Shown here: positions 1-64,000 of the stretch, in pieces | Numbering within the stretch: the stretch's first letter is position 1 | Layout: the number at the start of each line of letters is the position of its first letter | The notes under the pieces: generated by a model | What the model was told of the DNA's origin: nothing | The model's input: the letters and a program-made list of their open reading frames with translations, nothing else | Databases searched by the model: none | Program-made: the position numbers and the translations under genes | Source: Eledone cirrhosa | Taxonomy: Eukaryota | Assembly: GCA_964016885.1 (NCBI GenBank) | Contig: OZ024741.1 | Location: 53,878,001 to 53,942,000 of the forward strand | DNA length: 64,000 nt | Direction of reading: 5' to 3'

Positions 1-740
1 CGTCGCTTGCGAAAGAGAAGGGAGGGAGAGAGACACATTTAAAGAAGGGAGGGAGAGAGACAATCTTCTCTCTGCTGTAGTGATGATTGAGGAAGAAGAA
101 GACGGAATGAGTGGGAGTGACCTATGAAATTTCTGTTTCGTAGCCATGTTGTTTTTTTTTTGTTTAAAATAAATATTGGGTACAAAACCCCAATAAGCAG
201 TTATTTAACCCCGAAGGGCCAAATAACGGGCAGAAAGACCCCTCTCACGAGGAGGAGGGTGTTTTTGTCTACAAGTTCGTTAAAGTTTTAAACAATTTAC
301 AATTGTTATAGTGTTCAAAATTTACAATACCTTACAGAGCCGAGCCTCCGTCAACCATAGCATTCAATAATAATAATAATAATAATAATAAAACAAAACA
401 CTTGCGAGTGAGACAATGACAGTTTATGTTTTGTTACTTAGTTTGACGCAAGCGCAAGCATAGCTATGTAGATTTGTCAGGATAATCATTTCCGATGATT
501 AAGAACTTAGAGATGTCACAGATAATTTTGGAGCTCGTCTTTAATGAGAATGCAATTATTGAATTAGTACTTGTTGAATTGCAAAAACACCCACATGCAT
601 ATACATGCATTGATATAGTGAGAAAGGAAAATCATGTCTATCTATACCTATTTATCTATCTATCTACCTACCAACCTACCTACCTATCTATCTCTCTCTA
701 TCTCGCACTCTCTCTCACTTTCTCTCTCTCTCTCTCTCTC

Positions 741-782
<42 letters not shown>

Positions 783-914
783 TGTGTGTGCCTGTGTGTA
801 TGTTCATGTTAAAATAGGCATTCAAAATACCTTAGTACTTAGAACATTCAAACATTAACCGAAGGAGCATTCAATGCATGTAAGGAGATTGTACAATTTA
901 CTTGTTTCTGGGTA

Positions 915-967
<53 letters not shown>

Positions 968-1019
968 CGTGTGTGTGTGTGTATGTATGTATGTATGTAT
1001 GTATGTATGTATGTATGTA

Positions 1020-1110
<91 letters not shown>

Positions 1111-1116
<6 letters not shown>

Positions 1117-1245
1117 GGTAAACAGAAATTTAAAAAATAACAAAACAAATGGCCTAGTATTTTGTAAAAATATATTAGTTGATCACTTGAAATAGCAAGA
1201 GAGCCTTACCGTTTCGGACATTAGTAATTTATCAGATGATAGAGT
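1111..1245 (-). mobile_element. PLE terminal (pseudo-LTR) fragment with decayed minimal hammerhead; same family as 39250, 48890 and 53560 copies
   Basis: Aligns by eye with 53561-53670 (aaaaggtaaacagaaat...aatagca...cttaccgtttcggac). Minus strand reads CTGATAA...gtcc-GAAA-cggta. Abuts a (TG)n tract. Confidence 0.5.
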
Positions 1246-2221
1246 TAGAAATAGAAGATAAAGAGAAAGTAAATAATGATAAGAGAAAGGAACGGAGAAA
1301 TGAGAAAATAATTGGGGAGAAAAAAAGTACGTGCGTATTCAGTCAGCCATATATATTTAACACTGCAAACCATACAGTACCATGTAGATATATATTAGTT
1401 TAACGCTTCATATAGTAGGAAAAGGGTAATAATATTTCGGACGATGACTAAGGGCATGTATATGTATACATGTATTCGCACATACATACACGTACAAGCA
1501 TCTAAATGTGCAGATGCAGTGGAGGGGGAGCAAGTGGTGTAGGTAGTGTTTGAATAATCGTAGATGCTGATGCATGAGTATATCATGTAACGGCATGTGT
1601 GTGCGTGTACATGCTTGTTGTGTGCATGGAAGGATAAATATTGTCCATGGTGGGATCGATGGGTCCAGCACGGTAGACATGCATGTGCGTGTGTAGAAAT
1701 TTGAAGTTTAAGTGAATGCAGAAGTATATACATGTTAGTTGTTATATCCAAGTGTAGTGAATATGTGTGTATTGGAATGCTGGTTAGAGACTTGTGTGTG
1801 TATACATGTGAATATATATAAATATATGAGTGTGTGTGTGCACGTGTGCGTATGTGCGCGTGCGCGTGTGTGTATGCATGCGTGTGTTTGTGTGTGCGTG
1901 CGTGTGTTTGTGTGTGAGCAAGAATAAAGGTAGGTTATAGAAACTGTGGAGAAGAGTTAAAGCCAATTGGGAAAGTTCTGATCGTTCCCGGTAGCAGTGA
2001 CTGGGGAACGTTGTGTAAAATGATGCCTGTTGATATAAAGAGGTATTTAGGAGATTGGTTGAAGGAACGGAAATGACGGGCGGTGAGAGTGTATTTTCCA
2101 AGTTGTATGTCTATCAGATGTGTTGCAAATCAGTCCGCTAGATGGCGGTCTGTTTGAACTGTGTACAGAGAGATTATCGGAGGGCATAGATAACGTTGAT
2201 GGAGATACTGGTGAATTAGTG

Positions 2222-2285
<64 letters not shown>

Positions 2286-2449
2286 GGAGTTTGAAATGTG
2301 GGAGGCAGCACGTGTGTGTGACTTGGTCGTTTACCTTCTCCTCTTTAGTTTGGAGAACATTGCTAAAATGCCAAGGAAGTTAAAGATTATCACACACACA
2401 CATATCGATTATCAAGATCCCAGATCTCACTTATTTACCGAATCGAATG

Positions 2450-2646
2450 GAATTCGTCATATCAGACCAAGGAGACAATGATTCAATTGATCTTTCCATT
2501 GGTGATACTATCTACCGATTGCTTCTTCTGGCAGAAACAACATGAAATAACGTGTTTTGCTGAAGGGCATAATGCATAACCCTGTCCCGGAATCTAACTC
2601 ACAACCTCACGATTTTGAATTCAATTCTCTTACATCTAATCCACAC
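2450..2646 (-). mobile_element. tRNA-derived SINE family 2, diverged copy
   Basis: Similar to 28485-28697 and 34805-35005 (tgaaataa-gtgt-ttgct-aagg-cataa core; decayed B-box region). Confidence 0.6.
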
Positions 2647-2654
2647 ACACGAAT

Positions 2655-2731
<77 letters not shown>

Positions 2732-3409
2732 TTTCTTATAATCTTTTACATCCTTGATATTTTGTCGCCACTTTCTAAACTAAAGGAAAACGACCGATAC
2801 ACAGGCCCGTGCTAACTCCCACACTTCAAACTGCTCCTTGTGCTACAATAACAACAACTACCATGACAACAATAACAAATACAGTAGCAATGACAACTAC
2901 ATCGACAACAACAAGTAGAAGTAGCTCGTCAGAAACCTGTTAATATAGTCGTTTCTGCTTTCATGTGTTTGAATGACGTGAGAGGAAATTGCACGCTGTC
3001 GTGATTACATCAATTGAAATACAGTTGAAAAATCGAATACATGCAAAACAACAACAAAATCGACCACAGCAACAAAGACAACAACCATAATAATAACAGC
3101 TACAACAAGATCAACCAGAACATGGTGAACAATAATATTAACAAAAACTACAACAGTAGCAGAAAAAGCAATTATTGAATGAAACTCTATGAAGATATTT
3201 GACCTGACGTCTAAGTATTCTCTTAAATCAAGGGTTTCAAATTCAACGATTCGAAAGGACTATTACGCTCCGGGGAAGAAGCACAGTGGACAACAAGGGA
3301 GATGGAGGCGTGACTTCCACTAGTTATGATGCCAACCTGCAATGAAGCTGATAGGCATATGGCAGTAAGTTGGATATGTGAATACGTACAAAATGTAGGA
3401 CACATTTTC

Positions 3410-3840
3410 CTTTGTTCTGTCGCAAGCCGTGCGTTTGAGAACCCTACCTTAAATCACAATCTACTTTCTTAACAAAAAAGGACACATTGGATACACAGTC
3501 TTTGAGTAATATAGACGAAACGGGACGTTTTTAAAACTGGTTAGGCCTATTAGGGCTAACCTGAGGCTAAACAACAACAAAATTATCATTGTCAAGAACA
3601 GCTGTAGCATCAGTATATGAAGAGCAATAAGAAAACGCCAACGAGGAAGTCTCTAGTTGGTGGCACGACCTGCAGGTAATGGCAGCGAGATTTTCCCTAA
3701 CTACAGCATTGTTTCATGAATAAGGAAGGTGACTCTGAATAATGTTCTCGTTGATATACAAAGCGATGGGATGGACACAGGTAGAGCAGCTTTATTAGTA
3801 TGCCTGCTCAATCAGTGCAGATACTGGAGCTAAACCACAA
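3410..3840 (+). mobile_element. Two decayed tandem copies of a SINE-like repeat ending in gctaaacaacaac
   Basis: 3410-3580 and 3645-3840 share internal motifs and both end in ctg-rg-gctaaac(a/c)acaac followed by (CAA)n-rich sequence. Confidence 0.4.
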
Positions 3841-4520
3841 CAGCAACAATAGCAGTAGCAGCAAAAACAACAACGGCAACGACAAAATCAGCAGCAATGA
3901 TAATAAAAACAGTATCCACAAAACGACAACAACAAAATTACAGAAACAACAACAAAACAACAGCAACAACAACAATAAAACACCAGCAACAATAACAATA
4001 ACATTATCAGCAAAAGCTATTCTGAACAAGATCAACAACAACAATCTTAAGGATAAAATTCTAATGGTTTGATTGTCATGCAAGACCACATAAATGAATT
4101 ATACTCATATTATTTCTACAATTTAAACTCTTACTGCAATTTATTCAATATTAATCAGAATGTTAATGGTGGGAGGAGAGGTGATGAGGAGGCTAGTGGG
4201 TCTGACAGATTTGTCAATCGGTCGAAAAATGGCGATGTATTAATACATTTAGTAGAGCGTTCGACAAAATGGCAGTATATTGAGAGATTTCGTATATTGG
4301 TGGACAACAGCATTAAATTGACAGATTAAATAGGGCGTTAGTTAGAATGGCAGTAGATAGGTTTAATTGGTAGAACCTCCGTCAAAATGACACGGAAATG
4401 GCAGAAACGGAACAGTGGTTGTCAAAATGGCATGAAAACTTTGGGTTGACAAACTTAATAGAGCGTCAACTACTTGGGGTATTGGAACATTTATAAAATA
4501 ATTAGAATGTTGAACAAATA

Positions 4521-4700
4521 ATAATTGTTCCTTCTTTTGACACAAGGCCAGCAATTAACCAGTACATTACTCGTACTTTATTTTATCAACCCTGTAGGGA
4601 TGAAAAGCAAAGTTAACCTCGGCGGGATTTGAACTAAGACCGTAAAAGGACGTAACTATGGTGGGAAGCAGGACGTCTGACTCTACCAATACTGCCAATC
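4521..4700 (-). mobile_element. tRNA-derived SINE family 1 (MetaSINE-like central domain) with TSD caaataataat
   Basis: Reverse complement of the ~190-bp consensus seen at 18818. caaataataat lies at both ends (4515 and 4700). Confidence 0.85.
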
Positions 4701-5246
4701 AAATAATAATGCAGTGTTGAGTAATATCGATTTATGCTCAGATTTCGAATTTCACAATGTTCAAATTTCACTTCAGTCTTTCCGCGATATTTAAAAGAAA
4801 ATTCCTATGGAAAATTTTCTTTTCCTGCTCCTTCCGCAGGGTATTGCCTGAAGCAATTGCCTTCAATTGACCGGATAGATGCCCAAGAAAGTTCAACTGA
4901 CTTCATCGATGTTAACAAACCTACTTACAAGTGGTCTAGCTCTGGGCCAACTGCAGGCTGACTATTCCTTCCCTTTCACTATTATGCAAGTCGTCGTACC
5001 AATGTTACAAAGACTATTAACTGATGGAAGTAACACTTGGTCAGGGTCAGTTGAAGTTGGGGAAATTCCTGGAAGAGTTAGCCAAGAAACAATATGGCAG
5101 TATTAACAGGTGGTCTAAAGCAAGTTTTGGAAATCATTTAAAAATAAGATATGGCGAGAAGAAAAAGAAGAAGAAGAAGTAGAGCAACAACAACAACAAC
5201 AACAACAACAACAAAACGTGTAAAATAGTGGGAACGAAGACAAACG

Positions 5247-5331
<85 letters not shown>

Positions 5332-5424
5332 TTATATAACGAAGGAGTTTTGGTAAGGAACCAGATGGACCATAATGCACCAGAGTACTCAATACTTAGG
5401 GTAGTAGAGTGGGCAATAGGAAAA

Positions 5425-5533
5425 TTTATGACCCCCGACGGCAGAGCTCAACCCGTTTCGACGGCTATTTCTGGACTAAATTAGAATTTTTAGCGTGGTA
5501 AATAAATAGCCGAACTTTTCAGGGGTAATCCTC
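5425..5533 (-). ncRNA. Type I hammerhead ribozyme, degenerate core (CTGAAAA)
   Basis: Minus strand: taccc-CTGAAAA-gttcggctattt..(long loop)..aaatagccgtc-GAAA-cgg..gagctc..ccg-TC-gggg. Stems I-III can be paired; G8 is mutated to A. The inverted copy at 6841-6945 is further decayed. Confidence 0.55.
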
Positions 5534-6369
5534 ATATGGGAAGATTGTAGTTGTCAAGAGGATTGGTCAACATTTCTTGTAAACACAATTAAGTCTATCA
5601 TGGCAGTGGGTGGGAGGTGGGCGTGGCTGAACTTGCCTGTTGAACAATGAGGGAGTGGGTGGAGCGGGTCAATCGTTGAAAGTGAAAACTATGCAGCAAA
5701 TTCTAAACATTGTGTATGAAACTAGGCCAGATGAAGTAGGCGAAAAAGGATTCTGGAGAAAATAGAGAAGGGACGTATATAATAGGTAAATCAATTGAGA
5801 TTAGAAGATAATAAATAAATAAGAGAAAAATATATAAAAATATAAAATTGGATAGTAAGAAGTGATAAAAAAAACTGTAGAGTCTAAAACAGCTGCTATA
5901 TTTAGTTAGTGTTGCGTTTTCGGCTAATAGGTTAATAGGAATAGGTTAATAAGTTGAGAATAGAAGATACTAAATAAATTAAAATGTTTGAAATTATAGA
6001 ATTGGGTAGTAAAAAGTAATACAAAATCTCTGGTAAAAAGTAATACAAAACAGCTGCTATAATTAGTTTGTATTGCGTTTCGGCCAATGCTATCTTTAAT
6101 TTATGGGGTGGGGGTACTGAGGCTACAAAGGCCCAATGGGCTGCCTCGGGGTAGGCGAAAGGGGGACAAATAAGGGGAAAGGGATAAGGAGTGGGAGGAA
6201 GTGATAGGAAGAGACAAAGGGAAGAAGAACACAGAAAGGAATAGAAAAGAGGTTCATCTACCTATGTAAGCTGGAGTTTCCCCTAACTTGTTCGGCAAGT
6301 GGGATGTTGCAGCCATTGTCTACCCACCGGGTCATTAGGGGGTTTGAGGGCGAAGTAAGTCCTACACAA

Positions 6370-6525
6370 TCGGTTTTTGGATGCAGTTACCAGTTCATAT
6401 TTTTTGTTTAGGAGTTGGTCCCTCGTAAACAGCATTTGTAATGTTTCCTCCGAGCATAAGTTACACGGACGGCGTCCTCCCGTGTAGGAGTTAGCCCCGG
6501 ACAGTTAGCTCCAAGTAAGATTATA
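6370..6525 (-). pseudogene. PLE GIY-YIG endonuclease C-terminal fragment
   Basis: Hand translation YNLTWS*LSGANSYTGGRRPCNLCSEETLQMLFTRDQLLNKKYELVTASKNR matches the PLE pattern W.I...Y.....CNLC..E...I......LLNKR.EL. Confidence 0.75.
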
Positions 6526-6987
6526 AGCATTTCCGTTATGTCAGACTTTATTACGAAGTTATTTAAACGACTTCTTAAAACAGCCTTTTAGGCTATATGT
6601 CCCTTCTCTATTTTCAACGGAATTATTTTTCGCCTACTTCCTCTGGCCTAGTTTCATACACAATCTTTAGAATTTGCTGTATAGATTTCACTTTCAACGC
6701 TTGACCAGCTCAAACCACACCCTCATTGTTCTACAGGCAAGTTCAGCCAGCCCCACCTCCCACCCACTGCCATGATAGACTTAATTGTGTTTACAAGAAA
6801 TGTTGACCAATCGTCTTGACAACTACAATCTTCCCATATAAGGAATTACCCCTTGTAAAGTTAGGCTATTTATGTACCACGCTAAAAATTCTAATTTAGT
6901 ACAGAAATAGCCGTCGAAACGGCTTGAGCTCTGCCGTCGGGGTCATACATTTCCCTATATTTCATATATTTTTATATCTGTATATCT

Positions 6988-7175
6988 GTTTGACCCGAAA
7001 TAGGAGATCGAATCTTCGCTGTGTGGATAATTAGTTTAACCACCATCTCAGTGTGTTTGGCCTTTAACGTAAGTTGTAAGCTCTAATTCATTTGAATTAT
7101 AGAGTGCTTGCCTCACAATTCGAAAGTGTTTTCTCGTTATTTCATGGGCTGAAATTCGATTCTCGCTAATTTTTA

Positions 7176-7178
<3 letters not shown>
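6988..7178 (+). ncRNA. Unassigned conserved structured motif, copy A, in a (TA)n-flanked element end
   Basis: Homologous to 45802-45998, 31014-31090 and 53340-53414 with conserved stems and variable loops. Confidence 0.5.
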
Positions 7179-7232
<54 letters not shown>

Positions 7233-7399
7233 GGAGGTTAGTTTTCATAATTCCCTTTATGATGCAATTTGATGTTTCGCTGTTATAAGCATTTCCGTTA
7301 TGTCAGACTTTATTACGAAATTATCTAAACGACGTCTTCAGACAGCCTTTTAGGTTATAATTTCGGATATAATCCATTATTTAGACAATATAGCCTATC

Positions 7400-9589
<2,190 letters not shown>

Positions 9590-10087
9590 ATTTTTTGCGA
9601 GTGTGTGTATGTGTATATCAGTATGAGTTTGGGTGTATATATTGTGTGCGCAATATAATATCTGTACCGCTTTGTTAATATGGTTCTATGTATATATGTC
9701 AGTCCGACTTTTGGGATGCCAAGCTTTATAGTTACCTTTCTACCCCCCCCCCCCTCATCATAAACACAATGTCTCTCTTTATGTCTGTTCCTCTTTCTCT
9801 CCTCTCCTCCTCACCCCATTTCTCATCCCTCTCGATCTCCCTCTCCATCATTGTTTGTGTGTGTGATCAACTTTTCTGTCACAACTACATACATAGAGTG
9901 AAAGAGAGAACGAAACGGATTGACAGAGATGTAAAGAACGAGAGTAATATCAACGAGAGTAATATCAATACATCAGCCTTAGTCTTTATATCTGCATATG
10001 CATCGATTTTTCCAACCATTCTAATCACATACAGCCATCTGTCTCTCTATTCTATCTCCCTCTCCCTCAGTATATATATATACACAG

Positions 10088-10148
<61 letters not shown>

Positions 10149-10877
10149 CATACACACGACGTACGCACACACATACATGCGTCTTTTGGAATTTAATCAT
10201 TATCTGGGGGGAATCGTCTAATTTACGTCATCGTTACACATTTAATGCAGCTGAATGCGAAGAATTATCTCTTACTGATGAAAACCTATTTACTATAAAT
10301 TTGTCCGTACTCACCCTATATATATATATATATGTGTGTGGGGGTATGTATGTATGTGTGTATGTATGTGTGTATGTGTGTATGTGTTTGTGTTAAGTAA
10401 GTGCTCAACTAAAGCTACAGGTATTTGGCCGTTCAGAGCACTCGATATTGTTACAATGGTTCGTCTCATGTTCGGTTATAGTCCAAGGTTAGAGCAGCTG
10501 TAAGCTGTAGAGTGTAAATAAAGTAAGCCTGTTCGAGTTCAATGTTACATCATATATGTGAATTTTATTGGCATATTACAATCGTTTCAATATAGTTTAG
10601 CTCAAGTAACACTCATGACTGGAACCCGATATGTCTCCACATCCCATCAGTTTGAATGTGGTTTTGCATATATAAACTCGCATATCTATTTACTTTGATG
10701 TCCCGACGTCGCTGAGTAATCGCTGTATTTGAACATTATGAGAAATCTCAGCTCATCAGAGAACTTCTGAATCAAGACAAATTCTTTGTCCACCTACTGT
10801 CACACTTCTGTTGACCGTCGATCATGAGATAATTCTTCCGTTCGAAATTGTCCCTGGTAGCGGTTCAAGCATCTTGG

Positions 10878-11085
10878 GTGAAGTTCAAGCATCTTGGGAC
10901 CATGTTCACGAGTGATGGAAGATAGGAGGTTGAATTAAGTTCAAGAATAGCAGGAGCTGGTGCAGTAATGCTCCAGCATCAGCATTCGGAAATCAAAAGA
11001 AGGGAGAAATGTATAAAAGCCAAAGTCGCTATCTTCAATTCGGTATCCCTGCCAAAACTTTCACATGGACAGGAATCTATTTGGA
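10878..11085 (+). pseudogene. RTE-type LINE reverse transcriptase C-terminal fragment
   Basis: KFKHLGTMFTSDGR*EVELSSRIAGAGAVM...KAKVAIFNSVSLPKLSHGQES matches FKYLG...RI..A...K..IF..I..P.L.YG.E of RTE RTs. Confidence 0.65.
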
Positions 11086-11454
11086 ATAGCTATTCCATAG
11101 TGCCCTCTCCATCACTATCCCCGGGACAAGATTTTTTCCATTCTGTCCGCATCACTGTGGTGGCTATCTTGAGTTGTACTAATTTTGAAAGAGTGACACA
11201 GGCATCTCAAACCGGAGTGAAACATTGTCATTTTCTGTTATTCTTTTACCCTGTTATTCCTTGTTTTAATACGCTTGCATGTGTTCGGAATTTATTTTGT
11301 TAGTGACGACTGCTACAGCACCTTCTATAGATCACACGATATAAGACTTGTAAACAAACTTCTTGTTTACCTCAGATATTGAGGTAAATGTCCACGCATT
11401 CGGAAAATCTATTTGCAAAATAATCCAAAGAATAGAATTGTTGTCGTTGCTTTG

Positions 11455-11570
11455 GCTGTTGTTGTTGCAGTTGTTGTTGTTGAAGAAGAAGAAGAAGAAG
11501 AAAGAAGAAGAAGAAGAAGAAGAAGAAGAAGAAGAAGAAGAAGAAGAAGAAGAAGAAGAAGAAGAAGAAG
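11455..11570. repeat. (GTT)n(GAA)n trinucleotide microsatellite
   Basis: Directly visible; explains the poly-L/K/E/R/F ORFs. Confidence 0.9.
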
Positions 11571-12169
11571 ATCATTATCAGATTATTCTTTCTGTATATA
11601 TTAAATGTGATAGGATGTAATACGATGAACCTGTATTTGGATACATTGTAAGACACAATTATCAAATATGGCTGTTAGTTTATTTTAAACTTAAAAATTT
11701 GTGATAGGATGTAGATTTACTTGCATTTCTAGCTCGTATATCTACCTCAGATACGTTCACGTATTTCATTAGATATAATGTACGTAAGGTATCATTCTGA
11801 ATATTTTAAACGCGATAGGAAACTTTAGATGGTATTTCACACTGGTATAATTGGCTTAGTGTCTATCACATCACTTTATTAAACCAACACCCATCAAAAC
11901 GTAGTCTATAGACATTGCAAGTGTAAGTTTACACTGTTGTTTAAGAGAGGAAGAAAGATGCATTAATATAGCTAAAGATTCATTTTAAGGAAGGGTTGGA
12001 TGTAATGTCGTTATCGTGAGAGGCCATTATCGGGAAGATGATATTAATTATGTTAAGTTGCAGCCGTCAAACTCATTGACATCAAACATACTGTGAGGAA
12101 CATTAAAAACGCTTGGCTTTCTACCAATTGCTCCTCCGAGTGAATAACAATAAAGATATATATGTATAG

Positions 12170-12302
<133 letters not shown>

Positions 12303-12523
12303 CTGTGTGTGTGTATGTGTGTGTGTCTGTGTGTGTGTGTGTATGTGTGCATGTGTGTGTATATGTGTGTGTGTGGATGTGCACGCGATTGCATGTGTTG
12401 AACAATGAAAAGAAACAGAGAAGCTTAGTGCTTAGCAGGTAATTGTTTACGATCGTTTCAGAAGGTTGGTTGAACAGGGTTATAAAACTCCATATTATTA
12501 GTCTCAAAATTCCAGATCCATCT

Positions 12524-12555
<32 letters not shown>

Positions 12556-12558
12556 CAC

Positions 12559-12616
<58 letters not shown>

Positions 12617-13160
12617 ACAATGTAAATATTTAATATTGATCAACGTATATGTATATAGTTATACTTGTATGTATATGAATATAAGTTACGATTTCTTCTA
12701 GACGAAAAATGTTTCATTCGCATGAAAATACCAGTACTGTCCTTATCTTTTCATACGTACGAAGCAGTTGTAGTCCTGTAAATGTCAATTCTATATACTA
12801 CATATATGCATCTTCTTCGCGAATGTATTGAGCACTATATTTAACTATGCCTTTTTCCCAATCCCCTTGATAGGTTTACAAATACACACACAAACACATT
12901 TATAGATACATACATAGAAATATATGCATAGAAATAGGTATATATATATATATATATATCGTTTCTGAATATGTTTAGCAACATTCTTTATATGAAAACG
13001 TTTGTTGAAACCGATATTGTTATACTTTGGGCGGGTCATGTTGCCAATAAGAAACACATGCACCAGTTGCTTTCACTCCAATTTATTATAAATTAAATTA
13101 TAAATTTAAAAATTTCCGGTTGATTGGTTGGTTCCACAACCGGACGGTTGTTCATATATT

Positions 13161-13203
13161 GTCAACGTTCTTTCGTCACACATTCTGTGACCTCTTCAGT
13201 GAC
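13161..13203 (-). ncRNA. Minimal type I hammerhead in the inverted pseudo-LTR
   Basis: gtca-CTGAAGA-ggtcaca-gaatg-tgtgac-GAAA-gaacgt-tgac; the position equivalent to U16.1 is mutated relative to the right copy. Confidence 0.55.
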
Positions 13204-13356
13204 TGGGGATTATTTTCTTTGTTTTGTGCCTCCCTTTTGTTCTGTCCTACGCCATCTTGTTTTTGTGTGTGTTGTGTGCTTAGTTTGCACATGTGTTACA
13301 TCCGGGTGTCTGTGTATGTGTTTTTAGTTGTTTATTTATTTGTTTATTTACATGTT

Positions 13357-14995
13357 ACTGACAAGTCTGGCAGAATGTCGGTTGACAGTCTGTCAAACTA
13401 CATCCGGGCAATGCAACCCCACGTCACTAACACAAGAGAAGTAACACCACAAGAGCATGAGGCTCATGTGATGATGTGGACAAACATAATGCAGCCCAAT
13501 AAACGGAGTGCCAACAACTTCCAGGCCTGGAACAATGACGTGCCAGCGTTGTATGGCTTCGAAAAGACCGTAAGACGAACATTGACCCAGTCACAGGACC
13601 ACCAAAATGGCCAGTCTGTGGAGCTAACATTGCTAGTAACTAATGTTTGTGTATGCGGTGGGGCCCAGTATAAAACTAACCCTTAAGGAACATATGTTCA
13701 AATTTAATGGAAAAACATATGCCCAAGAGGAGGGAGCAGTCATTGGTGTTAGCATTGCAGGTGACATAGCTAACCTATTCATGGTATGGTAGGACAATAA
13801 ACTTAAAGAACAATTAGAAGACAGCAGCAACCTCTTAACCCTGATAATGTACTCTCGCTACGTTGATGTTATAAACATCGTAGTAAAACACCACCACTAG
13901 AGAACAGTCATGAATTAGAGAAAAACACCATGGAAAGCATCCAGCAAATAGCTACCTCCATCCACCAGAGTATTAGAGTTACTATAGACTACCCAAGCAA
14001 ACATCCCAACCATCGATTACCTGTACTAGACACAGAACTCTGGTTAAAAACCATTAATAACAAAAAAACAAATCCTCCATTCACATTATGCCAAACCCAT
14101 GACTTCCGAATATCTGATCCACCGAAACTCAGCTGTTTCGGATCACAGCAAAATCAACATACTGATTGCGGATTTAGTACGGGTGATGAGAAAGGTGTCC
14201 CACATGTGCAACCCCAAAGAACTAGAGAGACACATACAACAATTCATCCACCGTATGCAGTTATCTGGTTACAATCAGAGAGATAAAATGAGAGTATATA
14301 GAGGAGCCAGAACCAAATGGAAAAAAAAATGTTAAATAATGATACAAATGGGACCTCCTCCTTTTATAGGAGCAAATTTTGGAATAGAATAGAAAGAACT
14401 AGGAATAAGGTTAATAGAATAAACTCATGGTATGATAGCAATAAATACCAGAGTGTAATGTTCATCAATACAAACCCTAGAGGTGGATTAGCTTACAAAT
14501 TTAGAAGGGCCCTAGATAAACTTAAACTAAATATTAAGACAGTAGAAAGACCTGGTACATCCATAAAAACAATTATTAGTAATACATACCCTTTTCAAAG
14601 ACCTCCCTGTATAGATAAGAAATGCACAATCTGTAAACTAAGCCCCCATATTAACTGTAAAACTAGAAACATAGTATATAGCATAAGATGTACTGAAGGA
14701 AAATGTAAAGATAAGAATATAGTGTGCATAGGTGAGACAGCTCGTATTATAGGAGAATGATTAAATAAACACTGGCGACAGCTTCAAGATAGAAAAGATT
14801 CATCAGTACTCCACCAACATGCTAAAATAAAACATAAGGGAAAATTAGAGAACATAGAAATAAAAATAAAATCTACACACAGAAAAGACGCAATGTTTAG
14901 ACAAATCACAGAGGCAATAAACATAAATGAACTCCAACCAAAATTAAATAGAAAACATGAATGGAATAGCAACATCACAACTTACAATTAAGGAC
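13357..14995 (+). pseudogene. PLE polyprotein (RT + thumb + Cys linker + GIY-YIG endonuclease), frameshifted and internally deleted
   Basis: TDKSG and PALYG motifs; FKFNGKTYAQEEGAVIG; YSRYVDV (decayed YVDD); DYPSKHPNHRLPVLD; PCIDKKCTIC; CKTRNIVYSIRC..CIGETAR; RQITEAI...LNRKHEWN. Several stops and frameshifts. Confidence 0.9.
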
Positions 14996-15181
14996 AAAAT
15001 GAAAACACACACACATAGAACAAACCAGAAACATGTAAATAAACAAATAAATAAACAAATAAAAACACACACAGACACCCGGATGTAACACATGCGCAAA
15101 CTAAGCAGACAACACACACAAAAACAAGATGGCGTAGGACAGAACAAAGGAGAGGCACAAAAACAAAGAAAAGAATACCCA

Positions 15182-15224
15182 GTCACTGAAGAGATCACAG
15201 AATGTGTGACGAAAGAACTTTGAC
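15182..15224 (+). ncRNA. Minimal type I hammerhead ribozyme in PLE pseudo-LTR
   Basis: gtca-CTGAAGA-g(a)tcaca/tgtgac-GAAA-gaac-TT-tgac: stem I gtca/tgac, intact core, 1-bp stem III as in PLE minimal HHRs. Confidence 0.75.
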
Positions 15225-15442
15225 AATATATGATCAACCGTCCGGTCGTGGAACCAACCAACCGGAAATTTTTTAATTTATAATTTAATTTATAATAAAT
15301 TGGAGTGAAAGCAACTGGTGCGTGTGTTTCTTATTGGCAACATGACCCTCCCAAAGTATAACAATATCGGTTTCAACACACGTTTTCAGATAAAGAATCT
15401 TGCTAAACAAATTCAGAAACGAAATATATATATATATATATT

Positions 15443-15513
<71 letters not shown>

Positions 15514-15514
15514 A

Positions 15515-15785
<271 letters not shown>

Positions 15786-15916
15786 TAGACAGCGTGTATT
15801 TTGTCTTTGGGAGGATTGGTGGATTTTCTAATCTACCAGTCTCTTCTTAGCGCTGAGGGAGACCATGACCATTCTATTAATGTCGATATAATTCTTATAT
15901 CGATATTATTTGGGCA

Positions 15917-16042
15917 TCCACTGATGAGTTTATAAGAGCCCGCTTGTGTATAAAACTATGGGTTATATACAAGTTTTTACATTACCTGGAAATTATTTAT
16001 CCCAAATTGTAGAAATCTCTTATAACGAAACGGCCGTCTGGA
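15917..16042 (+). ncRNA. Type I hammerhead ribozyme with ~78-nt loop II and palindromic stem III
   Basis: tcca-CTGATGA-gtttataagag...ctcttataac-GAAA-cggccg-TC-tgga. Perfect core; predicted cleavage after C16038. Lies in a ~420-bp segment between (TA)n tracts. Confidence 0.8.
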
Positions 16043-16225
16043 AGGAAAGAGATATTTATTTAATAATGTCTCATATAAAATAATACAACCAGCTATCCAC
16101 GAAATACTGATTAGTTAGCACCCCAAACACTAAATTGAGATAATACTTAGGTATATCCTAATGTTTGTTGAGTGAGATGGAGTTGGTCAGAGTATCTCTT
16201 AAGGCTTTCTCTGTTTATGTATTGA

Positions 16226-16275
<50 letters not shown>

Positions 16276-16676
16276 AGTGTGTGGGTGTGTGTGTGTGTGT
16301 GTGTGTGTTTGTGTGTGTGTATACATATATGGTTTCTGCCCGAATATGTACCCATGTACACATACATATGATATTGCAGGGTGTAAAATCAATAAGGATG
16401 ACAAGTCTGTTGGTAAAAAAAAAAACGATAAATATTTGCACGTATGTATGGGCGGATAATTCGTACTATATCCATATATGTGTGTGTATGCTTGAAACGG
16501 AATTAATAATAGACATGATAAAATGATAGGCTTCCTAACAAGACAACAAGGGTACGCGGAAATTCAAACTACATACACACACACACACACACACACACAG
16601 ATACATATATATATATAAATATACACACACACACAGACAAAGACATCCAACCACAGACACACACATATATATGCAC

Positions 16677-16711
<35 letters not shown>

Positions 16712-16996
16712 AACACATTCTCGTTACACTTCTATAGCAGCAAATAACATATTGTTCAATTAGTGCTCGTTCTTTTTTCTAATCCCATTGCTTTGTATGC
16801 GTGGGTGAGTGTGAGTGAAAAGAAGTGTAGGTATGTCTGCATAATATATATTATATATATATACAAATATATATATATATATATATATGTCTCTGTGTGT
16901 GTGTGTGTGTGTGTACATACATATATACATACGAATATACATCCTTCCATATATACATACATACATAAGTACGTTCATACATGTATGTCTGCATAA

Positions 16997-17066
<70 letters not shown>

Positions 17067-17379
17067 GAATATACACCCTTCCATATATACAAACATACAT
17101 ACATACATAAGTACGTACATACATATTTACATACATACATCTATATATACATACATAAATACACATACAGAAGTACGTACATACATATTACATACATACA
17201 CCCATATATATAAGCATCACTACGTACAAACGGTGAGCAATTTAAACGTGAATTTCTCTGTTTCTCCATCTTTGCATTCAAATACATATAAATGCACACT
17301 TACACAGAGAGAGAGAGATAATTACACATACACTAGCAGGCATATACACAGAGCTGTGTATATACACATACACTTGCAA

Positions 17380-17475
<96 letters not shown>

Positions 17476-17966
17476 CTGCAATACAAAGAACAAATTTCTC
17501 CTAATCCGAGGCAAGAATTCTATATTTATGCTAAGTAGTTGTGTCCATGGCATTTCCTATTGGGATTAATATCCGTTCTTCCGCAATAGATTCACTGCTC
17601 CGTTCCAGCAAGCCTAGCTTTCCTATAAATATGGCCATCTGTCATTTGTTTAATGCTTATGTACCTATATATATGCACACACATGTGTCTGTGTGTGTGT
17701 GTGTGTGTGTTTGTGTTTATATATAGTAGGAATCCGTAGATGAAAGATCAAGGAAAACAGTGCTCAATCTCTTGCAAGATTGCTTATTCAGTATATACAT
17801 TGTTTTACACACTTACATGTATATGTGACCATTATTTGTACGCATGCTCGATGAAGTAAAGGGCCAGTTTAAAAGTACTTCCTCTAATATACAGTGGTGG
17901 GTGGCCATAACTGGACCCAGAAACGTATGGTCGCACATACATTTTAAATGTATGAGATATTGTATA

Positions 17967-18006
<40 letters not shown>

Positions 18007-18220
18007 TAAGGTTTGTTGGTTCACCACTGGATAGAACTGGTCATTCCGTATGGTCAATCCTGGTGTAATATTGTGAAGAGTACTCAACGCAGTGCAGTTC
18101 ACCCATCTTTGTTTGTGTAGTTGGTGGTGCGAATACGGAGTTAACTATAAATGAAATAACAGGAGGCTGGACTGGTTTTTCGGACCCATGGCTTTTTACA
18201 TATTCCTTTCTTATATTCCA

Positions 18221-18278
18221 ATACCTGATGATATCACCGGATTCATATGGAACCCGGTCATTGAAATGATCATAGTAT
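18221..18278 (+). ncRNA. Type I hammerhead ribozyme (palindromic TGATCA stem III) in a (TA)n-flanked element
   Basis: atac-CTGATGA-tatcaccgg..ccggtcatt-GAAA-tgatca-TA-gtat. Enclosed by a 30-bp inverted repeat at 18147-18176 / 18301-18330. Confidence 0.7.
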
Positions 18279-18324
18279 AATAAACCTTTCAAGGATTTAC
18301 ACCAGTCCAGCCTCCTGTTATTTC

Positions 18325-18398
<74 letters not shown>

Positions 18399-18817
18399 GT
18401 GTGTATATGTATGTATACAAATTTGTATGTGGTACTGACCAAGCGGACTGTGTATACAACAATCTAATAAGTAAATGATAATGTAACAGGGTTCAAGTGA
18501 TCGGCGACATGGGTATCATTTCAAATGCGACTTGGCAGACTATAATGAAGTATACCAACAGTCATGATAACTGTGAAGAGCAGATGTAGATATTCATAAT
18601 TCATCTTACTCTGCATCTGCTATAATACATATTTCTCTGGCGTTCATATTTACGTAATGCAGTCATCACGCGATCACCAACACGAATTCACAAAACAGTA
18701 TGTTAGTTTATAATGTTCATATGTAATATTTCTAATTTAATACAGGCTATTGCTGATGGTACGGCTTTGATGTTTCTTCTTCCGTAGTCCGTGCCATTAT
18801 TGTCTCTGTATATATAA

Positions 18818-19007
18818 GGCGGTGGATTGGCAGTATCGGTAGAGGGTCGGACGCCATGCTTTCCAGCATAGTTACGTCCCTTTACGATCTGAGTTCAAAT
18901 CCGGCCGAGGTTGACTTTGCCTTTCATCCTTACGGGGTCGATAAAATAAAGTACCAGTAATGCACTGGATAATTGCTGGCCTTGTGCCTAAAGTAGAAAC
19001 AATTATT
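18818..19007 (+). mobile_element. tRNA-derived SINE family 1, full length
   Basis: A box TGGCAGTATCGG, B box GAGTTCAAATCC, central gcctttcatccttacggggtcgataaaataaagtaccag (resembles the Meta domain), tail agtagaaacaattatt. Confidence 0.9.
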
Positions 19008-19035
19008 GTATATATATATATATACAGTATATATA

Positions 19036-19084
<49 letters not shown>

Positions 19085-19089
19085 TTATT

Positions 19090-19545
19090 TATTAAAATAA
19101 CAGATTAAAGTTTAAGCAAAGAATCGCTGCTTTCACCCTTAACGGGATCTTCTGAAACTAACAAAGTCAATCTGTGAACGCAGAAGTGTATATTTAAAAA
19201 AACGTTGCAACCGGAAGAGGACAGGAAGACGATACTTTGGTTCGTGGAAACGTTCCCTGCCAAAGAACGGGAAAAACGAATATAATACGTCATTATTTGG
19301 AGCGGTGAAAACAAATTACACGCAAAGACAAAACCACGTTTATAGTATAAAAGAAGCCGTACACTAATATTCTATTAGGTGGTTCATAGAGACGTTATCA
19401 GGCAATGAACGAAAAAAAACGAAGATAATACGTCATATGTGGAGCAAGGAGAACAATTGCACGCAAAGACAAAACCACGTAAATGGTATAACTGAAGTCG
19501 TAGACTAAATTTCTAACTAGGAAACCGAATGATTCTCGGCTTCAT
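19090..19545 (-). mobile_element. (TA)n-flanked repeat with HHR-like motif (19109-19160) and internal tandem duplication
   Basis: Minus strand agttt-CAGAAGA-tccc-gtta-agggt-GAAA-gca..tgc-TT-aaact. 19238-19374 is repeated at 19381-19515. Related sequence at 20195-20428 and 31178-31287. Confidence 0.55.
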
Positions 19546-19564
19546 ATATATATATATATATATA

Positions 19565-21013
19565 CTAGCAGAGGTACCCGGCGTTGCTCGGATATTAAAT
19601 AGCAGTTGTGTATACGATTTATGTCAATATTTCAGTGCTGCTTCGAAAACTATACTTTTACAAAATCATCGGCGTTTTCCAAAAGGGGGCTCCTGACCCC
19701 AGGAGTCCCCTACCCAATATGTGCCAATTCTGAGAGTTAACATTCATCTGTAAGACTAAGGTAGCCCATGTGTCAAGTTTTGTGAAAATCGGTTGCGAAC
19801 TCCAGAAGTTATGACGTCTTGTTGCATTGCACTGCAGTGCTTCAGTCGACTCCAAGGAAGTGGTTAAAGGGGTTATCTGCCGGGGGGGGGGCATATAATC
19901 AATTTCTGGAAAAATGACAGTGCCCATGACCATCCGGAGTACATAAGTAACCTATGTCTTAAGTTTGGTGAAAATACTGTCGAAATGCATTAGATTTATA
20001 CATACGTGCGTGCGTTCGTGTGTGTGTGTGTTTGTGTCTGTGGGGGGGTATGTATTTGTGAGTGCGTATGTATGTGTATGTCTGTCGGGGCATACGTATG
20101 TACTGGCCTAAATCTTCACTATTTACTTTTACTGTTTTAATAACCTCTGTCATTTTCGTTTTCAATTTTATTTACATCATTCTTAAACTCCGGGGCTGGA
20201 AATCATTCTGTTATTTTAAATAGAATATTAGTCTAACGACTCCATTTATACCATAAACTTGGTCTTGTCTTTGCATGAAATTGTTCTTCACGCCCCACAT
20301 AACGACGTATTATCCTCGCTTTTTTTCCGTTCATTGCCAGGGAACGTCTTCACGAACCAAAATATCGTCTTCCTGTTTTCGTTCGGTTGCAACGTTTCTC
20401 GAAATATTTACTTCTGCGTTCACAGATTACTCTCAGTTCAAATTGAATGGGAAATTCCTGTTTCATCAATTTTTCCGTAACCATGGAAGCTTGTAGTAGC
20501 CAAAAGTTTATTAACAGCGAAATAACGTTGTCTTTGATATGTTATTTTAAATAAGACAATGAATCGAAAAATACTACTTACTATTAGTGGTGGTTAACAT
20601 GTATTAGAAATAAAATGAAAATGATTTCTGAAAAAACGTACTTGAGAACAGGACTCCCTTCTTCGCATTTTAAGGGTTTTATATCTTTTGATGGAAAACA
20701 GTGACCGTTTTCGGATTGGCATTTCGTAAAATGGTACTATATGTTAACAGCGAAAGAAAGCTGCGAAAGAACGCAGCGAAATAAATTGATGAGTTAGTAT
20801 TAGAACAGGGGGAAATAACTCACCGAACGCGATAGTTTTGGGGCCCCAGGGACTACATTTTTCAAGTTAGAGATTTAAAACCTCATCTATTTGATTCCTT
20901 GGCACTTTTTACATAGGCGTGTAAATTTCCATGTCCGTCCGACCACGTCTACTACCATTTAACCGTGCACATCTGAATTTCAACCACCGCCCATTTCACA
21001 AATATATATTAGA
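19565..21013 (-). mobile_element. Non-autonomous Helitron
   Basis: Minus strand A|TC...ccgagcaacgccgggtacctctgCTAG|T: 3' CTAG, subterminal hairpin, AT target. Same 3' end as the 41088 element. The 5' boundary is less certain. Confidence 0.65.
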
Positions 21014-21039
21014 TATATATATATATATATACTTCTTCT

Positions 21040-21620
21040 TCGTACACTTATTCCTGGGGATATATGATTATAATGACTAATATAGGTGAGAAATTCTTAG
21101 ACCATATTGATAAGCACAAGATGGATAAACTAAAATCTTCAATCGATGTTCAGTGAGAATTTCCTATTCTTGCGCGCTATCCATGGGATCCAAAATGATT
21201 GCTAAAAACAAGCCAAATGAGAATCCGGGATGCTCTTGCAGGAAGACAGACGACTGTCCATTAGAGCAAAACTATAATGTAAGGTTCATAATATACGAAG
21301 CAGAGATCCAATAACAAACGCCACAACCCAGGTTCCCGTGAAAAATATGTAGGCATGTTCCAGGACTAATTTAAGCAAAGGTTCTACTTTCACTTCTCAT
21401 TTAGGCATCACTATATGAAAAACCACCACAGTGCTGGAAAAATTGTCTGACAACTAAAAGTAAAATAGCGCATGAAAGTGCTCGAAGATTCACGCCGTAC
21501 AGAAACGGAAGGAAGAGATGCCCCTCTGCTTCAGCGATCTGTATGATCTTACAGTGTGATACTCACGGGAGACATGCCTAAACTCCCCAACAGAAGTAGT
21601 CTTCAGACATTGCTTTTATC
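21040..21620 (+). pseudogene. PLE linker + GIY-YIG endonuclease fragment
   Basis: TNIGEKFLDHIDKH..KIFNRCSVRISYSC; CSCRKTDDCPL..FIIYEAEI; KYVGM..FKQRF; PYRNGRKRC. Frameshifted. Confidence 0.8.
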
Positions 21621-21727
21621 CAACTGGTAGCCTGCACAGCAAGGTGATCTCACACCAGACCTGCTAAATCCCCCATGAGACTATGCCCCTCTACTAACTT
21701 TCAACGAGCACACCACGCCCACATTAA

Positions 21728-21817
21728 ATAATAGTTTCTACTTTTGGCACAAGGCCAGCAGTTATCCAAGTGTATTAGTGGTACTTTATTTTATCGACCC
21801 TGTAAGGATGAAAGGCA
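21728..21817 (-). mobile_element. SINE family 1, 3' half
   Basis: tttctacttttggcacaaggccagc...ttttatcgaccctgtaaggatgaaaggcaa. Confidence 0.8.
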
Positions 21818-22503
21818 ATGGCTTATTGAAATAAGACGTAGTATTACAATATTACATTGCAGCCTAACTATCGGTAAATTGTTTGTTTAAAATTACGAGG
21901 GCTAAAAGACGATTACAATTTGTATATATATTTATATATATAATAGTAGAACACTGGAGGGTTTTATCCGTAGTAGTAGAAAACTCAGTCGATGGGACGA
22001 ACTCCCGGTATGGTGAACTAACTATTGTGGAACTACTGTATATATCTATATCTCTCACTCTCTCTCTCTATATATATATATAAAGAGGGAAAGAGAGAGA
22101 GGAGGGGCGGAGGGAGGGAGATGGAGATTATTCTTCTGTGGGCGGTTAAGTTGGGAAATAATTCAATTATGGTGTCCTGAAAGGCGAAAATAGAGAATAG
22201 ATTATCTGTCAATATGAAACAAGTGTTCAACATATCTCAATCATTGACAAAGTCACAGGGTGTTACGAAAATACTAGGCTGAAAAGATTAATCATATGAT
22301 TGAACAACTGATTATCTAATTGATATATAATAAGAAATACAACAAAACACGTGTTTTTGACTGGCTGTATGAATTCCCACGTAACCGTAATATCTTTCAA
22401 AACTCGATTTTATGTTAGAAATTTTGATAAACAAGCCCCAAAACGAACCATATATTCATACACAGAGACAGACACACACTTATACCTATTTATATATACA
22501 CAC

Positions 22504-22577
<74 letters not shown>

Positions 22578-22690
22578 ATATTTATATATATATACATACA
22601 TACATATATACTGTACATATACTTATATATACATACGTACTTACATTCATAAATACGTATACACAGGCGCGCGCACATATATATGCACGT

Positions 22691-22733
<43 letters not shown>

Positions 22734-22969
22734 CAAACATAAATACATACATACTTACATACATACATACATACATATACAGCAGCATGAGGAAGGCAAC
22801 ATCTTTAAAGTGTCACAAAAAATTATAATCCATATAGAAAAGAGTGTCTCGATATTTTCTATAATAATGAAAGAATCCCATCAACTATTGGAAATCCAAG
22901 CCTTAGAATTGTTAATACTGATAATAAAGAGACGCCTGCCATCCTCCCTTTTTCTCTCTCCCTCCCTCT

Positions 22970-23125
<156 letters not shown>

Positions 23126-23469
23126 TTACCCCTCTCTTTCTCTATCTCTCTTGCATTTTCTCTGTCACTCACCATTATACTCTCTGTTTCTCTATGTCAT
23201 CAAACTCCATATCTCTAAACTGCATCTCTCTATATAACTCCTGCGATCTCTCAATACTGCTCCTGTACACTTAACTCTCTACCATTCTCGCATTCTCCTC
23301 TTCATCTCTCTCATTTCCCTACTATTCTCATAAATTCGCAGAAGCTGATATGCACAGACATTAAATCTTTATTGCTGTATAGATACAGATATGTCATATA
23401 ATTCTCACAAATCCCTTCGCATGCATATATATGTATATATATATATATATATGTGTGTGTGTGCGTGTG

Positions 23470-23554
<85 letters not shown>

Positions 23555-23561
23555 ACACACG

Positions 23562-23637
<76 letters not shown>

Positions 23638-23832
23638 TATACATACATACATGCATATTGAGAGGCTAGTTATGATTACAAGCCATTCTCAATTAAAGAA
23701 CTCATACATAATAATACTGATGATAATGATCATTATTATTTATATTATTATTTTAAAAACATTTATATATATATATATATGCATACAAAGAAATATACAT
23801 ACGTACATGCATACATGTAAATATATGTATGA

Positions 23833-23884
<52 letters not shown>

Positions 23885-24109
23885 GCGGCTATACATGGAG
23901 ACTTAATAGCTGAGTCCACATTTAGGTGATTACAAATTCACTATACTGCGGATACACATTTCTAACTTTCTGAAATCCTTAATCATGCAAGCAATGCCAA
24001 TAATGTTTACAGATATACCTATATATATGCATGTGTATATAAAAATATATATATATATATATATATATACATACACACACACACATATGTGTGTGAGTGT
24101 GTTTATGCG

Positions 24110-24160
<51 letters not shown>

Positions 24161-24229
24161 TAAATAACTAATAAGCTCTGTAACCTACATAGAGCTCACT
24201 TTTTTCCTGTACCTTTCCGACGGAAATAC

Positions 24230-24322
<93 letters not shown>

Positions 24323-24481
24323 TTATATATATATTTATTTATTTATTTATTTATATATATATATATATGTATATTGTTATAAATAATAAATAAATATATA
24401 TATAAATAAATATAAATATATATAGATAGATACATGTATATATATACATGCATGTATTTGTTCACACACACATTTGTGTCT

Positions 24482-24525
<44 letters not shown>

Positions 24526-24529
24526 GTCA

Positions 24530-24575
<46 letters not shown>

Positions 24576-25230
24576 TCATATACATGTACATACATATGTA
24601 TATATGTATCTGTGTTTATATGTGTTTATGTGAGAGAAAGACATGGAGAGAGAGTGAGGTAGAGAGTGATAGAGAGCGAGAAAGGAAGAGAGTGAGGAAG
24701 AAAGAGAGGAAATGGTGAATGAGAGAGAAGGTTGAGAGTTAGACTCTGCGTGTAGCGAGGGTAGTGCTGAGATTAATACACAAAGCAGAATTCTGAAATG
24801 AATGAATGTAGCTAGATAAACAATGAAATCCCAAAGATCAGAAACGGACAGAGAGAAATATAGAGAGAGAAACGCATACACATATATACGGATACACAGA
24901 AACACACACACGCAGACACAGAAACACACACACACACGAAGACAGAGAAAAACGCACACAATCAGACACAGAAACACACACACGCAGGCACAGAAACACA
25001 CATATGCAGTCACAGATACATAATTTCTCATACACAGAAACACAGAAACACAGAAACACAGAAACACAGAAACACAGAAACACACACACACGCAGTCACA
25101 GATACATATATACATAGAATCATGCAAATAAACGCACACGCACCACAACGACATATAACGAAACATATACGAAAATAAATAGGAAAGAAAATGACTCATA
25201 CACACATTCACACACACACACGCACACATA

Positions 25231-25291
<61 letters not shown>

Positions 25292-25609
25292 GTCTATAAA
25301 CATACTTGTAGACTCATATATACGTAAACACACACACTCATATACACAGAAACATACAGAGAAACATGCATCGAAACACCTACGCAAAGAAAAATATAAA
25401 GAAGCACATACACAGAGAAACACACGCACACACACACACATACACACTCACATACAGACACACATACAAACGCACACACACACACACAAACATACAAAGA
25501 CGCAACCTACATACACACACACAAACACACACACACACACACACACATTCACATACAGACACACATACAAACTCACACACAAACACACAAACATACAAAG
25601 ACGCAACCT

Positions 25610-25675
<66 letters not shown>

Positions 25676-25930
25676 ACGCACATTCACACAATCAAACAAA
25701 ATGTAATAACTTTAACAAAAGAGTATTTAAAAATATGAAGTTAATCAGGTTTTATTCATTCTTTTAATATAGAATGTTAAGAGTACCAGTAATTGTATAA
25801 GGTAACACCAACAACTGCCGCCAATTGCCGTTTCATTCTCTAACCTTACATCACAAACAGCAACAGACCCAGCTGCTACACAACACCACATAACATATAC
25901 CACCTTCAAACCTCTCAACGTTTGCCGCAC

Positions 25931-26230
25931 ACAACACATAAATATGTACACTACACTAAACACGTCACTTCCACAACCCAATACTCATTCACCATACAAC
26001 ACATAAATATATACACTACACTAAACACGTCACTTCCACAACCCAATACTCATTCACCATACAACACATAAATATATACACTACACTAAACACGTCACTT
26101 CCACAACCCAATACTCATTCACCACACATTTACACCACACAACACATAAATATATACACTACACTAAACACGTCACTTCCACAACCCAATACTCATTCAC
26201 CACACAACATTTACACCACACAACATTGTC
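25931..26230. repeat. 65-bp minisatellite, ~4 copies
   Basis: Unit caacacataaatatatacactacactaaacacgtcacttccacaacccaatactcattcaccata starts at 25932, 25997, 26062 and 26140. Confidence 0.9.
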
Positions 26231-26499
26231 AATACAGATTCCACACAGCACATTCTAAACTTAATACGTAACATAGCCTATAGGCCACACTATGTACATG
26301 TCATAACTTCATAGTACACACGTATCACCTTCACCATGCGCTATACTTAGCTCCACACCAGGATACACTATACACACCACATGAATCTCGCAACATTCAC
26401 AGTAGTATACACGCCACAGAAACCACAGAAACAAACAATACACATACACCACAGCATACACACCCCTCCTTCCATTGGAAATAGAAGGGGCAGAAAATG

Positions 26500-26529
26500 A
26501 AGAAGAAAGAAAGAAAGAAAGAAAGAAAA

Positions 26530-26617
<88 letters not shown>

Positions 26618-26622
26618 AATAA

Positions 26623-26672
<50 letters not shown>
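26500..26672. repeat. (GAAA)n and (GA)n microsatellites
   Basis: Directly visible. Confidence 0.9.
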
Positions 26673-26675
<3 letters not shown>

Positions 26676-26989
26676 AAGTACGAAAGAAAAGAACAGCAAG
26701 TTGCGTAGAAATCAACGAATGCAAATGAAATGTGGACGAAAATGAAAAAAAGTTACGTAAAGAAAATAAAAACAAAGATGGCCGATCATTAGAAATTATA
26801 TATCGTCTGCTACAGTGGAAAATTATGGAAGGAGCGAATTATGGAAATAATGATTGCATGAGAAATGGTAATGTAAAAGATAAGATGTGTTTGCGAAGCG
26901 ATTTCAGGATCGATAGCAATGGTGTGGAGTGAAGGTATTGCACGATCGATATTCTTGTTATGACATGATGTGATCGAATATAACGTGGG

Positions 26990-27046
<57 letters not shown>

Positions 27047-27101
27047 ATGTGTGTGTGTGTGTGTGCGTGTGTGTGTGTGTGTGTATTATATATATATATG
27101 T

Positions 27102-27382
<281 letters not shown>

Positions 27383-27404
27383 AGAGAGAGAGAGAGAGAG
27401 AGGA

Positions 27405-27463
<59 letters not shown>

Positions 27464-27655
27464 GAGAGGAGAATTGTGTGGCAAGAACAAAAAATTCCGT
27501 GGTTGTCAGCCATCATTGAAATGGACATATATATTTCTGACCTCTACGACGGTACGACTGATTTATCTTGTGTCACTCTGTCTTACAAAATAGAGAAACA
27601 CTGTCGTTCGAATAATAAGACAAAAACAAAACAAAACACATATTACGTGTACATA

Positions 27656-28402
27656 CGAGATGTGTCAGAAAAGTTCCAGGACTGATGTCACAAAAGATTT
27701 ATTTCAAACCCAAACTTCACACTTTGAGTTTTCTCCTTCAAAGTAATCCCCCTGGTGTATGTAACTGTAATCTTAGCTCTCTGCAGCGATCAAACTTTTT
27801 CTTCATAATTTTATATACATGTCCTCTGTTTCAGGTCGTCAAGCAATGAGCACAGAGCAACGAACAAACTTGAAACTCCGTCAGAAGCACTGGGATTGCT
27901 GCAGCAAGTGTATGGAGATGAGACGATGTCAGGAGAGGACATGTAAGATGACCCCAGGAGCGTAAGGCCCTCAACAACCAGGACTGAGGTCAACGTTGAG
28001 CGTGTCAGGCAGATGTTGCTTCGCGATCATCGACTGACTGTTCGACTGATAGCAAATGAGCTGGGCATGAGTCGGGACAGCGTCTGGAAGATTCTCACTG
28101 AAGATTTGGACATGCGGAAAGTCTGCCCGAAGATGGTGCCAAAACTGCTGAACGATGACCAGAAGGGTCAACGTATGCAAGTGTGCCAGGACATCCTCGA
28201 ATGTCTTTAAACCGAACCGAACCGAACTGCGGAGAATCCAGGAAGAATCCATCCAGGAGTGCATGCAAGCGTGGCAGAAAAGGATGGAAAAGTGCATTAG
28301 ACTCCAACGGGGTTACTTTGAAGGAGAAAACTCTTAGTGTGAAGTTTGGGTTTGAAATAAATTTTTTGTGAATCAGTCCTGGAACTTTTCTGACACACCT
28401 CA
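27656..28402 (+). mobile_element. Internally deleted mariner (Tc1/mariner) DNA transposon
   Basis: ~95-bp terminal inverted repeats (cgagatgtgtcagaaaagttccaggactga.. / ..tcagtcctggaacttttctgacacacctc); TA at the left end; transposase remnants inside. Confidence 0.9.
27870..28337 (+). pseudogene. Mariner transposase remnant: HTH region joined to C-terminus, catalytic domain deleted
   Basis: LQQVYGDETMS; DDPRSVRPST; DHRLTVRLIANELGMS..ILTEDLDMRKVCPKMVPKLL (WVPxxL motif); WQKRMEKCIRLQRGYFEG. Confidence 0.9.
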
Positions 28403-28484
28403 GTCATACCCAGACATAGACAAATAAACAGTCAGACAGATACACACACTCACATATACATATATATATATGTATGTATTATTG

Positions 28485-28697
28485 GAACGATCGACTTTCG
28501 TCAAATCGGACCGAGGAAACAACGTTTCCGTTGGTCTTTCCACTTGCTAATACTATCTATCTGTCGCAACTCCAGGTAGAAGAAGCAACGTGAAATAAAG
28601 TGTCTTGCTCAAGGACATAACCCATCGCCCGGTGCAAGAATCGAACTGCCGACCTCACGATTGTGAATCGAGTTCTCTAACCAATCAGCCACACGCC
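28485..28697 (-). mobile_element. tRNA-derived SINE family 2
   Basis: Minus strand ggcgtgtggctgattggttagag (A box), gttcgattc (B box), gtccttgagcaagacactttatttcac core. Confidence 0.8.
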
Positions 28698-28725
28698 CTC
28701 ATATATATAAATATATATGTGTGTG

Positions 28726-28791
<66 letters not shown>

Positions 28792-30066
28792 AAGAGGGAG
28801 CGGGGAGACAGGGGAAGAGACGTAAAACTAGAAGAATACAGTCTATGTAAAATATGAAGCAGCAATGCGTTAACTAAATGTGCTTATAATAAAACAGACC
28901 ACGACCATGTTCCTTTTGTGTTGCGTTTCATATATTTACAGAAGATGTAAGTTATATATATATGATACTAACAAAACTTAATACAATAGTCGTGTTTTCT
29001 TTCCTAATGATGTATATTTAGAAGAATTCCGATTGCCAATTAACCACCAATCTTGGAACTTCTCCTCTTCCACTTCAATTTCTCTGTTGCTAGAGTTTTA
29101 ACTTCCATAGAGTTTTTTCCCTTACGTTGCAAAAGTTATGCAACGAACATGTGTTTCGAAACCATGAGCGGAATTTGAATTTTTAATAAGAAATTTGAAT
29201 TTTTAATAAGAAATTTAGAAGCTTCATCGAATATTTTGATTATAGAAATATAGTCTAAATATTAGGCGATCCAAGCCTATTTAACGGCAAGTGTGCTTTT
29301 GACTGCACAGATTCACTAGTTATGTATATTACTAAATCACTTAGTAACACATGAACTATTATTCGATAGCGAAAACAACTGACTAGTTTATGGCTGAAAA
29401 TGAAGAAATTTAATTAATTTTTATTGACCCCATTTATCTAAATGATTCCCGGTTATAATAATTTATATTTAGGTTTAGTAAAATTACAGTTGTGATCTTC
29501 AAAATGAAGCCTGATACAAGTAATGTTAAACTATGTTCTCTACGCTTATTTTATTAGTTATTTCTTTTGGCAGCAAGTTAATAGCATGACAAGCACAAGC
29601 GTTTGTTTCTGATAGGTATTGACGATAGTTTTAAAAGGTATTTGTAATATGTGCTGCTATCAATATCATATATTTTTGTTTAATTTTGTATAAATACGAA
29701 TGTATTTGTATCTGTAATTTTAAACTTCGGTAAATTTCTGCGAAATAAATAAAATCAAATATTTTATTTGGTTAAATTAAATTTGGTTAAATTGCATTTG
29801 GTTTAATTGCAGGAATATTTGTCGTCATGAATCAAAATATATTTTTTAAATATATAGAAAAGTCTAGCGGACGTTTCTATAAGATTTTACATGCTCCATC
29901 AAATTGAAAAATGAAATGTTTTCTATCGCTAAAATAGATATTCAACGATTTTATATTGTATATCAATATAAGATAGGAATATCTATTTGATTTCTTGAGA
30001 ATCAGTAAACACAGTGACGCAGTTTGTTGAGTTTCATCTTAACAAATAATATGTTCATCTTAACAA

Positions 30067-30250
30067 ATAATTGTTTCTACTTTAGGCACAAGGCCAGCAA
30101 TTACCCAGTGCATTACTGGTACTTTATTTTATCGACCCCGTAAGGATGAAAGGCAAAGTCAACCTCGGCGGGATTTGAACTCAGATCGTAAAGGGACGTA
30201 ACTATGCTGGAAAGCATGGCGTCCGACCGATACTGCCAATCCACCGCCCT
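30067..30250 (-). mobile_element. SINE family 1, full length, TSD tcttaacaaataat
   Basis: Matches consensus; 14-bp direct repeat at 30058-30071 and 30251-30264. Confidence 0.9.
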
Positions 30251-30378
30251 CTTAACAAATAATACGTCATTGTAAGGAATTTATACTGCCAATCCACCGT
30301 TCATCTTAACAAATAATACGCCATTGTAAGGAATTTATATTAAATTAAAATTGGTCTAGATTGTCTACGGTGTTGCGC

Positions 30379-30446
30379 AAATAATTTTGAGATAGAGCGC
30401 TCGTGATGATTGCAAACATCACGAGCGCTCTATCTCAAAATTATTT
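30379..30446. repeat. Perfect 30-bp inverted repeat with 8-nt loop
   Basis: aaataattttgagatagagcgctcgtgatg-attgcaaa-catcacgagcgctctatctcaaaattattt. Confidence 0.9.
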
Positions 30447-30620
30447 TTGAAAAGCATTAGAAATGCGCAACCGGTAAAAACTTAAAACTAAAACTGAATA
30501 CTAACAAATACTTATTACTAATTTATTCTTATTCCTAATTAAACTATTTTTCACTTGGAAAAATTTGTCAGCATTTTCTTTTCCTTTTACTAAAATATAT
30601 ATATATATATATATATATAT

Positions 30621-30676
<56 letters not shown>

Positions 30677-30679
<3 letters not shown>

Positions 30680-31152
30680 TAATTTATTCCTTTGTTCAAA
30701 TTTTGAATTTGACCGCCAAAACCGAGGGTTACCTCCCTTCGGGAATACCACGTGACTACTGGCCGTGTTTACTGCTAATATTCACAAACGGAGCAGGATA
30801 GAAGGAAAACTTGTTGACGAAGTAAATTCCACTGTTCTATCTTCCAAAACCAATAACTTGCAGGCCCCTGCAAGTGGATTTTGTTGATTTCGGATTTACA
30901 GAAACATAGCGGAGATATTATATAATATCAACACGATGGTCCAGGTTTGTCATATTTTCTTGAGTCAGTTTTTTTCGTTGCTTTGGTCACTGCGGCTCGC
31001 TTATCAGTCGCTGTCTTCAATTTGCAAAGCTGTCTAAACGTAATGTTATAACTCTGGGGTAATATACCTTATTGAGTGCTTAGCTGCACATCCCGATTGT
31101 ATTGGCTAGCTTAGCAGCAGCCGGAGCTTCGATTATGCTGTACTAACTTGTG
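30677..31152 (+). mobile_element. (TA)n-inserted non-coding element carrying structured motif copy C
   Basis: Colinear with 53180-53481 (gaataccacg, tgatttcggatt, gtccaggt, cttcaatttg, ttattgagtgctt, agcttcgatt); (TA)n on both sides. Confidence 0.65.
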
Positions 31153-31177
31153 TATATATATATATCTATATATATAT

Positions 31178-31287
31178 ATTAAAATAACAGATTAAAGTTT
31201 AAGCAAAGAATCGCTGCTTTACACCCTTATCCTGTTAAGGATGAAAGCAGCGATTCTTTGCTTAAACTTTAATCTGTTATTTTAATA
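31178..31287. repeat. Fold-back palindrome of the 19090-family terminus
   Basis: attaaaataacagattaaagtttaagcaaagaatcgctgcttt..aaagcagcgattctttgcttaaactttaatctgttattttaat. Confidence 0.85.
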
Positions 31288-31388
31288 AATATTTGCTCTA
31301 CGGTTCTTATGTATCTGATATATATTTATCCTTATCGAGCCCTCTTTGGATTTTACTCTTCAAATTTATTATTATTACTATATATATA

Positions 31389-31576
31389 GGGCGGTGGATT
31401 GGCAGTATCGGTAGAGGGTCGGACGCCATGCTTTCCAGCATAGTTACGTCCCTTTATGATCTGAGTTCAAATCCCGCCGAGGTTGACTTTGCCTTTCATC
31501 CTTACGGGGTCGATAAAATAAAGTACCTGTAATGCACTGGATAGTTGCTGGCCTTGTGCCTAAAGTAGAAACAATT
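31389..31576 (+). mobile_element. SINE family 1, full length
   Basis: Near-identical to 18818-19007. Confidence 0.9.
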
Positions 31577-31623
<47 letters not shown>

Positions 31624-31666
31624 ATATATATATGTGTATATATATATATGAGTATATATATATATG

Positions 31667-31724
31667 AGTCCAGAATTAGCCGTCGAAACGGCTTGAGCTC
31701 AGCTGTCGGGGTCTTACTGGTTCC

Positions 31725-31726
<2 letters not shown>
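31667..31726 (+). mobile_element. PLE pseudo-LTR fragment (3' half of HHR) in (TA)n
   Basis: agtccagaattagccgtcgaaacggcttgagctcagctgtcggggtc matches 9414-9466. Confidence 0.7.
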
Positions 31727-31820
<94 letters not shown>

Positions 31821-32975
31821 TTCTCTAAGGCGGGTAAAATTCCCGAGATCCATGGACGAGTTCTCTTCAGCGGTCTCTGTCCCTCATTATCGCTGCCATG
31901 TCCTGCGTCTCGAACAGACCAGTGTCTGCCCTTAGGGCATCAACATACGTTAACCTTGGTCTTCCTCTTCTAGTGTGTTCATGTAGGGGCTCCCAAAGGA
32001 GCACTGAGTGCAATGTCAACTCTGGATGTCGGTGAGCATGTCCAGCTAGCCACAGTCTCCTCTGTGTCACTTTTGAGCTGACTTTTGGGATGCTCCCATA
32101 CAGCTCTGAGTTTTTCATCCTCAGTGTATACTGATTAATGTTCAGAGCCATCCTCAACATTCTCGTGTAGCACCCATTCACCATCTGAGTGAGTTTGTTG
32201 GTCAGTGTCCAAGTCCCAGGCCCATACAGCAGCACAGACTCCACTACAGCAATGAAGAGGCGGACTTTCAGATCTCTACGAAGGTCCGACTTCCACACCG
32301 ATCTCAAGCTGTGGCACGCCGCCCAGGCCTTGCTCTTCCTCTCAACCACATCATCTTCCGTATTCCCAATCTTTGCTCCCAAATACAGGAAGCCCTCAAC
32401 CAATTCTAGCGGCTTCCCGCCTACATTAGTGATCCCCTCTGGCTTCTCAACATTCTCTACCAGATATTTTGTTTTAGTCACATTCATTCTCAGCCCCACA
32501 CTCGACACAGTCTCAAACTCCCGCATCAAATCCTCTGCCTCCTTCACTGTATTTGTCACCAAAACTATGTCGTCGGCAAATTCAGCATCCGATACCTTTT
32601 TCGCCCTAACTCTCCTGCTCTGAGCCGGTGCTACAGTAAAGCCAGAGTCCTGGTGTTTCTCCAGTGCAAGGCGCATACAATAGTCCACTACGATGATAAA
32701 AAGGTAGGGAGCCAATGTATCTCCCTGGAGCACTCCAGCCAGTATCTCAAACAACTCTGTCATCCCATCAGGTGTTATGACTTGGGCTTTGGTGTTGGTG
32801 TAGAGCAGTGATATCAGGTCCACTATCTTCTTGGGGATTCCATAAGCCTGTAAGATCTTCATCAGGCAGTAACGGTCCACAGAATCAAAGGCCTTCCTAA
32901 AGTCAATGAAAACCATGACCGCAGGAAGGCACTTTGCTCTAGCTCCCTCTAATATCCTCCTCAGCATCAGGATGT
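31821..32975 (-). mobile_element. 5'-truncated RTE-type non-LTR retrotransposon with intact 3' end followed by (TA)n
   Basis: Contains the 366-aa RT ORF. Coding sequence continues past a TGA to ..[12 protein letters not shown] then agaa(ta)n. Confidence 0.9.
31867..32967 (-). pseudogene. Reverse transcriptase (RTE-type LINE ORF, N-terminally truncated)
   Basis: [42 protein letters not shown] and RGRP motifs. No endonuclease domain because of 5' truncation. Confidence 0.9.
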
Positions 32976-33359
32976 TCCTTTGTTTTTCTTATTCCTTTGT
33001 TTTTCTCATTCCTTCCTTTTCTTTCTTTTTTATCTCCTCCTATGTTTATCTATCTCTTTCTTTTCTCCATACTTTTCTCTCTCTCTCCGATATTTCTCCA
33101 GGTTTTCTTTCTCTTTTCTTTCTCTTTTCTTTCTCTTTTCTTTCTCTTTTCTTTCTCTTTTCTTTCTCTTTTCTTTCTCTCTCTCTGTCTTTGTTCTTTT
33201 CTCATTCTTTCTCTCCGTTTTTTTCTCTCCGTCTTTTTCTAATTGTGCTTAACACTATGACTTATTATATGAACAAATTACTATCCAGACAGCCTCCAAA
33301 AGTAATGGTTGTATTTAAAGGGTACGTCAAACCTATTTGTAAAACTGTTATATATTGTA

Positions 33360-33420
33360 TTTTGTCTGATGAAGGCATACCATAATTTAATGTGGTATCC
33401 CTGAAATATGTATAATGAAA
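33360..33420 (+). ncRNA. Type I hammerhead ribozyme near the end of a pyrimidine-rich element (32976-33462)
   Basis: ttttgt-CTGATGA-agg.ataccata/tgtggtat.cct-GAAA-tatgta-TA-atgaaa. Stem I is weak (two GU pairs). Confidence 0.6.
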
Positions 33421-33461
33421 TAAATATGGTTTTATAAATATAGTTTCCATTTATTAATATC

Positions 33462-33527
<66 letters not shown>

Positions 33528-33657
33528 GTGAGGTTTTTTTACAAAATGAAAAATAACCGAGGTGTCCTACACGAGTGAAAGTATAAAGAAAAGGAGATGA
33601 AATCGAAAATGCAACTGGAGTCTTATTTTTTTTTTAAATATATATATTTATTTGGTT

Positions 33658-33695
33658 CCTTTACCGGTTTCGCAGTTCTTCTGCTTTTCAAACGG
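33658..33695 (-). ncRNA. Decayed minimal hammerhead (core TTGAAAA)
   Basis: Minus strand ccgt-TTGAAAA-gcag-aagaa-ctgc-GAAA-ccgg-TA-aagg; palindromic ACCGGT; two core substitutions. Confidence 0.4.
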
Positions 33696-34084
33696 TGAGT
33701 TGAGATGGAGGGTCTGTGGTTTTTCTCACATCTGGTTGGTCTCTGAATGTTACTTGTTTTATATGGAAAAAGTGGCTCGAAATGCCAGGTTTTTCGAGAA
33801 GTAATTTGATTGGTTTGTCAATAATTATAATAAATTTCGCGCCAGTTCGCGTTACAATAGTTCCTCAAATAAGAGGGGGGGGGGGGTTGTCACAGGTTGT
33901 TTTTTCATATATGAGTGTTTGAATTTCTTTTTACTTGAAAAAAGGAGGCTCACGAAGGCTGTTTTTTGGTTGGTTATAAATGAAATTATGGCAGTCACGT
34001 GAACAAATTTTCATTAAATGTTTGTGCCCTTATTTGGAAATCCATTCTGTAGCCTTTTTAGAGAATTTTTTGATAAGTAAAAGA

Positions 34085-34480
34085 TAATTGTTTCTACTTT
34101 AGGCACAAGGCCAGAAATTACCCAGTGCATTACTGGTACTTTATTTTATCGACCCCGTAAGGATGAAAGGCAAAGTCAACCTTGACGGGATTTGAACTCA
34201 GATCGTAAAGGGACGTAACTATGCTGGAAAGCATGGCGTCCGACCCTCTACCGATACTGCCAATCCACCTCCCTTGTAAGGGATAAGTAAAAGATAATTG
34301 TTTCTACTTTTAGGCACAAGGCCAGCAATTATCCAGTGCATTACTGGTACTTTATTTTATCGACCCCGTAAGGATGAAAGGCAAAGTCAACCTCGGCGGG
34401 ATTTGAACTCAGATCGTAAAGGGACGTAACTATGCTGGGAAGCATGGCGTCCGACCCTCTACCGATACTGCCAATCCACC
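34085..34480 (-). mobile_element. Two tandem SINE family 1 copies (34085-34272, 34295-34480)
   Basis: Both match consensus; each is preceded by gataagtaaaagataat. Confidence 0.9.
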
Positions 34481-34804
34481 GAAAGATAATGGTCAAGAGA
34501 AAGGGATGGGAGAATTGTTCTGGTTCAGTGAATATGGTTAGTTCGCTGGGGTGTCAGAATTCAGATTTTCTATTGAATAAAGAAAGTAAAGATACGTGTG
34601 TTTATTTGTGTGCTTGTGTGTGTGTGTGTGTGTTTGAATTTCTTTACTTTAAAAAAAGGTGGCTCACGAAGGCTTTTTTTTTAATAAACGTGATTTGATT
34701 GGTTATAAATGAAATTTGGCTGTCACGTGAACAAGTTTTCATTACATTTCTGCACCCTTATTTGGAAAACGATTCTGTAGTCTTTATAGCGAATATTATG
34801 ACAA

Positions 34805-35005
34805 TGGAAAGTTAGAGAATTGGATTCGCAATCGGGGGGTTGTGAGTTCGATTCCCGGGCTGGGTGATGCGTTAAGTCCTTGAGCAAGACACTTTATTTC
34901 ACGTTGCTTCTTCTATCTGGAGTTACGACCGATAGATAGTATGAGTAATTGGAAAGACCAACAGAGACATTGTTTCCACGGTCCGATTTGTCAAAAGTCG
35001 ATCGA
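34805..35005 (+). mobile_element. tRNA-derived SINE family 2
   Basis: B box gagttcgattcc; gtccttgagcaagacactttatttcacgttgcttcttcta core; reverse-complement match to 28485-28697. Confidence 0.8.
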
Positions 35006-35455
35006 CAATAGAATATATTTATATGTATATATTACTTTTTCTCTCTCGTAGTCTTTTATACATAACCTCTATGCTTTTTTAAATTCTATCTCTCTCACTC
35101 TATGTATATATTTCTCTCTATTCCTCTATGTCCCCCCTACCTCCAGCACCAGAGACTATGAAAAACACGAAAAGAGGATTGCATTCGAAAGTCATACGTG
35201 TGAGTAAAAGTGGGTGACTATAAGTGAAATAGCGAGATAACTAGCTATGAAGAGAGGGTCAAATGGCTTGGGGGGTTATGGAAATGTATGGGCAGAACCG
35301 TTATATATCTAGTTAGAAATACACCATACGTATACTGGATAGTGTACATTCATGAATTTATGCTGACCACAATAGTATTGCATCCGTCCATATCTAAATG
35401 TCTTCTTCAAACACCTTTGGCATTCTATAGATGTTAATAAAAGCTTCGGATATTT

Positions 35456-36246
35456 GGATTGGCAGCATCGATAGAGCGTCTGACGCCACGCTTTGCAACA
35501 AAGAGTTGCGGCCCTTTATGGTCTGAATTCAAATCCCGCCAAGGTTGAATTTGCCTTTCCATCCTTACGGGGTCGATACAATAAAGCACCAGTAATACAC
35601 TGGAATAATTGCTTGCTTTGTGCCAAAAGTAGAAATAATAATTATTATTAGATTAACAGCCTCATTAGAGCGTCTGATAAAAGGTTCCACAGTATTTGGT
35701 ACTTTATAGTATCAACCTCGAAAGAAAGAATAAAAGTTGATCTGAGAAGTATTTGAAGAGAAATTGTCGGAACAAATGCTGATATGAATTTGTTCGATGC
35801 TCTAACGATTCAGCCAATCTACCACACTAATAGTAATAATTGTTTCTACTTTTTGGCACAAGGCCACCAATTACCCAGTGCATTACTGGTACTTTATTTT
35901 ATCGACCCCGTAAGGATGAAAGGCAAAGATAGCCTCGGCCGGATTTGAACTCAGAAAGGCAAGGGCCGTAACTCTATGCGTCAAAGCATGGCGTCCGACC
36001 CTCTACACATACTGCCAATCCACTGCCATCTAATAGTAATAATGTAATAATAGTAATTTTTTTTCGGGGGGGGGGGGAGAACGTTGATTAAATCTACCCC
36101 AGTGCGTGTCTGGTACTTTAATTTATCGACCCTGTAAGGATGAAAGGGAAAGCTAACTTCGGCGAGATTTGAACACAGTACAGAAAGGCACATTACTCTA
36201 TGACTCGCAGCATGACGTCTGGCATTTTACCGACACTGCCAATCCA
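35456..36246. mobile_element. SINE family 1 cluster: 35456-35649 (+), 35836-36023 (-), 36053-36246 (-), plus a decayed remnant between
   Basis: Each matches the consensus. The 36053 copy is the longer variant with gattaaatc..ccccagt. Confidence 0.85.
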
Positions 36247-36259
36247 CAACCCTGATAGA

Positions 36260-36965
36260 GTTTGATTCGAAGCGGCAGTTTCCACCCGGAAACACTGCCA
36301 AGCAACGGGATTTTTGAAAGTTGTCAATAGTCTTCGGCTCGACTGACCAATTCAATTTTGTCGACGCTCAGATCCTTTCCAAGAACTTCGTCGCACTTGC
36401 CCATAACTACTCCTCTATAGAATTGTAGAGAGGAATTTCCACTGACCGCATTCCCCAGACTAGTAGATGGGTGCTTGGCAACGTTACACATGCGAGGCGT
36501 CCTGTCTTGGTCTTCTTTTGACACACGACGGAAACTCAGTCAAAGAGGCGTGTTGCGGAAAGACGTGCCTCACAAATATCGACCACACGTGTTTACCGTT
36601 CAATAATATCTACAAATGCCTCAGATTCATCGCATGTTTGCGCATCATCACCCACGGCATGTACAGCTCTCCAAGTAGTGAGTGCTGACAGCAACAATGG
36701 AATCTCTCCCTTCCGCAAGACGTGAAGGAACAGCTGCTTCAATCTAGTGAGGCGTGAACTGGAACAAAACTCAACGGTTAAGTGGTAATAGGTGACGAAC
36801 ATGATGTACACGATCGCCAGCTCCACCGACCTTTCACGGATAGCTTCCTCTCAGCCCATTTCTGTGTAGGAGTAAAAACTCTGCTCGTTACCTTGTCCCA
36901 GTTCCTATCCACTGGTCCGGACCGAAGCAAACCCAGAGCAGCTTGACCGACCTGTCCGTCCAGCG
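36260..36965 (-). pseudogene. L1/Tx1-type LINE ORF2 fragment (post-RT region)
   Basis: YYHLTV...SRLTRLKQLF..LRKGEIPLL and GNAVSGNSSLQFYRG shared with 54745-54975 and 62053-62358. Confidence 0.65.
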
Positions 36966-37199
36966 TCGGATGATGTAGCTCTCTAGGGCATGAGTTGCAG
37001 AACCACCAACTTATCCGAGTTGATTTTTGCTATCTCAAAGAAGACTTCATGTAGGCCCCTAAATATATATGCTAGGTGTTGTTTCATGTAGCCATTGGGT
37101 TACACATTCGAAGCGAAATTAGATAATTAATATGAATGTACTTAAAACTTGCTTCGAAAAAGATTCCATACTGTACATTTCGATCTTCTCCGTAAATTT

Positions 37200-37560
37200 C
37201 TACAGTTTATTTTGTGAATTATGGCTGGCTACACAATTTGATGTTGTTAGGAACGTGTTCAACAACCTATTCCAACAGTTAGATTTAAAGATCACAGACG
37301 ACACGTATCTAAGTATAGTTAATTTCTGACATATAATATTAGATTTAGGTAATGGAAAATACAACCCTTAGAATAAACCAAATGAGAAATTGCTGCATGA
37401 AATAAAAAATTCCAAGCCTAGCTTAATAATCCTTAAAAGCTTAATTATTAACATTGGAAAATGAATATATAAACTTTGTGTTCTTACGCGATATCCTTTA
37501 ACCTTGCTGCTCCTTATTTTAATGGCACATTAAATGACATTGGCTCCAAAGATGGAATAT
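37200..37560 (+). pseudogene. PLE RT C-terminus/thumb fragment
   Basis: LFQQLDLKIT....SIVNF*HIILDLGNGKYNP*NKPNEKL...FNLAAPYFNGTL matches PLE L.IT......VNFLD.TL.L....Y.PY.KPN...F..A.PYY..AL. Confidence 0.7.
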
Positions 37561-37907
37561 ATTACATATAAAAATGCATGCATTAATATTCATAAGCACA
37601 CAATTATTAAACGACATATAATCCAGCTGCTAGTACAATTGTCTGCTCCAGTGTTAACATGATTTTCCTAAATAGCGTTTAGGAAAATAGCCAGTATGAG
37701 CATGAGAATAATTCCAGTTTAAACACGTAAAACGTTTCTCCGGGTTTCATTGAAGTATTTAACTCTATTCCTGCGACAATATCGAAATACCACAACTACG
37801 ATGGGTGATACTCATAGCGTTGAGAATATTTGCATATTGCATCACGGGCTGCTAATCGGAATGACTAGATCTACCCATTATTGAAACCATCCAACCTAAA
37901 TTGTGTG

Positions 37908-37954
<47 letters not shown>

Positions 37955-37967
37955 ATAGTTTTGGAGG

Positions 37968-38138
37968 CTTATACTGCCAATAAAAACATTCGCACAGCCG
38001 GTAAGTTTGATAGACGGATGGTTGTTTATTTGCTTATTGCTAAAGCTCTTTCGTCACACATTCTGGGACCTCCTGATGGATTAATTTGTTATCTTGCGTC
38101 TCTCCTTTGTCCTGTCCTACACCATCTTGTTTTTGTCA
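37968..38138 (-). mobile_element. Diverged pseudo-LTR fragment of the 12959-15422 PLE family
   Basis: ctttcgtcacacattctg.gacctc and ttgt.ctgtcctac.ccatcttgtttttgt match 13170-13266. Confidence 0.7.
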
Positions 38139-38329
38139 GCTGTGAGTATATATATGGCGTGAGTGCTGTGCGAACTCTAGCAGCAAGAAATTCATGATGG
38201 AACGATAAAGCGCATCATTTAAAATCATCACCAGAAAAAATGCTAAATCATTATATCACACGCTCTGTACAGTATATGGCCCACCCACCAGAGTCTCTGC
38301 CCCACTACGAAGACAAGATGAAGTGACCA

Positions 38330-38960
38330 TTTTAACGGCCTCCTAAGCTATGTATCTCTCGTTAACCACAACTTGATTGAGACCATAGAGCAGGCTCTCG
38401 TCATAAAAAATGTTGATGCTCTCCCCACATTGAAAGAGACAAATGAACACTGGCAGAGCACCTGGGGAAAATGTTATAGTGACTAAAATAGTGCAATAAG
38501 GTGGTCTTAAAGCAAACGCTCTGCTGTATAAAATAAACCACCACGTGTGGTTAAAGGATGCAGTCCAATAGAACTGGAAGGATGTTATTCTCGTCTCCCT
38601 TTTCATGAAGGGGCCAAAATATGTTTGTGACAACTACAATGGGATCTCTTTGCTATAATTTATTAGTAAAATCTTTGCCATGATTATCCTTAATTCTCTG
38701 CTGATGCACGTTGCTCCTAAGATTCTGCTGGAATCTCAGTGTGATTCTTGTCTATATCAGGGGACTGCAGATATGATTTTCAATACATCACAAATGCTGG
38801 AGAGCCAGCTCTGAAACATCGAAAGGTTTTAAAAACAGACAGAACCGAATGACAAAATCTGATTGCCACCAGTGTGAAGAAACTTTAGACAAGCTCATTG
38901 GAGTATACTTTTGAAGTTGGATTCACCTGAGAGGTTTACGGGGCTTATTCGTTGAAAGCA
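38330..38960 (+). pseudogene. RTE (BovB-like) LINE RT N-terminal fragment
   Basis: GRAPGEN; WKDVILVSLF..KG..CDNYNGISLL*FISKIFAMIILNSL...ILLESQC...GTADMIF. Many stops. Confidence 0.75.
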
Positions 38961-38999
38961 TTGACCCAACACTGATGTTGGAATATATATGAAAAGATT

Positions 39000-39134
39000 C
39001 AGGACACAGACGGGACGGCTGAGATCCGGCCGTTTCGACAGGTAGATCCGAACTTTACCCACACGACTACCCCAAGTATCGAGTACTCTGGTGTGTTATG
39101 GTCCACCTGATATCTTACCACACCCTATTTGTCA
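39000..39134 (+). mobile_element. PLE terminal fragment with inverted HHR 3' half
   Basis: 39055-39134 matches 9469-9547. 39010-39040 (-) reads GAAA-cggc..gccg-TC. Confidence 0.6.
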
Positions 39135-39249
39135 TATATATATATATATATATATAGCTGGAGGGGTCGGACTGAGTATGGACGCGTATTTTTTTTTTCT
39201 CAATTTTCTTTCCTCCTTTTGTGAATTTCTATCGTACTATTTCATCTTT

Positions 39250-39382
39250 TATATCACATTCTATCGTCTAAAGAAGAAATAGTGTCCGAAACGTTAAGAC
39301 ACCTTTCCTATTATTTGAAGCATTAAACTTATATATTTCTTCATTATAGTGGGTATTTGCTTTGTTATTTCTGTTTGTTATT
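39250..39382 (+). mobile_element. PLE terminal fragment with decayed minimal HHR (gtccgaaacgttaagac family)
   Basis: Shares gtccgaaacgttaagac and tgttatttctgttt with 48979-49072. Confidence 0.5.
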
Positions 39383-39548
39383 TAGACCCACCCTCCCCTA
39401 CACACACACACATCACCCCCACACAAATACAAATATATATACGCACGCACACACACATATATATATATATATATATTAATATATATATATATATGTGTGT
39501 GAGAGAGTGTGTGTGTGTGGATATATATATATTTATATATATATATTT

Positions 39549-39622
<74 letters not shown>

Positions 39623-39850
39623 TGATCATTTTTTTTAAAGATATGAGAGAGAAAATATTTTGTTCGGAAGAAATTGGTAGTTATAAGCGTTTACTAATAA
39701 TATACGTTGGAAATTGTTGGCTATGATCACCTTTAGTTTATTTAGTCAATTACATGTCTACTTATTTTACAGTCCGCTAATACACATTCACATACACACA
39801 CATATATATACACTCATATAAATAAATATATATATGAGTCTATGTCTGTG

Positions 39851-39896
<46 letters not shown>

Positions 39897-39915
39897 TACA
39901 GTTATATACACACTT

Positions 39916-39955
<40 letters not shown>

Positions 39956-40277
39956 GCACATACATATATATATATATATAAATCAATACATACACACATG
40001 TATGCATACGTACATACACACTTGCACATATATGTATATGCGTATATATGTATATCTATATCTGTTTACGTGTGTATATGTGTTTTCTCTCGCCTGTATG
40101 TGTGAGAGAGAGGCAATATCCAGAATAATCATCTGCTTGTCTAGGTTAATTTCGTATCACAGTGTGAGATATCAAGTAATTTGCCCTAGTACTAGTTAAT
40201 TACTGCCGTCATTTTGGTTGACTGTTTCAACCCACACAAAATAACGTGAGAAATAATTAGTCTTTCATTATTATCAT

Positions 40278-40870
40278 TGGATTGGCAGTATCGGTAGAGG
40301 GTCGGACGCCATGCTTTGCAACACAGAGTTACGTTCCTTTACGGTCTGAGTTCAAATCATGCCGGGGTTAACTTTGCCTTTCATCCTTACGGGGTCGATA
40401 AAATATAGTACCAGTAATGTATTGGGGTTGATTTAATCGACGTTCCCCTCCCCCAAAATTGCTGGCCTTGTGCTTATATAAGAAACCATATTAGCAGTAT
40501 CGGTAGAGGGTTGGACGCCATGCTTTGCAGCAAAGAGTTCAAATCCCGCCGTGGTTAACATTACCTTTCATCCTTATGGGCTCGATAAAATAAAGTACCA
40601 GTAATGCACTGGGTAATTGCTGGCCCTGTACCAAAAGTAGAAACAATTATTATTATTATTGGGTGGTGGATTAGCAGTATCGGTAGAGCATCAGACACCA
40701 TGCTTCGTGGCATAGAGTTATAGCCCTTTACGTTCCGAGTTCAAATCCTGCCGAGGCTAGCTTTGCCTTTCATCCTTATGGGGTCGATAAAATAAAGTAC
40801 CAGTCACGTACTGGGATTGATTTCAACAAAATAATTGCTGGCCTTGTGCTTAAAGTAGTAACCTTTATTA
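40278..40870 (+). mobile_element. Three head-to-tail SINE family 1 copies (40278-40490, 40491-40660, 40661-40870)
   Basis: Three A-box/B-box/core units with differing internal deletions and (TTA)n tails. Confidence 0.9.
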
Positions 40871-41087
40871 TTTTTATTGCGTGTTGTTACGGCACAACCC
40901 TGTATGCTTTCGTATGAGCAATGTTGTTTTCGATGTTCTTTTTGCTATTTTACCGATAATACTCTTCGTAATATGTCTACAGTGTCTAGCAGGCCTGTCT
41001 TTTTTTATATACTCTATGTGTAAGTTCTGAGTTTTTGGTTATGTATCTGTCTGTATTTTTAAAAATTCCTTTTCAGTGTATCAATTA

Positions 41088-41916
41088 CTAGCAGTAAAGC
41101 CCGGCGTTGCTCGGGGTCGCTCAGTAGCTGTGTTAAAGTTACAATGTTAAGTTTCTTTCTTGGCTTAAAAACTGTAGTGTCTACTGTGCAGACTTGCATG
41201 TGGTGTTTTTGATTAATATTCCCTCAACCAACAATATGCCTTATGAAGTTAAGAAAACATAACGATAACCCGAATGTTATAACAAAAGAGGATGCTGGGG
41301 ATAGAAACTGCACTGGTTATTTATTAACAAAGATCGAAAATGTAAACACTGCAACGCAGAGAAAAACATTAGCGTAACCAAATTATCAGTTATGTCTGTC
41401 TGCACGCCTATATCACCTCTCTGCACGACTGTCTGTCTGCACGCCTATATCACCTCTCTGCACGACTGTCTGTCTGCACGCCTATATCACCTCTCTGCAC
41501 GACTGTCTGTCTGCACGCGTATATCACCTCTCTGCACGACTGTCTGTCTGCACGCCTAACGACGAAATATTTGCTTGTTTTACGTAGTCTTTAAATAGAC
41601 TTTCAAGTAAAAATATTGTTTTAAAATGCTTTTAAATGGAAAAACGCTGAGAAAGCCAGCGTAATTTTTTACGTAAGACGCTCAATGTAAACAGAACAAA
41701 GGGAAATAACTGATAACTTACGCTCAAAAATCGATACATTATATTCGATTTCGTCACATAGGGTGGGTCAATTTGAAATTTTTTTTTTCCGATGTCTTCG
41801 CTAGGGCTCAATGTACAAGTATAGCAATTTCGGTGCAATTCCGTGAGAGATTCTAAGAGGAGATGTGTGCCAAAAATCGATAGACAGACAGACAACCACA
41901 GTTTTATATATATAGA
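41088..41916 (-). mobile_element. Non-autonomous Helitron (829 bp)
   Basis: Minus strand A|TCtatatata...cccgagcaacgccgggctttactgCTAG|T: TC start, CTAG end, hairpin, AT target, no TSD. The flanks rejoin into a LINE fragment. Confidence 0.8.
41393..41558. repeat. 37-bp minisatellite (~4.5 copies) inside the Helitron
   Basis: Unit tgtctgtctgcacgcctatatcacctctctgcacgac. Confidence 0.9.
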
Positions 41917-42021
41917 TTATAAAGGTTGTATCTGTATTCATTATTCACATTCGTGTTATTTCTATCTCCAAATCTTGTCTGCATAATTTCTCCATTTTTT
42001 AAATAAACATAGTCGTCTGTG

Positions 42022-42212
42022 AGGCGTGGATTGGCTGTATCGATAGAGAGTAGGACGCCATGCTTTCCAGCGTAGAGTTACGGCCCTTGCGATTCTGAAT
42101 TCAAATCCCGCCGAGGTTAACTTTGCCTTTCATCCTTATGGGGTCGATAAAATAAAGTACCAGCAATGCACTGGGTTATTGCTGGTCTTGTGCCAAAAGT
42201 AGAATTATTATT
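42022..42212 (+). mobile_element. SINE family 1
   Basis: Matches consensus. Confidence 0.88.
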
Positions 42213-42431
42213 GATAGAACACTCAATACATTTGCTTGCTTAATATGACAGAATTATTAAACCCACAGGTAATACCGGTCCATATTTAGCACATATAATA
42301 ATTTATTTTTCGGGTAAAGATGTGCGATGCATTCTAAAGAATACTTATTTATTAAACATGTAATTTCATGTAACGATGTAATAGTTTTAACTGACTATAT
42401 CATATATTTATATAAATAAATAAATAAATAA

Positions 42432-42492
<61 letters not shown>

Positions 42493-42533
42493 CGAAACAT
42501 AAGTCAATTGCATGAACTCATAATCCTTTATTT

Positions 42534-42589
42534 ACTGCTATATATATTTCGATGATAGCCATTGAATGGCTATGACCTCATCAGGCAGT
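42534..42589 (-). ncRNA. Type I hammerhead ribozyme, intact core
   Basis: Minus strand actgc-CTGATGA-ggt.atagccat-tca-atggctat.atc-GAAA-tatata-TA-gcagt: 5-bp stem I, long stem II, palindromic stem III; ~45 nt from a (TA)n tract. Confidence 0.8.
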
Positions 42590-43470
42590 TAGTCAGTTCT
42601 TAGATATGCCAGCTCTGTGTTTATAGTGTTGATGGTATCAGAGCCTTGGGACATATGAGCTTGTTAGGAATAATTTAATGTTGTCAGCAGGAATAGTCTT
42701 GATTCTCATTGGTCAGTTTGTAGATGCTAGTAGGGTTGGTATTTGACCTCAAAGAGGCAGGTGTTGTTGTCAAGTTCAAACCGTCAGGCAAGATGACAAT
42801 GGTTCCATATGACTGATTTTCACAAAAAGCATTCCTGGTCAGATATATATTCAATTGAGGTTAATAGTATGAAATAGATACTACAGGTCATTCTTAAATT
42901 GGGGCATTTATGTGGAGTGGTGCTACTGAAAATTATGGTTAGAGTAGAAAATTTACAAATAAAAAGATTTATGTAGGCTGGCTTGCACGTACACTCACAC
43001 CCACCTCCACAGACACACACACACATCCACACATACAAATTTATTCATATACAAATTGAGGAATTAATGTGGGGTGGTAATACTTAAGATAGTGGTTAGA
43101 GTCAAATACTCAGATAGTTTAGAAAATTTAGAAATAAAGGGCCTATGTTGGTTGACTTGTACATACACTAACACCTACCCCCTCAGACACACACACATCT
43201 ACACAGACAAATCCATACAGGTGTGTATATATATATATATGTGTACGCACAAGTATATATATATACATATGAAATATACATATATATATATATATGAAAT
43301 ATACATATATAAATATATATGAGACATGGTATTATACAGAGAACTTATAGGCGTCGCTGTCGAATTTATACCTTCCTTTATACCCATTCTGGTGTTTCCT
43401 ATGCATGGAGTACTATTCTGATTTATGTTCTCCTTAATCTCGGCACCACACACTTTCTATATAGACATAA

Positions 43471-43612
<142 letters not shown>

Positions 43613-44182
43613 ACACTTACGCGTATGTATAATATATAGAGAGAAAGAGGTATATAAATATAGATATATATGTGAAAAGTATCGCGTGTCTGTCAGAAAA
43701 GATGGAGATCTAGCCTAGTAAAGTTGTAATATATTCATATGCAACATTTAGATGTATGCAAAATAAAACAAGTATTTTGAAAATCAATTGTTAGAAATGT
43801 GTAAGTTAAATGTAAGATATAGATTAGAGGAAACACCTCATGTATAATTTCTGCATTGGAATCATTTTACGATAAAGAAGAGGGGAATAACTGGGGAAGG
43901 AGACAAGAATATGTTACTTGATGTAAGTGGTATGTAAAACAAATGGAGGGAAATAGAAATGTTTCTATGTATAATTTAGTATTAAGGTAAGCAATGGAGA
44001 TGATTAGATATATGGGATTGAACAGAAAAACAATTTGTTATTGCACGGGAGGATATAATGGAGAGTAAAATATATGAGATATGAATGGAAACACATTTTC
44101 AATAGACACACAGACAAACACACCCCCACGCGTATATATATAGAGAGATAGATAGATAGATAAATATATAGATAGATATATT

Positions 44183-44261
<79 letters not shown>

Positions 44262-44266
44262 CAGGC

Positions 44267-44315
<49 letters not shown>

Positions 44316-44373
44316 TGTGGATGTATATGAATATGAATGTATATATGTATCTATCTAATCACCTCTCTCTCTG

Positions 44374-44406
<33 letters not shown>

Positions 44407-44423
44407 ATTTGTGAATGTGTGTA

Positions 44424-44469
<46 letters not shown>

Positions 44470-45044
44470 CGTGTGTGTTTGCATATATATTTATCCCGTA
44501 CGTTCATCTATTAAGGACTGTTTTTTGTACATCAGATTTCTCTTTCTGTTTTCGCTATTTATTTCTTTATTTATATATTTATTTATTTATTTATCCGAAA
44601 CAACAAGTAGAAGGAAGAACGCCGGAAATTGCGATCATCTGAGAAAGGGCAGCTATTGTAATCTTATCATTATATGTTATAGGAAATAAAAAAAAACAAG
44701 AACAACAACTACGTTATAATAAGGTATAATACAAAAGGAAAATATAGGGCGATGAATGGTAGAGAGAGATAGAATGGGAGAATCAAAGAAAGGCTGATGT
44801 ATAGATCAGAAGAAAGTATGCCTGTATGCACACACACACAAATACACACACGCACACAGACCACACACACATGCATATATATTTATATATATATATATTT
44901 ATATATATATATATATATATTCACATACCTATGATATATTTTGTCATGTGCTTACGTGTGAATATAAGAATATACGTTGAATATACCATTTGCCACATAT
45001 ATATAACCGTATACACACACACACACACACACATACACACACAC

Positions 45045-45105
<61 letters not shown>

Positions 45106-45248
45106 CGTACGCACATAGACAACAGTCAATTTCGTATTTTGATCGTTTTATTTTTTTTTGTTGTAGCTGCTTAGGATAAATACGTAAATTGGCTTGTTTG
45201 TCTGTATCTTTGTCTATGTGCATGGACGGTATATACATACATACATTC

Positions 45249-45329
<81 letters not shown>

Positions 45330-45337
45330 CATATATA

Positions 45338-46098
<761 letters not shown>

Positions 46099-47164
46099 GT
46101 ATACATATATATATAGAGAGAGAGAAATGAGATGTTTGTGACGGCGTGCATGTGATTGTACGTGGAATTGTCATATATAAACAACGATGAAGTAGGAATG
46201 AATATTTAATCTATAATGTAACAGTTTTATAGACTTGACAAAGTTTTGAATGATTTTGTATCCATTCTGTCTGTTTTATGACATTTGAACGTAATTCAAC
46301 GTATAATAATGCTTACGTGAATATACGGAGCTTCTTTTATTTGCTAGTTTCTTATGTCTTTGTCTGGTTCTAATTTTCTGCATCAAGAGAAATTGTTTTA
46401 TTGGGGTTAAACTGCATTTTTCAAGAGATCTAGTGATAAGTTGTGTCGAAATAAATAAATCAAAATAAATAGACTGGATTATGTGGAACTGCTTAAGACA
46501 TAGAGGACTTTTTTATAACGATAAGCTTCGTCAGTTGAATCAATTCTGAGAATCTGTACCTTTACTAATAAAAAAAGACATGTAAAAAGACACCTAAAGC
46601 TGCTGGAATCTATGTTTACCCATGTTTTATGTTTATCCCTGTATGTATGTTTCCCGATTATCCTTTATTTGCTGTTTTAATAAGGGATCTTGTTTGTAGG
46701 GAATATGTCATGCTATTCACAGATGATGTATGATTATAAAAGCTTTTATTGGATTTTCTAATTACTATGCCCTAAGATATATGGCGGTGAACGATTCCCT
46801 AAGATATATGAAGGTGAACGATTCCCTCTTACGGAGAGTTGTTAACTGATGTCTGGCAATTAATATCAACAACTTCGATTGTAGTTGAAACTAATTGTAA
46901 CATCCTTCCACAAGCGCAATTGTAAACAATACATAACTCAACACATTTATAATATTGAGAGCTCATTACTTTGGCATATAAAAATTGTTTCCTATATTAC
47001 ACACACACACATACACATACACAGACGCGCGTGCGCGCGCACAATCGTCAATGTTTCTATTAATAAATTATTGATATATGTATGTTTTAATGTGTTTATG
47101 AGTGTTTGAGATAGAGGAGGAGAGGGAGAGAGAGAGCTTGGAATGTTTAACGAACGTATATATC

Positions 47165-47294
47165 ATTATTTCTGCTTTTGGCACAAGACTAGCAATTCTC
47201 CTGTACATTACTGGTACTTTATTTTATCGACCCCGTAAGGTTGAAAGGCAAAGTTAACCTCCTACGTGATTTGAACTCAGACCGTAAAGGGACG
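47165..47294 (-). mobile_element. SINE family 1, 5'-truncated
   Basis: Core and B box present, A box missing. Confidence 0.8.
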
Positions 47295-47534
47295 AAGGTA
47301 TATATAATGTTGAGAATTACAAATCCATTCATTTGTGTCCATCAACTGAGGGATCGGTCCAGGTAACACAAGTTTCCTATCCACATGAAGTTGTCTTTCT
47401 GATGGATTAACGTATAAGTGTATATTCTAATCGCCTAGGTTTGCATTTTAATAATACAGACTCAATTAAATTATTGAGTGAGGAGGCGACAAAGGCGGTA
47501 TCTATTCTATTCTATAAGCTGCGTTCCATAATTG

Positions 47535-47612
<78 letters not shown>

Positions 47613-48889
47613 TACATATATACATATATATACTAACGTATATTTTACATACGCATACACACGTTGGCGTGTGGTGAGTATGATAATATGTAAACTATAA
47701 AACCAAGCAAGACCACAGTTATAATGATGGATTAATGAGGATTAAAGAAGAAGGCTTTAGATGCAAGGTGCAACTTTGTTAATGACCAGAATGCAGAGAT
47801 CCACAATAATTCTATGTTAAACCTTTTATCCAAGATTGCAATTACATTGTCATAAGAGATACATTGTAATCCGCCTATATGCAATGGATAATTCACAATG
47901 TTATATAATTCACAAATAAACATTCTACGTGATTCTGAAATTTAACTAGTTTTATGGATATAAAGAAAATATATGCTCTGAAAACTTACACATGATGCAA
48001 AACGCCGCAGGTCTATATTACATGTGTGTGTGGTTTTATGTGTGTGTGTGTATATACATAAAACAATTTGACGAATAAATCTTATAAATACAATAATATT
48101 TAATATAATATAATATAATATAATATAATATAATATAATAGGATATAATGTAATGTAATATAATAGAATGTAATATAATATTCAGTTTCTTTTAGTAAAA
48201 AGATGAGTTGTACACACACTTTCTATTATTCCCTCCATACACAGAAAAACTTAATAAATTACCCTTATGTATTTCAGAGGTTATTGGCTTTTATTCAATT
48301 GATAATTATCCGTACGCTTCTACCTACAGAGGGAGCTTTATTGCGTGCCATGCACGATGTCAAGCACGATATATAACATAATTGAAATTTGAATCACACA
48401 CTTTTGTTTGATGATGCCGAGTATGATGGTGAAGAAAGTCGGCACAACCCCCAGTATGTGTGTGTGTGTGTTTGTATGTATGTATGTGTGTGTGACGTAA
48501 ACTCGAGTATTTTGTGGCAGCTAACTAAAAATGCAATGGGATGTATCTTTTCAGCGCAGAGAAAGTCCTTACTGACCAGACTAAAAAAGAGAAAAACTGA
48601 CGGTTGCCTGCCCAGAGACGGTTGCATTGCCATTTCAGAGGACTTATAGATAATAGAGTGCTGTTCAACACCGTATATATCTTCAAGCAGCTCCTGATTA
48701 AATGAAGTTAGCTAAAGCAGGGGATGTACGTGAGTTCGTCCACATTACCAAAGCATTCGATACTTTAACAGAAATTGTGTGTGTTTCAGTGTATGTGTGT
48801 GTCAGTGTGTGCCTGTGTGTGAGTACGTATATATGTATATATAATCATACACAAAACGCCAGCACCAACAGTTTCGGAAGAGATGTTAT

Positions 48890-49082
48890 TTTTATCTAAA
48901 GACATTTTTTTCCAATTCCAACCACCCGTCCCCTCATTTTATCTTATTTCTCATTATTTATGCTAATGAAGGACTAGCGTCCGAAACGTTAAGACCCTCT
49001 TCCTGCTATATCAAGCGTTAACCTAATATATCCGTTCCATATACTGTACCGATTGTGTTGTTATTTCTGTTTACATTTTACA
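48890..49082 (+). mobile_element. PLE terminal fragment with minimal HHR-like motif (48963-48995)
   Basis: CTAATGA-aggac-tagc-gtcc-GAAA-cgtt. Reverse complement of 53561-53730, which lacks the 5' core. Confidence 0.6.
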
Positions 49083-49542
49083 TACATATATACATATATG
49101 TACAAATATATATAGATGTGTGTATATGTTTATATGCACACATACATATATATATATGCGTGTGTGTGTGTATGTGTACGGGGTTTCGTGTGTGTGCCTG
49201 TGTGCGTGTGAGTGTGTGATAATCTTAATCAGATGATCAACAGACTACTATTCATTCAATAACTTACTCAATGAATTATAGAAATATTAAATAAAAAATA
49301 TATGTATATATCTACATATGTAATAAAAACATTATATATATATATACATATATATAATAAAAATATATGTCATATATATAAATATATAAGTGTATACATA
49401 TATATAAATATATAGGTGTATACATATATATAAATATATAAGTGTATACATATATATATGTATATATGTATATATATATATATATATATAGGTACGTTAT
49501 TCCGGGTTGAATCGGAGGTAACAAGAATCTCATCTATATTAA

Positions 49543-49632
<90 letters not shown>

Positions 49633-49648
49633 TACATACATACATACA

Positions 49649-49680
<32 letters not shown>

Positions 49681-49766
49681 CATACATACATACATACATA
49701 CATACATACATAAATACATACATATACATACATACATATACATACATACATACATACATACATACA

Positions 49767-49798
<32 letters not shown>

Positions 49799-50347
49799 CA
49801 TACATACATACATACATATGTGTACGTCTGGGTGTGTGAAATTAAATACATCGATCCCGTTCTAATTTAATGCGCTGTTTTCTCTCTGTTCGTATTATTA
49901 CTTTTATAACTTCAATGATTTTAATATTCTCTAGATCTTTTAATTTTTTCTCTCTACTTTCATTTATATTTCTCCAATTTCTCCTGATTAATATATTCTT
50001 TTATGGTACTCTTTTATTTTTGTCGTTGTCGTTATCGTTGCTGTTGTTGTTTTTGTTATTGTTTCTTTAGTGATGACATCGTTTTTAGGTTTGTTGTTGT
50101 AAACTATGTTGTTGCTTGTGTTGTTGTTTATGGTGATGATGCTGTCATGTTCCTTTGTATGCCAGTCAACTCTGTTGGGATTTAAGAGAATATTAATTTT
50201 ACGTCACTCCATGGTTCAATCATTCTATGTTATGCGCCAATATATCTGATGTTCGATACCAGAAGCTCAAAACATTTGTATACGCGCATTGCTCACATAT
50301 ATACACAGAAACATTCTCATAAACATATACAAATATATACGCTAAGT

Positions 50348-50386
<39 letters not shown>

Positions 50387-50453
50387 TGCGCACGCACGCA
50401 CATACACATATATATTTATACATTTATGTATATATATATATGTATACCTACAT

Positions 50454-50505
<52 letters not shown>

Positions 50506-50507
<2 letters not shown>

Positions 50508-51568
50508 TTCAGTGCAAGGCGCATACAATAGTCCACTACGATGATAAAAAGGTAGGGAGCCAATGTATCTCCCTGGAGCACTCCAGCCAGTATCTCAAAC
50601 AACTCTGTCATCCCATCAGGTGTAATGACTTTGGCTTTGGTGTTGGTGTAGAGCAGTGATATCAGGTCCACTATCCTCTTGGGGATTCCAGAAGCCTGTA
50701 AGATCTTCATCAGGCACTGACGGTCCACAGAATCAAAGGCCTTCCTAAAGTCAATGAAAACCATGACCGCAGGAAGGCACTTTGCTCTAGCTCCCTCTAA
50801 TATCCTCCTCAGCATCAGGATGTGACTGGTGGTTGATCTTCCCTCTCTGAAGCCGTTCTGGTTGTCCCTGAGCTTCTTCTCCATCTCAGGCTGGATCCTG
50901 TTAAGAATTATCCTGTTGAGGGTCTTTTCCACAAATGACGTCAGTGAGATCCCCCTGTAGCTTTTGGTGTTAGAGAGATCTCCCTTCTTTTGCACTGGGA
51001 CGATGTTACTGATCCTCCACTGATTCGGGGCAACTCCTTTCTCCAGTGCCTGGTTACAGAACCCCAGGATGATATCATCAAAATCACACCTCTTCATCAC
51101 CTCTGATGCCACTCCATCTTATCCATTAGCCTTGCCTTCCTTGATTTTCTTTTTGGCTCTCTGAAGCTCCTCTCTGGAGAAGGGCTCTGTCTCAATATCC
51201 AGTTCTTCAAACAGCCGCCTAATCTCCCCAGTGCTCTGGGCTGTGGAGGGTGGCTCTCCTAGTAGGATCCTAAAATGGTCTAGCCATTTCCTCTTCCTAT
51301 CCTCGGGCCCTGTACTCTGGATCTGACTCGAACACCTTCTCTTCCTCCCTGTGATCTCGTTGATGATCATCCAGCTCTCCTTACATCCAGATCTGTCAAC
51401 CGCTCTCTCCACACTTCTAATCTTCTCTATCAGTGCCTCCTCTCTGGCCTCAGTGTAAGCGGTACAGAGTTCTTTCTTCATCACCTCTACAGTCTCCATC
51501 CTCTCCTCTGTAGGATCAGCATAGAATTGGTCCTTGGCAGCTTTCAGATATTCTCTGGCTGCACACAC
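50506..51568 (-). pseudogene. RTE-type ORF, linker and RT N-terminal half
   Basis: [51 protein letters not shown]; stop at 51119-51121. Confidence 0.88.
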
Positions 51569-52430
51569 TTTTGGGTTTGCAGAGCTGACGTGCTTCCTTT
51601 TGTTCTTTTACCTCGGCACCAGGGTCTCACTTGTTTCCGCCACTGCATTAAATCCAGGACTTTGGCTTTACTGTAGCACCGGCTCAGAGCAGGAGAGTTA
51701 AGGCGAAAAAGATATCAGATGCTGAATGTGCCGACGACATAGTTTTGCTGACAAATACAGTGAAGGTGGCAGAGGATTTGATACAGCAGGTTGAGACTGT
51801 GTCGATGAGTGTGGGGTTGAGAATGAATGAAACTAAAACAAAATATATGTAGAGAATGTTGAGAGGCCAGAGGGAATCACTAATGTAGGCGGGAAGCCAC
51901 GAAAATTGGTTGAGGACTTCCTGTATTCGGGAGCAAAGATTGGGAATACGGAAGATGATGTGGTTGAGAGTAAGAGCAAAGCCTGGGCGGCGTGCCACAG
52001 CTTGAGATCGGTGTGGAAGTCGGACCTTCGTGAAGACCTGAAGGTCCGCCTCTTCATTTCTGTAGTGGAATCTCTGTGCTGCTGTACGGGTCTGAGACTT
52101 GGACACTGACCAAGAAACTCATTCAGATGGTGGATGGGTGCTACACGAGAATGCGGAGGATGGCTCTGAACATTAATCAGTATACACTGAGGATGAAAAA
52201 CTCAGAGCTGTATGGGAGCCTCCCAAGAGTCAGCTCAAAAGTGACACAGAGGAGACTGAGGTTAGCTGGACATGCTCACCGACATCCAGAGTTGACATTG
52301 CACACAGTGCTCCTGTGGGAGCCCCTACATGGACACACTGGAAGAGGAAGACCAAGGGTAACGTATGTTGATGCCCTAAGGACATACCATACACTGGTCT
52401 GCTGGAGACGTAGGACATGGCAGCGATAAT
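50506..52430 (+). mobile_element. RTE-type LINE with inverted 5' part (50506-51650 minus; 51654-52430 plus)
   Basis: The minus part encodes the region up to ..YCMRLAL; the plus part resumes at QD.GFTVAPAQSRRV. Both are nearly identical to 31821-32975. Confidence 0.9.
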
Positions 52431-53117
52431 TAAAGCGATGAAATGCCTGGGACGGTTGGAGGGTCACTGATGAAGGACTCACTTTTTCATATGTATCCCA
52501 TTTGCAACGCCGCAGCTCCATTATTATCATATTTACACATATATTTTTTCCTCTGCTGCCACCCGTCTGTTTCGTTCTTTGTATCTTTACCCTTTCTAGC
52601 AGTCTCTCTCTCTCTGTTAGCCTCTTCCTCAACTTTCACTCACTCATACCCTGTCACTGCCTCTCCTCCTCTCCTCTTTCTTCCCGCTTGACCTGTCCGA
52701 TTTCTTTTCTCGCGCACTCTTGGCCAAGCCGGTATGAAATTTTTTTTCGCTCTCTCTCTCGTCTGCGTCTTCACAGAACTTATGTTTACCGAATTCACAG
52801 ACCAGACCCCTTCTTCTTCCCCCCCCCCGTTAGACCTGTGCGAAATTCCTTCCTCGCTCACATTTCAACCAGGTTTGATGGTCTTTATTCTCTAGTTCAC
52901 GGTTTTATCGAGTTTATATTCATAGAAATCTGGGACTTGTCTCTTTCTTCTCACTTTCTGTTGCCTAAACCATTTTGTTTGTTCACCCTAACGTTCTCTT
53001 TATTTACGCGTCCCAACGACTTTTTTTAGCCGTTGTTCGCACCAACCTGAGGTATATGGCCCTTAAAGCGATGAAATGCCTGGGACGGTTGGAGGGTCAC
53101 TGATGAAGGACTCACTT

Positions 53118-53125
<8 letters not shown>
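52430..53125 (+). mobile_element. 633-nt pyrimidine-rich non-coding unit with 63-nt identical terminal direct repeat (retrozyme-like or PLE partial tandem)
   Basis: 52430-52492 equals 53063-53125; ends in (TA)n; contains permuted hammerhead strands. Confidence 0.7.
53042..53107 (+). ncRNA. Candidate non-circularly permuted hammerhead ribozyme
   Basis: aggtaT-A-tggccct / taaagcgat-GAAA-tgcct / agggtca-CTGATGA: stem III aggtat:atgcct, stem I tggccct:agggtca, extra helix ccaacc:ggttgg. Confidence 0.65.
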
Positions 53126-53149
<24 letters not shown>

Positions 53150-53152
<3 letters not shown>

Positions 53153-53478
53153 GATGAAATGAATCTTCTGTTCGATCATGGAATACCACGAGCGTGCCTG
53201 TTACGTAGGTTGGATAACTGATTTCGGATTCATAGAAACACTTCAAACGTATATCGTGTGACTTGTCCAGGTGTATCTTTTTAACCTGTTAGTATTTCCG
53301 TTACTTTGGTATAGTGTGGTTAGGTTTGGCCTACGACAATCTTCAATTTGTCAAGCTATTTAAACGTATGTTATTACTCTAAGGACCTACGCTTATTGAG
53401 TGCTTTGCTAACTCATTCATTTTGTAGGTCGACTTTGCTTGCCCACAGCCAAAGCTTCGATTTTACTAAGCTTCGACT

Positions 53479-53481
<3 letters not shown>
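53150..53481 (+). mobile_element. (TA)n-inserted non-coding element carrying structured motif copy D
   Basis: Colinear with 30744-31152; (TA)n on both sides. Confidence 0.65.
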
Positions 53482-53558
<77 letters not shown>

Positions 53559-53560
53559 AT

Positions 53561-53730
53561 GTAAAAGGTAAACAGAAATAACAACACCATTGATACAGTA
53601 TATGGAAGGTATATATTAGGTTATCGCTTGATATAGCAGGAAGAGGGTCTTAACGTTTCGGACGCTAGAGAAATAAAATAGATTGAGAGGACGGGCGGGA
53701 TGGAATTGGATAAAATGTCTTTAGATAAAT
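53561..53730 (-). mobile_element. PLE terminal fragment (48890 family) in (TA)n
   Basis: Reverse complement of 48890-49082 with a deletion over the HHR 5' core. Confidence 0.65.
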
Positions 53731-54060
53731 ATATATATATATATATTACAAATAAATCATCAGTATAGCAGTATGCTACCTAAGTTTCAAAGCCTAGTCA
53801 CAACATAGATCATAGAAACAATATTAACAGGTATACGGTCTCAAAGACCTATTCTAGAGTAGGCTTTGGAAGATTAGGGAATTTATTTGTACATAACATA
53901 ATGCGCTCTTTATACATTATGTAGTCTACTGAAATGTTGACTGTTTTAGACATGACACAATAATTCAAAACCAGCACACTGATTTATGTATGTATATATA
54001 TATATTTACATATATATGCGCGCGAGCGCATGTGTGTGTGTGTGTATGTATGTATGTATA

Positions 54061-54630
54061 TGTCGGGTGGCCCTTGAGTGCTACTGGTAACATGTAACCC
54101 AGTACAACCTGTCGCGTGGTGGTCGTTGGAGACTAAGCCGGCAACCCCACCAAGTGAGGAGGATGATTTTGGACACCCTGCAGGACAAAAAACAAAACCC
54201 GACAAGGGGCGAAAGAACTCATAAGAGTCAACAGCCATCGAAAAGTGTGTAAATATGTATATACACATGTACATATGTATGTATATGCGCGGGGACATAG
54301 AAATAGTTGGGCTGGACAGCCGATCGCGTGGTTGAAACCACTGGGAGTGAAGGACTCCTAGCCTTTGTCAGGGCATTCTTCTAGAAGGCAACTCAGCAAA
54401 CTGGGATACCTCCGATATAAAACCTGTGGCTCAGTAGTTACCGATGATGTTGATCTTTTCTTCTTTTCGGGTTATAGCTACTGTCGCTCAGAGAGAGGGA
54501 TTGGCTCAGTGCACCGTCTCTTACTTTAAAAAACATCTTAACGCACAGGCATTGCACGATAGAATTAATTAATAATTATTAATAATGGTATATCGTGCAA
54601 TGGCCATACTCGATAACGAGGGACAGCCAT
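54061..54630 (+). mobile_element. GC-richer repeat, possibly the 5' UTR region of an RTE-type LINE or a derived SINE
   Basis: Motifs ggcaaccccacc and ctagaagg..aactc..ctccgatataaaacc recall RTE 5' UTRs; flanked by (TATG)n. No second copy in the window. Confidence 0.3.
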
Positions 54631-54741
54631 CATGTATGTATGTAAACATATATACATATATATACACACATCTACGGTATCGGTCTTCGCTTAATACAGG
54701 AGTGCTACGGAAAGATCTGTCTCACAAACGTCTACCACATA

Positions 54742-55270
54742 TGTTCATTGTTTAGGAATATCTGGAGATGCCGTAGCCTCAGCGCATGACAGAACATCAG
54801 CAGCCAGAGTATACTCCGCTCTCCGCGGGTGCTGACAACAGATGGACTGCCTCACCAAGAAGTTGAAGAGAAGGCATTCCAATTTGGCAAGGTTTGAACG
54901 AGAACAAGGCATGATTGACAGGTGGTAATTTATGCGTTCGCCGTCTCTGCCCGACCATTCGGGGTTAGTTTCCACTCGGCAAATTTCTGGGAGATAGCGG
55001 TCATTCTCCTCATTAATTTGTCCCAGTACTTATTCACCTAGAAGTCTGGTCCATCGATCCGTCCATCCAGCCTCTGACGATGTCGTTGACTGGTATGGAT
55101 TTGCTTCTCCAGGTGCCGTGCTACAAACCCTCCCGTCAGCTTTCTTATTCCTCTAAGAAGTTGTCGACCACCTTCCGTCTTCTTAAGAATAAACACCCAC
55201 ATGTGGTCAGTTACCTCATACAAATGACAACGATTTTTTGTACCCTAAATGACGACGTTTAGACTCACAC
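54742..55270 (-). pseudogene. L1/Tx1-type LINE ORF2 fragment (RT C-terminus)
   Basis: INYHLSIMPCSRSNLAKLECLLFNFLVRQSICCQHP; homologous to 36593-36826. Confidence 0.65.
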
Positions 55271-55568
55271 AATCCGGTACTTGAATAATGTCGAGGATGA
55301 CTTCTCTCTTATCTGGCTTGATATATAGTAGAAATGTTAAACATATCTGCGATCAGTGCGCCATCAGGGTGCACCTGACTCCTAAGTGTGTGACCCTAAA
55401 TTCTGGCCTCATACAGGCCAGAATCCACCAGATGTCCATTTCATGTCCATTTCATCAACGTTTAGTGTATTCACATATACAAGCAAGCGGACTCACAAGT
55501 TAAAAAAAAAATATTAATATGACCATATTCTTAGCAGTATCTGACTGATAAAATGACAAGTCAGTCAA

Positions 55569-55903
55569 TCATATCGGTGGCCTCCCCACAGCCCCGGCGG
55601 ACAGAATGGCGAAGGCGTTTCTCCGGAGGATGGTAAGAGAGATGCGCTGGAAGAGCCATTCCAACTCGGGAGGCTCACACCTGCGGCTGGCCAGCTCAGC
55701 GCGAATGGTGGTCAATAGGGAAGTAGCCCTAGGCCCAAGAACACCAGAAGTCTCCCCTGTCAAGGGCACGACCGCGAACCGGTCGGAAAGCGACCGGTAC
55801 TTGGAGAGTTTGGCCTTCTCAGTCTGACGTGCAGCAGTACATGGGTTAGTTGCAGATTGCACCAGGTTGTGGCAGGAGAAAGTGTCGCTGCAAGTGGCAT
55901 CCC
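55569..55903 (-). pseudogene. CRE-type non-LTR element, C-terminal restriction-like endonuclease fragment
   Basis: DATCSDTFS...AARQTEKAKLSKY..L..RFAVVPLTGETSGVLG...LFQRISLTILRRNA is typical of CRE-clade C-termini. Confidence 0.8.
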
Positions 55904-56169
55904 CGTCAATATATTAAACATTTACCGTTCAATTCAAATCAAAGACCACCGCAATGAATTGCAAGCTAACATCCCAACATCACTTTATCATATTTTTTTA
56001 CATTTACCGTCCAATTACTCCATTAGGGGCTAAGGGAAAACAACCAACCCCTTCGGAAATTTTTCAGGTAAGCCACAAAAATAAACACAAATTCCAGAGA
56101 AATTCTTTTCAAAAAACAAGTGAAACTTACTGAGCGTAAAGAGTGTGGCGTAGAGTCCAGAAACTACAA

Positions 56170-56239
56170 CAACAACAACTACAACAACAACGACGACGAC
56201 AACAAATACAACAACAACAACAACAGCAACAACAGCAGC

Positions 56240-56289
<50 letters not shown>

Positions 56290-56300
56290 TAATAATAATA
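56170..56300. repeat. (CAA)n(TAA)n microsatellite
   Basis: Directly visible. Confidence 0.9.
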
Positions 56301-56625
56301 ACGTTTTCTTTATTAACCACAAGGGTTTACATAAAGTAGACATTAAGGACAGTGCAGGACAATACAGGACGGTACAAATGGGCATTTCTGCGTGTAAAAA
56401 AAACAGAGGATGTAATAAAATAACAAAGAAAGATTCCCCAATAGGGGGGAGACTTCCGAGGGACATTTGTGGAGAAAGCCCATTAAAAGACCACAGTGAC
56501 CCTGACCACCAGGGCAAGTGCCCTCTCCCAGTTTTCCACCTTTAATTTACAGACACATACTCAGAGTAGGCCCATTCACTCGGGCCATACTTGCTTCTGT
56601 CACCCATCTTTCAACAAAATGCTGC
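56290..56625 (-). mobile_element. L1/Tx1-type LINE 3' end (ORF2 tail + 3' UTR + (TTA)n)
   Basis: FVERWVTEASMARVNGPTLSMCL* matches 62845-62920 (ARMACLNGPTL); the 3' UTR shares tattggggaat and aataa..ttattatt with 63016-63160. Confidence 0.65.
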
Positions 56626-56688
56626 AATAATAATAATAATAATAATAATAATATGTCAGATAGACACTCGGCATATATCTCAGAAACA

Positions 56689-57050
56689 ATAATTGTTTCT
56701 ACTTTAGGCACAAGGCCAGCAATTACCCAGTGCATTACTGGTGCTTTATTTTATCGACCCCGTAAGGATGAAAGGCAAAGTAAACTTCGGCGGGATTTGA
56801 ACTCAGATCGTAAAGGGACGTAACTATGCTGGAAAGCATGGCGTCCGACCCTCCACCGATACTGCCAATCCACCGCCCTTAAATAATTGTCTCTACTTTA
56901 GGCACAAGGCCAGCAATTACCCAGTGCATTACTGGTACTTTATTTTATCGACCCCGTAAGGATGAAAGGCAAAGTCAACCTCGGCGGGATTTGAACTCAG
57001 ATCGTAAAGGGACATAACTATGCTGGAAAGCATGGCGTCCGACCCTCCAC
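56689..57050 (-). mobile_element. SINE family 1 dimer (56689-56878, 56883-57050) within one TSD
   Basis: cagaaacaataat at 56681-56693 and 57050-57062 flanks both copies. Confidence 0.9.
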
Positions 57051-57070
57051 AGAAACAATAATGAAAGAAA

Positions 57071-57121
<51 letters not shown>

Positions 57122-57338
57122 TACCGACTCCCCTATATTCAGAAATCAATACTTTTTGTTCGGTAGATCTAACAATGATAAATCTAAAAGCCAGATGTAA
57201 ATTATCGATAGCCACAAATCATAGCAGACACTGCAATTGGCCAGCGGCTGTTAGTATCGATAATAGTGTGAGTGATTGACTTTTCACATGCACATAATTA
57301 TTTAACATTATATCCTGTGGATTGAAGAAAGAATCGTA

Positions 57339-57462
57339 GGGGGTGAAATGGCTGACTCTTTAGAGTGAGCGACAATACCTTGCGGGATTTGTACCGACAC
57401 CATCAGTTCAAATCCCGCTGAGGTCAACCTTGCCTTTCAACTGTTCGACCTCGATCAAATAA
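57339..57462 (+). mobile_element. Old diverged SINE family 1 relative
   Basis: agttcaaatcccgctgaggtcaaccttgcctttca..tcgatcaaataaa. Confidence 0.65.
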
Positions 57463-58502
57463 AATCTGACGATGAATTAATGGAAAATATTAGAGACATT
57501 TCGGTTTTGTTACTGCCCCTTCTTTTCTTTTTGAAGAGCTAAACCGAGCCGTTGATTTTGCACTGATTGATAGCAGCTAAAACAAAATGTCTTGCGTTAT
57601 TTGTTCTTTACCTTCTGGTCTCAAATTCAGTTGAGGTCTACATTGTTGACAGACACAAATTCACTTATTGTATCACGCGATTTAACACCTCCCATCTACT
57701 AATTTTCGGATGTCTTTAGTAGAATCGGTCCATCGTAAGCATTCAGGTCAGACATCTGGTTTGGAAAATCCTACATTCTCCTTTCCACATGACTCGAAAT
57801 CTGTCCCACCCTTTCTAAATAATAAAAGAAAACATCTGAATTAGTCTCTAAGCAGTCGAAACTAAATTGATATAGCAACCAAGTCTCCCTAAAATTTCAT
57901 ACTAAAGACTTATAATAGAAACTCTCAGAAAATGCTTGAAGCATTGTGTAAAATGTAGAAAATAGTGTTTTGTTCGAAATCTACGACAATAGGTATTGGA
58001 GAGTAGATGTTAAAAATATGATGATAGCAATTATATTTTGATGTTACTTTACAGTTATTTATATAACATAGAAAACTGCAAAGTACCAACGTCATTGTTA
58101 TCGTTCAATATTTTAAAAATTTACTGTTCAATTCAAATTAAAGTCCACCGCAATGAATTGCAAGGTAACATCTCAATATCACTGTTACATTATTTTTAAC
58201 ATTTACTGTCCAATTATTATTTTTGGTAGCTTTCAAAGAAAGCACTAACATCTATAGACATTGGATAAGATATTTCTAACAAAAGTATGTCTGAAATAGA
58301 AAGGACAGAATGAACTTAGTTGAAATATAATATAGCAGGCTCTTAGCTAAACAATGACACATACCTGGAAGCTGTCTTTATTTGGTGAAGCTGATAATAA
58401 TGGCAAATATAGCCGGAACAGCAAGCACAACTGCTTTACTTAGTTTCCTACTGGAAAGCGCTGAGTTTCTTTTTATTATTTATTTGTGTGTGTGTGAGTG
58501 AC

Positions 58503-58625
<123 letters not shown>

Positions 58626-59249
58626 TATGTATGACTTATCCATGCATATCTCTTTGCTGCAGTTTTAAAACTTGTATGTCAGAAATAAGAATAGCATGAT
58701 AAAAGGATCCTGGCCGAACAATGATATCAATAAGGAGTTTGTCCTGGGGTTGGACAAGAAGGTGAATAACGACGAAGGATGAAATAAAATGATATAATAA
58801 CAAACACATTGTGTGTAAGGACTAAATAGTCAGGGTTAGAATACATAGATCAGGCATCTGCTTATTTAAAATTGAAATAATACTAAACCAAAAATACAAA
58901 GAACATTTTAGACCAACTCAAATATGTTGAAATAACGTGTAATGAATTACTTGAGGTTTGATGATATTAAATTTATAGGGACTGGATCTCGAATAGGGTA
59001 TTATCAATTCGAATTAAAACGTAATGCCAATTTTGCTATACCCTTTAGAAATATTTGAGGTCACGTGTAACAGGATATTAGATCTACTTACTCTTGATGA
59101 ATGATGCTGCCCGCCCTTGCATGAAACGACAAAATATATCAATCCATACATACACATATATATGTGTGCTTGTGCACAGATAGAAAGACAGATGCAGCCA
59201 GCTGACACACACACACACACACACACACATGTATATATGTATATATATG

Positions 59250-59323
<74 letters not shown>

Positions 59324-59862
59324 GAGGGAAAAGGCGAGTCAGAAAGACAGATAAACATACAGACATACATGCACACATACATGAATACACATACACATAC
59401 AAATATAGATACATACGCGCACACATTCCTACAAACAAACATAAATACATACACACATACATATGAACATTCACACATACATACACGCACACATACATAC
59501 ATACATACATACATACATACATACATACATACATACATACATACATACATACATACATGCATGCATACATTCCTTCATTTAATAATACATGCATATATTT
59601 AATGATACATGCATGCAATTTGAATTTTGATGGCAAGTGGTGCCATCTAGCTTTAGCAGTGAGATAATGTGTTGCATTAAGATTCCAACGAAGACGTAGA
59701 AACGGTATTAGTATGTTATGCATATATGCAACTGTCCTCCATTTTGTCAATGCGAATTTCTTTTTATTAATTCCAGTCTGCGAAATGCAGATCACAGATC
59801 GATCATTGCCATGCTAATAATGGACAACTTACGTTTGCTAGAAACATTATGATAACACACAT

Positions 59863-59945
<83 letters not shown>

Positions 59946-60117
59946 AGCATATACACATATATATACAAATATATACACATGCATACACATATATATAATA
60001 TATATATATATACATTAATACACATGCATTGAAATATACAGGCACATATACACACATACACAGCATTACACAATCATTAAAACATATTCTAACTTGTGGC
60101 ACCTGTGTGTGTGTATT

Positions 60118-60185
<68 letters not shown>

Positions 60186-60607
60186 CGTGTGTATATATAT
60201 ATAAGGTGAGGTATAGACATATATTATTTATAAAATAAATATAATATACATGCGTATGTGTTGATGTAATTGTGTGTTTGTGTATGTATTTATGTGTGCG
60301 TTTATGAATATGTACACGTGTTTGTATGTACACACGTTTGCGTGTACATATCTGTAGACCAATGCAAGATCAACAAACATTCATTGAGATCAAATAGAGG
60401 ACCAGTGGAAGAATCTAGAAAATATAGTTAGAAATATTAAGAAATAAAAATGAAGCAAATCTCATATTCACCCTCTCGTCCTATTAATTTAACTGTCTCT
60501 TTATATGTCCATATGTGTAGGCGTTGATATTCACATGCATAAACCTTTACATGCACACACATACACACCCATACACACACTCACATATATATATTATATA
60601 TAACTTT

Positions 60608-61477
<870 letters not shown>

Positions 61478-61534
61478 TCAAACAGACAGACAGAGAGACA
61501 CACATATATATATATATATATGGATGGGTGTATG

Positions 61535-61582
<48 letters not shown>

Positions 61583-62049
61583 CGCACAACCACCATCTTA
61601 GTCGCACGCTGGGATTGTGTGGGAGAGAAGCAAACGCATCACATACCTTATCAAACAATTGCAACTCTGTACAGACTAAATTTCGGGAGTGCGCCAGTTG
61701 GACGTGGACGACTGCACAGGGTCAGCTAAATCGTATATAGATAGGTTTTTACGTTAGGTTGACAGATAAAGATAGTATAAGTCGTCCACATTTCTGAACG
61801 GTCGTCTATTCATATGACAAATTTGTGATCTGCATGGTCAACCGAGATAGAGCATGTAGGCTACGCCACGGTTACTGGAAACTCAACACGTTATTCCTAA
61901 TGCGTAAAGCTTACAGGGACCGAGTCAGCACTTTAGTTAATTGTAAGTTGACAGAAGGGTCGTCAACATCAGGTAGTGGCGTGCTCTCATGTAAGAGATG
62001 AGAGTAGTTTCAATAGATTTAGTAAAGAAGTGGCGATAGAAATAATAGA

Positions 62050-63160
62050 AAGGTGGTGGGGCTGGAGCTGGAATTGGTGCTGATCTATTCCAGGCTGATG
62101 TGTGCGGCCTATCGCCAGCACTTTGCTGGACTCTTTGGGAGGAGCAAGAGGCTACACCATCTTCAGGTATTCTTAAACAGTGAACAGGTGTGGTCGCCTT
62201 ATGTGAGATACTTCCTTCCGCAGTTAGTCACTTTGAATGAGCTGCAGTCATGGGTGAAGATGAGACGGAGACCGAGCGCCTGGCAACTGGAATGTTGCCA
62301 GGCGCTCACTACTCTCTGCCAAGCGGGTAATGCAGTCAGTGGAAATTCCACTCTATAGATGATTAGTGGTGGGCAAGCGCGACGACGCTCTCGGAGTCTC
62401 TGAGCGTCTACGAAATTGAATTGTCCTGTCTGTTCTGGCGGACTTTCGTGCTGGAATCTACGGATGACATCCAGAAATCCTTCGGTTCGAGACAAACACT
62501 AGAGACACGGAAGTGCAGTCTGACAGACCTGACATAGAAGTGTGCAGAGCGACGAAACTGTCCTGCATGCACTCGTCCAGTGTCTGTGCATTACTGACTT
62601 GTAGAATTATGCCGAACAACTGTTATCGCGTGTGGCATGGATCCGGCTATGGAGTGAGCCCATCGTTAAGATCACTCCGTTTCCTTCTTTTGACAGGTGG
62701 CTGTTGCGAAAGAGGGTGTGTTGTGGACAAATAACAGACACTTTTCTCTTGGGCCAATCCCTCATCAACTCTGTCAAGTTCACACTTGGAAAGAAAAGTG
62801 AGGGTGGAGAAGGAAGTGCTAACCCCACCACCACCACCACCAGTACATTTGCTAAATGTGAGTGAATGTGGCGAGGATGGCCTGCCTGAATGGGCCTACT
62901 CTGACCATGCACCGATCTAGAAAAGAGAGGGCGCCTTCCTCGGGGTCGCTCGGCGCGTCGGGTGGTTCAGGATTGGTGGGTTTCTGAGGCCCCCTGTGCG
63001 ATATCCCCTCCTCCATATTGGGGAATTCTGTTGTTTCTATTGTATTGTTTATTTTTTTGTTACATTTTATTACTCGGATTTATTGAAACCCCACTGTCCC
63101 CGTTTTTCTATTGTCTTCTATGTTCGGCCCTTTTGACCAATAATAACAAACATTATTATT
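62050..63160 (+). mobile_element. L1/Tx1-type LINE 3' portion (decayed ORF2 with zinc-knuckle remnant and 3' UTR)
   Basis: EQVWSPYVRYFLPQLV..GNAVSGNSTL; VQSDETVLHALVQC (ET..H....C knuckle); NGPTL end; (TTA)n tail. Confidence 0.7.
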
Positions 63161-63543
63161 GGCAGTATCGATAGAGCATCGGACGCCATGCTTTGCAACA
63201 TAGAGTTATGACCCTTTATGGTCTGAGTTCAAATCCCGCCGAGGTTAGCTTTGCCTTTCATCCTTACGGGGTCGATAAAATAAAGCACCAGTAATCCTGT
63301 GAGGTCGAGTTAATCGACTTTCCCTTCTAACCAAACTGCTGGCCTTGTGTCTATAGTAGAATGGGCAGTATCGGTAGAGGGTCTGACATGCTTTCCAGCA
63401 TAGTTACGTCCCTTTACGATCTGATTTCAATTCCCGCCGACGTTAACTTTGCCTTTCATCCTTACGGGGTCGATAAAATAAAGTACCAGTAATGTACTGA
63501 GTAATTGCTGACCTTGTCCCAAAAAGTAGAAACAATTATTATT
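63159..63543 (+). mobile_element. Two head-to-tail SINE family 1 copies (63159-63361, 63364-63543) in the LINE (TTA)n tail
   Basis: Both match consensus. Confidence 0.88.
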
Positions 63544-63757
63544 CTTTAATATACTCTCCAGAACATCTTATTCTCCTTTGTATCGAGTTCGTATTACTGT
63601 ATACTTCATTCAGTAATTCAACTACGGCAATATTGAAACTATTTATGTTAAATTATTTTTATTCAATTTTCGCTCAATGCCTCGAAATTCTATAGCTCAG
63701 TGAACTACATGAATTAATTAAAGAATGATAGATTTCAATCATTTCAATTTTGCTTCA

Positions 63758-63813
<56 letters not shown>

Positions 63814-63831
63814 ACATACATACATATACAC

Positions 63832-63891
<60 letters not shown>

Positions 63892-64000
63892 ACATATATA
63901 TATAGGGTGTCATAAAATTTTTTTATATAAACACTTCAACACCATTCTAATAAATATTGCCTGTACATGTAATCAAATTTTGTATACATTTTTGGGGAAA

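Follow-up and report, generated by a model that had tools for sequence, protein, structure and literature searches.

The window analysed here, 64,000 nt of the Eledone cirrhosa genome (contig OZ024741.1, positions 53,878,001 to 53,942,000), contains four copies of a diverged non-coding repeat, all on the + strand. Copy C (30678..31152, +) is a 5'-truncated monomer of a 588-nt non-coding unit and is flanked by two (TA)n tracts. Copy A (6958..7178, +) and copy D (53151..53482, +) are also 5'-truncated monomers, of units of 624 and 618 nt, respectively, and copy B (45340..45999, +) consists of a partial tandem (about 45340-45388) and one full unit that ends in (TA)n. An earlier note on this DNA had described four cores that fit one degenerate pattern, and the pattern indeed matches the + strand at exactly four places: 7046-7112, 31014-31085, 45865-45934 and 53340-53409. 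No fifth place was found in the window even with 4 substitutions tolerated, and 100 shuffles of the window searched with the full pattern gave no match. Two sub-patterns have 1,209 and 927 exact matches in the animal's own 3.0-Gb genome and none in reversed controls. The four-core observation is real, and not an artefact.

The copies represent dispersed families, A through D, for which a first look returned 1,250 (A), 5,285 (B), 3,772 (C) and 2,912 (D) candidates; 40 candidates were scored per family, and the totals are not copy numbers. The family of copy A is young, its best matches being 97-99% identical. Natural partial tandems gave units of 588, 588, 614, 615, 618 and 624 nt that can be aligned lengthwise, with a pairwise identity of 71-76% where blastn aligns them. 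The right end has a fixed position against (TA)n; the left end varies, being truncated, duplicated or in some cases inverted. Units follow one another head to tail in partial tandems, forming arrays of about 1-2 units at the loci seen. The (TA)n-type ends, truncation and tandems match the anatomy of Penelope-like elements (PLEs) as given in the accessible text of Craig et al. (2021, PMC8557442), and we consider it very probable that A-D are PLE-type non-autonomous repeats. The proposal of a diverged, (TA)n-inserted non-coding family with a covarying RNA structure is borne out by this unit anatomy and by the covariation described below. The longest stop-free run in the A-D units is 55-84 aa, and a tblastn search with PLE proteins found no match in them. 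The window is enriched for A-D, since 200 kb of other genome stretches gave one solid match.

Several searches bear on what else these units might be. ARAGORN found no tRNA in 8 of 8 loci, in a search to which degenerate A/B boxes would be invisible; no relatives of the elements were found in viral contigs, and three sequencing runs (one of DNA, two of unrecorded kind) showed related sequence only. A 3.9-kb repeat at locus L081 was considered as an autonomous element and is really a segmental duplication. A palindromic CACGTG / CACATG(TG) block occupies the homologous place in all four units (L076:1920-1935, L053, L015, and window 30749-30754 and 45593-45598) and could be a kissing loop or a DNA E-box.

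The core of copy C contains a bulged hairpin, here termed SL1 (31051..31081, +), in which ACTC (31051-54) pairs with GAGT (31074-77), followed by the 3' flank GCTT. A U-A pair (31055/31071) and a further helix lie above this stem, next to a 2-nt bulge at 31072-73. The earlier note had read this part as a T, a variable hairpin and ATN; there is structure at that place, but it is really a continuing helix with a 2-nt U-N bulge. SL1 occupies 7080-7109 in copy A, 45901..45931 (+) in copy B and 53376-53405 in copy D. The 5' flank of SL1 in copy C (31014..31050, +) is family-specific and comprises TCTTCAATTTG, AGC and an AAC-loop-GTT element; it may mask the start site before SL1 that is discussed below. 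The consensus TCT(T)CARTKTG proposed for the beginning of this flank describes the four cores of the window but differs among subfamilies. A similar division applies to the pairings that had been thought to covary. The RCTC/GAGY stem does so, its outer pair being A-U in 11, G-C in 11, G.U in 1 and unpaired in 1 of 24 subfamily representatives, but AAC/GTT is near-invariant and so gains no support from covariation, and RGC/GCY reflects a single change between lineages A/B and C/D in an alignment judged by eye.

Further structured or conserved segments surround the core of copy C. A covarying hairpin with G.U pairs on the + strand lies immediately 5' of the core (30992..31011, +), and a long-range helix (30975-30982 with 31125-31132, +) encloses it, two of its pairs changing on both sides between lineages. 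Farther upstream, a conserved TGATTT..AGAAAC block (30884..30905, +) lacks the canonical hammerhead core; it may be a decayed hammerhead or simply a hairpin, a fold that it can also adopt. Next comes a splice-donor-like GTCCRGGT block (30939..30949, +), with the donor-like boundary between GTCCRG and GT, near which the 5' ends of copies cluster. Of the upstream landmarks named earlier as colinear, tgattt..agaa and gtccrggt are homologous, but the three occurrences of aatacc (30744, 45643 and 53182) fall in non-homologous columns of the alignments. In 25 of 60 A-D copies the left end, as defined by alignment, belongs to a cluster 94-127 nt upstream of SL1 that coincides with the donor-like block; for copy C this site corresponds to window 30939-30960, where the donor-like site is held in a CRGG/CCYG hairpin. 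The cluster could mark an RNA 5' end, an RT stop or TA microhomology. The folding energy of copy C as it stands in the window is no better than that of shuffles (z -0.05), and an RNA across the tandem junction reaches z -2.4. To the right of copy C, a near-perfect inverted repeat lies in the TA tract (31172-31287), and its arm is also found after (TA)n at L011 and L025.

SL1 is one example of a more general motif, RCTC-Y..R-{UN}-GAGY-RCTY, which forms a 4-bp stem, a 2-nt bulge on the 3' side that begins with U, and an upper helix of free sequence and length. The motif followed by (TA)n has 79,040 forward-strand matches in this genome against 441 for the control (the reverse count is inflated by overlap). 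The outer pair, tallied over 216 instances in the vicinity of (TA)n, is A-U in 133, G-C in 66, G.U in 13 and A-C in 4, and the reversed control gave 6 matches. In 19 of 19 multi-copy clusters the bulge begins with U, and the distance between motif and (TA)n is 36-75 nt in 18 of these. The register with a 2-nt bulge pairs in 24 of 31 hand-picked representatives, as against 0, 2, 6 and 6 for other registers. When 22 of the 31 were aligned, 151 of 151 cells were paired, with changes on both sides in four of the seven pairs; the paired fraction is inflated by the selection of representatives, nine having been omitted, eight of them weakly paired above the bulge. Across 24 A-D representatives, 91.9% of cells are paired versus 84.6% in shuffles, an excess to which relatedness contributes, and two further helices covary. 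Variants with a 1-nt bulge or with GAGC-TATT are also present.

Three of the seven pairs, CUC/GAG, never vary and can therefore also be read as DNA sequence. This invariance, shared by the adjoining CT, would suit a motif that acts as double-stranded DNA, either as an internal promoter or as an endonuclease site in the element's own repeat, with the hairpin incidental. Penelope has an internal promoter in this region and needs its tail for endonuclease recognition, according to the accessible text of PMC8557442 and PMC11167929, and the two arms do amount to a spaced inverted repeat. Against a double-stranded signal stand the arms, whose spacing ranges from about 10 to more than 90 nt around an insert that is itself paired, the asymmetry of the bulge, and the four pairs that change on both sides, with G.U exceeding A.C on the sense strand. 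Moreover, insertion ends lie at a fixed distance 5' of each copy of the motif, in unrelated (TA)n targets. We regard the DNA reading as unlikely.

The core had been thought to sit where other (TA)n-inserted elements carry hammerheads, and hence to be possibly a new ribozyme. In hammerhead-bearing repeats of the same loci, however, the central stem lies 60-70 nt past an intact type I hammerhead; the pattern of a hammerhead followed by RCTC has 29,138 matches in the genome against 20 for the control, and the full motif was present in 27 of 30 such loci that were fetched. With the motif downstream of intact hammerheads, the core is not in the hammerhead's place. A-D themselves are another matter: no canonical hammerhead core was found upstream of the A-D cores in 108 copies, where AGAAAC is kept in 77 and the donor-like GTCCRGGT in 63. 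When the whole genome was searched for hammerheads upstream of A/B cores, 40 matches resulted, and the 25 examined comprised 20 broken by (TA)n and 5 unrelated, heterogeneous chimeras.

A-D have spread without a canonical hammerhead core, and in no subfamily was one found intact; a new self-cleaving ribozyme replacing it could be sought in the extra helices around SL1, with the 5'-end cluster upstream marking a defined RNA 5' end. The conserved part nevertheless coexists with intact hammerheads elsewhere, occurs twice, and has insertion ends that map 5' of each copy. Its conserved bases are mostly helical and the single-stranded 5' motif varies, and the 5' ends cluster some 110 nt away from the core, at the donor-like block, where TA microhomology could explain them. 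No Rfam family matches at its gathering score; covariance models for hammerhead, HDV-like, twister, twister sister, pistol, hatchet and hairpin ribozymes gave no family match for A-D. At E<=5, Rfam gave sub-threshold matches only, mostly over (TA)n, with none overlapping the core of copy C and one overlapping the L076 core (13.4 bits against a cut-off of 35). It is unlikely that the four flagged copies represent a new ribozyme, and replacement of the hammerhead by one in A-D seems to us very improbable. Three other candidates were rejected. A hammerhead on the minus strand of the core was set aside because the G.U pairs favour the + strand and the stem II geometry fails. The AGAAAC and GTCC blocks fit the order of a hairpin ribozyme loosely (compared by eye), and neither helix 3 nor the partner strand of loop A is conserved; a resemblance to twister and twister sister, also judged by eye, did not stand up.

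The motif tracks a particular group of PLEs. When 13 motif loci were extended by 7 kb, an upstream RT/GIY-YIG ORF on the same strand was found in 5 (L199, L200, L202, L207 and L208); in the remaining loci the ORF was in the inverted half in two, and none was seen in six. The proteins of the upstream ORFs carry, by eye, the RWR, DKT, WFAPP/WFNPP and CxCx5C motifs of the Hydra-clade description, and the features of a Hydra-clade RT with a C-terminal GIY-YIG were likewise met by eye in the ORFs of the H1, H2 and H3 relatives (the family labels H1-H5 and E were coined in this analysis). Searches of Pfam and PDB with the Hydra-type proteins gave no match. Other TA-inserted PLE families are without the motif. 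A regular-expression search of 30 loci of a Neptune-type family gave no same-strand motif, and a Neptune-type parent for A-D was set aside on this ground; model matches there (L210 and L227) are on the opposite strand. A young Neptune-type family (L214-L239) contains many open frames 700-1,000 aa long, and its end resembles a hammerhead without being canonical. A Naiad parent is unsupported as well: the (TA)n target and the missing hammerhead would fit A-D, but the N-terminal GIY-YIG ORF is absent and the motif tracks Hydra ORFs instead.

Published Hydra consensi extend the association to other phyla. By eye, and within the visible ends of six consensi (~600 characters each), the motif is present in three and as a variant in one. 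A hammerhead precedes the motif in Hydra-2_Amil and Hydra-2_Ajap, the motif occurs twice ahead of the ATG in Hydra-1_Ajap, and the start of Hydra-1_Crog has a variant in which one pair is changed on both sides; the presence of the motif in Hydra-1_Amil is doubtful, and the visible ends of Hydra-1_Obim do not show it. Hydra-clade PLEs as described in the accessible text of Craig et al. (2021, PMC8557442) resemble A-D in their (TA)n targets, partial tandems and optional tail, and in the bulged hairpin found in repeats both of this genome's Hydra-clade elements and of the published consensi; A-D differ in having neither an ORF nor a canonical hammerhead. The same paper does not, in the text accessible, describe the bulged hairpin motif, and the word 'hairpin' is absent from its main text. 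Five A-D motifs had no match in the accessible part of its supplement, where line breaks may hide some. Metagenomes searched for a hammerhead accompanied by the motif yielded 12 loci, falling into 7 sequence groups and all selected for having both; the 11 inner bases left free by the pattern close >=3 pairs in 9 of the 12, against 5.6% of random 11-mers, and Hydra-like ORFs accompany 4 of the 12. One metagenome contig (L250:120-2318, -) carries an apparently complete Hydra-type ORF with a hammerhead, SL1 and SL2 upstream.

SL2 is a second copy of the hairpin, seen across the junction in every family examined. Like the tandem unit and the Hydra-clade link, it was absent from the earlier note. 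In A-D, across 26 distinct junctions, it lies 6-8 nt past the junction of TTG with TA; its outer pair is U-A and its insert measures 75-91 nt. The stem was fixed by the regular expression used; past it, the next two pairs form in 22 and 24 of the 26 and the fourth in 13. Copy B provides an example in the window (45400..45499, +), TCTC..{TC}GAGA-GCTT with a long insert, 6 nt past a tandem junction that joins TTG to TATTAA; copy C has no SL2 because the first ~120 nt of the unit are missing. In 10 of 15 H1 loci, SL2 stands 18-20 nt ahead of the ORF ATG and follows the usual insertion end by 6-9 nt, the other five being chance matches, and the same order of SL2 before ORF is found at L243, L250 and L252. 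SL1 and SL2 thus flank the insertion end in A-D, H1, L243, L250 and L252.

Insertion ends fall about 6-9 nt 5' of SL1 or SL2, with those of family B up to 14 nt from the hairpin, where TA overlap blurs the end. Counts of ends 5-9 nt before SL1 versus copies that read through are 28:23 in H1, 30:20 in E, 4:6 in H2, 3:5 in H3 and 4:7 in H4, and H1 genome-wide has 8,960 ends before SL1 versus 8,831 copies reading through. For the first 40 H1 ends before SL1 on contig C1, a read-through partner within 5 kb points outward in 24 cases, inward in one and along the same strand in two, the chance expectation being 0.004 per site. These counts and partners indicate that H1 insertions typically terminate before SL2 on one side and, in inverted orientation, before SL1 on the other. 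The window itself contains an SL1-side end of this kind, in an H1 copy (33366-33462, +) that has an intact hammerhead and a (TA)n end 7 nt before the expected SL1. A-D behave differently: no end before SL1 was found among 21 in the examined loci, family C has 5 SL1-start sites versus 855 read-through copies, and families A/B have 9 SL1-start sites. SL1 is conserved in A-D yet the start before it is hardly used, and a simple rule of one hairpin, one start leaves this unexplained.

The position of SL2 just ahead of the ATG, the donor-like block kept upstream of SL1 and, as far as the accessible literature describes them, PLE leaders with an intron across the repeat boundary would together suit hairpins that regulate how the 5' leader is spliced or translated (intron retention as against mRNA), the link to insertion ends being secondary. 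That A-D keep both hairpins without an ORF speaks against this, as do the two distinct insertion ends, each with a hairpin 6-9 nt 3' of it, and we hold the leader reading to be quite improbable. The twin hairpins at insertion ends instead lend support to the other role that had been suggested for the core, that of an RT-recognition structure. We think it probable that each hairpin positions the RT, binding a Hydra-clade enzyme and fixing the start just 5' of itself.

How this might work is suggested by reading the end maps beside results for the Poseidon element PAc of Anolis (Frangieh et al. 2024, PMC11167929). In the accessible text of that one in vitro study, reverse transcription begins internally, at two sites, one at each boundary of the tail; cutting and extension affect both strands of the target; the reaction needs RNA 3' of the start but, in vitro, no hammerhead cleavage; the protein is predicted to be a dimer; and a protein-binding motif is inferred but left undefined. 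PAc differs in belonging to the Poseidon clade and in initiating inside an AC-rich stem-loop in the ORF, and a clade-wide twin hairpin is not reported in the text accessible. By analogy, an RNA spanning the tandem junction would present SL1, the spacer and SL2; SL2 exists only across the junction, and the template would therefore be tandem or circular. The enzyme, if dimeric like its Poseidon-clade relative is predicted to be, would nick (TA)n on both strands, one cDNA being primed before SL2 and another before SL1. The product would have one end with a 'tail' (SL1 plus spacer) and at its other end an inverted, tail-less copy. A-D would have dropped the ORF and the ribozyme and kept both hairpins, and the almost exclusive use of the SL2 start would yield direct partial tandems. 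More speculatively, the SL1 start may be hidden by the helices around SL1 that are specific to A-D and account for most of the core first described.

A-D likely hitchhike on a Hydra-clade RT-endonuclease. The analysis turned up no autonomous element whose ends are of the A-D type, and the mobilising enzyme is assigned here by the shared motif. The missing parent, together with direct tandems in place of inversions and an SL1 start that is hardly used, could point to another enzyme (a Neptune-, Naiad- or Poseidon-type PLE, or a LINE), the motif being only inherited. Yet the four lineages, 70-76% alike where alignable, all retain the two hairpins, with compensatory changes, A-D ends lie at the Hydra-typical distance from SL2, and the Neptune-type loci lack a same-strand motif. 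Mobilisation by an enzyme outside the Hydra clade therefore has, in our judgement, little probability. Returning to the Hydra-clade reading, we would tentatively, and at somewhat less than even odds, take it further: the pair of U-bulged hairpins found from corals and echinoderms to Eledone would be an RNA ruler of Hydra-clade PLEs, and A-D ribozyme-free parasites that fold extra helices over the first start. A dimeric RT-endonuclease would clamp both hairpins and start two cDNAs 6-9 nt 5' of each, the two starts would create the tail and the inverted end, and the helices over the first start would turn inverted insertions into the direct tandems of A-D.

Non-autonomous derivatives of PLEs are known from other lineages. 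Non-LTR retrozymes of animals (Cervera and de la Pena 2020, PMC7229834; Li et al. 2026, 10.64898/2026.07.22.740005) are, like A-D, non-coding, tandem and PLE-derived, and the A-D unit falls within their reported size of 51-972 bp; in the accessible texts their defining feature is that every unit carries a type I hammerhead, a feature absent from A-D as known here from genomic DNA. Elements of Chlamys such as MRC1, again from the accessible text of PMC8557442, are like A-D non-autonomous PLE dependants and belong to a mostly hammerhead-free group; they have pLTRs and head-to-tail copies, but differ in belonging to a green-algal clade and in using other targets. Because such derivatives (retrozymes and MRC1) are known, we count the element type as a variant of them: Hydra-linked and without a canonical hammerhead. 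No description of the twin hairpin was found in the literature searched, a scope that left out Repbase/Dfam notes, bioRxiv supplements and subscription papers.

Bulged stem-loops are known to recruit RTs in other settings, as in hepadnavirus epsilon and the 3' stem-loops of LINEs and SINEs, where a short bulged helix is read by the enzyme and fixes the start. The hairpins of A-D and Hydra elements differ from these in that two copies flank the start region, and they have no Rfam match. Penelope-like RTs are the closest relatives of telomerase RT, and the issue here is how they pick their template and internal starts. Genomic ends alone point to a 13-base RNA element in two copies that predicts both start sites within a few bases, across phyla, making the choice of start site testable on short templates. 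The motif is also diagnostic for the annotation of ORF-less repeats, and A-D indicate that PLE dependants without a hammerhead can spread in an animal genome.

Other repeats in the window touch on the same theme. Two back-to-back bulged hairpins precede a CA/TA tract at 10400-10495 (-), where the second uses the RCTY flank of the first as its 5' arm, an arrangement that may show how the RCTY flank arose. An abundant fold-back family, E, is represented at 5384-5410 (-), 9466-9509 (+) and 15518-15561 (+) and by a fragment at 6780-6957; it has SL1 and both types of end, a canonical hammerhead was not seen in three loci, and it is possibly another ribozyme-free dependant. Motif-bearing ends before (TA)n, one H4-like and one of a long-insert type, lie at 24167-24207 (+) and 18070-18149 (-). 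Hammerhead cores or fragments of other TA-inserted families are found at 42547-42584 (-), 15186-15214 (+) and 53100-53120 (+), the last adjoining the tract to the left of copy D. Finally, tandem pairs of 211 and 194 bp at 34072-34480 and 56688-57050 consist of a repeat that is also present at 31450-31580 and that may be a SINE-like family.
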